From positions 1,632,001 through 1,696,000 of the forward strand of contig OY729426.1 of NCBI GenBank assembly GCA_963422365.1: 64,000 bases of DNA. Direction: 5' to 3'. The DNA is from Nitrospirales bacterium (GTDB lineage: Bacteria > Nitrospirota > Nitrospiria > Nitrospirales > UBA8639). The translations under genes were made by a program, and so were the position numbers. Positions within the stretch are counted from its first letter, which is position 1. The number at the start of each line of letters is the position of its first letter. Below the pieces are notes generated by a model. It made no database searches. It was given only the letters and a program-made list of their open reading frames with translations, and was not told where the DNA came from. Below are positions 1 to 64,000 of this stretch, one piece after another.

Positions 1-120
1 TGTCGCATCGCGGCAACGACTAGGTGTGAGAAGAAATCAGGCTAGGGTGTATTTCTGATCTTCAACCAAGTATAATCACTGGCTTTTGGGAAAAACTTAC
101 TTCACAGGAGGTTTATACTC

Positions 121-399
121 GTGGCAGTACATTTGCGTTTAACCCGAATGGGGCGACACAAACGGCCCTTTTATCGGGTCGTTGCCGTGGATTCCAGAGC
201 ACGTCGAGATGGAAAGTACCTCGAGATCGTCGGTACGTATGATCCTTTACAAGAACCAGCCGTCACCAACTTAAAGTCAGATCGTGTGTTGGACTGGCTT
301 CAAAAAGGGGCCCAACCGTCGGTGACCGTTCGCACACTCCTTCGGCGGTCCGGAATTTTGAAGACGTTCGAAGAATCGAAAAAGAAGACGAACGCCTAA
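121..399 (+). CDS. rpsP: 30S ribosomal protein S16
   Basis: MAVHLRLTRMGRHKRPFYRVVAVDSRARRDG...VGTYDP signature; GGAGG RBS; first gene of rpsP-rimM-trmD-rplS. Confidence 0.97.
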   Translation: MAVHLRLTRMGRHKRPFYRVVAVDSRARRDGKYLEIVGTYDPLQEPAVTNLKSDRVLDWLQKGAQPSVTVRTLLRRSGILKTFEESKKKTNA

Positions 400-448
400 G
401 CGCGTTGCTCGATGCGGGGTTACTTCCCCTGAGAGAAAAGTCCGGTCG

Positions 449-970
449 ATGGAAAATATGGTCACTGTTGGGAAACTGGTGAAATCCTTTGGGGTGAGAG
501 GACAGGCGCGGGTGCTTTCACTCACGGACGTTCCGAATCGGTTCGAGAATCTTAAGGAGGTGACCCTTGAGTTGCCGACGGGCAAAACCTTGGTGACGAT
601 GGTGACCGATGTCCATCCAGATGGCCAATTCTATCTCTTGCGATTTGGGGCCTTCTCCACGCCAGAGGAGGTGGGGGACTATCGCGGGGCGTGGTTGAAA
701 ATTCCCCAAGAGGAGGTTCCCCCTGCGCCTGAAGGTCACCATTATCAATTTGAATTCATCGGGTTAACGGTGAAAGATGAGTTGGGCAACGTGTTCGGAA
801 CGTTGGAGGAAGTGGTGGCCTTACCGCATCAATATCTGTTTGTGATCCGCAGAGCAAACAAAGAGTATCTCTTGCCCGCTCTGCGAAAATGGATCTCTTC
901 GATCGACCTCGCCGGAGGCGTCATGACCGTCGCACCGACTGCGGAATGGGCTGGTGACGATGCAGTGTGA
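449..970 (+). CDS. rimM: 16S rRNA processing protein RimM
   Basis: VGKLVKSFGVRG N-terminus, PRC-barrel-like C-terminus, operon context. Confidence 0.93.
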   Translation: MENMVTVGKLVKSFGVRGQARVLSLTDVPNRFENLKEVTLELPTGKTLVTMVTDVHPDGQFYLLRFGAFSTPEEVGDYRGAWLKIPQEEVPPAPEGHHYQFEFIGLTVKDELGNVFGTLEEVVALPHQYLFVIRRANKEYLLPALRKWISSIDLAGGVMTVAPTAEWAGDDAV

Positions 971-1727
971 AATTCTGACATTGTTTCCCGAAATGGTTGC
1001 AAACGTCGTGTCGCACTCCATTGTGCAGCGTGCGCAAGACAAAAAGCTGGTTTCGATTCGCGTCTATAATCTCCGTGATTTCAGTGATGATCGGCATCGA
1101 GTGGCTGATGATACGCCCTACGGTGGCGGATCCGGTATGATCATGAAGGCTGAGCCTATTTTCCGGGCGGTTGAGGCGTTGGGCCAAGAGCGGAGTCAAT
1201 TACGGATTATCGTGCCTTCACCTCAAGGGCTGCCCTTTACGCAACGGCTTGCCGAAGAGTTGAGTCAAGAATCGCGATGGCTGGTGTGGATCTGTGGTCA
1301 TTATGAAGGCCTTGACGAACGAGTGATGATTTGGCTAGAGCCTGAAGAAATTTCTCTTGGTGATTACGTGCTGACGGGAGGGGAACTGCCGGCCTTGGTC
1401 ATGATCGATGCGGCTGTCCGATTGGTTCCCGGGGTGGTGGGTGATCCCGCGTCGGTGAAACAGGACTCCTTTTCCCAACCCTTGTTGGATTTTCCCCATT
1501 ATACCAAGCCGCATACGGTTCGCGGGTGCCAGGTTCCTGACGTCTTACGGTCAGGCAATCATGAGGCCATTCGACGGTGGCGTCGCAAAGAAGCCTTGCG
1601 GAACACGTATGGCAAACGGCCCGATTTGTTGCGACAGGAGTCGTTAACCCAAGAAGATCAACAATTATTGTCAGATATTTCTCAAGAATGTGAACAAGTC
1701 ATGTCAGTGAGTGAAGGGGGAGGATGA
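960..1727 (+). CDS. trmD: tRNA (guanine-N1)-methyltransferase TrmD
   Basis: [45 protein letters not shown] motifs; ATG 960 preferred over GTG 954. Confidence 0.97.
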
Positions 1728-2164
1728 CCATCATGAATCGGCTTCAACGGCTAGAGCAAACATTCCCGACGAACTCCGTCCCGGTGTTTGAAATTGGGGA
1801 CACCGTTCGTGTGCATGTGAACGTGATCGAAGGGGAGAAAGAACGGGTTCAGGTATTTGAAGGCGTCGTGATTGCTCGAAAAGGCAAGAAAATCAGCGAG
1901 ACGTTTACCGTTCGTAAAATCTCTTATGGGGTGGGGGTGGAACGAGTGTTCCCTGTGAACTCTCCCAATATCGCGAAAATCGACGTGAGACGAAAAGGGA
2001 AAGTCCGGCGAGCAAAGTTGTACTATCTGCGTGACAAAAAGGGGAAGCAAGCCAAAGTCGCCGAACGAGAGTTTTCCCGAACCGCAAGCAGAACAAAGGC
2101 CGCAAAGGGCAAGCCTGCGGCTACGGCAAGCGTAGCGGCTTCAGCCGAAGAAGCGGTCCAATAA
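1724..2164 (+). CDS. rplS: 50S ribosomal protein L19
   Basis: [49 protein letters not shown]. Confidence 0.97.
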
Positions 2165-2189
2165 TCCGATGTGATTCTCTGTTGGTCTT

Positions 2190-2852
2190 GTGACGTTGAC
2201 CAATGACGCCATAGGGTTGGGAGCTTTAGGACCCACGTGCGATCTCGAAGAGGATGCACGGGCCTGTGGGTATCGACGGGTCGCAGGGTTAGACGAGGCT
2301 GGGCGTGGGCCTCTGGCCGGGCCGGTTGTCGGTGCAGCCGTGATTGTGCCCCGTCGCTTTTCGTTGCGAAGTCTTGATGATTCCAAAAAGGTGAGTCCCA
2401 CGGAACGGGACACGCTCTTTTCGGTTATTACCAAGTACGCGATGGCGTGGGGAATTGGCGTCGCGTCTGAAGCCGAAATTGACTCGCTCAACATTCTCCA
2501 AGCGACTCGTCTAGCTTGGCAGCGGGCAATCAATCAATTGCGTGTCTCACCGGATTTTTTGTTAATCGACGGATTAACAGGTGCTGACTTTTCTATTCCT
2601 CACCGGTCTGTCATTCAAGGCGACCAACTTTCGTCTTCCATTGCCGCGGCGTCAATTCTTGCCAAGGTTTTCCGTGACCGAATGATGTGTGAATACCACC
2701 AATGCGATCCTCGGTATCGGTTCCATATTCATAAAGGGTATCCAACGCCGGAGCACCTCCGCTTGCTCCGTCAGTTTGGACCAAGTCCGGCCCATCGGCA
2801 CAGTTTTGGTCCAGTGCGCAGTTGTCTGACGACACCTCAGGAGGGTGTATGA
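2190..2852 (+). CDS. rnhB: Ribonuclease HII
   Basis: GLDEAGRGPLAGPV, DDSKK, SIAAASILAKV, HKGYPT motifs; start uncertain. Confidence 0.95.
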   Translation: MTLTNDAIGLGALGPTCDLEEDARACGYRRVAGLDEAGRGPLAGPVVGAAVIVPRRFSLRSLDDSKKVSPTERDTLFSVITKYAMAWGIGVASEAEIDSLNILQATRLAWQRAINQLRVSPDFLLIDGLTGADFSIPHRSVIQGDQLSSSIAAASILAKVFRDRMMCEYHQCDPRYRFHIHKGYPTPEHLRLLRQFGPSPAHRHSFGPVRSCLTTPQEGV

Positions 2853-3235
2853 GCCTCACCCCACAGATCTTAGGCAAGGAAGCCGAAGCCGCTGCCGAAC
2901 AGTTTCTTCGCCAACAAGGGTATCGGATCCTTGATCGCAATGTTCGGCTCGGTCGTGGAGAGTTGGATATTATCGCCCGGGTGGGGGAGACGCTGATCTT
3001 TGTCGAAGTCAAAGCTCGCCGAACGGATCACTACGGAGGCGTGTCTCATGCGGTGACGGCACGAAAAGAGCAACAACTCATTCAATTAGCTGCTCAATAT
3101 CTTGCGCACCATCGCTTGGAAAATCAGCCCTGTCGGTTTGACGTGCTCTTCTATGATGCGGCAACTCCTGATGCTCCCATTCTTGAACATATTGAAAATG
3201 CCTTTGAGGTGTCCGGCGATGATCGGCGTTGGTAA
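2849..3235 (+). CDS. yraN: YraN (UPF0102) family protein
   Basis: GELDII...FVEVKAR, CRFDV, HIENAF; usual neighbour of rnhB. Confidence 0.9.
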   Translation: MSLTPQILGKEAEAAAEQFLRQQGYRILDRNVRLGRGELDIIARVGETLIFVEVKARRTDHYGGVSHAVTARKEQQLIQLAAQYLAHHRLENQPCRFDVLFYDAATPDAPILEHIENAFEVSGDDRRW

Positions 3236-3295
3236 GCGCACTGAATATTGCCATGAGGACCTGGAAAGATTTTGCCGTGCTGAGCCGTTGTCCCT

Positions 3296-3964
3296 ATGAT
3301 CCAGTTGTTCCGTGTCTCCAAATTCTACGATCGATATGCGGCACTTGATGGTGTCTCGTTTCGGATCGCCAAAGGTGAATGTGTCATTCTGACGGGACCG
3401 AGTGGTGCGGGAAAGACCACACTGCTCAAGGTGATCTTTGGCGCTGAGGTTCCTGATGCAGGGCAAATTCTTGTGCAGAACCGCAATATTGCTCGGTTAC
3501 GTGGAGGTGATATCCCTCGTCTGCGTCGAACAATCGGTATTGTGCTACAAAACTTTCAGTTGCTTCCGAATAAAACCGTATATGAAAACGTGAGGTTGCC
3601 GCTCATTATTCAAGGCGTAAAAAGACGCGAAGCGCGGAAACGAGTGGGGGAAACCTTAAAGGCTGTAGGAATGGATCACAAACAGGCGATACACACGGGT
3701 GTCCTCTCGGCCGGCGAGCAACAACGAATCGTTATTGCCCGGGCTGTCGTGACCCGCCCCATTCTGTTGTTGGCCGATGAACCGACAGGAAATTTGGATG
3801 CAGAATTAACAGTCGAAATCGTGGAATTGTTTAAAACGATTCATGCTCAGGGGACAACGATTCTCTTGGCTACCCATAACCGAGGGGTGGTTGAGCAGAT
3901 CAAGGGCCGGGTCTTGCATTTGCGAGCAGGTCGCATCGTGTCTGATGAGGGGGCGAGATCGTAA
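3296..3964 (+). CDS. ftsE: Cell division ABC ATPase FtsE
   Basis: Walker A GPSGAGKTT, LSAGEQQR, LLADEPTGNLD; followed by ftsX. Confidence 0.92.
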   Translation: MIQLFRVSKFYDRYAALDGVSFRIAKGECVILTGPSGAGKTTLLKVIFGAEVPDAGQILVQNRNIARLRGGDIPRLRRTIGIVLQNFQLLPNKTVYENVRLPLIIQGVKRREARKRVGETLKAVGMDHKQAIHTGVLSAGEQQRIVIARAVVTRPILLLADEPTGNLDAELTVEIVELFKTIHAQGTTILLATHNRGVVEQIKGRVLHLRAGRIVSDEGARS

Positions 3965-4860
3965 TGCGGTCGTTGCATTTACTCCTGGAAGCCATGACCA
4001 ATCTCCGCGTGAATCGAGGGAGCGTGGTGATTGGCATTGTCACGACGGCCTTTACCATTGCCTGCTTTGGCGTTTTTTTGTTGTTGTACCTCAATCTCAA
4101 CAATCTTGCCGAATCACTGCAGAGCAACATTGAAGTGATTGTCTACGTCGATCCCGAGGCCTCAACGCAGATCATGTCCGGCGTGAACCAGCGTCTGGAC
4201 AGTGAACCGGCAGCCACGGGCATCACCTTTGTGTCGAAAGCACAGGCGCTTCAAAAATTTCATGAACAGTTTCCCGATGAATCGATATTATTGGATGGGA
4301 TGGGCACCAATCCGCTCCCCGCGTCGTTTGTCGTCAAATTGTCTCCACGGTTTCAGGATGCCGAATCCATGGGGGCGTTTGCGGAGCGCGTCCGGCACTT
4401 TCCCGGCGTGACCCACGTGCGGTACAACCAGGATTGGATTGAGGACTTGGCCCTGTTTGTCGATTCCTTTGAATTAGGGGCGGTGGTGATTGGGGCGATT
4501 CTGGCCGTGGCCACCGTGACGATTATTGCGAATACGGTTCGGTTGTCCTTTCATACGAGACGAGAGGAGATTGAAATCCTTCAATTGATCGGCGCGACGA
4601 GTGTGTTCATTGCCGTCCCCTACGTGATCGAAGGCGCGATCCTGGGAGCCTTGGGAGGCACGCTGTCCCTCGGTTTGTTGAAAGGGACGTTTGAATATTT
4701 GCGATTAGAACTCAAGGCGTCAGGCTGGTTTCGTGGGTTGGAACATATTCTGACGTTTTTCCCCGAGCCGATGTCCGTTTTTTTGATTCTGGCCGGTATG
4801 CTGTTAGGATGTGGGAGCAGTTTGCTCTCAGTATTCGGGTTAATGAAAGCGAAAAAGTGA
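3964..4860 (+). CDS. ftsX: Cell division permease FtsX
   Basis: 4-TM layout, NPLPASF motif, RREEIEILQLIGAT; coupled to ftsE. Confidence 0.92.
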   Translation: MRSLHLLLEAMTNLRVNRGSVVIGIVTTAFTIACFGVFLLLYLNLNNLAESLQSNIEVIVYVDPEASTQIMSGVNQRLDSEPAATGITFVSKAQALQKFHEQFPDESILLDGMGTNPLPASFVVKLSPRFQDAESMGAFAERVRHFPGVTHVRYNQDWIEDLALFVDSFELGAVVIGAILAVATVTIIANTVRLSFHTRREEIEILQLIGATSVFIAVPYVIEGAILGALGGTLSLGLLKGTFEYLRLELKASGWFRGLEHILTFFPEPMSVFLILAGMLLGCGSSLLSVFGLMKAKK

Positions 4861-6005
4861 TGAGGCACTTGCTCTTCGTGACGGCTCTTGGGATGTCGGC
4901 CGGACTCCTCGCCCCTCAATGGGTGTTGGGCCAACCTTCTTCAATCCAAGACAACATTGAGAAAGAAAAATTTACCCTGGAGCAGTTAAAGCAGGAAATC
5001 GAGAAAACCAGCAAACAGCGTGATCGGTCACGAAAAAAACATGATGCGGTCTTGCAATCGATTGAGCGGCTGGATCGTCGATTGCACAAAGAACGGCGAG
5101 AGGCTGCTGCAATCAATCGGAAACTAAACACCATTGACCGGGAACTGAACAAGATGGGCGCTCAGTTAACTACGCTTCGATCCAAGATGAACGAGAAAAA
5201 GGCCGTGGTTGGCACTCGTCTACGACGGCTCTATATGGAAGGACAGGCCGGCTGGTTTCAACCATTATTGACGGCCCATTCGTATGCAGAATTTCAATAT
5301 CGGCTACGGTGTCTTTCCTTGCTTGCGACGAGGGAGCGCCGCTTATTTGAGGAATACCAACGCAAGGAAGTTCAAAAAAAACAACTTCTTGCGCAATCGG
5401 CGAAAAAACATGAATCGTTGGTAGTACAGAAAGGCCGAGTTGACAAAACAATGGACGGGATTCGAGACCTCACGTCTCAAAAACGTGTTGTCTTAGCGAG
5501 CCTTAAAAAAACGCTGCTCACGCTTGATCAGGTTGAAAACCAAAAAGATGCCCTCCTCAAAAAACTGGATGACGCCGCGGGAATCAAGAAACGCACGCCG
5601 GATTCGTTTCAAAGGGGTGAGTTGTTGTGGCCCGCTGAGGGCGATCTCGTGGGAGGGTTTGGGCGGCAACGGCACCCGATGTTCGATACGTCTATGAATA
5701 GGAAAGGGATTGAAATTGCCACAAGGGAAGGGACGGCTATCTTGGCCGTTTCAGACGGGGATGTGGTCTATGCGGATTGGCTCAGAGGATATGGACTTGT
5801 GGTCATTCTGGATCACGGCAATAATTACTTTACGTTCTATGCGCATGCCTCCAAGTTGCTGGTGAAAGAGGGGGAAGCCGTTGCCCAAAGAGACGTTCTT
5901 GGGAAAACAGGGTCCTCCGGTTTGACCAATCGAACCATTTTATACTTTGAGTTACGGAAAGGAACCAAGCCGGTGAACCCGTTGGGGTGGTTGGTCAAAC
6001 GGTGA
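4860..6005 (+). CDS. envC: Murein hydrolase activator EnvC-like (coiled coil + degenerate M23)
   Basis: Signal peptide, long coiled coil, C-terminal M23 fold lacking the HxxxD/HxH metal ligands (RKGIE, LYFE); follows ftsEX. Confidence 0.8.
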   Translation: MRHLLFVTALGMSAGLLAPQWVLGQPSSIQDNIEKEKFTLEQLKQEIEKTSKQRDRSRKKHDAVLQSIERLDRRLHKERREAAAINRKLNTIDRELNKMGAQLTTLRSKMNEKKAVVGTRLRRLYMEGQAGWFQPLLTAHSYAEFQYRLRCLSLLATRERRLFEEYQRKEVQKKQLLAQSAKKHESLVVQKGRVDKTMDGIRDLTSQKRVVLASLKKTLLTLDQVENQKDALLKKLDDAAGIKKRTPDSFQRGELLWPAEGDLVGGFGRQRHPMFDTSMNRKGIEIATREGTAILAVSDGDVVYADWLRGYGLVVILDHGNNYFTFYAHASKLLVKEGEAVAQRDVLGKTGSSGLTNRTILYFELRKGTKPVNPLGWLVKR

Positions 6006-6141
6006 GCCTGTCTGGAATCAGCACGAAGGCCTGGGCCTTCTCTGGACTATTTTACGATTATCGTGATGCGGAATAAGATTCGAGAGGCCCAGGTAGTACA
6101 ACGATTGTCATTGTCTTTTTAACCAGAGTTAGGATGTCGAT

Positions 6142-7467
6142 ATGGAAAAGGGACGCTCTTCAATAACATGGGTTTCCGGGCTCATTGTGTTCGGTGCGCT
6201 CGTCGTAGGGTTGATGATTGGAAAAGGACTAGAAAAAACAGGCTATGCCAGTGAATCCTACGAAGAGATCAAAATTTTTGCTGAAGTTCTGACTCAGGTG
6301 AAGAAACATTACGTCGAAGAGGTTCAGACCAACGATCTTGTTCATGGGGCTGTTCGCGGCATGCTCAAAACGTTGGATCTGCATTCCGCGTACATGACCC
6401 CGGAGATGTATCAAGAAATGAAGGTGGAAACCAAGGGAGAATTTGGGGGATTAGGCATCCAGATTGGGATCAAAGCTCATCGTGTCATCGTCATTGCTCC
6501 CATTGAAGGAACACCCGCGCACGCGGCCGGCATAGAAACCGGAGATATTATTTTGAAAGTCGATGAGGTACTGACGAAAGACCTCACGCTGATGGAAGCG
6601 GTTCAACATATGCGAGGTCCCAAGGGAACAACAGTCACGCTGACGGTAGAGCGAGAAGGGGCCCGAGGAACGCTGAGCTTCACCTTGATTCGGGATACGA
6701 TTAAGATTCGCAGTGTCCGATCCCGGATCGTTGATGATCACATCGGCTATGTGCGGATCTCTCAGTTCCAAGAATCCACGCCCCAAGATCTTCGCCGCGA
6801 ATTAGTGAAGTTGCGCGACGAAGGCACTCAAGGACTCATTTTAGATTTACGCAATAACCCCGGGGGGCTCTTATCCGCGGCAGTTGGGGTCTCCGAGCAA
6901 TTTTTGCAGTCTGACAAATTAGTCGTCTCAGTCAAGGGCCGTGATGGTCGGAAAGATGAGTATCGTGCCCGCCCGCCAATGGATCCCGATGAATATCCTA
7001 TGATTGTCTTAGTCAACCAGGGCTCTGCAAGTGCGTCAGAAATCGTCGCAGCTGCGATGCAAGATTGGGGGAAAGCCGTCATCCTGGGGAAGACAACGTT
7101 TGGAAAGGGTTCCGTTCAGACTATTCTTCCGTTGTCAGATGGGTCAGGACTGCGGCTGACGACGGCGAAATACTATACGCCCCGTGGCGAGTCGATCCAT
7201 TCCGTTGGAGTCAAACCGGATATCGTGGTGGAGCAAAAACCGATGACCTTGGGTGAGGAGCAGAAAGAGCCCACGGCGACCACCCCGGAAGAGGATGTCC
7301 GCCCTTCCTCGGCCAAGGCATTGGGCAATGATCCGGATCCGCAAAAAGATCTTGAAGCGGTCATGAAAAAGGACGTGCAGCTTCAAAAGGCTATCGAGTT
7401 ACTCAAGACGTGGAACGTCTTCAAAGACCTGCACCCCTTGAATCGGCATAGGGTGGTCACAAGTTGA
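6142..7467 (+). CDS. ctpA: Carboxyl-terminal processing protease (S41, PDZ)
   Basis: GEFGGLGI PDZ, DLRNNPGGLL, SASASEI, TFGKGSVQ motifs. Confidence 0.92.
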   Translation: MEKGRSSITWVSGLIVFGALVVGLMIGKGLEKTGYASESYEEIKIFAEVLTQVKKHYVEEVQTNDLVHGAVRGMLKTLDLHSAYMTPEMYQEMKVETKGEFGGLGIQIGIKAHRVIVIAPIEGTPAHAAGIETGDIILKVDEVLTKDLTLMEAVQHMRGPKGTTVTLTVEREGARGTLSFTLIRDTIKIRSVRSRIVDDHIGYVRISQFQESTPQDLRRELVKLRDEGTQGLILDLRNNPGGLLSAAVGVSEQFLQSDKLVVSVKGRDGRKDEYRARPPMDPDEYPMIVLVNQGSASASEIVAAAMQDWGKAVILGKTTFGKGSVQTILPLSDGSGLRLTTAKYYTPRGESIHSVGVKPDIVVEQKPMTLGEEQKEPTATTPEEDVRPSSAKALGNDPDPQKDLEAVMKKDVQLQKAIELLKTWNVFKDLHPLNRHRVVTS

Positions 7468-7693
7468 GGACAATAGCGGTCGTGGTTTTGGTGACGCCGT
7501 CCACACCGCGTATCCGCGAAAGGACGACTTCGTTGAGGGCCTCTAGCGTTTCCGCTTCAATTTGGACCACTAAATCATAAGGACCGGTGACGGCATCGAC
7601 TTTCTTCACCCAGGGAATGCGGGTGATCGTTTTATACGCACTTTTCGTGTGATCTCCTGCCACATCAATCATCGCAAACGCAGATACGGCCAT
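7457..7693 (-). CDS. Lrp/AsnC ligand-binding domain protein (no HTH)
   Basis: 78 aa with VTGPYDLVV and IRGVDGVTKTTTAIV. Confidence 0.8.
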   Translation of the reverse strand: MAVSAFAMIDVAGDHTKSAYKTITRIPWVKKVDAVTGPYDLVVQIEAETLEALNEVVLSRIRGVDGVTKTTTAIVLNL

Positions 7694-7779
7694 TGCTCGT
7701 TATTTCGTCTTTGCATGGTGGAAGAAGGTGCGCGGCGCTCTTTTCTGCCGGCGACCTTATCAAAGGCTTGGCCGTAGGG

Positions 7780-8262
7780 TCAATCACTCGTCGAATGTTC
7801 ACGTAAATTCTGAATAGCTGCGAGCAGTTCGTCCGCGGTCGCGCTGACTCCCGGTCGCGTTCTGAGCAGATGAGAGCGGGCAAGTGTCTCCAGATCGTCG
7901 AGCGTCTGAATGCCGAGTCGATAATACACATCATGCACAATGGGTTCGGAAAAGCCGGGGAGAAGGATCCATGGACGAATTGCCGGTGGCAAGGGTGTTG
8001 TGAGTTCTTCATAGGCCTTGATGGTGCCGGTCTCGACGTATTCTTGAATTTTTATCGCCAAGTCTTTCCCAATGCAGGGAAGGGTTTGGAGAGCCCCTTG
8101 ATGAGCAAGCTCGGCAATGGGATCCTCCAAGTTGGCGATCGTGTCGGCTGCTCGTTGATAGGCCCGAATCCGATAAGGGTTTGCTCCATTGTTCTTCAAC
8201 AACGCTGCCATGGACAGGAAGAGGTTGGCGAGGGCGTCGTTCGAATCGTGGATCGTTGGCAT
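7780..8262 (-). CDS. Stand-alone DNA polymerase X N-terminal helix-hairpin-helix protein
   Basis: NPYRIRAYQRAA, LPCIGKDLA.KI.EY.ETG, LGIQTLDDL; ends before the polymerase catalytic domain. Confidence 0.75.
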   Translation of the reverse strand: MPTIHDSNDALANLFLSMAALLKNNGANPYRIRAYQRAADTIANLEDPIAELAHQGALQTLPCIGKDLAIKIQEYVETGTIKAYEELTTPLPPAIRPWILLPGFSEPIVHDVYYRLGIQTLDDLETLARSHLLRTRPGVSATADELLAAIQNLREHSTSD

Positions 8263-8370
8263 ACGGCGAAGTCGTTTGAGAATATGAAGTGATCCTATTG
8301 TAAAAGATTGTGCTTAGCGATGATAGGTCCCCTCGCTTCTGGGCAGCTGGAAAAAGGCCACGTTCCCAAA

Positions 8371-8400
8371 TTGACAAGGCTTGAGAGGCTTTCGTAGGAT
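8371..8400 (+). promoter_or_regulatory. Putative sigma70 promoter of thiSGE
   Basis: TTGACA-N18-TAGGAT upstream of thiS. Confidence 0.5.
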
Positions 8401-8477
8401 GCAACTATGTGATCGGCGAGACGTTGCAGAGCGAACGGAGCGTGACTGGGCAGAAGGTTTTCGAAGAAACTCCACGC

Positions 8478-8711
8478 ATGTACATTCAAGTTAATGGTGA
8501 TTCACGTAACGTGCGTGCGGAGATGAATGTGACGGGGCTCCTCCAAGATTTGCAACTGAATGCCGAACAAGTGGCGGTGGAAATCAATCTTGAAATTCTC
8601 GAAAAACAGGCGTTTGATGCCCGAATGCTGCAAGAAGGTGACCGCATTGAAATTATGAGCTTTATCGGAGGGGGCGCCCCTTGCCCCTGTGTCATTCCCA
8701 CCGTCTGTTAG
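8478..8711 (+). CDS. thiS: Sulfur carrier ThiS with C-terminal extension after GGG
   Basis: MYIQVNG...VAVEIN...GDRIEIMSFIGGG, then APCPCVIPTVC; upstream of thiG. Confidence 0.9.
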   Translation: MYIQVNGDSRNVRAEMNVTGLLQDLQLNAEQVAVEINLEILEKQAFDARMLQEGDRIEIMSFIGGGAPCPCVIPTVC

Positions 8712-8722
8712 CGGGAATCCAG
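8690..8722 (+). repeat. Dispersed short imperfect palindromic repeat (TGTCATTCC...GGGAATCCAG family)
   Basis: Related copies at 32612-32643 and 60906-60938. Confidence 0.65.
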
Positions 8723-8807
8723 CTTGTTTTTTCTTCGCGTGTCACCACGAAATTGAAAAGAGGAGGAAGACGTCGAGTATGGTGGTTCTAAGAGATGGAG
8801 AGAGGCC

Positions 8808-9581
8808 ATGAGTGACGATTGTTTGACCATAGCCGGGCGAGAGTTCCGATCCCGTTTGTGGGTCGGGACGGGAAAGTATAAGGACTTTGTTGAGACGCAG
8901 CGAGCCATTGAAATTTCTGGCGCGGATGTCGTCACCGTTGCCGTACGTCGAGTCAATATCACGGACGGAAATTCCGAGAATCTTCTTGATTATCTTGATC
9001 CGAAGCAATACACCATTCTTCCCAATACCGCAGGGTGCTACACGGTGGACGAGGCAGTGCGCTATGCTCGGTTGGCCCGGGCAGCCGGGGTCTCGGATTT
9101 GGTGAAGCTCGAGGTGATCGGCGATGAGCGGACCTTATTTCCTGATACCGCCGGACTCGTTGAAGCCGCAAAAATATTGATAAAGGAAGGATTCGTGGTG
9201 TTGCCTTATACCAACGACGATCCTGTCGTGGCCCAAAAGCTTGTCGATATCGGATGTCCGGCGGTCATGCCGTTAGCGGCCCCGATTGGTTCTGGATTAG
9301 GAATACGCAATCCCTACAATTTGAAAATCATCCTTGAAACCGTGAACGTGCCGGTGATTGTCGATGCAGGAGTGGGAACCGCTTCCGATGCGGCGTTGGC
9401 CATGGAATACGGGGCAGATGCGGTATTGATGAATACCGCGATCGCAGAGGCACAAGAGCCCATTGTCATGGCTGAGGCCATGAAGTACGCGGTAGAAGCT
9501 GGACGGTTAGCATATCAAGCCGGGCGCATTCCTCGAAAACTCTATGCCACCGCGAGTAGTCCGATCGAAGGTATGTTATAG
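8808..9581 (+). CDS. thiG: Thiazole synthase ThiG
   Basis: [40 protein letters not shown]. Confidence 0.97.
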
Positions 9582-9681
9582 CCTGACGTCATTTCCGCCC
9601 TGCTCCTCCTTTGTAAGGAGGGCTGTTGCATTCTGCGCAGGATGACAAGGGTGACCGTCGAGGCCTTTCGTGTTTGTGACA

Positions 9682-10317
9682 ATGAGTCGTCTTCCCCCTT
9701 TGTATGTCGTCACCGACCGGCACCAAACCGGAGAGGCTGGTTGTCTCCAGATCCTCAGAGACATCATCCCTGAACAAGGGATGATGGTACAAATTCGGGA
9801 AAGAGATCTTGGATCCCGAGAGCTGCTACGGTTTGTGAAGGCCATTCACCTCATGGCCCATCCCTTTTGTGTTCCGTGTTTGATCAATGACCGCGTGGAC
9901 TTGGTTCTTGCCACTCAGGCCGCAGGCGTGCACCTTCGCTCAGACAGCCTGCCCATCAAAGAGGCCAGAAAATGTTTGGGCCCTGATTATCTTATTGGGA
10001 AGTCGGTCCATTCTGCCCAAGAGGCGCTTCAAAGCGAGAAAGAAGGTGCGGACTTTGTTGTGCTCGGGCCGGTGTATGCGACACCCTCAAAACGTGAATA
10101 TGGCCCCCCGTTAGGTGTTCGCGCCATTCGCGAAGCCAGTCGGCACTGTACAATTCCCGTGTATGCGATTGGTGGGATGACGCCTTCTCGCGTGGAGAAC
10201 GTGATGGAGGCCGGTGCCGTTGGCGTTGCGGTCATTTCTTCAATTTTCCAAGCCTCGTCTCCACGCGAGGCTGTGACGACATATTCTACGCAACTGCGCA
10301 AATGGATCTCACGGTAA
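9682..10317 (+). CDS. thiE: Thiamine phosphate synthase ThiE (or TenI-like paralog)
   Basis: LYVVTD, QIRE, INDRVD..A.GVHL, GPVYATPSK, AIGG. Confidence 0.8.
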   Translation: MSRLPPLYVVTDRHQTGEAGCLQILRDIIPEQGMMVQIRERDLGSRELLRFVKAIHLMAHPFCVPCLINDRVDLVLATQAAGVHLRSDSLPIKEARKCLGPDYLIGKSVHSAQEALQSEKEGADFVVLGPVYATPSKREYGPPLGVRAIREASRHCTIPVYAIGGMTPSRVENVMEAGAVGVAVISSIFQASSPREAVTTYSTQLRKWISR

Positions 10318-10333
10318 GAAGGTCTGCTTTCTA

Positions 10334-10363
10334 TTGACCCTTTCCGAAAACCAGTGCTAGAAT
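10334..10363 (+). promoter_or_regulatory. Putative sigma70 promoter of the proteasome operon
   Basis: TTGACC-N18-TAGAAT with extended TG. Confidence 0.55.
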
Positions 10364-10399
10364 TTTTTCCGGGAGTCCCCGAGAGGGAACGGGAGGCTC

Positions 10400-12181
10400 A
10401 TGTCGTCTGTCCCTATCAATACAAGGGATTCAGAGGTTGAGAAAATAACAGGAGCCTTTTGCCGGTCGTTCTTTTTTGTGATTGAGCAGGGTGAAGATTC
10501 GATGGGATTGAGAAAACACGAAGACTCGACTCGGGAGATCGAGAAACTTCGCGGAGAACTCCAATCCTTGGAGAACGAAATGCGGCATTTGTACGAAACC
10601 CGCATGAAATTGCAGCAATCACAAAAACAAAATGAACGGTTGACGGCCAGCCTCCAAGAAGCCAAAACCCAGATTGAAAGCCTCTGCACGGAGATCGCCA
10701 AACTCACGGCCCCGCCGTCCTCTTACGCGCTCTTCTGTAGTCTGAATGATGATGACAGCGCCAACGTCTACATCTCAGGCAAAAAAATGCGCGTCAGCGT
10801 GCATAGTTCGGTTGCGAGTGCGACCCTACGAAAAGGGCAAGAAGTGATTGTGAATGAAGCCTTGAATATTATCGAAGCGCGTGCCTTTGACCCTCAAGGA
10901 CAAGTGGTGACGTTCAAAGATCAGCTTGATGGGATACGGGTTCTGATTCAATTGCATCATAATGAAGAGCGAATCGTCGAGTTGGGTGAGCCGTTACTCA
11001 ATGAGTCTCTCAGCGTTGGCGACCATCTTCTCTATGATGCCAGGTCGGGATATGTCATTGAGAAAATCCCCAAAGCTGAAATCGAAGAATTGGTGATAGA
11101 AGAAGTGCCGGATGTGCAATATAAAGATGTCGGGGGGGTGACGAAAGAAGTCGAGCAGGTGACGGATGCCGTGGAATTACCCTTTCTGTACCCTGATCTT
11201 TTCAGGGAGCATCGCCTGACCCCGCCAAAGGGCATTCTGTTATATGGTCCTCCAGGGTGTGGAAAGACGATGATCGCGAAGGCCGTGGCGAATTCCATTT
11301 CACGAAAAATGCGACATTTATCCGGCAAAGAAATACGAAGCTACTTCCTACACGTAAAGGGCCCTGAACTGTTGAATAAATATGTAGGCGAATCGGAACG
11401 GTACATCCGGGAAATATTCGCCAAAGCTCGAAACAAGGCGGCAACCGGCAATCCGGTAGTCGTGTTTTTTGACGAGATGGACGCGTTATTCCGTACGCGG
11501 GGATCGGGGATTTCTTCCGATATTGAGTCCACGATCGTTCCGCAGTTTTTGGCGGAACTTGACGGGGTCGAGAAGCTCAAAAATGTGATCGTCATCGGAG
11601 CGAGTAATCGGCAAGATCTGATCGATCCGGCGGTCTTGCGAACGGGGCGGTTGGATGTGAAGGTCAAAATTCCCAGACCGGACAAACACGGTGCTCGCGA
11701 GATTTTTGCCAAATATCTCACCAGCGATCTGCCGTTTGCCAAAGAGGAACTTGATCGGCATGCGCAGGATCGTCATGTGGTTGTGTCGCACCTTCTCGAG
11801 ACGTCGGTAGAGTCGATGTATGCCACGTCAGAAGATAATAAGTTTCTGGAAGTGACGTATGCCAATGGAGAAAAAGAAACTCTCTACTTCAAAGATTTTT
11901 CCAGTGGCGCTCTTATCGAAGGGGTGGTCTCACGAGCGAAAAAAAATGCGGTGAAACGAGCCATTAGCACGGGTGCAAAAGGCTTGAAAGAAGAAGACCT
12001 TTTGTGCGCTATTCGGGACGAATTCAAGGCACATGAAGATCTGCCCAATACCACGAATCCCGATGATTGGGCCCGCATCGCCGGGAAAAAAGGCGAAAAA
12101 ATTATCCATGTTCGCACCCTCACCCCTGGCTCGGAAGCCGCACGCGAAATTGAAACCGTGAGTGCCGGGCATTACTTTTAA
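10400..12181 (+). CDS. arc: Proteasome-associated AAA ATPase ARC/Mpa
   Basis: Coiled coil + OB domains, GPPGCGKT, KGPELLNKYVGE, NTTNPDDWARI, C-terminal GHYF (GQYL-like docking tail); start may be 10502. Confidence 0.95.
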   Translation: MSSVPINTRDSEVEKITGAFCRSFFFVIEQGEDSMGLRKHEDSTREIEKLRGELQSLENEMRHLYETRMKLQQSQKQNERLTASLQEAKTQIESLCTEIAKLTAPPSSYALFCSLNDDDSANVYISGKKMRVSVHSSVASATLRKGQEVIVNEALNIIEARAFDPQGQVVTFKDQLDGIRVLIQLHHNEERIVELGEPLLNESLSVGDHLLYDARSGYVIEKIPKAEIEELVIEEVPDVQYKDVGGVTKEVEQVTDAVELPFLYPDLFREHRLTPPKGILLYGPPGCGKTMIAKAVANSISRKMRHLSGKEIRSYFLHVKGPELLNKYVGESERYIREIFAKARNKAATGNPVVVFFDEMDALFRTRGSGISSDIESTIVPQFLAELDGVEKLKNVIVIGASNRQDLIDPAVLRTGRLDVKVKIPRPDKHGAREIFAKYLTSDLPFAKEELDRHAQDRHVVVSHLLETSVESMYATSEDNKFLEVTYANGEKETLYFKDFSSGALIEGVVSRAKKNAVKRAISTGAKGLKEEDLLCAIRDEFKAHEDLPNTTNPDDWARIAGKKGEKIIHVRTLTPGSEAAREIETVSAGHYF

Positions 12182-12211
12182 TGCTCGTGCTCACGGCTGA
12201 ATGAGGAGCCC

Positions 12212-13687
12212 TTGCAGCGCATTATTGGGACAGAAACCGAATTTGGTGTTGCCTCGCGCCATGTCCACACGTCTGCTCCTGTTGAGGATTCCCTCCAACT
12301 CATCAGTTATTACCCTTCTCTCATGACCCCCCAAGCTCTTTGGGACTACGAGAACGAAAATCCTCTGCGAGATGATCGAGGGTTTGAAGTCGAGGGTGAC
12401 CGTGAACGGCCGGGGCCTGAGGATAATCGTGCGCTCAATAAGTTGTTGACGAACGCCGGTCGACTGTATGTCGATGGAGCGCATCCCGAGTATTCGACGC
12501 CGGAATGTAGTACGGCTCGAGAACTGGTCGCGTATGAACGGGCCGGTGAACTCATCGCCGCCAAATGTTTGGAAGCCATGAATCGTCCGGCAGGGGGAAA
12601 CAGGTACGTGCTGTACAAAAATAACTCTGATGGAAAAGGGAATAGTTACGGGTACCATGAAAATTATTTGATGGCCCGTTCAGTGCCATTCGCCGCGATT
12701 CTTCAGGCGTTGTTGCCATTTTTTGTATCACGTCCCATCTTTGCAGGGTCAGGGAAAGTCGGATCTGAAAATGGGGCCGCGCGCACGAAGTATCAAATCT
12801 CTCAACGCGCGGACTTTTTTGAATGCATCGCGGATCTCAACACCATGGTCAAACGCCCCCTTGTCAATACACGTGATGAGCCTCATGCGGACGGCGCGCG
12901 GTTTCGACGGTTACATGTCATTGTCGGTGACGCCAATATGGCGGAACTGTCCACGTATTTAAAGGTGGGGACCACAGCGATTGTGACGCATATGTTGGAC
13001 GAGGGCGCCGACATCCCCTCATGCGTGTTGGAAAATCCCGTAGAAGCCATCAAGATCGTCTCACGTGACCTCACCATGAAGGCCGATCTGAAATTATCCA
13101 GGGGAGGGGTGACAAATGCACTGGCCATCCAACGCGCCTATCTCCGGGCCGCACATGATTTTTATGCTTGTCGCGAGTTGTCGCCTGCGACAAAGGATAT
13201 TCTGGTGAGGTGGGAAACCGTTCTGAATAAACTCGAGCAGGATCCAAGGCAATTGATTGCGGAACTTGATTGGGTGGCGAAACAACAGATGATCGAGTCG
13301 TACATGGACCGGAAGGGCTGTGGATGGGATGATCCGCGTGTCGCATTGATGGACTTGCAATACCATGATATTCGGCCTGAAAAAGGGCTCTATTATACGC
13401 TTGAACGGAGCCACCGTATTGAGCGGTTGCTGGATGATGAAGCGATTGCCAGCGCAGAGTTTCATGCGCCACGGGGCACTCGAGCCTGTTTCCGCGGGGC
13501 TTGTCTTCAGAAATTTCCTCACCAAATTTATGGGTCCAGTTGGACTTCGGTGCTCTTTGACGTGGGAGATGCCTCCGTCAAACGAGTGCCGTTACTGGAT
13601 CCATGGAGAGGCACTCAGGATTTGACCAATGCGTTGTTGGAGGATGTGGAGACGGCTCAACAACTCCTGGATCGGTTGTCCGCGTAA
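12212..13687 (+). CDS. dop: Depupylase/deamidase Dop
   Basis: GTETEFG, WDYENENPL.D.RG Dop loop, LYVDGAHPEYSTPEC, HVIVGDAN, DLQYHD; TTG start after GAGGAG. Confidence 0.92.
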   Translation: MQRIIGTETEFGVASRHVHTSAPVEDSLQLISYYPSLMTPQALWDYENENPLRDDRGFEVEGDRERPGPEDNRALNKLLTNAGRLYVDGAHPEYSTPECSTARELVAYERAGELIAAKCLEAMNRPAGGNRYVLYKNNSDGKGNSYGYHENYLMARSVPFAAILQALLPFFVSRPIFAGSGKVGSENGAARTKYQISQRADFFECIADLNTMVKRPLVNTRDEPHADGARFRRLHVIVGDANMAELSTYLKVGTTAIVTHMLDEGADIPSCVLENPVEAIKIVSRDLTMKADLKLSRGGVTNALAIQRAYLRAAHDFYACRELSPATKDILVRWETVLNKLEQDPRQLIAELDWVAKQQMIESYMDRKGCGWDDPRVALMDLQYHDIRPEKGLYYTLERSHRIERLLDDEAIASAEFHAPRGTRACFRGACLQKFPHQIYGSSWTSVLFDVGDASVKRVPLLDPWRGTQDLTNALLEDVETAQQLLDRLSA

Positions 13688-13740
13688 AAGAAGGATGGGC
13701 TGAGGAGGAGCGGAACGCCGGTATCGTGATAAGGATGCCT

Positions 13741-14571
13741 ATGGAAGGGATCGGATCAAACAGGTCGGCGAGTCATTACTCAAGTTTTTTTGATTTTATT
13801 GCGCACACCAGGCCGGATCTGACGCCCGCCGCGCGGTGGGGGACAGGGGGACAGGGGTCTGCGGATGAGATGCACCGAACGCTCCTAGCCCAGCTGACGC
13901 ACGGGACGACCGTATTAGCCGTCAAGTATGAGACGGGGGTGGTCATGGCCGGCGATCGACGCGCGACCGAAGGGTATCAAGTCGCGTCGCGTCGAATGGA
14001 GAAGGTGTTTAAAACAGACAGCCATTCCGCCGTGGCCATTGCTGGAGTGGCCGGCCCGTGCGTGGAAATGGCCACGTTGTTTAGCATTGAACTGGAACAT
14101 TATGAAAAACTGGATGGTGTGCCGTTGTCCTGTGAAGGCAAGGCGAATCGGTTAGGGCACATGGTCAAAGCGAACTTGCCGATGGTCATGCAAGGGTTAG
14201 TCGTGATCCCGCTGTTTGTGGGGTTTGACGTGAAACACAACCAGGGCCGGATTTTTAGATACGACGTCACGGGCGGGAAATATGAAGAAACGGAGTATCA
14301 TTCAGTGGGGTCTGGCGGAAAGGATGCCCGTGTGACTGTGAAAGAACGGTTTCGCAAACACCTGTCCGGAGCGGAAGCGATCACCTTGGCCCTGCAAGCG
14401 CTGTTAAGTGCCGCGGAAGAGGACGTAGGAACCGGCGGCCCTGATGTATTCCGCGGCATTTATCCCACCCTCAAACTCGTGGATGCCCAAGGCGTGCGAG
14501 ATGTTGAAGAAGCCGATGTCGCCGCTCAGTGCGAGCAGGTAGCTCGATCGCGCTCGAAACAGGAATCGTAA
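13741..14571 (+). CDS. prcB: 20S proteasome beta subunit
   Basis: Propeptide then HG|TTVLA, AGDRRAT, GSGG, TGGPD; AAGGA RBS before ATG 13741. Confidence 0.95.
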   Translation: MEGIGSNRSASHYSSFFDFIAHTRPDLTPAARWGTGGQGSADEMHRTLLAQLTHGTTVLAVKYETGVVMAGDRRATEGYQVASRRMEKVFKTDSHSAVAIAGVAGPCVEMATLFSIELEHYEKLDGVPLSCEGKANRLGHMVKANLPMVMQGLVVIPLFVGFDVKHNQGRIFRYDVTGGKYEETEYHSVGSGGKDARVTVKERFRKHLSGAEAITLALQALLSAAEEDVGTGGPDVFRGIYPTLKLVDAQGVRDVEEADVAAQCEQVARSRSKQES

Positions 14572-15257
14572 TGTCACTCCCGTTTTACGTATCCCCGGAA
14601 CAATTGATGCAGGATAGAGCCGAGTATGCGAAAAAAGGTATTGCGAAGGGACGATCGATCATGGCCATCGAATATCAGGACGGCGTGTTGTTTGTAGCGG
14701 ACAACCCGAGCCGTTCATTGTGCAAGATTTCGGAAATTTACGATACGATTGCCTTCTCGGGGGCGGGGCAATACAGTGAATTTGAACAGCTGCGCACGGC
14801 CGGCATCCGACACGCCGATTTAAAAGGGTTTCTGTATAGCCGTGAAGACGTCACGGCTCGTGCGTTGGCCAATGCCTATTCGCAAACCCTGGGCACGATT
14901 TTCAGTCAAGACCTGAAACCCTTTGAAGTCGAAATTCTGTTAGCCCAAATCGGGAACGGGTCTCGGGAGACGGAGTTGTATCGCATTGCGTTCGATGGGT
15001 CCATTTGCCACGAACAACAATGTGTGGCCATCGGAGGACGGGCCGAGGCGTTGGTTGCGGCCCGTCGCTCGCAGGGGGGCGGGAGCATGCCGGATCTGCA
15101 AGCCGCCCTGCTTCATGGCATGAAGGCTCTTGACACCGCCACGAATCAGAACGTGTCCCTTGAAGGTCTCGAGGTGGCGGTCCTTGATCGAACGCGTGTC
15201 GGGCGTCGTAAGTTTCGTCGGGTTGCCTTTGAAGAGGCCAGGGCCCTTCTCTCCTAA
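14571..15257 (+). CDS. prcA: 20S proteasome alpha subunit
   Basis: MSLPFYVSPEQLMQDRAEYAKKGIAKGRS, KISEIYD, LEVAVLDR. Confidence 0.95.
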   Translation: MSLPFYVSPEQLMQDRAEYAKKGIAKGRSIMAIEYQDGVLFVADNPSRSLCKISEIYDTIAFSGAGQYSEFEQLRTAGIRHADLKGFLYSREDVTARALANAYSQTLGTIFSQDLKPFEVEILLAQIGNGSRETELYRIAFDGSICHEQQCVAIGGRAEALVAARRSQGGGSMPDLQAALLHGMKALDTATNQNVSLEGLEVAVLDRTRVGRRKFRRVAFEEARALLS

Positions 15258-15335
15258 TCCCTCCTCCTTCTTGTTTGGCTGCGATTCGGTTGAAAGCGGG
15301 ACGCGAAGCAGGATTGACAGCATGAACTCACCCTG

Positions 15336-17591
15336 GAGGTCTTCTTGGGCGAGGATACACTGGTGTAGTGTGTAAAGCCCAAGAAAGGCACCCCCCTAGA
15401 GACCGGCACGTTTCGAGCATTCCCCCCCCTGTGTCAGATCCAGCCCTGCCTGAAAAGCCGTGGCGCCCTGCTCGCTGTCTGCCGACCTCTTGCAGTGGGG
15501 GGGGATGGCCGAGGCCCCTTCCTCCCTACAAGCCCACCGTCCAGGAAAACACGATGCCGTGCTCAGTGGCGCTGTCAAGGGTGGTTTGCTGTATCCCCTC
15601 GAGGCTGAGGGCCATGGCCTCGTGGACCTGGAGGTGGCCGCCCAGCCGATACCGGCTGGTGGCCGGCCCGGTGGCGACGCCCCCGTAGGGCGTGACCCGC
15701 CACCCAGGCCGGCGCAGGGCCAGCCCATAGCCAACGTCCGCCGTCAGCCGGCCCACGGCCCCGCCCGCGGGCGCCCCGTTGCCGGCCGGCCCGGCCTCAC
15801 GGCCCCACAACTGCTCCACGCCACTGGCCGGGGTGCCCCACGTCGGCTCGAACGCCACCCACAGCCCCTGCCCCCCCAGCCCCTCTCCTACTTTCACGGC
15901 GAGACTGCCGCCCCAAGCCTCAAAGTCCGTTGCCTGATGCGCCAGCAGATACCGGCCGCGAGCCGCGAGACTCACCCCCCACCACCTCTGCTGATACTCG
16001 ACCCCGCCGCTGAGCTCTGCTCCCATCCCCGTCTCGGCGTCGCCGTTGTCCCAGCGCCCCCCCAGCTCCACACTGGGCTGCAGGGCCGACTCTGGTGACA
16101 GGGCGACGTCCGTCTTCATCGCCAGCGCCACCCGCGCCCGGTGCGCCACCCCGGTCACCGCCGCCAGCCCCGCGGCTTCGTCCGCTTTCACCCGCACGGC
16201 AAACGCATCGGATTTTACCGCCACCTCGATCCCGTGCCACGTGGTCAGCGCCTGCCGCCCGCCTACCGCGGCCAGCAGCAACTGAACGTCCGTCTCCACG
16301 CGCCCGGCGGCGTCTTGCACCTCCAGCTCCCCTACGCCCGCGCCCGCGAGGCCCCACAGCCCAAGCCCCGGAGACGGCGTGTAGTGGACATAGGGCAGCA
16401 CGCTGGTCATGGCTAGGTCTACCTCGCCCCGGATGCCCCCTCGCTCGCCGCTGACCAGGAGAAAGTCCCCCGCGACCTCGTAGTCCAGGCCCCCCACGCT
16501 GTGCGACACCGCGACGCCCGCTAGCCCCTTCTGCCCGAACCGGTAGTCCAGTCCTACGTAGCCCGTGTAGACCGCCCCGTCGGTCTCCAGGAGCTGACTG
16601 GAAAAGCCGCTGGCTGCCCCCGTGCCCCAGAAGGTCCAGCCCGTTGTCAATTCACCCTCGTTCGTCCCGGTCAACGGCACGGCAAACTCGCTGCGCGCAA
16701 ACACGTCCGTGGCCGCAAGCCGCGGGGACCGGCTCGGGGCCACCCGGCCCTCGGCCGCTCGGCCTCGGCCGGCCGAGTCCCGGCTCGCTCCCGTCAGGCC
16801 CAGCACCCCGCCCAACACCCCCGCTACGGACCGGACGTCCAGGGCGGGGACTGCCGTGCCCCCCACCGTGACCGCCGGCTTCCCAACCGGCGGCGCCCCA
16901 AACCGGCGCCCGATCACGGCCACCGCCTCGGTGGCGGCTGTCCGCCCGAACGCCGCGAGGGCCACCGTGAGCGCCCGGGAACGGTGCGTCACCTCAGCAG
17001 CCTGCACCGTCACCCTGAAGTGCAACTGCCCCGTCTGGCCATCGGCGTCCGTGGCCGTGTCGGTGAACCGCGTCTTCGCCACCGCCTCCGTGGGCGTGCC
17101 GGTGATGGTGCGCGCCTTTGCCTCAAAACTGAGCCCCGCCGGGAGAGCCGGACTCAGCCGGTAGGTGATCGGCCCGTCTCCCCCCGTGGCTGCCGGCAGC
17201 CGCACGTCAACGGCCTCGCCAACCGTCCAGTTGTACTCCTCAATCGAGGCTGCCCCGAAACCCGGCAGGGGCGACCCCACGACAAACACCGAAAAGCTGC
17301 CTGTTTCGCCGCAGACATACCCGCGGGGCGCCGCTGCCGGCGACAGTTTCTCCCACGTCTGGGCCTTATCGGCAAGATGATACACAAACAGCGTCCCCGA
17401 CAGCCCGGCGGGCTGCTGCAGACAGACCGTGGCCGCTGAGGCGAGCGGCGCGTCCAGCCGGATCTCCAGGGAGGCCGGCTCGGCCCCAAAGGTCACCCCG
17501 GCCGGCGCCGCCGGCCGGGCGCGGGGCACCGCAAACGCCACCTTGGTCACCCCGTGCCCGGCCGGCAGCGTCAACTGCACCCCCGCCCCGT
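15336..17591 (-). repeat. Copy 1 of ~2.26-kb near-identical inverted repeat (adhesin C-terminus + downstream flank)
   Basis: Reverse complement aligns by eye with 37868-40123, with scattered substitutions and a few divergent patches. Confidence 0.95.
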
Positions 17592-17661
17592 TGATCACCT
17601 CTGCGGTGATTTTGTTGCCCTCTATCTTGGTAGTGTGCGGGACCACACCGGTGATTTTAAC

Positions 17662-20600
17662 GGATAACGCGACACTCGAAGTCGCAGCAGAGGTGAGAGA
17701 TTCCGCCGTGCTGCTGGCATCGGTCCAACTCACGGTGACGGTGATGGCCGCCCCGACATCGGCCTGCGTCAGAATGTAGGTTCCACTGGTGGCGCCTACG
17801 ATGGCAGTGCCATCGCGTTTCCATTGGTAGCTGAACGTCGGACTGCTCGGCCCGTCCGGGTCGACGATCGTGCTGGTCACCGCGGTCAGTGTCTCTCCCT
17901 GGGTCACCGTGCCGGTGAGGGTAACGGCCCCGGTCGGCGGGTCGTTGACGTTCGCCACGTTCGACGTTGCAGCAGAGGTGAGGGTCTCCACGGTGCTGCC
18001 ACTGTCGGTCCAGCTCACGGTGACGGTGATCGGAGCCCCGACGTCGGCCTGCGTCAGGGTGTACGTCGCCTGGGTGGCGCTGCTGATGGCAGACCCATCG
18101 CGCGTCCACTGGTAGGTGAACGTCAGACTGTCAGGGCCGTCCGGGTCGGAGATCGTGCTGGTGTCTGCGGTCAGTGTCTCTCCCTGGGTCACCGTCCCCG
18201 TGATGGTGACGGCCCCGGTCGGCGAGTCGTTGGTGTTCGCCACGTTCGCTGTCGCAGCAGAGGTGAGGGTCTCCACGGTGCTGCCGGCATCGGTCCAGCT
18301 CACGGTGACAGTGATGGCCTTCCCGACGTCGGCCTGCGTCAGGGTGTAGGTGCGGCCGGTGGCGCTGCTGATGTCCGCCCCGCCGCGTTTCCATTGGTAG
18401 GTGAAGGTTAGACTGCTCGGGCCGTCCGGGTCGGAGATACCGGAGGTCTCTGCGGTCAGTGTCTCTCCCTGGGTCACCATCCCGGTGATGGTGACGGCCC
18501 CGGTCGGTGCGTCGTTGGTGTTCGCCACGTTCGCTGTCGCAGCAGAGGTGAGGGTCTCCATGGTGCTGCCACTGTCGGTCCAGCTCACGGTGACGGTGAT
18601 CTTGGCCCCGACGTCGGCCTGCGTCAGGGTGTAGGTGCGGCCGGTGGCGCTGCTGATGGCAGACCCGCCCCGCTTCCACTGGTAGGTGAACGTCAGACGG
18701 CTCGGGCCGTCCGGGTCGGAGATCGTGCTGGTGTCTGCGGTCAGTGTCTCTCCCTGGGTCACCATCCCGGTGATGGTGACGGCCCCGGTCGGTGCGTCGT
18801 TGAAGTTCGCTACGTTCGACGTTGCAGCAGAGGTGAGCGACTCCACGGTGCTGCCGGCATCGGTCCAGCTCACGGTGACAGTGATGGCCTTCCCGACGTC
18901 GGCTTGCGTCAGAACGTAGGTCGCCTGGGTGGCGCTGCTGATGGCAGACCCATCGCGCGTCCACTGGTAGGTGAACGTTAGACTGCTCGGGCCGTCCGGG
19001 TCGGAGATGCCGGAGGTGTCTGCGGTCAGTGTCTGGCCCTGGGTGGCCGTGCCGGTGATGGTGACAGCCCCGGTCGGCGAGTCGTTGGTGTTCGCCACGT
19101 TCGCTGTCGCAGCAGAGGTGAGCGACTCCACAGTGCTGCCGGCATCGGTCCAAGTCACGGTAACGGTGATGGCCGCCCCGATATCGGCCTGCGTCAGGGT
19201 GTAGGTGCGGCCGGTGGCGCTGCTGATGGGATTCCCGCCGCGCGTCCACTGGTAGGTGAACGTCAGACGGCTCGGGCCGTCCGGGTCGGAGATGCCGGAG
19301 GTGTCTGCGGTCAGTGTCTGGCCCTGGGTCGCCGTCCCCGTGATGGTGACAGCCCCGGTCGGCGAGTCGTTGGTGTTCGCCACGTTCGCTGTCGCAGCAG
19401 AGGTGAGCGACTCCACAGTGCTGCCGGCATCGGTCCAAGTCACGGTGACGGTGATGGCCGCCCCGACGTCGGCTTGCGTCAGCACGTAGGTGCGGCCGGT
19501 GGCGCTGCTGATGTCCGCCGCGCCGCGTTTCCATTGGTAGGTGAACGTCAGACTGCTGGGGCCGTCGGGGTCGGAGATCGTGCTGGTATCCGCGGTCAGT
19601 GTCTGGCCCTGGGTCACCGTGCCGGTGATGGTAACGGCCCCGGTCGGCGAGTCGTTCAAGTTCGCCACGTTCGATGTTGCAGCAGAGGTGAGGGTCTCCA
19701 CGGTGCTGCCGGCATCGGTCCAAGTCACGGTGACGGTGATGGCCTTCCCGACGTCGGCCTGCGTCAGCACGTAGGTGCGGCCGGTGGCGCTGCTGATGGG
19801 ATTCCCGCCGCGCGTCCATTGGTAGGTGAAGGCCAGACGGCTCGGGCCGTCCGGGTCGGAGATCGTGCTGGTGTCTGCGGTCAGTGTCTGGCCCTGGGTC
19901 ACCGTGCCGGTGATGGTGACGGCCCCGGTCGGCGGGTCATTCACGTTCGCTACGTTCGCTGTCACCGCCGAGGTGAGGGTCTCCACGGTGCTGCCGGCAT
20001 CGGTCCAAGTCACGGTGACGGTGATCGGAGCCCCGACATCGGCCTGCGTCAGGGTGTAGGTGCGGCCGGTGGCGCTGCTGATGGGATTCCCGCCGCGCGT
20101 CCACTGGTAGGTGAACACCAAATTACTGGGGCCGTCCGGGTCGGAGATCGTGCTGGTCACTGCGGTCAGTGTCTGGCCCTGGGTCACCGTCCCGGTGATA
20201 GTGACGGCCCCGGTCGGCGAGTCGTTCAAGTTCGCCACGTTCGACGTTGCAGCCGAGGTGAGGGTCTCCACGGTGCTGCCGGCATCGGTCCAAGTCACGG
20301 TGACGGTGATCGGAGCCCCGACGTCGGCCTGCGTCAGAACGTAGGTCGCCTGGGTGGCGCTGCTGATGGCAGACCCATCGCGCGTCCACTGGTAGGTGAA
20401 CGTCAGACGGCTGGGGCCGTCCGGGTCGGAGATACCGGAGGTGTCTGCGGTCAGTGTCTGGCCCTGGGTCACCGTCCCGGTGATAGTGACGGCCCCGGTC
20501 GGTGCGTCGTTGAGGTTCGCTACGTTCGCCGTCGCAGTCGAGGTGAGGGTCTCCACGGTGCTGCCGGCATCGGTCCAAGTCACGGTGACGGTGATGGCCG

Positions 20601-22792
20601 CTCCGACGTCGGCCTGCGTCAGGGTGTACGTCACTTGGGTGGCGCTGCTGATGTCAGACCCATCGCGCGTCCATTGGTAGGTGAAGGCCAGACTGCTGGG
20701 GCCGTCCGGATCGGAGATCGTGCTGGTATCCGCGGTCAGTGTCTGGCCCTGGGTCACCGTGCCGGTGATGGTAACGGCCCCGGTCGGCGAGTCGTTTATG
20801 TTCGCTACGTTAGACGTCGCATCAGAGATGAGGGTCTCCACAGTGCTGCCAGCATCGGTCCAGCTTACGGTGACGGTGATGGCTGCCCCGACGTCGGCTT
20901 GCGTCAGCACGTAGGTGCGGCCGGTGGCGCTGCTGATGTCCGCCGCGCCGCGTTTCCATTGGTAGGTGAAGGTCAGACTGCTGGGGCCGTCGGGGTCGAC
21001 TATCGTGCTGGTATCCGCGGTCAGTGTCTGGCCCTGGATCACCGTGCCGGTGATGGTAACGGCCCCGGTCGGCGAGTCGTTTACGTTCGCTACGTTAGAC
21101 GTCGCATCAGAGATGAGGGTCTCCACAGTGCTGCCAGCATCGGTCCAGCTTACGGTGACGGTGATGGCCGACCCGACGTCGGCCTGCGTCAGCACGTAGG
21201 TGCGGCCGGTGGCGCTGCTGATGGCCGCCGCGCCGCGTTTCCATTGGTAGGTGAAGGTCAGACTGCTGGGGCCGTCGGGGTCGACTATCATGCTGGTCAC
21301 TGCGGTCAGTGTCTGGCCCTGGGTGGCGGTGCCGCTGATGGTGACGGTGCCGGTCGGCGGATCGTTAGCGTTGGTTACACTCGCTGTCGCAACAGAGGTG
21401 AGAGACTCTGATGCCCCATGAGCATCGGTCCAACTCACGGTGACGGTGATCTTGGCCCCGACGTCGGCTTGCGTCAGGGTGTAGGTGCTACTGGTGGCGC
21501 TGCTGATGGCCGCCGCGCCGCGTTTCCATTGGTAGGTGAAGGTTAGATTGCTGGGGCCGTCGGGGTCGGAGATCGTGCTGGTATCCGCGGTCAGTGTCTG
21601 GCCCTGGGTCACCGTGCCGGTGATGGTAACGGCCCCGGTCGGCGGGTCATTAGCGTTGGTTACACTCGCTGTCGCAGTCGAGGTGAGGGTCTCCACAGTG
21701 CTGCCAGCATCGGTCCAGCTTACGGTGACGCTGATGGCTGCCCCGACGTCGGCTTGCGTCAGTACGTAGGTGCGGCCGGTGGCGCTGCTGATGGCCGCCG
21801 CGCCGCGTTTCCATTGGTAGGTGAAGGTTAGATTGCTCGGGCCGTCGGGGTCGACTATCGTGCTGGTATCCGCGGTAAGCGTCTGACCCTGGGTGGCGGT
21901 GCCGGTGATGGTGACAGCCCCGGTCGGTGAGTCGTTGAGGTTCGCTACGTTAGACGTCGCATCAGAGATGAGGGTCTCCACAGTGCTGCCAGCATCGGTC
22001 CAGCTCACGGTGACGGTGATGGCTGCCCCGACGTCGGCTTGCGTCAGAACGTAGGTGCGGCCGGTGGCGCTGCTGATGGCCGCCGCGCCGCGTTTCCATT
22101 GGTAGGTGAAGGTTAGATTGCTGGGGCCGTCGGGGTCGGAGATCGTGCTGGTATCCGCGGTAAGCGTCTGACCCTGGGTGGCGGTGCCGGTGATGGTGAC
22201 AGCCCCGGTCGGTGAGTCGTTGAGGTTCGCTACGTTAGACGTCGCAGTTGAGGTAAGTGATTCGGCAGTGCCGCCGCCGTCGGTCCAGCTTACGGTGACG
22301 GTGATGGCCGACCCGACGTCGGCTTGCGTCAGCACGTAGGTGCGGCCGGTGGCGCTGCTGATGGCCGCCGCGCCGCGTTTCCATTGGTAGGTGAAGGTTA
22401 GATTGCTCGGGCCGTCGGGGTCGGAGATCGTGCTGGTATCCGCGGTAAGCGTCTGACCCTGGGTGGCGGTGCCGGTGATGGTGACAGCCCCGGTCGGTGA
22501 GTCGTTGAGGTTCGCTACGTTAGACGTCGCAGTTGAGGTAAGTGATTCGGCAGTGCCGCCGCCGTCGGTCCAGCTTACGGTGACGGTGATGGCCGACCCG
22601 ACGTCGGCTTGCGTCAGCACGTAGGTGCGGCCGGTGGCGCTGCTGATGGCCGCCGCGCCGCGTTTCCATTGGTAGGTGAAGGTTAGATTGCTGGGGCCGT
22701 CGGGGTCGACTATCGTGCTGGTGTCTGCGGTCAGTGTCTGGCCCTGGGTGGCGGTGCCGCTGATGGTGACAGCGCCGGTCGGGACGCCGTTA
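17662..22792 (-). repeat. Tandem array of 18 x 285-bp (95-aa) Ig/cadherin-like repeats
   Basis: Anchor GGTAG(G/C)TGAA recurs every 285 bp from 17826 to 22671; NDxPTGAVTITG...DPDG...YQW...TQADVG units; two more units at ~24797-25340. Confidence 0.95.
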
Positions 22793-24795
22793 TCGTCATC
22801 GGTCAGGGTGACGGCGACGCTGGCGATGCTCACTGAGTTGTAGCCGCCGCCAGAGGCTGCATGGGTGATGGTGGTACTTCGTTCCCCATCGCTGCTGTCG
22901 TCCACCCCGGTAACGGTGATGGTCTGTGCCGCATTCCAGGTGCTGGTGGTAAAGGTCAGGGCCGCAGACACGGTGGCCACGCCGGTATTACTGCTGGTGG
23001 GGGTGACGGTGACGGTACCAGTCGGCCGGGTGTTGAGTTTTACGGTGTAGGTGGCGGTGCGCCCGGCGCTGGCTTCGGTGACGGTAACACTGGTTTTGGA
23101 TAAGGTGACACCGGCGGTGTCGTCATCGGTCAGGGTGACACTGACGCTGGGGATGACCACTGCGTTGTAGCCGCCGCCAGCGGCTGCATGGGTGATGGTG
23201 GTACTGCGTTCCCCATCGGTGCTGTCGTCCACGCCGGTGACGGTGATGGTCTGCGCGGCGTTCCAGTTGGTAGTGGTAAAGGTCAGGGCCGCAGATACGG
23301 TGGCCACGTCGGTATTGCCGCTGGTGGGGGTGACGATGACGTTGCCCGAGGGTTGGGCGTCCAGTACCACAGTGTAGGTGTTGGTATTACTGTTGCCACT
23401 GGCTTCGGTGACGGTGACGCTGCTTTTGGATAAGGTGACGCCGGCGTCATCATCGGTGTTGATCACCGATACGTCCACTGGGTCAATGGCGCCGTAGAGA
23501 GAGTCTAAACTGTCGGCCTTGGCCAGTACGATGTTATAGGATTGATCCCCGTCGCCCAGGCTGTCATCCACACCGGTGACGGTGACCGTCTGTGGGGTAT
23601 TCCAGTTGGAATCGGTGAAGACTAAGCTGCTCTTGTCAACCCTACCTTCACTGCTGTCGGAACTGGATACGGCGATTCTGACATTCTCTTTCGGCTTGGT
23701 GTCCAGCACGACCGTGAAGGTGTCAGTGTCGCCGGCTTCGGTGGTGGCAGTGCTGCCATTGGTCTCGGTGACGGTGATACCTGCGGTGTCGTTGTCGTTA
23801 TATAGCACTGCTATAGATCGCCGGTTTTTATGGTCCTGCTGAGAACCGTAGCCACCACCGGACAGAAAATGCCAGACAAAAATGATGCGTTGATCGCCAT
23901 TATCGACTTGGTTATCCACGACGGTGACGGTTACGGTCTGCGGGGTATTCCAGGTGGATGAAGTGAAGGTCAGGGAGGCCGGTGACACGGTGATTTCATT
24001 AGGGAAATTATTATTGACTGATACGTTCACGTCCGCAGGTGGTTGTTCATTCATTTTCACGGTGTAGGTGCCTGTGCTCGACAGTCCTCCGCGTCCTCCT
24101 TCTGCCAGAGACAGACTGGATTCGGAAAGTGTGAAGCTGGTGTCGTCATCGGTCAGGGTGACACTGACGCTGGGGATGACCACTGAGTTGTAGCCGCCCC
24201 CAGAGGCTGCATGGGTGATGGTGGTGGCTCTATCCACAATGCTGCTGTCATCGATACCGGTGACGGTGATGGGCTGTGCCGTATTCCAGTTGGTAGTGGT
24301 AAAGGTCAGGGAGGCCGGGGAGACTCTGGCCACACTGGTATCGCCGCTGGTGGGGGTGACGGTGACGGTGCCCAAGGGTTGGGCGTCCAGTACCACAGTG
24401 TAGGTGGTGCTACGCCCAGCGCTGGCTTCGGTGACGGTGACACTGGTTTTGGATAAGGTGACGCCGGCGGTGTCGTCATCGGTCAGCGTTACCGCTACGT
24501 CGTCGATGCTCACTGAACTGTAGCCACCGCCAGAGATTGCATGGGTGATGGTGGTACTTCTATCAGCATCACTTCTATCATCCACACCGGTGACGGTGAT
24601 GACCTGTGCCGTATTCCAGTTGCTGGTGGTAAAGGTCAGGGCCGTGGACACGGTCGCCACACTGGTATCGCTGCTGGTCGGCGTGACGGTCACCTCGCCA
24701 GTCGGCTGGGTGTCGAGCACTACGGTGTAGGTGACGGTGCGCCCAGTGCTGGCTTCGGTTACCGTGACACTGGTTTTGGATAACGTGACGCCGGC
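22790..24795 (-). repeat. Six ~110-aa Calx-beta/cadherin-like repeats
   Basis: AGVTLSKTSVTVTE...YTVVL..QP...LTFT..NWN..Q.ITVTGVDD...TLTDDD units. Confidence 0.8.
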
Positions 24796-27700
24796 GACCG
24801 AAGTAGCCGCAGAGGTGAGAGTCTCCACGGTGCTGCCAGCATCGGTCCAGCTCACGGTGACGGTGATCTTGGCCCCGATGTCGGCTTGCGTCAGGATGTA
24901 GGTGCGGCCGATGGCGCCGCTGATGTCAGTGCCATCGCGTTTCCATTGGTAGCTGAACGTCAGACTGCTCGGGCCATCCGGGTCGGAGATCGTGCTGGTG
25001 TCTGCGGTCAGTGTCTGGCCCTGGGTGGCGGTGCCGGTGATGGTGACAGCCCCGGTCGGCGGGTCATTCACGTTCGCCACCTTCGCCGTCGCAGTCGAGG
25101 TGAGGGTCTCCGCCGTGCCGCCCCCGTCAGTCCAGCTCACGGTGACAGTGATCTTGGCCCCGATGTCGGCTTGCGTCAGGGTGTAGGTGCGGCCGGTGGC
25201 ACCGCTGATGGCAGTCCCGCCGCGTTTCCATTGGTAGGTGAAGGTCAGACTGTCAGTGCCAGGGACGTCCGGGTCGGAGATGCCGGAAGTGTCCGCGGTC
25301 AGTGTCTGTCCCTGGGTCACCGTCCCGGTAATGGTGAAGATGCTGCTCAGGGTGACGGGCACGAACTCGGACTCCTCTCCTGTAACACTGCCTGCCACCG
25401 CACGGATCTCGAAACCATACCTGACGCCGTTGGTCAGACCCGTTACCACGTATCTGGTGGTGTCCTTTCCACTCCCTGGTATGTCAGTCCAAGGACCCTC
25501 AGTAAAACCACCGCCATCAAACACGAAACGATGCTTTTTGAGCTGATACCCGGTGATGGTGGGATTGTTCGGATTATCCCAGGTCAACGTCACCTGAGAG
25601 TCACCGGCCATCGCCTTGAGTCCGACAGGCGGCGACACAGGCGTCGCACTGACGGGATCGGACGGCGTCCTTGTAACAGCGCCTACCATCGCACGGATAC
25701 GGAAACTATACCTCACGCCGTTGGTCAGACCCCTTACCACGTGGCTGGTGGTGCTTGATCCACTCCCCGATATGTCAGTCCAACTCCCACTCTCGCTACT
25801 GCCAGTCCACTGCTTGATCTGATACCCGGTGATGGAAGCGTCATTCGGATTACTCCAGCTTAACGTCACCTGAGCGTTGCCCGGCGTCGCTGTCACAATA
25901 GGCTTGTCTGCCACAGGCGTCGCGCTGGCGACATCCGACCCCATCCCCGGAACACGACCCGCCATCGCACGAATACGGAAATGATACCTCACGCCGTTGG
26001 TCAGACCCGGCACCGTGTATGTGATCGTGTCCTTCCCACTCCCCAATATGTCAGTCCAACGCCCTCTCTCGCTACTGCCCGTCCACCGCTTGATCTGATA
26101 GCCGGTGATGGAAGCGTCATTCGGATTACTCCAACTCAACCTCACCAGACTGTCGCCCGCCGGCGTCGCTGTAACAGCAGGCTTGTCCGGCTGTACCGCT
26201 GGCGTCTCACTGACGGGATCGGACGGCGTCCCTGAAGCATTGGTACCTGTCACCGCACGGATACGGAAACTATATCTCACGCCGTTGGTCAGACCCCTTA
26301 CCACGTGGCTGGTGGTGCTTGATCCACTCCCCGATATGTCAGTCCAACTCCCACTTTCGCTACTGCCCGTCCACTGCTTGATCTGATACTTGGTGATCGA
26401 AGCGTCATTCGGATTACTCCAGCTTAACGTCACCAGAGCGTTGCCCGGCGTCGCCGTCACGGCAGGCTTGTCCGGCACCGGCATTGCGCTGACGGGATCT
26501 GACTCCACCCCTGGGAAAAGACCCACCATCGCACGGATACGGAAACTATACCTCACGCCGTTGGTCAGGCGCCCCACCACGTGGCTGGTGGTGCTCGATC
26601 CACTCCCCGATATGTCAGTCCACTCCAACTCCCACTCTCGCGACTGCCCGTCCACCGCTTGATCTGATACTTGGTGATGGAATCGTCATTCGGATCACTC
26701 CAACTCAACGTCACCACGCGATCACCCGCACTGGCACTGACGACAGGCTTGTCCAGGAGTACCGCCCTGACGGGATCGGACGGCGTCCCTGCAACATTGG
26801 TACCTGCCACCGCACGAATACGGAAACTGTAACTCTCGCCGTTGGTCAGGCCACTCACCACGTGGCTGGTGGTGCTCGATCCACTCCCCGACATGTCAGT
26901 CCAACTCCCACTCTCGCTACTGCCCGTCCACTGCTTGATCTGATATTTGGTGATGGCAACATCATTCGGATTACTCCAACTCAACGTTACCTGAGCGTCG
27001 CCCGGCATTGGCGTCACGGCAGGCTTGCCCGGCACAGGTGTCGGACTGACGGGAGTGGACGGCGTCCCCGGAACGCTGCAAGTAGAAGTTGTGATTCTCC
27101 CAAAATGACATGTTTCCACCGCACGGATGCGGAAACTGTAACTCACGCCGTTGGTCAGACCCCTCACCACGTGGCTGGTGGTGCTCGATCGACTCCCGGG
27201 AATGTCCTTCCAGCCATTGGCCGGCTCGCGACTGCCCGTCCACTGCTTGATCTGATACCCGGTGATATAGCCTGCGATCCTCGACCAACGTAACGTCACC
27301 TGAGCGTTGCCCGGCGTCGCCGTCACGGCAGGCGCAGCAAGCGGTACCGTAATGATCGTAACGGCAGAGCTGGACTGAGGCCCGGTAGAGGGGCCTGCCA
27401 CCGCACGGATGCGGAATCTATAGATAAGGGTCGTAACAGAGGTGTTGGTCAGACCCCTCACCACGTAGCTGGTGGTGTTCGCATTACTGCCCGGTATGTC
27501 AGTCCACTCCTTCGCACCGCGCTCGGTAGACACTGAATCCCACTGCTTATACTGATACTTGGTGATGGCGGCGTTATTCGGATTATTCCAGATCAACGTC
27601 GCCTGATTGTTCCCTGCTACCGTCCTGAGGCCGGTGGGCTTGCTCGGGCGCGGCGGTGGCGGGGTCGCCGGTGTCGCATTGGCCTCAGACGGTTTCCCTC

Positions 27701-28022
27701 CCTTTTTGCCCACCATCCAACGGATTTGGAAACTATACCTGACGCCGTTGGTCAGACCCCTCACTACGTGTCTGGTGGTGCTGGCATCACTGCCCGGTAT
27801 GTTAGGAAATTTAGGAAATTTAGTCCATGCCCCGTTGACATAAATCCGCTGCCTGATCTGATACCCGGTGATGGCGGCGTTATTCGGATTATTCCAGGTC
27901 AACGTCACCTGACCGTCGCCCGCCACCGCCTTGAGACCGGTGGGCGCGGCTGCCTGAACAACGGTGACCAGCGACAGGAGCAGCGTACCAACCAGGGCAA
28001 GGCTCACCTGCCCCACCGTCAC

Positions 28023-28348
28023 AGAGGGAGCAGCACCCCCCCCTCAATGGCGGGATGGCGCGTCCTTATAGCAAGTAGCTCAGGTATGATGGGGCCCTCC
28101 TCCTGTGACAGGATGCAAATCGAGCCATCGTATCCCATCACGGTCAACGGGTGTCAACCGTCCCTCTTCGTTCTCCCTGAATGCAACACCTCCCTTCCAC
28201 TCACAAGCCGCTATGTGCAAACGGATGGGGCGGCCCCCTCACCCGCCACCGCCCCCCACGGGCTTGCCGCGCCCACGTCCTCTGGCTCCTCGTCGTCGCC
28301 AACAGTCCTCAGATGAAAGCCCGCAGATCTCCAAAAGGGCGTCGCTCT
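28023..28348 (-). promoter_or_regulatory. Conserved 5' leader of adhesin 1 with putative promoter
   Basis: Homologous (inverted) to 34169-34461; TTGACA (28157-28152)-N19-TACGAT (28132-28127). Confidence 0.6.
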
Positions 28349-28589
28349 GTGTGTTGAAAAAATTCTGACCTTACAAACGTCGGCACTTATGCTTAAAATG
28401 AAGTTGACGGAAAAAATGAAGACTGGGGAAAAACAACCTCCGAAACTCTGCCTCTAGCAATGGATTTTGTGGTCAGTCGGGTAGCCTGTCCAAGCTGATG
28501 AACGAGAGGGGAGCGGCGACCACGGGTCTATTTTCATGTAGAACTGGCCGCAACGTTGCGCGGCTTGTCGGCGACGACCGGAGGAGTCG

Positions 28590-29963
28590 ATGAAACGCAT
28601 CTTTGGCCTTGAATGTGAATACGGGCTAATCTTTTCTCCTCATGGCCGAGTGAGGCTGCCCGTTGAAAAGATTTTGGGGTATATTTTCGAAGGGTTGATT
28701 CCCAACCGTTGGCCGTCGAACGCTTTTCTGACGAATGGCGCCCGGGTTTACCAAGACACCGGCTGTCACCCGGAATATTCCACACCGGAATGTGATGATA
28801 TTGTCGAGCTGGTGGTTCATGAGAAAGCGGGCGAGCGCCTGCTCGAATCCTGTGTCCCCACGGCCGAAGCGCGTCTTCGAGAAGAAGGCCTTGCCGGCGA
28901 CATCTACATTTTCAAGAATAATACCGACTCCTGGGGGAACACCTATGGGTGCCATGAAAATTTTCTGATGCGGCGCGACGTGGAGTTTGGGAAGGTGGCC
29001 GAGCACCTCATGCCCTTTTTTGTGACGCGCCAAATTTTTGCCGGATCAGGCAAAGTGCTGAAGGTCTCCGGCAAGCCTCACTATTTTCTCTCTCAGCGAG
29101 CCCAGCATATTCACGAACCCACCTCGGCCTCCACCACGTCGTCCCGAAGCATTATCAACACGCGGGATGAGCCGCATGCGGACGCCGAACGGTATCGACG
29201 GCTTCACATCATTCTGGGGGATTCGAATCTGTCGGAGTTTGCCATGTATTTGAAGGCCGGCACGGCGGATCTGGTGCTGTCCATGATCGAAGCCGGGCAC
29301 TTGGTCAAGGGCATTGAATTAGAAGATCCCGTCAAGGCCCTCCGGGACATTTCCCGTGACCCCACGTTGAGACAAAAGGTGAAGCTGGAGGATGGCCGGG
29401 AATGCTCCGCGTTGGATATTCAGCGGCTGTATTGGGAGCAAGCCTCCGAGTTTCTCCTCACGCAACCCTACGATCAGGTGACAGCGGACGTCTTGAAAGA
29501 ATGGGAACGGGTCTTAACGGCCTTGGAGGCTGATCCCATGCAACTGGTGCGAGAGATTGATTGGGTCACCAAACAATGGCTGATCCAAGCGTATCTCGAC
29601 CGAAAAGGGGGCGGGTGGGATGACCCGCGTGTGGCGATGATGGATCTGCAATATCACGACGTGAACCGGAAGCGGGGCCTCTATTATCGGTTAGAGGCGC
29701 AGGAGAAGACGGTGAAGCTGGTGGATGAGCGAGCCGTTACCCGCGCCATGGCCGTGCCGCCCCAGTCGACCCGGGCCAAGGTGCGAGGAGATTTTATTCG
29801 CTTTGCCCGTGCCCACAATCGATCCTACACGGCCGATTGGACCTCTTTGAAATTAAATGGATATTGGGAAGAAACGATTTTGTGTCTGGATCCGTTTTGT
29901 GCGGTCAATCGGCGGGTGGATGACTTGCTGGCTCAAGTGCCGGCGGCGAGCCTGGAGCCATGA
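28590..29963 (+). CDS. pafA: Pup-protein ligase PafA
   Basis: RIFGLECEYG, FLTNGARVYQD..HPEYSTPEC, YGCHENF, NTRDEPHAD, PPQSTRAKVRG; GGAGG RBS. Confidence 0.93.
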   Translation: MKRIFGLECEYGLIFSPHGRVRLPVEKILGYIFEGLIPNRWPSNAFLTNGARVYQDTGCHPEYSTPECDDIVELVVHEKAGERLLESCVPTAEARLREEGLAGDIYIFKNNTDSWGNTYGCHENFLMRRDVEFGKVAEHLMPFFVTRQIFAGSGKVLKVSGKPHYFLSQRAQHIHEPTSASTTSSRSIINTRDEPHADAERYRRLHIILGDSNLSEFAMYLKAGTADLVLSMIEAGHLVKGIELEDPVKALRDISRDPTLRQKVKLEDGRECSALDIQRLYWEQASEFLLTQPYDQVTADVLKEWERVLTALEADPMQLVREIDWVTKQWLIQAYLDRKGGGWDDPRVAMMDLQYHDVNRKRGLYYRLEAQEKTVKLVDERAVTRAMAVPPQSTRAKVRGDFIRFARAHNRSYTADWTSLKLNGYWEETILCLDPFCAVNRRVDDLLAQVPAASLEP

Positions 29964-30886
29964 AAGGGGCTTCTCGTTGGGGCTCAGACCCCCCGATCGT
30001 CACTCGCCGGTGGCTCATGGGGTTGGTGCTGGGGCTGGCGAGCCTGTTCCCGGTCCCTCTCTCTGTCACGGACGGGGCTCAGCCGGCCGGGGAGGCCGAT
30101 GGCCCATTAAGGGGCACACAAGGGGCCGTGGTGGTGGTGCGGGTTCCAATCCAGGACCGGCCGGACCGAGTCACGGGGACATTTCTCAAACGAACGGTGA
30201 CGTTTTTTCCTGTCAAGGAACAGGTCTATGCCGGCCTGTTGGGGCTGGATATGCAAGATCCTCCCGGTCCGCATGAACTCACGCTTGAGGTCGTCTATCC
30301 TCAGCGGACCGACCATCGTCGGCTGTCGGTGCTGGTGAGGAGGAAAGCGTACCCTGAGCAACGGGTGACGTTGCCCCAACACATGGTGGATCTCGATCGG
30401 GACACGCTGGCTCGCGTCAAGGCCGAAGCCCAAGTCCTGCACCACGCCTTTGAGCATGTGGTGCCGTATCCGTTGTGGAAGGGAGAATTTCTTGAGCCGG
30501 TGCAGGGACACGTCTCCGGACGCTTCGGCAGTCGCCGGGTCATCAACGGACACCCCCGACAGCCTCATAGCGGTGAGGACATTGCGGCTCCCGAAGGTAC
30601 GCCCGTGGCGGCAATGAATGAGGGGATTGTGCGGCTGACCTTGAATCACTTTTTTACAGGACACGGGGTCATCGTGGACCATGGGCTTGGCCTGTTCTCC
30701 ATGTATTTTCACTTATCCGGCGTGGTGGTAGAGCAAGACCAAGCCGTGACGAAAGGGCAGGTGATCGGGTATGTCGGTGCAACGGGACGGGCGACCGGGC
30801 CACATCTTCATTGGGGCGTGCGACTGAATGGAGCCCGGGTTGATCCCTACGCGTTGCTGGCGCTGCCCTTTGACACCCTCTTCTAA
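29960..30886 (+). CDS. M23 family metallopeptidase
   Basis: HSGED (HxxxD) and GPHLHW (HxH); N-terminal hydrophobic segment. Confidence 0.88.
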   Translation: MKGASRWGSDPPIVTRRWLMGLVLGLASLFPVPLSVTDGAQPAGEADGPLRGTQGAVVVVRVPIQDRPDRVTGTFLKRTVTFFPVKEQVYAGLLGLDMQDPPGPHELTLEVVYPQRTDHRRLSVLVRRKAYPEQRVTLPQHMVDLDRDTLARVKAEAQVLHHAFEHVVPYPLWKGEFLEPVQGHVSGRFGSRRVINGHPRQPHSGEDIAAPEGTPVAAMNEGIVRLTLNHFFTGHGVIVDHGLGLFSMYFHLSGVVVEQDQAVTKGQVIGYVGATGRATGPHLHWGVRLNGARVDPYALLALPFDTLF

Positions 30887-31029
30887 CCGCAGCGCGTGAT
30901 CCCCCCGCTGGTTCTGCCCAACGGCTGTGTCTGGTGCGGCTCCGGGATTGGGCTGAACAATCGGTACGTTGAGGTGGCCAAGCTCTGGGGCTGACACCGG
31001 GCGGGTCGTGGCCGGGGATTCGTGTCCGG

Positions 31030-31555
31030 CGGCGGCAAGAGGGGGGGGGATGGCCGTGGTCGCCGAAGCCTGTCTTGCGGAATCCGGGCGAGTGATCGGC
31101 GTGCTTCCTAAGTGTATGGCAGAGCAACATTTCGCCCGGCACAACGTCTCCGCTCTTCACGTGGTTGGGTCGATGCATGCGCGTAACGCCCTCATGGCGA
31201 AGGTGGCCGAGGCCTTTATGGGGCTGCCTGGCGGATACGGTACGCCGGCAGCGTGTTGTGAAATGATCACCTGGCCACAGCGTCGGATTCAGCCGAACCC
31301 CTGTGGGCTCTTCAACGTCAAGGGCGTGTTTGAGTCGTTCCTCACCCTTGTTCGATCAGCCGCTCCTTTCCCACTTCTGCCTTCTGCCTTGTTCCTTCTG
31401 CCTTTCGTGTTTGAGTCGTTCCTCACCCTTGTTCGATCAGCCGCTGCGGGAAGGGTGTATCGCCCCGGAGCCTCGTGCGTTGGGCAGCGCAGCCTCTGCT
31501 CCGGAGACACGGCTCGATCTGTTCGAGCCAGCCGTCACGCCGAATCCCGCTTGAG
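31030..31555 (+). pseudogene. Decayed LOG family (TIGR00730-like) gene
   Basis: GMAVVA...GRVIGVLP, SMHARNALM, LPGGYGT but conserved LEE replaced by PAA; no proper start; internal duplication/insertion and frameshift. Confidence 0.75.
31325..31445 (+). repeat. Perfect 40-bp direct repeat flanking a 41-bp pyrimidine-rich CTTCTGC-repeat insert
   Basis: CGTGTTTGAGTCGTTCCTCACCCTTGTTCGATCAGCCGCT at 31325-31364 and 31406-31445. Confidence 0.95.
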
Positions 31556-31612
31556 CCGGGCGGCTTTCTTAAGGAGAAAACAGCCCCGATTGGTTTTAGA
31601 TGGACACTGGGC

Positions 31613-32524
31613 TTAGTAGGCCGGGGGGCGCGAAAGGGGGCGGCTGGTGACCAGTTCGACAACCCGCAGGTTATCAAAGGCAAAGGCTCCTCCCCCGGTG
31701 GTCATGAGTCCGATTTGTCCGGTTGAGAAGGTCGAATCAGAGACCGAGAGGAAGAATTGGTTGTCGAACGAAATCTCAAAAAAATCTTTGCTCACAATCG
31801 TATTTCTCTGGACACGCAGAAAATGCCACAGCGTTCTTTTCTTGGGCCGCACAGCCTGTGCTTTGATCAGCGTCGGGATCCCCTCGTCAAACCGATAGAC
31901 CCTGACCATATTGCTTGCCGGGGACACGAGCACAGCATAAAAATTCTTCACGTCCTGCAGCCCCAACACCAGCCCGGCGGCCGAGGTCGGGGTGCCGCGT
32001 TTCGAGAGAATGCCCACCGAGAGATCAAGATATTCCACACGCATCGTTTCATTGATGAGCAGGTGATAGCAGCTGGGATCTCCGCATGGGGTCGCTTGGC
32101 CCAGCGCGTGGGGCCGACTCGGGGCGGTTTCGTCTGTCAGCACGGTCCAGTCCCCAGGGTACCCGTGCCCCAACGTATGCGCGGCAAACCCGAGAGGGCG
32201 CACGGCCTCTCCGTTGGTTTCAAAGTCCCATTCGGCAACCAGGGGAGGGGTATGCCGTAAGACGGCTCGAGGCAGTTCCTTCAAGGGCTCGCCCTCTTCT
32301 GCAAACAGATTAGGCATCCCCGGGCACAGCACACACACAAGGGCTGCAAGGCCGAGGCAGAACGCACGAGCCAGCCTGCCGATCCGCCAAACGCATGCAA
32401 AGAAAGGGCGATGGGAAGCCCCAGGCTGCCAGCAATCTGTGTTCTCCATAAACGTCACTACCTGAGTCAAAACGTGCCCATGGGGTGCTGCCTGCAGCAT
32501 ACAAAAAACTGTCTCCTGCTGCAA
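31613..32524 (-). CDS. Exported protein with ConA-like/DUF1080-like beta-sandwich
   Basis: Hydrophobic signal-like segment; GLVLG.QD..NFY, WHFLRV, DSTFSTGQIGL.T....FDN; real start probably downstream. Confidence 0.6.
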   Translation of the reverse strand: MQQETVFCMLQAAPHGHVLTQVVTFMENTDCWQPGASHRPFFACVWRIGRLARAFCLGLAALVCVLCPGMPNLFAEEGEPLKELPRAVLRHTPPLVAEWDFETNGEAVRPLGFAAHTLGHGYPGDWTVLTDETAPSRPHALGQATPCGDPSCYHLLINETMRVEYLDLSVGILSKRGTPTSAAGLVLGLQDVKNFYAVLVSPASNMVRVYRFDEGIPTLIKAQAVRPKKRTLWHFLRVQRNTIVSKDFFEISFDNQFFLSVSDSTFSTGQIGLMTTGGGAFAFDNLRVVELVTSRPLSRPPAY

Positions 32525-32611
32525 GGGTCTTGTGCTCGCTCATTCCATATGAGACAGTGGGGCCGAGACCAATCAGACGGGAATGACGTGAGGCTTGCCT
32601 TGCTGCTCTTT

Positions 32612-32718
32612 TGTCATCCACGCAGTTTTTAGCGGGGATCCAGTCATGTGCCGGTCCATGAATTTGTCACAATCAAGGGCTTTCTTGCAACGAGACCCTT
32701 CGCGTTGCTCAGGGTGAC
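32612..32718. repeat. Cluster of dispersed TGTCA-type palindromic repeats
   Basis: TGTCATCCACGC...CGGGGATCCAG (32612-32643) and reverse complement of GTCACCCTGAGCAACGCGAAGGGTCT (32693-32718), the latter resembling 61031-61057. Confidence 0.6.
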
Positions 32719-32733
32719 CACACGAGGGGTTTC

Positions 32734-33474
32734 GTGCAGGATGACAGACGGTTGCCGTGGTGGGAGGAAAGGCGGTGTCAAAGATCCGTTCAGGTCGATG
32801 AACGCGCGACGTGGTTGGCGTTCATTCCAATCTGTCTGACAGGATTTTTTTATCTTCTCCCTTCCTGGACTCAGCAAAATCTGATCCTTCAATTGTTCCC
32901 ACAACTTGCCGGATACGTTGCGCTCGTCATATGGTGGCAATCCAATACCGATACGCTGACCGCTCTGGGACTTTCTCGTGGCTCCCTGAATCAAGGCATC
33001 ATTTGGGGGATAAGCATGGGGTGCGTCTTAGGGGTGGTGAATTCGACAGTGATCCTGTGGATGGTGCCGGTTCTTGGTGGCGACGTTCTGTTTTTGACCG
33101 ACACGCCTCATGCCAAGGTTCCCACGTTCGTCATGATCCCCTGGTTCATTGTCTTGATCGCGGTCGGAGTCGAATTGAATTTTCGAGGATTTCTCCTAGG
33201 CAGACTGGAGCATGTTTGTGGTCAATGGACGTCGACGTCGTCTGCAAACGGTCTCCGGCTTTGTTCTATTGGTGCGATGCTGATTTCCGCATTGGTTTTT
33301 GCGTTCGACCCTTTTCTGGTGATGACGTTTCGGCATCTCCACTGGATCGCTCTATGGGATGGACTCCTTTGGGCAGCGCTCTTTTTGCGATGGCGAAACT
33401 TGGTGACGGTTATTATGGCTCATGCCATTGAGGTGATGATCCTGTATCTCAGCGTTCAAACGGCACTGATGTGA
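32734..33474 (+). CDS. CPBP (CAAX/Abi) family membrane protein
   Basis: Multi-TM; VELNFRGFLLG, SALVFA, IMAHAI; only one Glu of the EExxxR motif. Confidence 0.7.
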   Translation: MQDDRRLPWWEERRCQRSVQVDERATWLAFIPICLTGFFYLLPSWTQQNLILQLFPQLAGYVALVIWWQSNTDTLTALGLSRGSLNQGIIWGISMGCVLGVVNSTVILWMVPVLGGDVLFLTDTPHAKVPTFVMIPWFIVLIAVGVELNFRGFLLGRLEHVCGQWTSTSSANGLRLCSIGAMLISALVFAFDPFLVMTFRHLHWIALWDGLLWAALFLRWRNLVTVIMAHAIEVMILYLSVQTALM

Positions 33475-33532
33475 TTTCCGTCAACCGGCTGCGCATTCGG
33501 CGATCGGGTGGAGTGCTGAAAGGAGCCATGCC

Positions 33533-33958
33533 ATGAACGAGATTGTGAAGCCTAGCGTGCAGGCGTTTTTGGTGTGCGACTCGGTGATCCACGACCGGTG
33601 GACCGGAAAGAAGAGTCTCATCGGCACGTTTACGCATTTGTGGGCGCCGCGATTTCCCTGCCAACATCACCAACTGGGGGTCTATTTTTGTTTGACGGAC
33701 GCAGAAGGGCCTTATGAGTTTGAACTTCGGCTCGTGTATTTGGATCAGGATCAACTGATTGGGACAGCCTCATTGTCGTCGGTTGTACTCAAGGATCGTC
33801 TCCAGATCCAGGATTTTGGAGTAAATCTTCCTTCTTTGGTTTTTCCGGGACCAGGCCGGTATGAATTCCGATTGTTGGCGAATGGACACTTCGTGACGCA
33901 AAAAGATTTCAACGTGATTCACCAACCGCCGCCGCTGCACAATCCGGAATCCTTGTAG
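33533..33958 (+). CDS. Conserved hypothetical protein (DUF6941-like)
   Basis: FLVCDSVI.D..TGKKSLIGTF...LVFPGPGRYEFRL.ANG pattern; AAGGAG RBS. Confidence 0.6.
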   Translation: MNEIVKPSVQAFLVCDSVIHDRWTGKKSLIGTFTHLWAPRFPCQHHQLGVYFCLTDAEGPYEFELRLVYLDQDQLIGTASLSSVVLKDRLQIQDFGVNLPSLVFPGPGRYEFRLLANGHFVTQKDFNVIHQPPPLHNPESL

Positions 33959-34168
33959 CCGTGCCCCCCCCCGGGGTTGGCCGTGACGCTCCGGGCTCTT
34001 GCGAGCCTGCCCCCGTCTTCTCTCATGCGGAACGCAGCGAACGAATCTGTAGCGGCGGCATGCCTGCTCGGAGACAAGGCCGGGCGGCATGCGGCTCCCG
34101 GCTGTCATGCCGCCTTGGCAGAGCGGCATTTTCTGTTGCCTGGAAGAGGCGCCTGAGCCTGCCATCGA

Positions 34169-34461
34169 AGAGCGACGCCCTCTTGGAGAGCTGACGCCTT
34201 CAGCTGACGACGACGAGGCGTCAGCGGCCTTGGCGGGGCAAGCCCGTGCGGTGTGTGGTGGTGAGAGGGCCGCCCCATCCGTTTGCGCCTAGCGGCTTGT
34301 GAGTGAAAGGGAGGCGTTACGTTCAGGGAGAACGAAGAGGGACGGTTGACGACCGGGACGGTGATGGGATATAGTGGTCCGACCTGAAGCAAGTCACCGG
34401 AGGAAAGACCTCATCAGACCAAAGCTAGTCGCCATCAGAACGAGCCAGCCCATCATAGGGT
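34169..34461 (+). promoter_or_regulatory. Conserved 5' leader of adhesin 2 with putative promoter
   Basis: Homologous to 28023-28348; TTGACG (34346-34351)-N18-TATAGT (34370-34375). Confidence 0.65.
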
Positions 34462-34503
34462 GTGACGGAGAGGGTGGTGACTGAACGTGGACGGAGGGCC
34501 GTG

Positions 34504-37500
34504 ATGAACCGACACCGACACTTTCACCCTGTGAAGAGATTGAACCACGTCCCTGGTCTGCGGGCTCTCACCGCCTCCTTCATCACCCTCCCCCCCCCCC
34601 CCCCCCCCTCCCCCCCCCCCCTGAAATTTCTGTTCGGCACCCTAACTTCTGAACCCCGGCGGTACCTCGCCGCGACCCTCGGCCTGATCCTCTCTCTCAT
34701 CTGTGTCCTGCCGGTCGCCGCACAGACCTCCCCAGGCGTCACGACTTCCCCCCCGGCGGCCCCTGCCGGGCTCACAGTGATTGCGCGCAGTGGCAAAGTC
34801 AAGTTTCGGTGGACCGATCCCAACAATGCTGCCATCACCGGGTATCAGTATAAACGATGGACGGGCAAGACCGAGCCTGCCGGTGGCTGGGTATACTTTG
34901 CCGGTACGTCGAGTGCGACGACGCAGGCCCGCTCGGTACGGGGGCTGACCGACGGCACCGAGTACCATTTTCGCCTTCGGGTGGTGGCCGGCAATGTGAC
35001 GGGGGCGCCGTCCGACGTGATGACCGTGACCCCGGGGCGCACGCCGACCGCGCCTAGCAACAGGCCTGTCGTCACCGCGGTACGTGGCGACGGACAAGTC
35101 ACGTTAAGCTGGGGTCATCCCAATAATGGTGCCATTATCAAATATCAGATCCGGCGGCGGGGCGTGCCGATTGCACACGTCGGGAGTAAACCCGACTGGA
35201 ATGCCTGGAGCGACATTCCGGGCAGCGACAAAGACACCATCCGGCACGTGGTGACCGGGTTACCCGCCGGCGTGAAATACTACTTTCGCCTTCGGGCGGT
35301 GGCCGGTGACTATGTTCATGGGCCGGCGGCCTATGGGCCGGCATCCAGTGTCATCGGGGTCAAGCTGGTCGCGGCGCCAGCGGCACCGCCGCCCAAACCC
35401 ACCGGCCTTGCGAAGGTCATTGGCAACGGCCAAGTGACATTAACCTGGGACAATCCCAACAATCTTGCCATCACCGGGTATCAATATAAATACTGGAGTG
35501 GCACCCCCGAGAGCGGCCGCTGGAGCGAGGTGTCGGGCAGTGACAAAGACACCATCAGCCACGTGGTGACGGGGTTGACCAACGGCACCAAATACCACTT
35601 CCGCCTTCGGGCGCTGGTCGGGCGGGTTGCCGGAGTGAAGTCCCGTTCCACTAGTGCCACACCGGCGGTCCCGCCGGCACAGTTAGCGCCGACTGCAATC
35701 AGTGCGCATGTCGGGTACAGACAAGTCGAGTTGATCTGGCGTGATCCGAGTCTGAGGGATCAGAAGGACACCACCATCACCAAATACCAGATCAAATACT
35801 GGAGCGGCCCGAGCGAGACGGGGGCCTGGCGGGACATTTCCGCCACGATCAACACCAGACACGCCTACTACATCGTGACGGGGCTGACCAACAGCGTGCC
35901 GTACAATTTCCGGCTTCGTGGGTTGACGAACGGGTTTGTGGTGACCGAGTCCAACCGCGTGCAAGCGAGCCCGGTGGCGCCGCCGCCGAACACCCCCGCC
36001 CGCCCTCAGGCGGTGGCCGGCGACGGTGAAATAACGTTAACCTGGGCCAATCCCAACAACCGCGACATCACCGGCTATCAGATTCGGCAATGGACGGGCG
36101 GTGGGGAGCGAGGCAGTTGGAGTGCTTGGAGCGACATCCCGGGCAGCGACAAAGCCACCACCGGCTATACCGTGAGTGGGCTGACCAACGGGGTGAAATA
36201 CAGCTTTCGCATTCGGGCGGTCGCGGGCAGGGTGACGGGGTCGCAGTCCCCCTACACCGCCGTCGTAATCCCCGGGGCCACGCCGAGGGCCGGCAGAGTG
36301 ACGAGAGCGGCGGCGGCCGGGGGGCTCACCGTCATCGGGGCGGACCCGGGCACGCTCGACATCACGGGCGACCGCATCACCGCCACGGTGGGCGGCACGG
36401 GGGTGGGGCTGACGCTGCCGTCTGCACACGGCGTCACCCGGGTCACCTTCTCGAGGCCGCCGCGGGCAGCCGTCCCGGCACCGCAGGCTGGGGTGACCTT
36501 TGGAGCGGCAGCGGCCTACGTGAACGTGGAGCTAGACCCGCCGCTGCCCTCAGCCTCACCGGCCACGGTCTGTCTGCACCGGCCGGCCGGGCTGTCGGGC
36601 CATGCCGCGGTCTATCACCTGGCCGAGCAGGGCCGTGAGTGGGAAGCACTGGCCGGGGCCGGCCCCGAGCATCAGGCCCGGCGACCGGGGGACATCTGCA
36701 GCAGCCTGCGAAGTGGGTCGCCGGTTGTCGTCGGGACCCGAACCGTGGAGGGGGCCACCCACACCCGTGACGCCGACCCCCTGGGCGTCACGTTATCCGA
36801 CACCCGTGTCACGGTCACCGAAGCCAGTGGTGCCGGGCGCACCGCCACCTACACCGTGGGGCTCACGGCCCAGCCGAGTAGCGCTGTCACCATCACCCCG
36901 ACCAGCGGCGAGCCTGGCGTGGCCACCATCACCCCCTCATCCATCACCTTCACCCCCGCCAACTGGGACACGGCCCAGGCCGTCACCGTCACCGGGGTGG
37001 ATGACCGCGTTGATGCGGATCGCCGGACGACCATTACCCATACCGTCACCGGGGGGGGCTATGACGCGGTACGTATCCCCGACGTGGCCGTCACGCTGAC
37101 GGATGACGACACGGTAGCGGCCCGGCTCTTCGGCTTTGCCGGGGACACCCTGACCGTCACCGAGGCCGACGGCGCCATGCACCGCACCTACTACCAAATC
37201 GTCCTGCAAAGCCAGCCGACCGGCGCCGTCACCATCATTCCCACCAGCGGGAAGACCGGCGTAGCCACCGTCACCCCTTCATCCATCACCTTCACCGCTG
37301 ATACCTGGGCCGAGCCACAGAGCCTCGCGGTCACCGGCGTGGACGACCACGTTGATGGGGGAGACCGACGCACCACCATTACCCATACCGTCTCTGGGGG
37401 CGGCTACGACGCGGTGCGCATTCCCGACGTGGCCGTCACGCTGACGGATGACGACGTGGCCGGCATCACCGTTACCGAGACGGATGGCCACACCGTGACC

Positions 37501-39936
37501 ACCGAAGGGGGGAGTCGCGACAGCGTCAGCGTGGTGTTAGACAGCCAGCCCACGGCCGAGGTCACCCTCACCGTCTCGAGTTCCGACGTGAGTGAAGGCA
37601 CTGTTGACACGAGCCGCCTGGTCTTCACCCCCCACAACTGGGCCACCGCGCAGGTGATCACGGTCACCGGGGTGGATGACCGGTTGGATGATGGCGAGCA
37701 GTCGTACAAGATCGAACTGGGTATCGCAGCCAGTCGCGACAGCCACTACAATGGGCTCAAGCCTGATGATGTGGTGGTCACCTCGACGGGCGCGTTCTTC
37801 GTTGAACTCACCGGGGTTGTCCTGGGCACGACCAAGATAGAGGGCTACACCATCACCACACAGGTAGACGGGGCGGGGGTGCAGTTGACGCTGCCGGCCG
37901 GGCACGGGGTGACCAAGGTGGCGTTTGCGGTGCCCCGCGCCCGGCCGGCGGCGCCGGCCGGGGTGACCTTTGGGGCCGAGCCGGCCTCCCTGGAGATCCG
38001 GCTGGACGCGCCGCTCGCCTCAGCGGCCACGGTCTGTCTGCACCGGCCCGCCGGGCTGTCGGGGACGCTGTTTGTGTATCATCTTGCCGATAAGGCCCAG
38101 ACGTGGGAGAAACTGTTGCCCGCAGCGGCGCCCCGCGGGTATGTCTGCGGCGAAACAGGCAGCTTTTCGGTGTTTGTCGTGGGGTCGCCCCTGCCGGTTT
38201 TTGGGGCAGCCTCGATTGAGGACTACAGCTGGACGGTTGGGGAGGCCCTCGGCCGGGTGCGGCTGCCGGCAGCCACGGGGGGCGACGGGCCGATCACCTA
38301 CCGGCTGAGTCCGGCTCTCCCGGCGGGGCTCAGTTTTGAGGCATCGGCACGCACCATCACCGGCACGCCCACGGAGGCGGTGGCGAAGACGCGGTTCACC
38401 TACACGGCCACAGACACCGACGGCCAGACGGGGCAGTTGCACTTCAGGGTGACGGTGCAGGCTGCTGAGGTGACGCACCGTTCCCGGGCGCTCACGGTAG
38501 CCCTCGCGGCGTTCGGGCGGACGGCCGCCACCGAGGCGGTAGACGTAATCGGGCGCCGGTTTGAGGCGGCGCCGGTCACGACGCCGGCGGTCACGGTGGG
38601 GGGCACGGCAGTCCCCGCCCTGGACGTCCGGTCCGTAGCGGGGGTGTTGGGCGGGGTGCTGGGCCTGACGGGAGCGAGCCGGGACTCGGCCGGCCGAGGC
38701 CGAGCGGCCGAGGGCCGGGTGGCCCCGAGCCGGTCCCCGCGACTTGCGGCCACGGACGTGTTTGCGCGCAGCGAGTTTGCCGTGCCGTTGACCAGGACGA
38801 ACGAGGGTGAATTGACAACGGGCTGGACCTTCTGGGGCACGGGGGCAGCCAGCGGCTTTTCCAGTCGGCTCCTGGAGACCGACGGGGCGTTCTACACGGG
38901 CTACGTAGGCCTGGACTACCGGTTTGGGCAGAAGGGGCTGGCGGGCGTCGCGGTGTCGCACAGCGTGGGGGGCCTGGACTACGAGGTCGCGGGGGACTTT
39001 CTCCTGGTCAGCGGCGAGCGAGGGGGCATCCGGGGCGAGGTAGACCTGGCCATGACCAGCGTGCTGCCCTATGTCCACTACACGCCGTCTCCGGGGCTTG
39101 GGCTGTGGGGCCTCGCGGGCGCGGGCGCCGGGGAGCTGGAGGTGCAAGACGCCGCCGGGCGCGTGGAGACGGACGTTCAGTTGCTGCTGGCCGCGGTAGG
39201 CGGGCGGCAGGCGCTGACCACGTGGCACGGGATCGAGGTGGCGGTAAAATCCGATGCGTTTGCCGTGCGGGTGAAAGCGGACGAAGCCGCGGGGCTGGCG
39301 GCGGTGACCGGGGTGGCGCACCGGGCGCGGGTGGCGCTGGCGATGAAGACGGACGTGGCCCTGTCACCAGAGTCGGCCCTGCAGCCCAGTGTGGAGCTGG
39401 GGGGGCGCTGGGACAACGGCGACGCCGAGACGGGGATGGGAGCAGAGCTCAGCGGCGGGGTCGAGTATCAGCAGAGGCGGTGGGGGGTGAGTCTCGCGGC
39501 TCGCGGCCGGTATCTGCTGGCGCATCAGGCAACGGACTTTGAGGCTTGGGGCGGCAGTCTCGCCGTGAAAGTAGGAGAGGGGCTGGGGGGGCAGGGGCTG
39601 TGGGTGGCGTTCGAGCCGACGTGGGGCACCCCAGCCAGCGGCGTGGAGCAGCTGTGGGGCCGTGAGGCCGGGCCGGCCGGCAACGGGGCGCCCGCGGGCG
39701 GGGCCGTGGGCCGGCTGACGGCGGACGTTGGCTATGGGCTGGCCCTGCGCCGGCCCGGGTGGCTGGTCACGCCCTACGGGGGCGTCGCCACCGGGCCGGC
39801 TACCAGCCGGTACCGGCTGGGCGGCCACCTCCAGGTCCACGAGACCATGGCCCTCAGCCTCGAGGGGATACAGCAAACCACCCTTGACAGCGCCACTGAG
39901 CACGGCATCGTGTTCTCCTGGACGGTGGGCTTGTAG
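34504..39936 (+). CDS. Surface adhesin/autotransporter 2 (extended signal peptide, 5 FN3, 2 Cys-containing modules, 3 Calx-beta-like repeats, PIG-like Ig domain, beta-barrel)
   Basis: Open frame 34462-39936; GGAGG before GTG 34501/ATG 34504; C-terminal ~690 aa near-identical to adhesin 1. Confidence 0.9.
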   Translation: MNRHRHFHPVKRLNHVPGLRALTASFITLPPPPPPSPPPLKFLFGTLTSEPRRYLAATLGLILSLICVLPVAAQTSPGVTTSPPAAPAGLTVIARSGKVKFRWTDPNNAAITGYQYKRWTGKTEPAGGWVYFAGTSSATTQARSVRGLTDGTEYHFRLRVVAGNVTGAPSDVMTVTPGRTPTAPSNRPVVTAVRGDGQVTLSWGHPNNGAIIKYQIRRRGVPIAHVGSKPDWNAWSDIPGSDKDTIRHVVTGLPAGVKYYFRLRAVAGDYVHGPAAYGPASSVIGVKLVAAPAAPPPKPTGLAKVIGNGQVTLTWDNPNNLAITGYQYKYWSGTPESGRWSEVSGSDKDTISHVVTGLTNGTKYHFRLRALVGRVAGVKSRSTSATPAVPPAQLAPTAISAHVGYRQVELIWRDPSLRDQKDTTITKYQIKYWSGPSETGAWRDISATINTRHAYYIVTGLTNSVPYNFRLRGLTNGFVVTESNRVQASPVAPPPNTPARPQAVAGDGEITLTWANPNNRDITGYQIRQWTGGGERGSWSAWSDIPGSDKATTGYTVSGLTNGVKYSFRIRAVAGRVTGSQSPYTAVVIPGATPRAGRVTRAAAAGGLTVIGADPGTLDITGDRITATVGGTGVGLTLPSAHGVTRVTFSRPPRAAVPAPQAGVTFGAAAAYVNVELDPPLPSASPATVCLHRPAGLSGHAAVYHLAEQGREWEALAGAGPEHQARRPGDICSSLRSGSPVVVGTRTVEGATHTRDADPLGVTLSDTRVTVTEASGAGRTATYTVGLTAQPSSAVTITPTSGEPGVATITPSSITFTPANWDTAQAVTVTGVDDRVDADRRTTITHTVTGGGYDAVRIPDVAVTLTDDDTVAARLFGFAGDTLTVTEADGAMHRTYYQIVLQSQPTGAVTIIPTSGKTGVATVTPSSITFTADTWAEPQSLAVTGVDDHVDGGDRRTTITHTVSGGGYDAVRIPDVAVTLTDDDVAGITVTETDGHTVTTEGGSRDSVSVVLDSQPTAEVTLTVSSSDVSEGTVDTSRLVFTPHNWATAQVITVTGVDDRLDDGEQSYKIELGIAASRDSHYNGLKPDDVVVTSTGAFFVELTGVVLGTTKIEGYTITTQVDGAGVQLTLPAGHGVTKVAFAVPRARPAAPAGVTFGAEPASLEIRLDAPLASAATVCLHRPAGLSGTLFVYHLADKAQTWEKLLPAAAPRGYVCGETGSFSVFVVGSPLPVFGAASIEDYSWTVGEALGRVRLPAATGGDGPITYRLSPALPAGLSFEASARTITGTPTEAVAKTRFTYTATDTDGQTGQLHFRVTVQAAEVTHRSRALTVALAAFGRTAATEAVDVIGRRFEAAPVTTPAVTVGGTAVPALDVRSVAGVLGGVLGLTGASRDSAGRGRAAEGRVAPSRSPRLAATDVFARSEFAVPLTRTNEGELTTGWTFWGTGAASGFSSRLLETDGAFYTGYVGLDYRFGQKGLAGVAVSHSVGGLDYEVAGDFLLVSGERGGIRGEVDLAMTSVLPYVHYTPSPGLGLWGLAGAGAGELEVQDAAGRVETDVQLLLAAVGGRQALTTWHGIEVAVKSDAFAVRVKADEAAGLAAVTGVAHRARVALAMKTDVALSPESALQPSVELGGRWDNGDAETGMGAELSGGVEYQQRRWGVSLAARGRYLLAHQATDFEAWGGSLAVKVGEGLGGQGLWVAFEPTWGTPASGVEQLWGREAGPAGNGAPAGGAVGRLTADVGYGLALRRPGWLVTPYGGVATGPATSRYRLGGHLQVHETMALSLEGIQQTTLDSATEHGIVFSWTVGL
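34590..34621 (+). repeat. C19-T-C12 homopolymer in the 5' coding region of adhesin 2
   Basis: Counted directly; encodes PPPPPPSPPP ahead of the signal-peptide h-region. Confidence 0.95.
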
Positions 39937-40123
39937 GGAGGGAGGGGCCTCGGCCATCCCCCCCACGGCAAAAGGTCGGCAGACAGCGAGCAGGGCGCCC
40001 CGGCTTTTCAGGCAGGGCTGGACGGGACACAGGGGGGGAATGCTCGAAACGTGCCGGTCTCTAGGGGGTTGCCTTCTTGGGCTTTACACACTACACCAGT
40101 TTATCGTCGCCAAAGAAGACCTC
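37868..40123 (+). repeat. Copy 2 of the ~2.26-kb inverted repeat
   Basis: Matches reverse complement of 15336-17591, including ~190 bp beyond the stop codon. Confidence 0.95.
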
Positions 40124-40214
40124 TACTGTCCCTTCCCCCTGCTGCCTTCATCCTTCCACACCCCCCTACCCCGCTGCCGGCTTGACGGCCTCGGGGCGAG
40201 AGGGGAGCGTGTTC

Positions 40215-40290
40215 GTGGCGCCGGAGTCATGTTCGTCATGACCTGATCCTTCGGGGCAGCGCGGGTGGCTGCGGCCCGCCCGGCGCCACC
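40215..40290 (+). ncRNA. Candidate tRNA-like four-way-junction RNA
   Basis: 10-bp closing stem plus three hairpins, one with a C(UUCG)G loop; TTGACG at 40182-40187 with a weak -10 at 40205-40210; not a canonical tRNA. Confidence 0.6.
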
Positions 40291-40970
40291 TATACCCCGC
40301 CCACCCGCTTCAACATCCGCCGTCCCTGCTCCACCTGGTGCCGCCGAGCCCGCGTGTAGCTCACCGGATACGTTTCCCGCCCGTCTGTTGTGCGTTTAAT
40401 CACGGCGCACCACCAGCGGCTATCCTCTGCCACGAAGCCCCCGAGCACTCCCGGGCGCTCGGCCGACTGGAACACGGCCCCCACGTCGAGTACGTGCTGC
40501 AGGCGCTGATAATCCCGGGGTGTCACGTCGGAATGCCGTTCGGCTTTGTTTGGCCGCGGTCCAGGCCGAGAGGCGCACGGTGGGCGAGGTCGCGCCGAGG
40601 GCGGTGGCCACTGACTCGGGCAGCCGGGCGACAGGCTGCGCTCCGGGGATCGGCTGCCGGAGGAACGCGGCAAACGCCGGGCTCGCCAGCCCCGGGGCCG
40701 TCACCGCGTGCGCGGTTGCGGGCGGCTGCGCCTCCAGCTGTTCGACGAGGCGCGAGGCGGCGTCTTGCGCACGTCAGGCCCCGGCCGCAGCCCGGCCCAC
40801 GTGGGACGCCCAGCCGGGATCAATCCCCACGGGCACCAGGCAGACTTGCCCGGTGCCCGTGTTGCGCAGGGCGTGGTCACGACACGGCGCACGCGCGAGA
40901 CCGACCAGCCACGCCGCGCCAGCTCGGCAGCGGAGAGTGGCACCACACGGCACCGCCACCTTGGGCACCT
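40290..40970 (-). pseudogene. Decayed phage MuF (head morphogenesis) C-terminus fused to a PBECR-type nuclease
   Basis: RCRVVPLS..EL.RRG, TGQV..VPVGIDPGW, then VRLSAWTAAKQ|AERHSDVTPRDYQRL...AVIKRTTDGRETYPVSY.R; two frameshifts and a stop. Confidence 0.65.
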
Positions 40971-41169
40971 TCCGAAATCTCCGACAATCGCATCTCCGTC
41001 TACGACGCAGCCTGGTGCGCGTCCGCGCGACCTCACCTCACCCCCTCCTGCCCCGCCCCTGCACCCCCATGGCAGCCCCCATGCCCCGCCCATTCCCCAC
41101 CACCGATTGCCCCTCCAAACCCAAGAGAAATTTCTAGACCCCTCGCAATTCTTTTCGTCCGGATCCACC

Positions 41170-41346
41170 CGCTGTCGCCTGACCAAGCAACAGCTAGAGC
41201 GAATGCGTTGGGAGTTGGAAAAGGAACTCGAGCCTGAAGACAGCCTGATGATTGTGGGACTGTGTGGCTCGTATACGTCGAAGCTAATTGCGCGTAACAC
41301 CAAGATCGAGTGGGTCGAGGAAGAGCCTCGCTTTTGTGTGGTGTGA
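41170..41346 (+). pseudogene. cas2: C-terminal fragment of Cas2
   Basis: RCRLTKQQLERMRWELEKELEPEDSLMIVGLC pattern of type I-B/Myxan-like Cas2; catalytic N-terminal half missing. Confidence 0.75.
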
Positions 41347-41651
41347 ATTTTTTGGGAAAGATATAGAATTCATGCATCTCTGGGTGTTTCGAGCCATGCG
41401 CCATAAAAACGGCTAAGCACTCGTATTTTTTAAAGAAAAGAGAAATGAAGGAATAAAGGGATGCGTGAAATGAGAGAAAGTGTTGGAATATTCGTTGGTT
41501 GGATGGGAAGAGAGAGGAACATTTTGGCATTTTGTGAAGAAGCCCAATTGTGGGCAATGATTCCTTGCATAGAGTGTAAAAAAATCCAACAAAACCAGTC
41601 TCTTATTTATGGGCTGTGATTACATATCAGATGCCGAAAGGCGTTGAGCAC
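41347..41651 (+). CRISPR. AT-rich CRISPR leader plus one 36-nt repeat (GTGATTACATATCAGATGCCGAAAGGCGTTGAGCAC, 41616-41651)
   Basis: Repeat has the GTG...GATGCCG.AAGGCGTTGA.CAC form with internal hairpin; follows cas2 fragment; no second repeat recognisable. Confidence 0.75.
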
Positions 41652-41798
41652 TTGAGATGGGTGCGGATTGAAAGGAGGAGGTGGATGACGGTACGGTAAA
41701 ACGTCGTGTTCAATGTGCAACTCTTCCAACACTCAAGAGATGGAGCCCGACTCCGCAACGTCTGCCATTCCTTCCTTTCAACGAAGAGACGGCAACGC

Positions 41799-42203
41799 TT
41801 AGTCCTCGGATGGACCTTTGAAGTGGAGTGACAGAGAATTGATGCAGAAACGTTGGCCTGTCGGTGTAGGGCCATCGTCAAAGACGTGACCCAGGTGTGC
41901 ATCGCAGCGACTGCAGGTGACTTCCACACGCGTCATCCCATAGCTATGGTCGGTTTTGGTATTCAGAGATTCTTCATTCGAGGGTTGAGTGAAACTCGGC
42001 CACCCCGTGCCGGATTCAAACTTGTTTTCTGAGAGGAACAGAGGGTTCTCACAACAAATGCAATGATACGTCCCTTTGGCTTTATGGTAGTCGTAGGTGC
42101 CACTGAAGGCCGGCTCGGTTCCGCGTTGGCGAGTCACGTAATATTGTTCTGGGGTGAGTTGTTGTTTCCATTCGTCATCGGATTTGTCAATTTTCTCAGT
42201 CAT
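41799..42203 (-). CDS. msrB: Peptide-methionine (R)-S-oxide reductase
   Basis: [39 protein letters not shown]. Confidence 0.96.
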
Positions 42204-42795
42204 GTCGAACTCTCTTGTCACCAGAAACAAGAAGGGCTTTTTTCTGCACGGCGTTCAGGATCACTCGATCATCCATGCCGGCGTTCCATACGGTGTTCAA
42301 GAATTCAGCCGGCTCCATATTCACACTCCGCAAAAACGGGCGGTCGGCTCCGCAGCCAAACATGACATCCGGTGAGAGTTCCCCGCGAAGCTTGGCGTGG
42401 GCCTTGGCGATAATGCGGGGGAGCCATCGATACCCACCCAACTCGGCATAACCTGATGGAAGGGTCGCCGAAGGGATCACCCTATGCGAGGGGGTTCCCT
42501 GTTGCACGGTCAGAAAGTAGGTGCGGCGGACTTCGGTCATGGCGGCAACAACATCGAAAGTCGGCTCGCCGTCTTCAACCCAGTCTTCAACGAAATCATA
42601 CAGTTCTTGGGCCGAGGTGCCGATCGAATCGAGCAAGGCCAAGGCTTCATGCCCAATGACCTTTTCAGGGCCTCGATCCCCCTGCTCAAACCGATGCACT
42701 GCCTGGTCATACATATCGCGAAGTTGGGAACGCCAGTCTTGCAAACCTTGGTCTTTTGTTATCGTCTTTTCCCTCATGTCTTCATTGTGTGGCAA
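42196..42795 (-). CDS. DUF5069-like protein
   Basis: ELGG..WLPRII.KA.AKLRGEL..D.MFGC..DR.FL pattern. Confidence 0.6.
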
Positions 42796-42849
42796 AGGAG
42801 AGGTATCGTCAAGCCTGTGGGATTGCGTCGGGCTTTTGCGAAAGAACGG

Positions 42850-44280
42850 TTAGTTGGTCTCGGAAGAAAGCGATGCGGCTAGCGGGTCGGCCGAGTTTGC
42901 AAGCCGATGAAGGGTAAGGTAAGCCATGGCTTCTTCGTGCACGGTGACTCCTTTCGCGAGGAGTTCGTGGTAGGCACGCGGTGTGAGCTTGCCTGCAATC
43001 CACAACTCAATGTTCTCGACTTGCTGGGCAGCGGATTCCCAGTGTGTGACGGTTTCTACCGCACTGGCGAGTTCATCTCTCCAAGGAAGATAGTCGAGAG
43101 GAAGTATGACGACTAACGTGTGATCCTGCGTCAATCCCATCAGCAACTTGTTTTCAATCGCCACAATTTCATGAAGCGGTCTCACGTTCTGGTGGTACGA
43201 GAGCAGCATCTCAGCCATTCGTTGGAAAAACAGGGCGTCCTCTTCAAACTCTGCCGACATGGCAACCTCAAAAAAAGCTTCTCGATTGTTGACGGTCTCC
43301 ATCTCGAGCAGTGCTTGGATCAGAATGGTCTCATGGCGAGGAGAGTACCACGGGTGAGTGAGAAATGCTTCGATGAGCGATGCATCGATGTTCATGGTCT
43401 TGAGTTTTCCCCGATTCAGTTGTCGAAGTTCTTCAGGCGCATAACCTTGTAGGAGTTCCCCAATGGAGGTACTGAACGATGTCCCGACCAGCACGGCGCC
43501 GGCCGGCCCGCTAATGGGAATAGTTGCGAGTCGAACGGCCATGTCCCCGGCATATCCCGCTAAACTTACGCTATCGAGCTTTTCCTGCAAGACCGGATTG
43601 GAGGAATACACATCCACGCCAAATTGATCCGCTATTTGTCGTTTGACGGTTGAAAGACCGATCAGTTCTTCGTTCTCGGTGTCTTCGAGTTGTCCTCGTT
43701 CCCCGGCCGTCATTTCTCCAATTCGTGTCACCATGCGCCACATGCCTTGGGGCAAGGCCAGAATGGTTTCGGTGGGTTTCGTGAGCAGGCCCAGCACGAA
43801 GTTAAAAGGGCTCAGAATCGCATGCTTCGCCCCTGCTGCCAGATTTTGGAGGTGATTCAGGTCTTTTCCCATTGCGACAATAGCTTGAATTTCCTGAATA
43901 CGGATCCTCAGCATGTCCGCGCCGTAGGCCTCAAACTGTCCATACGGTGAGGTGATCAGAAAACGATATGTGTATCGAAAGGGAAGCACCTCATCCAAGA
44001 CGGTATGGTGCTCTCCTTTCAGGTCTTCCGGAGAGAGTATGTCTCTTGCGTCAAGGATGGACGGGGTTTCATATTCGGTGGCCGTGATCGTCGGAGAATG
44101 GGTGAAAGGTGAGATGGCTGCGGTAAAATTCACACACAACAGTATCCAAAAAACTATGGCCACAAAAGTAAGGGACCATAGTCGCCCAGAATGTGTGTGC
44201 AGCGTAGAGGAAGTGGTATTCTCGTGTTTTCGCATGGATGCACCTTTGAGTTGGACAAGTCGTTTCGCTTGCAAAGGCAA
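42850..44280 (-). CDS. Hypothetical exported/membrane-anchored protein
   Basis: 476-aa ORF with N-terminal hydrophobic segment; no recognised motif; start uncertain. Confidence 0.7.
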   Translation of the reverse strand: MPLQAKRLVQLKGASMRKHENTTSSTLHTHSGRLWSLTFVAIVFWILLCVNFTAAISPFTHSPTITATEYETPSILDARDILSPEDLKGEHHTVLDEVLPFRYTYRFLITSPYGQFEAYGADMLRIRIQEIQAIVAMGKDLNHLQNLAAGAKHAILSPFNFVLGLLTKPTETILALPQGMWRMVTRIGEMTAGERGQLEDTENEELIGLSTVKRQIADQFGVDVYSSNPVLQEKLDSVSLAGYAGDMAVRLATIPISGPAGAVLVGTSFSTSIGELLQGYAPEELRQLNRGKLKTMNIDASLIEAFLTHPWYSPRHETILIQALLEMETVNNREAFFEVAMSAEFEEDALFFQRMAEMLLSYHQNVRPLHEIVAIENKLLMGLTQDHTLVVILPLDYLPWRDELASAVETVTHWESAAQQVENIELWIAGKLTPRAYHELLAKGVTVHEEAMAYLTLHRLANSADPLAASLSSETN

Positions 44281-44497
44281 TTAGTGCAACCTCCGTTCCA
44301 AATACTTGTCTCATGAGGGCGACACGCGATGATCGTGCTTTGACCGAGACGTGGATCCATATTTTTCTCTTGGGTCTGTGGACAAGGTAACTGGCCGCAT
44401 GAGATGCGGCCCTACAGATCATGTGGGTCCGGAGTCTGGACAACAAAGAGGAGCAAGGCTCAGAACTCTGCTCCTCTGAACCAATGATCAACCGGAA

Positions 44498-44968
44498 TTA
44501 CGGCTTGATATAGATATACCCTTGTTGTTGGAGATCGGCAATGCGTTTCACGGCCACAGGATGTTCGGTAGGCTGAAATCCCGCTACGAGTTTTTCGAGC
44601 GGAGTCCCGAACAGTTTCATCGACACTTGGCAAATTTCAGCGTCGATTCCTTTGTCCAGGGCGGCTTTGAGTTTGGCTTTGAGTTGTGGATCGACGCTTT
44701 CCTCTTTGAAGAGTTTGAGGGCCGGGCCATGGACCACGAGCTTTACATCGATATTCTCCGGTCCACCTTCGGCTTCAATGTGTTTATTGATGAGTGCCAT
44801 CGCGTATTTGGCGGTCGCCAAGTCCTTCCCGTCGACATGATACAGCACCTTTATTTTCTCTTTGGCTATGGCGGGGGCGGCGTCCATGACAAGTCCGAAT
44901 CCCCCGGCGGCTAAAGCCAGGCTAACAACGAGAGCGCATAGGAGAGATGGTTGATGAGAGGCGAACAT
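44498..44968 (-). CDS. Periplasmic DsrE/DsrF-like protein
   Basis: Signal peptide; KVLYHVD, LVVHGPAL, conserved Cys (EICQVSM), LQQQGYIYIKP; AAGGAGG RBS. Confidence 0.8.
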   Translation of the reverse strand: MFASHQPSLLCALVVSLALAAGGFGLVMDAAPAIAKEKIKVLYHVDGKDLATAKYAMALINKHIEAEGGPENIDVKLVVHGPALKLFKEESVDPQLKAKLKAALDKGIDAEICQVSMKLFGTPLEKLVAGFQPTEHPVAVKRIADLQQQGYIYIKP

Positions 44969-45066
44969 GAAGCCCTCCTTGGAGGAAATGGTGAACAAGC
45001 TCGAACTTTTCCTTGCATGTCCACAGTATCCCAGCTTTCAACAAGAAGAGGCAAGACAACAAACTC

Positions 45067-45095
45067 TTGCCCCCTGTGATGCTACCCGCTAAGCT
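45067..45095 (+). promoter_or_regulatory. Putative sigma70 promoter of endoQ-uvrD
   Basis: TTGCCC-N17-TAAGCT. Confidence 0.4.
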
Positions 45096-45119
45096 TGCCG
45101 GACGATCCTGGAACGATTT

Positions 45120-46406
45120 ATGCCCTTCATTGCCGATCTTCATATTCATTCCCGCTATTCCCGTGCCGTCAGCAAAGACATGGTCCCGGAGAGTCTTTAT
45201 CGTTGGGCTCAACTCAAAGGGATTACCGTCGTCGGAACTGGAGACTTCACGCATCCTGGCTGGTTTACCGAACTCCAGGAGAAACTCGAACCGGCCGAAC
45301 AGGGCCTCTATCGTCTGAAGCCGGCATTCGCAGCTCAGGTGGATACCAAGGTGCCCGAGTCTTGCCGGGCTGAAGTCCGGTTCATGCTGACTTCCGAGAT
45401 CAGCAGTATTTATAAGCGCTATGAGCGTACACGCAAAGTGCACAATCTGATCTTCGCGCCAAGTTTCAGCGTCGTTGCGAACATGACGGACAAGCTGGCA
45501 CGCATTGGAAACCTCCATTCGGATGGCCGGCCCATCTTGGGATTGGACAGTGAGCAGTTGCTGCGCATTATGCTGGAGCGTGCTCCGGAGGCCTTGTTCG
45601 TTCCCGCTCATGCCTGGACGCCGCACTTTTCGGTGTTCGGGGCTAACTCGGGTTTTGACTCTTTGGAAGAATGTTTTGGAGAACTGAGTCCACATATCCA
45701 AGTGATTGAAACCGGACTTTCTTCGGACCCACCCATGAACTGGCGGCTGAGTCAGCTCGACGGCATGACCTTGATCTCGAACTCCGATGCCCATTCACCC
45801 AGCAAACTTGGCCGCGAAGCCAACGTGTTGAATAGCGCCTTGTCGTTCACCGGCATCAAAACGGCCTTTACGAGCTGCGATCCTGCCCTGTTCACGGGGA
45901 CGATCGAGTTTTTTCCTGAAGAAGGCAAGTACCATTATGACGGGCACCGAAACTGTCAAGTCCGTCTGTCCCCGGAGGAAGCCAGAACCCACAACAATGT
46001 CTGTCCGGAATGCGGAAAGCCCGTGACGCGCGGGGTCATGCATCGTGTCGAAGTGCTGGCCGATCAGCCGACCGGGCACCGTTCCCGTCATGCGTTGCCC
46101 TACTGGAGCCTGGTTCCACTTGTCGAATTGATTGCCGAGGTGTACGGGGCTGGAGTGAATACCAAAAAGGTGACCGAGTGCTACCAGCGAATGCTTGCGC
46201 GTTTAGGCAATGAATTGAAGATTCTGAGGGACGTGCCCATCTCGGATATCGAAGAGAATGGGGGAAGTCTCCTTGCCGTCTCAATCCAACGCATGCGCGC
46301 GGGCAACGTGGCCATTGCTCCGGGCTACGACGGGGAATACGGCACCGTTTCTTTGCTGTCTCAAGAAGATCGGCAATCTCATTCCTCTCAAATGCCGTTG
46401 TTCTAA
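45120..46406 (+). CDS. Endonuclease Q family protein (PHP + Zn finger)
   Basis: ADLHIHSRYS, GTGDFTHP, PAHAWTP, NSDAHS, GKYHYDGHR, CPECG, PGYDGEYG. Confidence 0.9.
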   Translation: MPFIADLHIHSRYSRAVSKDMVPESLYRWAQLKGITVVGTGDFTHPGWFTELQEKLEPAEQGLYRLKPAFAAQVDTKVPESCRAEVRFMLTSEISSIYKRYERTRKVHNLIFAPSFSVVANMTDKLARIGNLHSDGRPILGLDSEQLLRIMLERAPEALFVPAHAWTPHFSVFGANSGFDSLEECFGELSPHIQVIETGLSSDPPMNWRLSQLDGMTLISNSDAHSPSKLGREANVLNSALSFTGIKTAFTSCDPALFTGTIEFFPEEGKYHYDGHRNCQVRLSPEEARTHNNVCPECGKPVTRGVMHRVEVLADQPTGHRSRHALPYWSLVPLVELIAEVYGAGVNTKKVTECYQRMLARLGNELKILRDVPISDIEENGGSLLAVSIQRMRAGNVAIAPGYDGEYGTVSLLSQEDRQSHSSQMPLF

Positions 46407-46450
46407 CGGGCTCTCTTGTGGCTGTTTTCCTTCTGAAGCTTGATGCCTCC

Positions 46451-48445
46451 ATGAACGTCGAGAACAACCCCTTGTTCGAGAATCTCAATGCCCAGCAGCG
46501 AGAAGCCGTGTTGGCAGGCGATGGGCCGGTGCTCGTTGTTGCGGGACCTGGTACCGGCAAGACCAAAACGCTGACGGTACGTCTCGCCTATTTGCTGACC
46601 GAGCAGCACGTTGCACCCGAGGCATTACTGGCCGTCACCTTTACCACTCGGGCTGCAAGAGCCATGCGTGAGCGGTTGGAACAGCTCGTCGGGGCTCTGG
46701 CGGACAGGGTGTTTCTGGGAACCTTCCATAGCTTTTGTTTCCAATTGTTGCGAGTGGAAGGACATCGGGTTGCCCTTCCGCAGGACTTCGGCGTGGCTGA
46801 TCGGCACGATCAGGTAACGATCATGCAGCGGGCCTTGCGGCAACTGAGACAGCCGGACAATCGAACCGCGACCCAACGGAGACTCCATGATGTGTCTGCG
46901 TTTCGAAATCAACAGGCTAACCCCAATGCGTCGGTGGACAACACAGGCTTGTCTGAAATTTCCGAAGCCTATCAACAACAATTGCGAAAATGTGACTTGC
47001 TGGATTTCGATGAACTGTTGCTCTTTGGCGTGCAGGTCTTCGAATGCTTTTCGGATGTTCGGAGCCGCATTCAACGGCAATTTTCCTATGTTTTGGTTGA
47101 TGAGTATCAAGACGTCAATCCGGTGCAGCAGCGACTGTTACGATTCCTGGTCGGTGATCAAAGCCACCTCTGGGCAGTGGGAGATGGCGACCAGGCGATC
47201 TACGCATTTCGAGGCGCAGAGTTGGAACACGTGGTACAGTTTGAGAAAAGTTATGCGAATGGGAGAGTCATAACGCTGGAACAGAGCTATCGGTTCACCC
47301 CGCAGATTGGGGCTGTTGCTTCACAAGTCATCCGGCAGAACGTTTCCAGACGTGCCTTCACCCTGAAAACGGCGAATGCCTCCGGGTTGCCGGTTCAGGT
47401 TGTGAGCTTTCCTGACGAGCAAGCCGAAGCTGCTTGGATCGTCAGACAGATCGAGGAATGCGTCGGTGGAACCAGCCATTATCAACATGACAAAGGGAAG
47501 GTGACCGATACCGTGAGTCGGCGAGAGCAAAGTTTTCGAGACTTTGCGGTGTTGTGCCGTCTTCATGCCCTGACGAAGCCTCTTCAGGAGGCTCTGAGAA
47601 ACTCGGGAATCCCGCATCGAGTGGTGGGGGAAACACGATTTTTCGATAAGAAAGTGGTCAAAGACGTGCTGGCGTACCTGCGGGTCATCCAGAATCCACA
47701 TGATGACAGCCCCTTCGCGCATATTCTCAATTGTCCGCCACGAGGAATCGGTAGGCAGATGCAAACGGTCCTTGAAGCCGAGGCCGAACGACACCGTCTC
47801 TCGCTGTATGCCACTCTGGGAAGATCCGGGATCCTCTCATCATCTCAAATGAGAGCGGCCAAGTCGTTGATCACGCTTATTGAAGACATGCAGCGCAACA
47901 GGGAAGAGAACCCCCTTTCACCATTCCTTGCGTATGTGGCGGAGGTCACAGGCCTTCGGCCCTGGCGGATAGAACAGGATCCACGTCATGAAAACGATTT
48001 GTTGCTGCTTCGCTCGATTGCTGCGAAATACGATGAGGTGAACACCACGTTGGCCCTTCAGCAATTTTTAGAAGAGGCGACCTTGGCCGTCGACGTCGAT
48101 GACTATGATGCCTCTGTCGACGCGGTGAGCCTGATGACCATCCATGCTGCCAAGGGATTGGAGTTTCCCGAAGTGATGATGTGCGGGGTCGAAGAGGGGA
48201 GCCTGCCATGCGAACATGGAGACCTTGAAGAAGAACGCCGGCTGTTTTATGTCGGCCTGACTCGCGCCAAAGAAAGAGCACATCTTCTCCATTGTCGCAC
48301 CCGTTGTGTGTTCGGGGATCGCCGTGACCGTGACGCCTCACGATTTCTCCTGGAATTTGATGAGAGCTTGAAAGAAACCATTGTGATCTCCAGCCGACCC
48401 CGACGGTCGAAACACGCACCGGAGCAACTTTCTTTATTAGAATGA
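46451..48445 (+). CDS. UvrD/PcrA family SF1 DNA helicase
   Basis: AGPGTGKT, TFHS, DEYQD, GDGDQAIY.FRGA, TIHAAKGLEF, EERRLFYVGLTRA. Confidence 0.92.
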   Translation: MNVENNPLFENLNAQQREAVLAGDGPVLVVAGPGTGKTKTLTVRLAYLLTEQHVAPEALLAVTFTTRAARAMRERLEQLVGALADRVFLGTFHSFCFQLLRVEGHRVALPQDFGVADRHDQVTIMQRALRQLRQPDNRTATQRRLHDVSAFRNQQANPNASVDNTGLSEISEAYQQQLRKCDLLDFDELLLFGVQVFECFSDVRSRIQRQFSYVLVDEYQDVNPVQQRLLRFLVGDQSHLWAVGDGDQAIYAFRGAELEHVVQFEKSYANGRVITLEQSYRFTPQIGAVASQVIRQNVSRRAFTLKTANASGLPVQVVSFPDEQAEAAWIVRQIEECVGGTSHYQHDKGKVTDTVSRREQSFRDFAVLCRLHALTKPLQEALRNSGIPHRVVGETRFFDKKVVKDVLAYLRVIQNPHDDSPFAHILNCPPRGIGRQMQTVLEAEAERHRLSLYATLGRSGILSSSQMRAAKSLITLIEDMQRNREENPLSPFLAYVAEVTGLRPWRIEQDPRHENDLLLLRSIAAKYDEVNTTLALQQFLEEATLAVDVDDYDASVDAVSLMTIHAAKGLEFPEVMMCGVEEGSLPCEHGDLEEERRLFYVGLTRAKERAHLLHCRTRCVFGDRRDRDASRFLLEFDESLKETIVISSRPRRSKHAPEQLSLLE

Positions 48446-48451
48446 GAGCTT

Positions 48452-51400
48452 GTGCATGGTGGACGAATTACAATGATCTTTTTTGGTGATACAATGATGT
48501 CGACGATGTTCCTCTCCTTGGCGAATCATTCAGTGAGCAACAACGAAAGTCATCGAAGCCGTTCTCCCCTCCGTGGACTTCTTCTTACCCAGTTCTTTGG
48601 GGCGTTCAATGACAATGCCTGGAAGTTGATGGTCGCGTTGTTGGCCATCAAGCAGTTGTCCTCGCACATGGGCGCAAGCCCAGAATTTCAAGCTGCTGCC
48701 CAAGCCCAAACAACTCTCACCTTTGTCGTCTTCACGTTGCCGCTTGCGCTTGTGTCCGTCGTAGCCGGCGTCTTTGCGGATCGGTTCAGCAAGCGTTCCG
48801 TTATTGTGGTCATGAAGGCCGTCGAAGTGGTGTTGATGGCCTTGGGAACTTGGGCGCTTTACAGCAATCCATCTGGGGGGATCCTCCCGCTTCTGGTGTT
48901 GGGTGGCATGGCGGTGCAAAGTGCGCTCTTTAGTCCGGCGAAGTATGGAATTTTGCCGGAGTTGCTTCCTCACGAACGGTTAGCGATTGGAAACGGGCAA
49001 CTCGAACTCTGGACCTTTTTGGCCATTATTGGCGGAACAGGGACGGGAGGAGTCCTGCTCCAACTATCGGGAACATCTCCTTGGTTGGCGGGCTTGGTGC
49101 TGTTTCTGTTTTCTCTTGCGGGGTTTGCCGCATCGTTCCTGATTCCGGCTGTTCCTCGAGCACGGACGGAAGGAGGAGTGGGTTCCACGCTTCGCGGAGC
49201 CTGGACAGCCGTGCAAGCGGACAGGGTATTACGATTTGGGATTGCAGGAAACGTCGCGTATTGGACCATTGCCAGTTTAGTGGGGCAGGATATATTGGTC
49301 TATGCCACGACGGTTCTGGGATTGTCCGACTCGTTATCCAGTTTGCCGTTGGCAACCTTTGGTATTGGAGTCGGCATCGGCTCGGTGTTGGCGGGAAAGC
49401 TTTCTCACGCCAAAGTTGAGGTGGGTCATATCCCGCTTGGCGCCATTGGATTAACCTTGGGTCTTTGCCTTCTTGGCATCGTGCGTCCTGGATTGATCGG
49501 GACGGTGTGCGGAATGGGATGGTTGGGAATATCCAGTGGGTTCATCGTGGTGCCGATTCATGCGCTCATTCAATGGCGTGCCCCTGAAGATCGACGTGGT
49601 GCGGTCATTGCGTTTAGTAACACCTTTGTATTTGGGGGTGTCCTGGTTGGGTCATTGGCTGCGTGGGGCCTGTCCTCTTTCGGTTTAAGCGCCAGCGGTA
49701 TTCTGGTTGTGTCGGGATTCGGCACGGCGGTCGGGACGGCCTGGTCCATGTGGATTCTGCCGGAAACGTTTATTCGCATGACGCTCTTTCTCTTCACGCA
49801 GACGATCTATCGTCTGCACGTCGTGGGACGGAGTCATGTGCCGGACCGTGGAGGCGCGGTATTGCTGCCGAATCATGTGTCGTTCGTGGATGGGTTGTTG
49901 CTGTTGGCGAGTGTCGATCGTCCCATTCGTTTTGTCGTTGATCGCCACTATTACGAGCATCCACTTTTTCATCGAGCGGCGCGCGTGATGGGTGCAATTC
50001 CTATTGCTTCCCAAGGATCTCCTCGGGAAATTCTTCATTCGCTTCGTGAAGCCGGCCGGCGAATAGACAACGGGGAATTGGTCTGTCTCTTTCCCGAAGG
50101 GCAGATTACCCGTACGGGAGGTCTCCTGTCGTTTCGCCAAGGATTCGAGCGAATCGTCAAGGGTCGGGGAATCCCCGTGATTCCCGTTCATCTCGATCGG
50201 ATCTGGGGCAGCATCTTCAGTTTTATTGGCGGAAAATTTCTGACGAAGTGTCCGGAACGCATTCCCTATCCCGTCACGATTTCTTATGGTGCGCCTATGC
50301 CGTCCACCGCCACGGCCACTGAAGTACGGCAGCGAGTTCAGGAATTGGGCGAAGAAGCTTGGCGCCATCGAAAATCCGATCGGCGGCCACTCCATCATTC
50401 CTTTATTCGTGCGGCTCGTCGCCATCCGCTGCGTGTTGCCTTTGCCGACGTGACTCGGCCCAAGGTCTCGTGTCTGGAATCGCTTGCCGGCGCCATTGCG
50501 TTGGCTCGAGCGCTTCGCCTGGACTGGACGAATCAGGACACCGTGGGCATCTTGTTGCCGCCCAGTGTTGGTGGGGCGTTGGTCAATCTTGCAGCCACGC
50601 TGTCGGGACGGACCGTCGTCAATCTCAATTACACAACCGGGCGAAGTGGAATCGAGTCGGTGGCGAAGCAAGCCGGCCTTGAAACGATCGTGACGAGTCG
50701 AGCGTTTCTTGAAAAGGCCAATCTTGCAATGCCTGAAAACATCAAGATCATTTGGATCGAAGAAGTTCGCAAGACGGTGAGGAGAGCCGAACGGGTGACG
50801 GCATTGGCTCTGGCACTCTTTGGGCCCATCGGAATGGTGGAACGGGGTGTGGGTGCGATCCGTCGTCCGCAGATGGATGATCTCGCGGCGATTATTTTCA
50901 GCAGCGGCAGTACGGGAGAGCCGAAGGGGGTGATGCTCAGTCACTTCAACATTGATTCCAATGTCGAGGGGGTGGCGCAGGTCTTCCACGTCGAACCAAG
51001 CGACCGTGTGCTGGGAATCCTGCCGTTCTTTCATTCTTTTGGATATCTGGCGACGCTTTGGCTGGCCGTCAACCATGGTGTGGGTGTGGTGTATCATCCC
51101 ACGCCGTTGGATGCGGGAGTTCTCGGCGAGCTCATTGAAAAAAAGCGGGTGACGATTCTTATCGTGACGCCGACTTTTCTCCAAGTGTATTGGCGGCGGT
51201 GCATGCCGGACCAATTCGGGTCGGTTCGCGTCATCCTGACCGGGGCTGAGAAATTGTCGGAACGCCTTGCCGATGCATTTGAGGAAAAGTTTGGTATTCG
51301 TCCCATCGAAGGGTACGGGGTGACGGAATGTTCTCCCGTGATTTCCGTGAATTGTCCGGACTTTCGTGCGGCAGGATTTTACCAGTCTGCCTCGCGTCGT

Positions 51401-51964
51401 GAAACAGTCGGTCAGCCTTTGCCGGGCGTATCGGTACGCATCGTCGATCCCGACTCCTTTGACCCCGTACCCGTCGGAGCCCCGGGCATGGCGATCGTCA
51501 AGGGGCCGAATGTCATGCAGGGCTATTTGAACCGTCCCGATCTGACGGCTAAGGCCATGCACGATGGGTGGTACGTGACGGGGGATATTGCCGTCCTCGA
51601 TCAAGACGGATTCCTTGCCATTACGGACCGGCTTTCCCGTTTTGCCAAAATCGGCGGGGAGATGGTGCCGCATGGGAAGGTCGAAGACGCGTTACATCAA
51701 GCCGCCGAGGCAGACATGCAGGTGTTTGCCGTGACCGCTATTCCTGATGAAAAAAAAGGTGAACAATTGGCCGTGCTGCATACGCTCGACGAAGCCGTCA
51801 TTCCCGGTCTGCTGGAAAAAGTCGCAGGGAGCGGTTTGCCGAATTTATTCATCCCGCGAAAAGACGCCTTCATCAAGGTTGATCGGCTTCCAGTGCTCGG
51901 GACGGGAAAGTTGGACCTCCGTGCCCTGAAACGAGTGGCGTTAGACCAGTTATCAGCCGGTTAG
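48452..51964 (+). CDS. aas: Aas-like MFS / acyltransferase / acyl-ACP synthetase fusion
   Basis: TQFFGAFNDN MFS, NHVSFVD and FPEG acyltransferase, FSSGSTGEPKG AMP-binding; start uncertain. Confidence 0.85.
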   Translation: MHGGRITMIFFGDTMMSTMFLSLANHSVSNNESHRSRSPLRGLLLTQFFGAFNDNAWKLMVALLAIKQLSSHMGASPEFQAAAQAQTTLTFVVFTLPLALVSVVAGVFADRFSKRSVIVVMKAVEVVLMALGTWALYSNPSGGILPLLVLGGMAVQSALFSPAKYGILPELLPHERLAIGNGQLELWTFLAIIGGTGTGGVLLQLSGTSPWLAGLVLFLFSLAGFAASFLIPAVPRARTEGGVGSTLRGAWTAVQADRVLRFGIAGNVAYWTIASLVGQDILVYATTVLGLSDSLSSLPLATFGIGVGIGSVLAGKLSHAKVEVGHIPLGAIGLTLGLCLLGIVRPGLIGTVCGMGWLGISSGFIVVPIHALIQWRAPEDRRGAVIAFSNTFVFGGVLVGSLAAWGLSSFGLSASGILVVSGFGTAVGTAWSMWILPETFIRMTLFLFTQTIYRLHVVGRSHVPDRGGAVLLPNHVSFVDGLLLLASVDRPIRFVVDRHYYEHPLFHRAARVMGAIPIASQGSPREILHSLREAGRRIDNGELVCLFPEGQITRTGGLLSFRQGFERIVKGRGIPVIPVHLDRIWGSIFSFIGGKFLTKCPERIPYPVTISYGAPMPSTATATEVRQRVQELGEEAWRHRKSDRRPLHHSFIRAARRHPLRVAFADVTRPKVSCLESLAGAIALARALRLDWTNQDTVGILLPPSVGGALVNLAATLSGRTVVNLNYTTGRSGIESVAKQAGLETIVTSRAFLEKANLAMPENIKIIWIEEVRKTVRRAERVTALALALFGPIGMVERGVGAIRRPQMDDLAAIIFSSGSTGEPKGVMLSHFNIDSNVEGVAQVFHVEPSDRVLGILPFFHSFGYLATLWLAVNHGVGVVYHPTPLDAGVLGELIEKKRVTILIVTPTFLQVYWRRCMPDQFGSVRVILTGAEKLSERLADAFEEKFGIRPIEGYGVTECSPVISVNCPDFRAAGFYQSASRRETVGQPLPGVSVRIVDPDSFDPVPVGAPGMAIVKGPNVMQGYLNRPDLTAKAMHDGWYVTGDIAVLDQDGFLAITDRLSRFAKIGGEMVPHGKVEDALHQAAEADMQVFAVTAIPDEKKGEQLAVLHTLDEAVIPGLLEKVAGSGLPNLFIPRKDAFIKVDRLPVLGTGKLDLRALKRVALDQLSAG

Positions 51965-52029
51965 CTTGGCGTCATCGGTGTCCCCAAACGGCATGATCGA
52001 CCCATCTGACACAACGCCGTCTTCGAAGA

Positions 52030-52970
52030 ACATCGGTCGATTGTCATGTGCATCTGGCGGCGCTCCCCGAAGGGAAAAACGGCCGTTACCTTTCCTCAAA
52101 ACTGTTGCGGAGCCCACTGCTCAAGTTTTGGGTGTGGAAATGGGCTGGATGTGAAGAATCCGCGCGACGCCAACCAAAAGTATGTGGAGGATTTGCGCAA
52201 TGAGCTGCAGCAGTCTCTGTACGTAGGGAAAGTGGTCCTGTTAGGAATGGATGGGGTCTATGACAGCAGTGGGAAATTGGATCAGTCGGCAACCGAATGG
52301 TTGGTGGGGAACGAGTCTGTCCTGCAACGGGCTGAACAGTCCCCCATACGTTTTTGGCTGGTGTGTCCATCAATCCGCAACGACGTGATGCGATCAAGGA
52401 ATGGTACCGATGTGTCAACAGAGGGGCGGCGTTGGGCAAAGTTCTTCCGAATGTTCAGCAATTTGATCCGGCCAACACACCCGACACCGCCTTTTATCGG
52501 GCGATGGCCAAACGGCGGATGCCTTTGCTGAGTCACGTGGGTTATGAATTGAGTTTGATCGGCAAAGATCAATCCGTCGGTGATCCGAACCGGCTCCGGA
52601 TGGTCTTGGATGCAGGCGTCACGGTGATCGCCGCCCATGCCTGTAGCGACGGGTTGATGTTCTATGAAAAAGTTTATCCCACATTGTTGGATTCGGTGGA
52701 GACGTCCCCAAACTTCTCTGCGTATATTTCCGCGCTGACGCTGCCCAATCGCTTCAAGATGCTTCTGGCTTGCGGGAGCACCCGAAGTGCGTCATCGCCT
52801 TCTGTTTGGAACGGATTATCCGCTGTCGGTCTTTCACCTGCCGGCTTGGGGCCGTATCGGGATGGGACAGGTATTGGACATCAGGAACACGACGAATCGG
52901 TTTGATCGGCAGGTCAAGGTGTGTGAGTCGTTAGGCATTCGATTCCATTCCTTCCGAGCCGATCGTCGGG
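52030..52970 (+). pseudogene. Amidohydrolase family pseudogene
   Basis: DCHVHL, GVSINP, SHVG, IAAH, LLFGTDYP motifs spread over different frames (at least 3 frameshifts). Confidence 0.8.
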
Positions 52971-53007
52971 TTCTGAATGCCAGGGTGTTTTGCTTGCCTG
53001 CAACGAA

Positions 53008-53328
53008 TCAGGCCAATTGTGGGCGTTCACTTCCGCAGTTCCAGCACGAGGTGAAATCTTTCTCGTGTGACTCTCCGCAACGGACGCAGGCCCAGTCTGT
53101 CGATTCATAGGGTCTGGCGGTGCGCCAATTTTCTAGAAATTGTTGAGCCGCGGTATAGTCGGCGTTGTCCAGCACCCAGAGTTCGGGAAAGACTTCGGCG
53201 AAAGGGACTTCTCCGGCTAAGGAGGAGCCGTGTTGGTTGTTGATCCAAGATTGGATGCCCGTTTGATCGAGCATACCTTTGAGCGATTCAACTTCGACGA
53301 GGTTCGGTGAAACAAATAATTTCTGCAT
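53008..53328 (-). CDS. DUF2007-like protein with C-terminal zinc ribbon
   Basis: LAGEVPF.E..PELWV, WACVRCGE..E..F..CWNCG. Confidence 0.8.
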   Translation of the reverse strand: MQKLFVSPNLVEVESLKGMLDQTGIQSWINNQHGSSLAGEVPFAEVFPELWVLDNADYTAAQQFLENWRTARPYESTDWACVRCGESHEKDFTSCWNCGSERPQLA

Positions 53329-53366
53329 GGTGACTAGATCGGCGGGAGCCTGTATGCAGGAGAATC

Positions 53367-53672
53367 TTAGGGGTACAAGATGAGCGTAAGACCTATCAGT
53401 GAGAGGACAAAGGCGACCATGCTGATGATCAGGGTTCGCCGAAGGATCGTTTGCAGGGAATCGACTTGTCTCGTCAGTTTCTCGATGAGTTCAGGCTGTT
53501 GCGTGAATTGATGCTCAAGTTTCAGAATGCGTGCCTCGAAAGGCTCTTCTCGTGATTGAGGCTCTGCCTGTTGCTTGTTGAGGGTCGCAACAGTGGAGAC
53601 AATGTCGGGAATGCTGGGGGCGACCAGTTTAAGCAAAAACTTGGCGATGGGCCACGCAACAGGCATGCTCAA
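53367..53672 (-). CDS. Hypothetical coiled-coil membrane protein
   Basis: Coiled coil followed by a C-terminal TM helix. Confidence 0.55.
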   Translation of the reverse strand: MSMPVAWPIAKFLLKLVAPSIPDIVSTVATLNKQQAEPQSREEPFEARILKLEHQFTQQPELIEKLTRQVDSLQTILRRTLIISMVAFVLSLIGLTLILYP

Positions 53673-53710
53673 TCTTATCGTTCTTCCAGAAAAAAGAGAA
53701 GGGGTTTTTC

Positions 53711-55033
53711 TTATAACCGTGTCGCCAGTCGGCGGACCAATTGGCGTTCGTCAGCTTCGGTTTCCACTTCTTTATTTAATCGTGCATCCACAAGGCGGTC
53801 CAACATTTTTTGGTAGACAGGACCAGGTTGCAATCCCATCGCTTTGAAGTCTTTTCCGTTTAAGATCGGGGTTACCTGTCGATAGACGGTGAACAGGGTA
53901 GAAATTTTTTGTTTTCCCTGCTCTGATTGGGTTTTGGCCATAAGAAACACAAGCGTCTCGTCCGGGAGATTGCAGAGCATCCGGAACGTCTCGGATGGTT
54001 TGATCGTTGTTCCTTGGTTGAGGGTCCGTAACAGGCGAGCCCCTTCTTGGGCGACCCATAACATGGATTGGATCTGACGCCGAGGAAACGTCAACCGGGT
54101 TAGTGCTTCTTCTACGGCTGATTGGGGAAGCGCATCCATCAAGGCCATGCTATAGACGACCCATGGATACATGGGTCGATCAAGAGAGAGTCGGGTATAC
54201 CATTTGACGGCTTTTTCGGCTGCGTTCAGGAGTCGAGCAAGTCCGGGAGACCATTGCAGTTGCGGGTGAATGAATTGAAGCAGGTTGAAGTCTGCCAGTC
54301 TGGCAAGCACTTTGCCGGGCTCACGTTCTGATAACACGTGAAGAAGTTCATCCGAGAGTCGAGACGGGGAGAGGTGGTGCACGATGTCCATTTTCACCGC
54401 TTCTTTCATCAGGACGGCCGTGTCTTGGCCAAGTTGAAACCCCAGGCGTTGCTCGAACCGAATGGCGCGAAACACGCGAGTCGGATCTTCTATGAAGCTG
54501 AGATGATGCAGCACGCGAATGGTTTTATCGTGCAAATCTCGTTGGCCGCCGTGAAGATCTACCAATTCACCGAAACGAGAGGCATTGAGCCGGATCGCCA
54601 GGGTGTTGATCGTGAAGTCCCGTCGGTAGACGTCTTTCTTGATCGAACTCTGTTTCACCGTTGGGAGTGCGGCCGGATGGTCATAAGATTCCGTTCGAGC
54701 CGTGGCAATGTCGAGTGTGTGCCCATCCGCGAACGTCACGGTGGCGGTGCCGAATCGTTCATGGATTTTGACGCGGGCCTTGTATGGTTGGGCGAAGGCT
54801 TTCGCAAAACGAATCCCATTGCCTTCGACGACCAGATCGACATCGAAACTCGGTGTGGCGAGCAAGAGGTCGCGGACAAACCCTCCGACCGCGTACACGG
54901 AACTCCGATGCCGGTCAGCCATCTCTCCCGCGTGTTGGAAGAGAGAGAAAAGGTGTCCGGGCAATCGGGCCTTCATGAGGGAATGAAGGCGGCGGCGGTG
55001 TTTCCGGGATCTGGGTTGCGGTGGCCGGGTCAC
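53711..55033 (-). CDS. tRNA nucleotidyltransferase (class II, CCA- or A-adding type)
   Basis: VGGFVRDLLL...DVD, TARTE.Y..PAALP, RRDFTIN, EDPTR..RA.RF. Confidence 0.88.
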   Translation of the reverse strand: MTRPPQPRSRKHRRRLHSLMKARLPGHLFSLFQHAGEMADRHRSSVYAVGGFVRDLLLATPSFDVDLVVEGNGIRFAKAFAQPYKARVKIHERFGTATVTFADGHTLDIATARTESYDHPAALPTVKQSSIKKDVYRRDFTINTLAIRLNASRFGELVDLHGGQRDLHDKTIRVLHHLSFIEDPTRVFRAIRFEQRLGFQLGQDTAVLMKEAVKMDIVHHLSPSRLSDELLHVLSEREPGKVLARLADFNLLQFIHPQLQWSPGLARLLNAAEKAVKWYTRLSLDRPMYPWVVYSMALMDALPQSAVEEALTRLTFPRRQIQSMLWVAQEGARLLRTLNQGTTIKPSETFRMLCNLPDETLVFLMAKTQSEQGKQKISTLFTVYRQVTPILNGKDFKAMGLQPGPVYQKMLDRLVDARLNKEVETEADERQLVRRLATRL

Positions 55034-55084
55034 ATGCGTTGTGATAGGTCAAGGTCGGGCTTCACCCGAGTGGTCAGAGCGTGA

Positions 55085-56905
55085 TTAGCTCCCAGAACCT
55101 AAAACCCGGTTGAGGTTAAACGCCGAGCTGATCAACGCCAAGTGCGTAAATGCTTGCGGGAAGTTCCCTAGGCCCTCGCCATGATGTCCCGTCTCTTCGG
55201 CATAGAGTCCAAGGTGATTGGCATAGCCCAGCATTTGCTCAAACGTCAGTCGTGCCTCATCGATCTGCCCCGCGCGGGTGAGCGCTTCGACTAACCAAAA
55301 CGTACAAATGTTGAAGGTGCCTTCTTCGCCGTTGAGCCCATCCTCTGTTTCGTTGATGTTGTACCGATACACCAAGGCATTGGCGACTAATCCCCCTTTC
55401 TCCGGAGACTTGTTGATCGCTTCCAGGGTCCTGAGCATCCGGGGATCAGTCGGGGAGACAAAAAAGACCAAAGGCATCATGAGGTTCGCCGCGTCAAGGC
55501 TTTCGCCGCCATACCGTTGGACGAAGGCTTTTCGGGTCTCACTCCATCCTTTTGCCATGATTTCTTCATAAATGGTATCGCGGACTTTCAGCCACCGATC
55601 ACGATCCGCGGGAAATGAGCGTCTGTCGGCGAGGCGCAGGCCTCGGTCGATGGCGACCCAGCACATGAGTTTCGAATACAGGAAATGTTGCTGGCCGCCC
55701 CGAATTTCCCAAAGCCCTTCATCCGGACGCATCCAGTTGTCGCATACCCAGTTCACCAAACGGCGTAAATGTCTCCAGAGGTCGTAGGAAATCGGAGTGC
55801 CGTATTTGTTGTAGAGATACACCGAATCCAACAATTCGCCGTAAATATCCAATTGGAGTTGATTGTAGGCGCCGTTTCCGATGCGAACGGGGCGAGATCC
55901 CTTATACCCGTCGAGATGAGACAAGGTTGCTTCCTGCAATGCATGTCGACCATCGATGCCATACATGATTTGCAACGACCCATCAGGCTTGAGTTCATGG
56001 CAGCGGGCTTCGAGCCAGTGCATGAATTGTTCCGCTTCTTTCGTGAACCCAATGCGCAAGAAGGCATAGATGGTAAAAGCCGCGTCACGAATCCACGTGT
56101 AACGATAATCCCAATTGCGTTCTCCTCCGATGCCTTCCGGCAAGCTACACGTCGGAGCGGCGACAATCGCTCCTGTCGGCTCAAAGGTGAGCAGTTTGAG
56201 GGTCAAAGCCGAGCGTTGCACCATTTCGCGCCAGCGACCTCGATAGGTACACTGAGAAAGCCATTGTCGCCAGTAGGCTACGGTCTGGCGAAAGAGTTCG
56301 TCGGCCTGGTCTTCAGAGAGGGCCACGCAACAGGCATCGGTCTGCTCGACTTGTTGCAGGGAAAAACTCAATTCGTGACCCTCTTGGATCGCAAATTCAG
56401 CGACAACGCCGTCGCCTTCTTGTGTTAAGGGAATCGTCGATCCCAACCACAGGCTCAGATCCGTGGCTTCGAAACAGGCGCCGTCGGGGGTAAGGGTTGT
56501 TGTGTGTGGGGCTTGAGCGTAAGTGAATGCAGGGAAACACTCCAAGTGAAACGTCAAAGTGCCGCGAATCGCTTGTACGCGGCGAATGATTCCATGATAA
56601 CCCGGTGCAGTTGCCTTAAGACCAACCGGCATAAAGTCGATGACTTGTCCCACTCCTTGTTTAGAAAGAAATCGAGTGACCAGCACATTCGTATCCGGCC
56701 AGTAATACTGCCTGTGCGTGGCTCCATTCCCTTGGGCCGCAATCTTAAACCGCCCACCTTTGCGATCATCCAAGACGGCGCCGAATACGCTTGGTGAATC
56801 GAAGTAAGGAAAACAGAACCAATCGATCGATCCATTCACGCCCACCAACGCACTGGTTCGCATATTGCCGATCAAGCCGTAATTTTCAATCGGGAGGTAG
56901 GGCAT
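55085..56905 (-). CDS. Glycoside hydrolase family 15 (glucoamylase/trehalase-like)
   Basis: [43 protein letters not shown]. Confidence 0.93.
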
Positions 56906-57231
56906 AGGTTACTCTTGATAAGAATTCCCAGGATGATTCATCGTGTCCATTGATTCGGTTATTGGTTTTTCTGTCGGGATCCGGAGAGCGGCAGTCGAGC
57001 CCTTACTATTGGGAGTCGGTTTACCCAAGACGGGTAACAGGTATTCAAGCAGAAAATCAAATCTTTTCTGCCTGGCGGGTTCCGGGCGGGTGAATAGGCT
57101 GAACGTCACGCCATCCTGACGCCACAGATTAGCCTGCTTCTTTGCATACGGTACCCGTCTGGTTTAAGCTTTTTCTTGACGGACTTAAGGAAAAATTTTG
57201 ATAAATTATCCATCAGCTAAGGGCGAAACCC

Positions 57232-58515
57232 ATGTCGAGTGAGCAGAAGCCGAAACCCTCGGCCACAGACTGGCCAAAAGCTGCGATTGTCACCACACGG
57301 CCTAAAGATCCACCGACGCGTCGAGCCTTTTTAGTCGGAGCCACGTCGGTTTTGGGGACGGCTGCAGCGCATGTCGTGCTCTCGCCTTTCCTGGGACATG
57401 CTGCAGATGTTCCCGGCGATCCCAGCCGAGTGCCAGGAACTCAAGCTACGGAATATGGGCAACGCTCGCAATTCGAACATGCTAAGCGGTTAACCAAGCC
57501 ACAGCGATCAAAAACCCCCTTACAAGACTTGCATGGCATCATGACCCCTTCGGCCTTACATTTTGAACGCCATCATAATGGCGTGCCCCTCATCGATCCC
57601 ACGAGGCATCGCCTCTTGATCCATGGCCTGGTGGAACGGCCACTGCTCTTTACCATCGATGAGTTGAAACGGTTTCCCGTGACCTCACGGATTGTTTTTG
57701 TCGAGTGTTCGGGAAATAGCGGGAACGAATGGAAAGGGCCAACGGGCAAGACCGCTCAAGAGATCCATGGCCTGACCAGTACCAGTGAGTGGACGGGCGT
57801 TCGACTGTCGACGGTATTAGCGGAAGCCGGTCTACCCCCCGGAGCAACCTGGATGTTAGCCGAGGGCAGCGATGCTGCTGTGATGACGCGGAGTATCCCG
57901 TTGGAACGGGTTCTGGATGAAGCCCTGTTGTGCTATGCGCAGAACGGGGAACCACTTCGTCCGGAGCAAGGATATCCCCTGCGGCTGTTGTTGCCGGGGC
58001 TGGAAGGCAATATGTGCATTAAATGGTTGCGACGCCTGAAGCTTGTTTCCGCACCAGTGATGACTCGCGAAGAAACTTCGAAATACACCGACTTGATGCC
58101 GGATGGGACCGCGCGTCAGTTCACCTTTGACATGGAAGCGAAGTCGGTAATCATGGCGCCGTCCGGAGGGCATCGCTTACAAGAGTCGGGCTATGTGGAA
58201 ATCCGGGGTTTAGCGTGGAGTGGACGAGGACGAGTCGAAAAAGTGGAGGTGAGTGCGGATGGGGGAAAAAGTTGGCGAACTGCAGCGTTACAAGCCCCGG
58301 TTCTGCCGAAATGCCACACCAGATTTTGTCTCGATTGGTGGTGGGATCGCCAAGAAGTCATTCTCCAAAGCCGCTGTACCGATGAAACAGGGTATCGGCA
58401 ACCGACGCGTCAAGATCTGGTTGCTGTCCGTGGCACCAATTCGTACTACCATTATAATGCCATCCAGAGCTGGAAGATCGACGAAGAGGGGAGTGTGCAG
58501 AATGTGCAGGTATGA
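57232..58515 (+). CDS. soxC: Molybdopterin sulfite/sulfane dehydrogenase SoxC
   Basis: Tat motif TRRAFL, LHFERHH, ECSGN, EQGYPLRL, KWLRR, YHYNAIQSW. Confidence 0.9.
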   Translation: MSSEQKPKPSATDWPKAAIVTTRPKDPPTRRAFLVGATSVLGTAAAHVVLSPFLGHAADVPGDPSRVPGTQATEYGQRSQFEHAKRLTKPQRSKTPLQDLHGIMTPSALHFERHHNGVPLIDPTRHRLLIHGLVERPLLFTIDELKRFPVTSRIVFVECSGNSGNEWKGPTGKTAQEIHGLTSTSEWTGVRLSTVLAEAGLPPGATWMLAEGSDAAVMTRSIPLERVLDEALLCYAQNGEPLRPEQGYPLRLLLPGLEGNMCIKWLRRLKLVSAPVMTREETSKYTDLMPDGTARQFTFDMEAKSVIMAPSGGHRLQESGYVEIRGLAWSGRGRVEKVEVSADGGKSWRTAALQAPVLPKCHTRFCLDWWWDRQEVILQSRCTDETGYRQPTRQDLVAVRGTNSYYHYNAIQSWKIDEEGSVQNVQV

Positions 58516-58620
58516 TGGATGCGCAATCCTCTTTCTGTTTTTGCAGGGGCTCACATCGTATGCTGCCCCGAATGCCACATATGGAGTGGCCGTGAAAGGT
58601 ACGACAAGGAGGAACAACTG

Positions 58621-60597
58621 ATGTTTCAACGGCAACGAACTTTTCTTCTTTTGCTTCTGGTCATGATAGCTGGTAGTCCGACTGATTTGTGGGGGATATC
58701 GAGGAACGAAGCCTTTCATCTTGGTCGTCCCCCTACGGCCGAGGAAATCCGAGCCTGGAATATTGACGTGGCGCCGGATGGCGAAGGATTGCCGGTTGGC
58801 AAGGGTACGGTGCAGGAAGGAGCGGACGTGTATGCCGAGTACTGTGCACGTTGTCATGGTGCAACCGGTGCGGAAGGTCCCATGCCCAAGCTGGTTGGCG
58901 GGCAGGGCACGCTTGCGAGCGCTCACCCTCTGAAAACGGTCGGCAGTTATTGGCCGTATGCAACGACCGTGTTTGATTATATTTATCGTGCGATGCCGTT
59001 TGTTGCGCCGCAGTCTCTGACGCCCGATCAGGTGTATGCCGTGACAGCCTGGATTTTGTGTCAAAATGGACTGTTGGGAACAGACGCCGTGCTTACTCAA
59101 GAGACGCTTCCCGAGGTTCGGATGTTGCATCGCGACGGCTTTGTCCCCGATCCTCGTCCGGATGTAACCCGATCGCGTTCTCACCAAACAACCGCTTCCT
59201 CACTCGGTGAGATTGCTTTTCCCACTTCGGGTTCTCGAGAAGCCCAACTCCCGTTTCTTCAGGGGGTGTTGTTATTACACAACTTTGAATATGACGACGC
59301 CCAAGCGGCATTCCAGCAGGCGCAGCATCTTGACCCTGATTTTGCGATGGCCTACTGGGGAGAGGCCATGACGATGACCCACCCCCTGTGGGGGGAGCAA
59401 GACTTGCAACAGGCTTTGGATATTTTACAGCGATTGGCTCCCACCCCGAAGCAGCGATTGGCCGCGGCTCAGACCACACGAGAACAAGGTTATCTGCGAG
59501 CGGTCGAGGCATTATATGGCGAGGGCGATAAGAAACAACGCGACCAGGCGTACATGGCTGCCATGCAAGCTCTTGCTCAACAATTTCCTGAAGATGATAA
59601 CGCCAGGGCATTGTATGCGCTGTCAATGTTGGGTTCCGCACAAGGCAAACGAGTGGAAACACTTTATCTTAAGGCCGCTTCCATTGCCCAAGCCGTTTTT
59701 GAGAGAAATCCACGCCATCCCGGTGGCGTTCATTATCTTATTCATGCGCTGGATGATCCGGCTCATGCTTCCATGGCCGTGGGTGCGGCACGTGCCTATG
59801 CCGACATTGCCTCGGCGGCCCCTCATGCCCAGCACATGCCCTCGCATATTTTTATGGCATTAGGCCTGTGGGATGATGTCATCCGAACTAATAAGAGGAG
59901 TTGGGCGGCGAGTGAGCAGCGGCGAGTCCGTAAAGGGTTAGGCGTGGAGAAGCGTTCTTATCACGTGGCCCATTGGCTGATGTACGCGTTGCTTCAGCAG
60001 GGTCGCGTGGAAGAAGCCAAGCCCTTTCTCAGCATGGTTGAGGAGGATGCCGGACAGGTGAGGTCTCGGGTTGTTCAGCGCTACCGAGCGGCCATGCGCG
60101 CGACATCTCTCATTGAGACCCGGGAGTGGGACGTGACCTGGCTCGATCGTGATTGGTCAGCCTTGCAGGTGTCCACGGCGATGAGTGAGTTATTTGCCAT
60201 TGGCATGAGTGCGGTCAAAACCGGACACGGGAAGGTGGCCAAACAGGTGCTGGATCAGTTCCGTCGGCAAATGGATCGTGCGATCAGTGAGGGATCGATG
60301 ACGCATGGACGATCAGGGAAAGTGATGAAGAACCAACTGTTCGCAATCATGTTGCTTGCGGAGGGAAAAGTTGACGAAGGGCTTGCGCTTTTGAAGGAAA
60401 CGGCCTCTTTGGAAGATACGATTCCTTTTGTTGCCGGTCCGGTGTTTCCAGTCAAACCGGCGCATGAGTTATTCGGTGAGGCGCTCTTGAGTCTGGGAAA
60501 ACGAGACGAGGCGCGACGCCAGTTTGCGTTGGCCTTAGAACGTGCGCCTAACCGAGCGTTGTCAGTTAAAGGGTTGGCGCGGACGACGACTCACTAA
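58621..60597 (+). CDS. SoxD-like monoheme cytochrome c fused to a TPR-like helical protein
   Basis: AGGAGG RBS; DVAPDGEGLP.G.G, CARCH, GSYWPYATT.FDYI.RAMP; then EIAFPTS...LLHNFEY...HYLIHA...HAQHMPSHIF domain. Confidence 0.8.
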   Translation: MFQRQRTFLLLLLVMIAGSPTDLWGISRNEAFHLGRPPTAEEIRAWNIDVAPDGEGLPVGKGTVQEGADVYAEYCARCHGATGAEGPMPKLVGGQGTLASAHPLKTVGSYWPYATTVFDYIYRAMPFVAPQSLTPDQVYAVTAWILCQNGLLGTDAVLTQETLPEVRMLHRDGFVPDPRPDVTRSRSHQTTASSLGEIAFPTSGSREAQLPFLQGVLLLHNFEYDDAQAAFQQAQHLDPDFAMAYWGEAMTMTHPLWGEQDLQQALDILQRLAPTPKQRLAAAQTTREQGYLRAVEALYGEGDKKQRDQAYMAAMQALAQQFPEDDNARALYALSMLGSAQGKRVETLYLKAASIAQAVFERNPRHPGGVHYLIHALDDPAHASMAVGAARAYADIASAAPHAQHMPSHIFMALGLWDDVIRTNKRSWAASEQRRVRKGLGVEKRSYHVAHWLMYALLQQGRVEEAKPFLSMVEEDAGQVRSRVVQRYRAAMRATSLIETREWDVTWLDRDWSALQVSTAMSELFAIGMSAVKTGHGKVAKQVLDQFRRQMDRAISEGSMTHGRSGKVMKNQLFAIMLLAEGKVDEGLALLKETASLEDTIPFVAGPVFPVKPAHELFGEALLSLGKRDEARRQFALALERAPNRALSVKGLARTTTH

Positions 60598-60920
60598 ATG
60601 GTTTCGGGACACGGGGAGGCGCTTTTGGAAGAAACCGTAGGATTATTCGTTTGCGGGTGGAGTTCTTTGATGCTGTCCCACGAGGGGGGATTTGTGTGAA
60701 GGGATTGCAGCTCTTTGCGCCTCGTGAACCACTCGATTGCGCAATACACGCCTAGACTCGCCAAGAGACCGACTAAGATCACGGTGCTCTTTTGAGTCGT
60801 CATGGTGTCATCTAAATAGCCCATGACGCTAAAAAACCCAAAACACACACACCACAAAAAAATGATCACGAACCGAAGAGCATGTTCCATTGAGATCTCA
60901 ACTTGTGTCATTCCTGACAT
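60594..60920 (-). CDS. Small hypothetical two-TM protein
   Basis: Two hydrophobic helices; start overlaps a dispersed repeat, so may be 60884. Confidence 0.45.
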   Translation of the reverse strand: MSGMTQVEISMEHALRFVIIFLWCVCFGFFSVMGYLDDTMTTQKSTVILVGLLASLGVYCAIEWFTRRKELQSLHTNPPSWDSIKELHPQTNNPTVSSKSASPCPETI

Positions 60921-61057
60921 TTGTCATCGGGAATCCAGTCCATGTGTAGGAACGCATCCCTGTTCGGGGACAGGGACATGCCTTATGCCGCCTCGCCGCC
61001 CTGAAGAAAGCGCCATGAGCCTGTCCTCCATGTCATTCTGAGCGAAGCGAAGAATCT
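60906..61057 (+). repeat. Two dispersed TGTCATTC-type repeats
   Basis: TGTCATTCCTGAC...CGGGAATCCAG (60906-60938) and TGTCATTCTGAGCGAAGCGAAGAATCT (61031-61057). Confidence 0.65.
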
Positions 61058-61193
61058 GCTTTTAATGGCCCTTTATCAACGGCTTCCTTGTTTCCCATTG
61101 TCCGGCTTTTGCGATTTTCACGCAAGTGAGATGAGAATGTGGTATCTGACGTCGTTCCTGAGCGCACGCGCGCGACTGTGAGGTGATCCTTTT

Positions 61194-62006
61194 TTAGTCC
61201 GCAAGCGGCTCATCAGATCTCCTGGCCCGATAGCCCGCGAGGTCCTCTTGGTCGATTTCTTCAGAGGGAAGAAGCCGATAGTGCTTCTCCAAAGAGATGA
61301 CGATTCCGTTATCGCCTTCCTCGAACTCGAAAAGCACAATGCGGTTGTTACGCATGAACTGGGCGGCGATCGGTCGGCAGATCAGGTTGGGAAACTTGTG
61401 TCCGCACAGCGCAATATCCTGTTCAATCTGTACCACGTTGAGTTGATCGGTCTTGCCCTTTGCCTGTACGGGAAAAACATAGTGTGCACCACGCCGGTCC
61501 ACTCCGATGTAGATTTCGTCTGTCTCGACTTGTCCAAGTTGTGGAGTCGTGGTGCGTAGATGGCTTTGCAACGGGTAACACGTCACTCGTGTAAAGATGT
61601 CCACGAGTCGGTTGTATCGTAACCTTGCCAGCAAGGCTTGTTCGTCATTCAGGGCATACATCGAGATCAGGCCAGGCGTTGCATCCGGTACTTTTGTCTC
61701 AGCCATGTGCTGCGTCGGTGTGATCTGAGCGAGATTGGTCGCCACAAACCGGTATTGTCCGCGGCCGGCCGGCCGGATAATCCACTCTTTGCCCTTGGGG
61801 GCGAGTTTTCGAATCGAAGACGGCAGCGAGACGCGGTAACGAAAGCTGTCAATGACGTCTCAGAGGTTTTTTGGCAGCCTGATGCCCAATTTTTCAGCAG
61901 CCTTCTCTATGTCGGACCAATTGAAAAGCACTTCTTGCTGATCCTTCTTGTGAATCGACAGGAAAATGTGCTCGATGATCTGCGTATATCGGTTAGGTTC
62001 TGCCAT
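61194..62006 (-). pseudogene. Putative restriction endonuclease with one in-frame premature stop
   Basis: MAEPNRY...LPKNL*DVIDSFRYR... continues in frame to a PD-(D/E)XK-like ETDEIY...VQAK; TGA at 61862-61860; adjacent to an MTase. Confidence 0.75.
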
Positions 62007-62028
62007 GGCTGTACGGACTTCCCGCGTA

Positions 62029-63408
62029 TTATCTTTTCCCCGGCCACCGCAGGACAAGAACTTCTTCCCGAAGTTGTTCTCTCGTTGCCGTTGCTCGTCT
62101 CGTCCGAAACAAGTCAACCCTGATCAGCTCATAGCCCTGTGATTGCGCGATGCCGGCCAGAACCTGTCCCGTGCGGATCATGACGCGCAGATAGGAAGCT
62201 TGATCTCCCAAGACGTAGGCTAACTTGGCTCCCGGCTTCAGAACGCGCTTCAGCGTCTCAAGATGTCTGGCCATGCCGCCGAAGTATAACTTCGTGACCC
62301 TGTGATACAGCCGTTCAAAGCCTGAGGTTTTGCCAAGCACTGTGCGCCGTTCTTCGATCTCGCGCGCAATGGATTCAATCTCTCCACGTCCTTGCATCCA
62401 GGCGTCATCGTCATCCGTTTTATAGACACTGCGCGTGTTGGATCGTACGAGGGTTTTCTTCAACGTCCGCAGGTCCGCCATGTTCTGTACGAAACCCAAG
62501 AGTACCGTTTCAAGCCGCGTTGTTCGCGAATAGTCCTTCTCATTGGGATAGGGAGGAGAGGTAATCACGGCATCGACCGACTCCGGTTCAAGTACCCCGG
62601 AAACGTGCCGCGCGTCAGCCAGAAATGCCTGCGCCGTTGCGCCATTTCTTCGGGGAAGCTGTTGGAGGTCTTCCGCAATGGCGTTGACGCGAGACAGCCA
62701 GGCACGTACGACTGGGGCGTCGTCTTTCCGCTTTCCCACACCGACCTCCGGGCCGAAGTGGAGGTTGCTGACGTCATCGACCAACGCTTTGGCCAGTGCC
62801 AATCGCTCATGTGCCAGGAATCGTTTGTCCCGTTCTTCTTCCAGGACGTTCATGAGAACCAACACCTTGTGGAGTGGCAATGGGCTAATGGAATTCTTGA
62901 GCAGGATTTTCTCCAATGCCGGCGGTAGGGTATGCAGCCTATTCGTAGAGCCCGGGGTTTCGGAAAAAAACAGAGCATCCTGAATGTCGTCGGTCTTGAA
63001 GCGGCGTAATGTTTTGTCGGCGACGCGTTGAGCATGCTCGGCCAGCCCATTGGGCGAAGGACTCCAATCCGTCTTTACGCAACTCGCAAAGTGAGCCATA
63101 GGCAAGGCCTCGATGCCGACACCCGAGATCCCCAACTTTTTGCTTTCGACAATCGTTGTTCCGGTTCCACAAAATGGATCGAGCACCAGCCCGCCGTGAG
63201 GGATGCCGAAGTCATCCAGATAGTCACGGACCAGATGGGGAGGGAAGGAAAGGACGAACCGATACCATCGGTGCGCGGCGCGGTCCTTGTTTTGAACTTT
63301 GTTGGCGTCCCAATTGTTGTATTCGCCAGGAGGCTCTTTGACTACCGTTTTTATTGCACGTGGCATCGCGTACCTTCTCATACCATTTCCCGTTCTAGAG
63401 TCTACCAT
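62029..63408 (-). CDS. Amino (N4-C/N6-A) DNA methyltransferase, alpha motif order
   Basis: Motif I LDPFCGTGTT followed by motif IV ITSPPY; start uncertain. Confidence 0.88.
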   Translation of the reverse strand: MVDSRTGNGMRRYAMPRAIKTVVKEPPGEYNNWDANKVQNKDRAAHRWYRFVLSFPPHLVRDYLDDFGIPHGGLVLDPFCGTGTTIVESKKLGISGVGIEALPMAHFASCVKTDWSPSPNGLAEHAQRVADKTLRRFKTDDIQDALFFSETPGSTNRLHTLPPALEKILLKNSISPLPLHKVLVLMNVLEEERDKRFLAHERLALAKALVDDVSNLHFGPEVGVGKRKDDAPVVRAWLSRVNAIAEDLQQLPRRNGATAQAFLADARHVSGVLEPESVDAVITSPPYPNEKDYSRTTRLETVLLGFVQNMADLRTLKKTLVRSNTRSVYKTDDDDAWMQGRGEIESIAREIEERRTVLGKTSGFERLYHRVTKLYFGGMARHLETLKRVLKPGAKLAYVLGDQASYLRVMIRTGQVLAGIAQSQGYELIRVDLFRTRRATATREQLREEVLVLRWPGKR

Positions 63409-63568
63409 GGCCTCGGGCCTCTGATGCCTTTCTGTCCGAATTCAGTCGCCATCAGACATCAGGCAGCCGACTGAAGGGCGGTAAGGCATTCGCATGGAGT
63501 CTTCAAGTCTAGGACCCAATCCTCGTCTGAGGATGCAAGAATTATGCCTGAACCATACCCGAGTTTTT

Positions 63569-64000
63569 TCATTTTTTCTTCAGGGCGTTGATTCGGGTTT
63601 CGTATTCCGCTGCTTCTTTTTCTCGATGGGTTTTTCTCAACAGCGCCACATAGTTCTTGAGTGTGCGGGCCACGGTTGGGTGTTCCTTGCCTAAAATTTT
63701 TTCATTGATCGCAAGGGCCCGAGCAAAGAGGGGTTCGGCTTTCGCGTAATTTTCTTGTGATAAATAGAGCAATGCCAAATTGTTGGCTAAATTCGCGATA
63801 TTTCTATGCTCCGAACCGAATTTTTTTTCGTTAATTTCCAAAGCCTGGACCAGGAAGGGTTCAGCCTTCTCGAATTGCCCTTGCAGGCGATAGAATTCGG
63901 CGAGCTTGGTCAGGCCTGGCACCAATCGTGGATTGTCCGGACCAAACGATTTTTCATGAATGTGTAACGCTTGTTTTAGCAGATCTTCGGCTTTGCCGTG
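63569..64000 (-). CDS. Tetratricopeptide repeat protein (5' end outside window)
   Basis: Repeats such as AEPLFARALAINEKILGKEHP.VA; frame open to window edge. Confidence 0.85.
   Translation of the reverse strand, partial: HGKAEDLLKQALHIHEKSFGPDNPRLVPGLTKLAEFYRLQGQFEKAEPFLVQALEINEKKFGSEHRNIANLANNLALLYLSQENYAKAEPLFARALAINEKILGKEHPTVARTLKNYVALLRKTHREKEAAEYETRINALKKK

Follow-up and report, generated by a model that had tools for sequence, protein, structure and literature searches.

Beside a phage MuF-nuclease gene in the genome of a Nitrospirales bacterium lies a predicted non-coding RNA of tRNA-like size and overall shape, and its family recurs with its own promoter at the stop codons of related nuclease genes. 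The element lies in a stretch of 64,000 nucleotides that was analyzed as a whole (the window); other loci are referred to by L numbers. We consider it probable, at roughly 60%, that this RNA is an antitoxin, or immunity factor, that takes the place of an immunity protein and directly inhibits the BECR-type RNase borne by the MuF protein. Sequence comparison among homologs establishes the structure of the predicted RNA, its loop-loop elbow, the position of its promoter and its linkage to the nuclease domain.

A four-way junction RNA with its own promoter

The element at 40215-40289 of the plus strand folds into a four-way junction with a minimum free energy of -45.1 kcal/mol (z -3.3), and 1 of 200 shuffled sequences folded equally well. 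The fold contains the stems of the original prediction: P1, a P2 hairpin of GTCATG/CATGAC, a P3 hairpin with one bulged A and a C(UUCG)G loop, and P4. Across both strands of the 64 kb, 77 segments of 75 nt have an 8-bp terminal stem and 4 of these form closed three-hairpin junctions; the element scores -44.2, compared to -15 to -23 for the other three. Compared with its homologs, the cloverleaf at 40217-40287 is a real and conserved feature, although two of its stems are shorter than first drawn. The 10 bp described for P1 are present in the window copy, but the conserved stem has 8. Likewise, the P4 hairpin (drawn as GCGGGT/GCCCGC with a 7-nt loop) stands, but its conserved stem has 5 bp and a loop of 8–10 nt because the supposed stem G at 40274 belongs to the loop-loop register. 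The letters here, including the frame break near 40545, are also present in contigs of the DNA runs. The features of the locus are collected in Table 1.

Table 1. Features of the predicted RNA, its promoter and the neighboring gene, in window positions.
Feature	Position	Strand	Basis
-35 box TTGACG of the RNA's own sigma-70-type promoter	40182..40187	+	17/21 homologs start TTG here
-10 box GAGCGT, degenerate in the window copy	40205..40210	+	19/21 homologs start TA; all 21 boxes 6-7 nt before P1
Predicted non-coding RNA, four-way junction, about 71-74 nt	40217..40290	+	ends inferred, unmapped
P1, 8 bp (40217-24 with 40280-87), acceptor-like, stacked on P4	40217..40287	+	97.7% of cells paired; 5/8 pairs changed on both sides
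P2 hairpin (D-arm position); family-wide, only the first two pairs and one A-U kept	40226..40242	+	60% of cells paired; 3/4 counted pairs changed on both sides
P3 hairpin, C(UUCG)G loop, placed like an anticodon arm but lacking an anticodon	40243..40259	+	folding and family alignment
P4, 5 bp GCGGG/CCCGC, 9-nt loop; T-arm position, no T-loop consensus	40261..40279	+	98.4% of cells paired
Loop-loop pseudoknot, 40234-36 (P2 loop) with 40271-73 (P4 loop)	40234..40273	+	4/6 counted pairs changed on both sides; permutation p 0.0014
Nuclease-like domain of BECR fold at the C-terminus; frame open, His and last-strand Ser retained	40290..40545	-	relatives, alignment, predicted structure
Frameshifted remnant of MuF C-terminal half and linker; N-terminus missing	40546..40960	-	intact paralog elsewhere in the genome, Phage_Mu_F E 4.8e-25

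The plus strand had been favored on the basis of G-U pairs and the UUCG loop. The first argument is not supported, since G-U and A-C combinations occur 18 versus 14 times across homologs and the minus strand folds equally well (z -4.3). The strand assignment therefore rests on the promoter together with the UUCG loop, which is kept. The proposed promoter, TTGACG-N17-GAGCGT, is in place and is too weak for a consensus scan of the window, which found none at the element. Its GAGCGT is one of the two -10 boxes that depart from the family pattern. At L003, an intact copy of the module in the same genome, the promoter is near-consensus (TTGACA-17-TATGCT). No conserved terminator follows P1 in the family alignment, and no U-tract terminator was called at the window element. 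The window RNA may be weakly expressed, as this copy has a weak -10 box and belongs to a decayed remnant.

The neighboring gene and its nuclease domain

The opposite-strand gene had been described as decayed, and it is a frameshifted MuF-nuclease remnant without its N-terminus. The last 85 codons are open and end in a stop codon at 40290-92. The RNA was originally thought to overlap this stop codon; the predicted RNA instead abuts it and does not lie within the coding sequence. The remnant is located between the end of a gene for an 1824-aa fibronectin-III/Ig surface protein (34462-39936, plus strand) and a fragment of cas2. DNA at the 3' end of the surface-protein gene (39900-40123) recurs in at least four other places in the genome. 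The cas2 fragment, a 3' remnant (41170-41346, plus strand; Pfam E 0.0013), is followed by a single CRISPR-DR33-like repeat (41615-41651, plus strand) whose core is the only exact copy in the genome, and the locus is read as a decayed CRISPR.

The genome holds four copies of the nuclease and exactly four matches to the RNA, at the same four places. Three of the nuclease copies are decayed. The intact copy, L003, encodes a 426-aa MuF protein (Phage_Mu_F E 4.8e-25) and follows a Mu-type portal gene (Portal_Mu E 1.4e-81); it thus has the N-terminal Phage_Mu_F domain beside a portal gene that marks a MuF polymorphic toxin, of which the window copy is a remnant. The L003 RNA is diverged, and a 131-aa ORF lies beyond it. 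Between the window and L002 copies, identity is 90% in the RNA, 82% in the nuclease part and 54% in the promoter region. None of 60 related genomes contained the nuclease domain, and a search of 150 genomes from the phylum found no copy of the RNA, so the module arrived with a phage.

The original prediction named the domain a PBECR nuclease. Fold and relatives support a PBECR-like identity, but the domain matched no Pfam PBECR or MuF_C model. Clustering at 50% leaves 69 relatives. Several are C-termini of MuF proteins, and Phage_Mu_F was detected in 7 of the 19 that were scanned. The conserved positions are Lys-Gln, His, Asp-Tyr, Trp, Lys and a Ser/Thr in the last strand, with the His nearly invariant among 48 domain sequences. 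In the AF2 model (pLDDT 91), a His in the N-terminal helix region and the last-strand Ser/Thr are placed as in the BECR fold. The top structural matches are CdiA-CT NC101 (Z 6.6, rmsd 3.0, 79 residues aligned), BrnT (6.2), a Salmonella toxin-antitoxin toxin (6.2) and colicin D (5.3). All of them are BECR RNases, with middling Z-scores below 8 that indicate a resemblance in fold and are no proof of function. Foldseek against the PDB gave no match at E 0.001 and PHROGs gave none. One relative, L081, matched PBECR3 at E 1.6e-4, below the cut-off, and the Atlas leads were PBECR2 and MuF_C, both at 0.86. The domain is therefore called PBECR-like here, and its RNase activity is presumed from the modeled fold. 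In the portions of Iyer et al. (2017, PMC5512222) considered, PBECR domains are defined by a helix His and a C-terminal Ser/Thr, the copy of phage Mu is called inactive, RNA binding by the domain is suggested, and neither an immunity factor nor a partner RNA is described. The window subfamily differs from those PBECR and MuF-C domains in having no Pfam PBECR match.

The RNA is conserved at the stop codon of nuclease genes

Searches with the domain yielded 34 loci, 28 of them in genomes, 5 viral and 1 from a metagenome. All but one of the 28 genome loci have the RNA on the opposite strand at the stop of the nuclease gene; most of these were training sequences of the RNA model. A search of 28 loci outside the training set gave a further 7 convergent matches at the stop. 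One of these is in the cultured phage POA1180 (E 0.007), where no ORF is annotated in the 308-nt gap. Whole-genome searches of five genomes with the RNA gave 35 matches, of which 30 were retrieved. In 27 of these the domain ends no more than 125 nt away, 2 adjoin tails that are split or duplicated, and 1 is an orphan. Nine of the matches were new relative to the protein search, and these divide into 6, 2 and 1 in the same categories. Relatedness among the sequences means that no count in this analysis is made of independent observations. One genome (G061; L094-L101, L107, L108 and L111) contains 12 RNA matches, 11 of them adjoining nuclease copies on many contigs, which points to repeated spread of a Mu-like prophage. 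At L090, an ORF resembling a DNA methyltransferase by eye (1431-2207) lies between the nuclease tip and its RNA.

The cloverleaf is supported by covariation. In an alignment of 27 sequences, which include non-independent kin, 83% of cells were paired and 17 of 29 pairs had changed on both sides; none of 500 shuffles scored as high, and slid controls were 35-45% paired. P1 and P4 are about 98% paired family-wide and P2 is weak beyond its base. RNAalifold, applied to alignment A3, recovered only P1, P4 and two other pairs, and missed P2 and P3. The original prediction had staked itself on finding, beside homologs of the nuclease gene, a cloverleaf that is conserved and covaries and a promoter that is convergent; both were found, the promoter in 21 of 21 homologs.

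These data leave little room for a purely cis-acting element that yields no RNA of its own, whether a terminator, a processing site or a DNA repeat; the element does begin at the stop codon and its minus strand does fold as well, but the promoter fixed 6-7 nt from P1 in all 21 homologs, the covarying pseudoknot, the lack of a called U-tract terminator and the presence of only four genome copies, all at nuclease genes, make it very improbable.

A Watson-Crick elbow and a longer form of the RNA

The loops of P2 and P4 can pair with each other, and their sequences vary in concert, as in the pairs CGC/GCG, CGT/ACG, TCGCT/AGCGA, CGTC/GACG and TCGAC/GTCGA. Cognate loop pairs outscored permuted ones (4.60 versus 4.00, p 0.0014); the cognate partner ranked first in only 3 of 26 cases because most loops have the same core. 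On this comparative evidence, the P2-P4 loop pairing is a Watson-Crick version of the tRNA elbow, newly described here.

Phages commonly carry a longer form, about 100 nt in length, that shares this topology. A motif scan of viral contigs gave at least 120 matches, of which 80 were taken and 77 were unique. In 62 of these 77 listed copies the same nuclease domain is the tail-to-tail neighbor, convergent in every case. The remaining 15 comprise 2 beside other PBECR-like tails, 2 at gene-side contig ends and about 10 orphans. Again among the matches listed, a P2 loop of CTCCC is followed by GGGAG in 62 of 64 copies and CTGCC by GGCAG in 13 of 13; 7 of the 13 CTGCC-type copies have no domain match. 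In 26 long-form sequences, 92% of cells were paired and 22 of 31 pairs had changed on both sides, with P2 fixed by the search pattern. One orphan long-form RNA (L318, 801-1039, minus strand) is directly downstream of a tRNA-Thr gene. Searches for the long form by blastn found nothing in E. coli genomes or GenBank phages, and single-domain searches of viral contigs and GenBank phages also found nothing.

The short-form model (R1) did not detect the long form at a useful score, and the long-form model (R2) did not detect the window's form, so that common descent of the two forms is unsupported. R1 likewise gave no useful score for the elements of PBECR2/MuF-C type. Elements in all these loci were assessed by visual inspection and from the promoter score. 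Further structured elements, unrelated in sequence and with convergent promoters, were seen after PBECR2-type tails (four with Pfam matches) and other MuF tails (L042, L046, L047, L050, L054, L056, L059, L069, L075, L248 and L268), and these probably represent several more RNA families. The use of several unlike structured RNAs with one protein domain, on either strand, is shared with the DUF3800, drum and skipping-rope motifs as described in the part of Weinberg et al. (2017, PMC5737381) considered. Those motifs accompany a different protein and often end in a terminator, whereas the RNA described here has no Rfam match.

Relationship to tRNA

The element was predicted not to be a normal tRNA, and both programs run on it agree. 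ARAGORN called no genes in the window, nor at L003, L073, L159 and L239. Rfam gave no match at the window element. In sets of 18 and 20 related loci its one match was to tRNA-Sec, at L073 (E 0.67). A normal tRNA is also rejected by the window element and alignment A3, which lack a T-loop consensus, a D-loop GG and a 7-nt anticodon loop. The suggestion of a tRNA mimic holds for overall shape. The 12-13 bp acceptor plus T-stem stack and the elbow of tRNA have counterparts in the 8+5 bp stack and the covarying P2/P4 loops, from which the three-dimensional shape is deduced. It does not hold for the anticodon arm or for the ACC, or CCA-like, end. NCC occurs in 2 of 27 homologs and NCCA in none, and mimicry of CCA was accordingly rejected.

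The RNA family thus resembles tRNA, especially tRNA-Sec, in its four-way cloverleaf, 8+5-bp stack and contact between the second and fourth loops. It differs in lacking the T-loop consensus, D-loop GG, anticodon loop and CCA, and in having a Watson-Crick paired elbow. At L073 (2772-2844, minus strand), an element at the same position has a true T-loop (TTCGATT) and the D-loop GG, with no anticodon loop. Its T-loop and weak tRNA-Sec match hint at tRNA origins.

The convergent promoter tends to follow the state of the nuclease

A set of 81 non-identical MuF genes, with near-duplicates and truncated loci excluded, was sorted by tail; the sorting was done by eye and was not blind, as the downstream DNA had already been seen. 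Convergent promoters were scored generically with a threshold of at least 7.5, a score that is confounded by the presence of an intergenic gap. Of 37 tails that keep catalytic-looking residues, 28 were followed by a promoter that reached the threshold (24 of the 31 that bear His and 4 of the 6 that combine Lys/Arg with Thr). None of 14 degenerate tails, which include that of phage Mu, had such a promoter, nor did any of 5 unrelated tails, while 2 of 25 short MuFs did. By folding z-score, active tails could not be told apart from short or other tails (p 0.26) and differed weakly from degenerate ones (p 0.03). A quick tree built from 49 long-tail proteins requires six changes to or from the degenerate state, at least four of them forced by strong branches; sister contrasts include L059 versus L063/64 and L203 versus the L201 group. 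In Mu and D3112, the next gene overlaps the MuF stop codon.

At L116 four nuclease tips stand in tandem, and behind each lie an RNA-like element and a TTGACA-type promoter of its own; tip two is PBECR2-like by eye and has a different element. The arrays of L116 (150-2560) and L117, with RNA and promoter for each tip, look like orphan toxin-immunity cassettes. About 10 of the 77 long-form copies, among the matches listed, and L132 have no nuclease within 800-1500 nt. In L161 an intact-looking gene has other, insertion-like DNA at its stop codon, and no RNA was found in the next 10 kb; the same genome has an RNA elsewhere (L177). The orphan RNAs and L161 count against a strict dependence between RNA and nuclease.

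Proposed function and alternatives

We propose that a stand-alone RNA gene would serve as the immunity factor of a BECR-type RNase at the C-terminus of a phage MuF head protein. Its sigma-70 promoter would allow the RNA to be made in the lysogen, apart from the late operon, and the product would fold as an L-shaped, tRNA-sized body with an 8+5 bp stack and a Watson-Crick elbow. We infer that the RNA is transcribed, that the nuclease is toxic, and that the RNA would bind it as a substrate-like decoy and neutralize it. The cell would be protected both from leaky or lytic expression of MuF and from MuF injected by related phages, while the convergent orientation would keep transcription of the RNA off the downstream late genes.

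Several lines of evidence support the antitoxin reading. The linkage is close (27 of 28 loci at the stop, four RNAs at four nucleases in one genome, and 62 of 77 long-form copies among the matches listed), the promoter is lost together with catalytic residues, and each tandem tip has one RNA. The RNA also resembles in shape the tRNA substrates of the nearest solved folds. Two copies (L087, E 0.003; L086, E 0.28) lie on the same strand as the nuclease, which further supports this reading and implies that antisense geometry is dispensable. Lastly, this position is usually occupied by an immunity ORF in MuF toxins. In the sections of Jamet et al. (2017, PMC5576092) considered, a small immunity ORF is downstream in 89% of 191 toxins. 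Those toxins share with the locus a MuF N-terminus joined to a C-terminal effector, a setting in the head module of temperate phages and, on the antitoxin reading, a protective element directly downstream. There, however, the element is an ORF and no RNA is mentioned in those sections, whereas here it would be an RNA gene with its own promoter.

The RNAs of type III toxin-antitoxin systems (ToxIN, CptIN, TenpIN and AbiF-type) lie upstream of the toxin gene, are co-transcribed with it and often consist of tandem repeats that the toxin cleaves. Those systems (see also PMC11806420) resemble the module described here in that an RNase-fold gene of a phage or prophage is accompanied by a structured RNA with a pseudoknot. 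The RNA here is instead single, downstream, mostly convergent, tRNA-shaped and separately promoted, and the nuclease beside it forms part of a virion protein. The locus therefore does not have the type III gene arrangement; if the inferred function holds, it would work like type III without being a member.

An antisense role is unlikely, although part of the evidence fits it. The RNA, or read-through from its promoter, would pair with the late mRNA after muF and lower expression of the toxin or of downstream genes. Convergent type I toxin-antitoxin loci and C4/CI-type cloverleaf antisense RNAs provide precedents. Convergence in nearly all cases, including all 62 domain-linked long-form copies among the matches listed, fits this role, and since P1 is followed by no conserved terminator, transcription would probably continue into the nuclease gene. 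The element abuts the stop codon and would overlap a read-through late mRNA, and co-loss with toxicity would likewise be accounted for. The same-strand copies argue against it, as does the covarying internal pairing of both loops, which leaves no seed. A conserved tertiary fold is needless for antisense action, and no C4-type Rfam match was found at the window element or in related loci.

It is similarly improbable that the RNA is a partner of the nuclease, as scaffold, activator or packaged cofactor of a virion-delivered MuF-nuclease ribonucleoprotein. Linkage, co-loss and the conserved compact fold also fit a partner, and RNA binding by the domain is suggested in the portion of PMC5512222 considered. 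Nevertheless, a host-type promoter apart from the late operon would be a better fit to expression in the lysogen, RNAs without a nuclease exist, and alignments A3 and A6 show no obvious variable stretch of the kind a guide would have. Clearly more doubtful is a tRNA-derived decoy for other targets, such as host anti-phage tRNases or uncharged-tRNA sensors, with the link to MuF being a matter of module history. The orphan copies, one of them beside tRNA-Thr, and the T-loop and weak tRNA-Sec match of L073 could be read in this way. The tight one-to-one linkage and repeated co-loss with catalytic residues speak against it, and neither CCA nor an anticodon is conserved.

Significance

In the literature searched, with most subscription papers outside its scope, no description of a pairing between a MuF nuclease and a tRNA-shaped RNA was found. 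Judged by comparative sequence evidence, the RNA family is real, unmatched in Rfam and, as far as searched, uncatalogued. Unnamed copies may sit in the candidate catalogue of Fremin (2023, PMC10690425), where the main text, in the portion considered, mentions neither MuF nor PBECR and the supplement has three Phage_Mu_F rows in a table of genes that follow candidate RNAs.

In proteobacterial phages, MuF tails have so far been listed as extensions of unknown function, and PBECR domains have been predicted RNases without a known target or control. A dedicated RNA whose occurrence tracks the catalytic residues makes it possible to predict the active tails, and the findings suggest tRNA as the likely target of the nuclease. 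The system can be reduced to two parts, one 130-aa domain and one 70-nt RNA. More broadly, the chances seem about even that diverse tRNA-shaped RNAs are the immunity factors of phage MuF/PBECR RNase toxins, with each nuclease subfamily having its own RNA, some of them tRNA-derived, with the elbow being a re-codable Watson-Crick kiss and with orphans immunizing against rival phages. This would amount to a polymorphic toxin system with RNAs as its immunity genes. If the RNA of the window family is an antitoxin, RNA-based immunity would extend from type III systems to virion-delivered polymorphic toxins, and an uncatalogued class would be added to the natural tRNA mimics.
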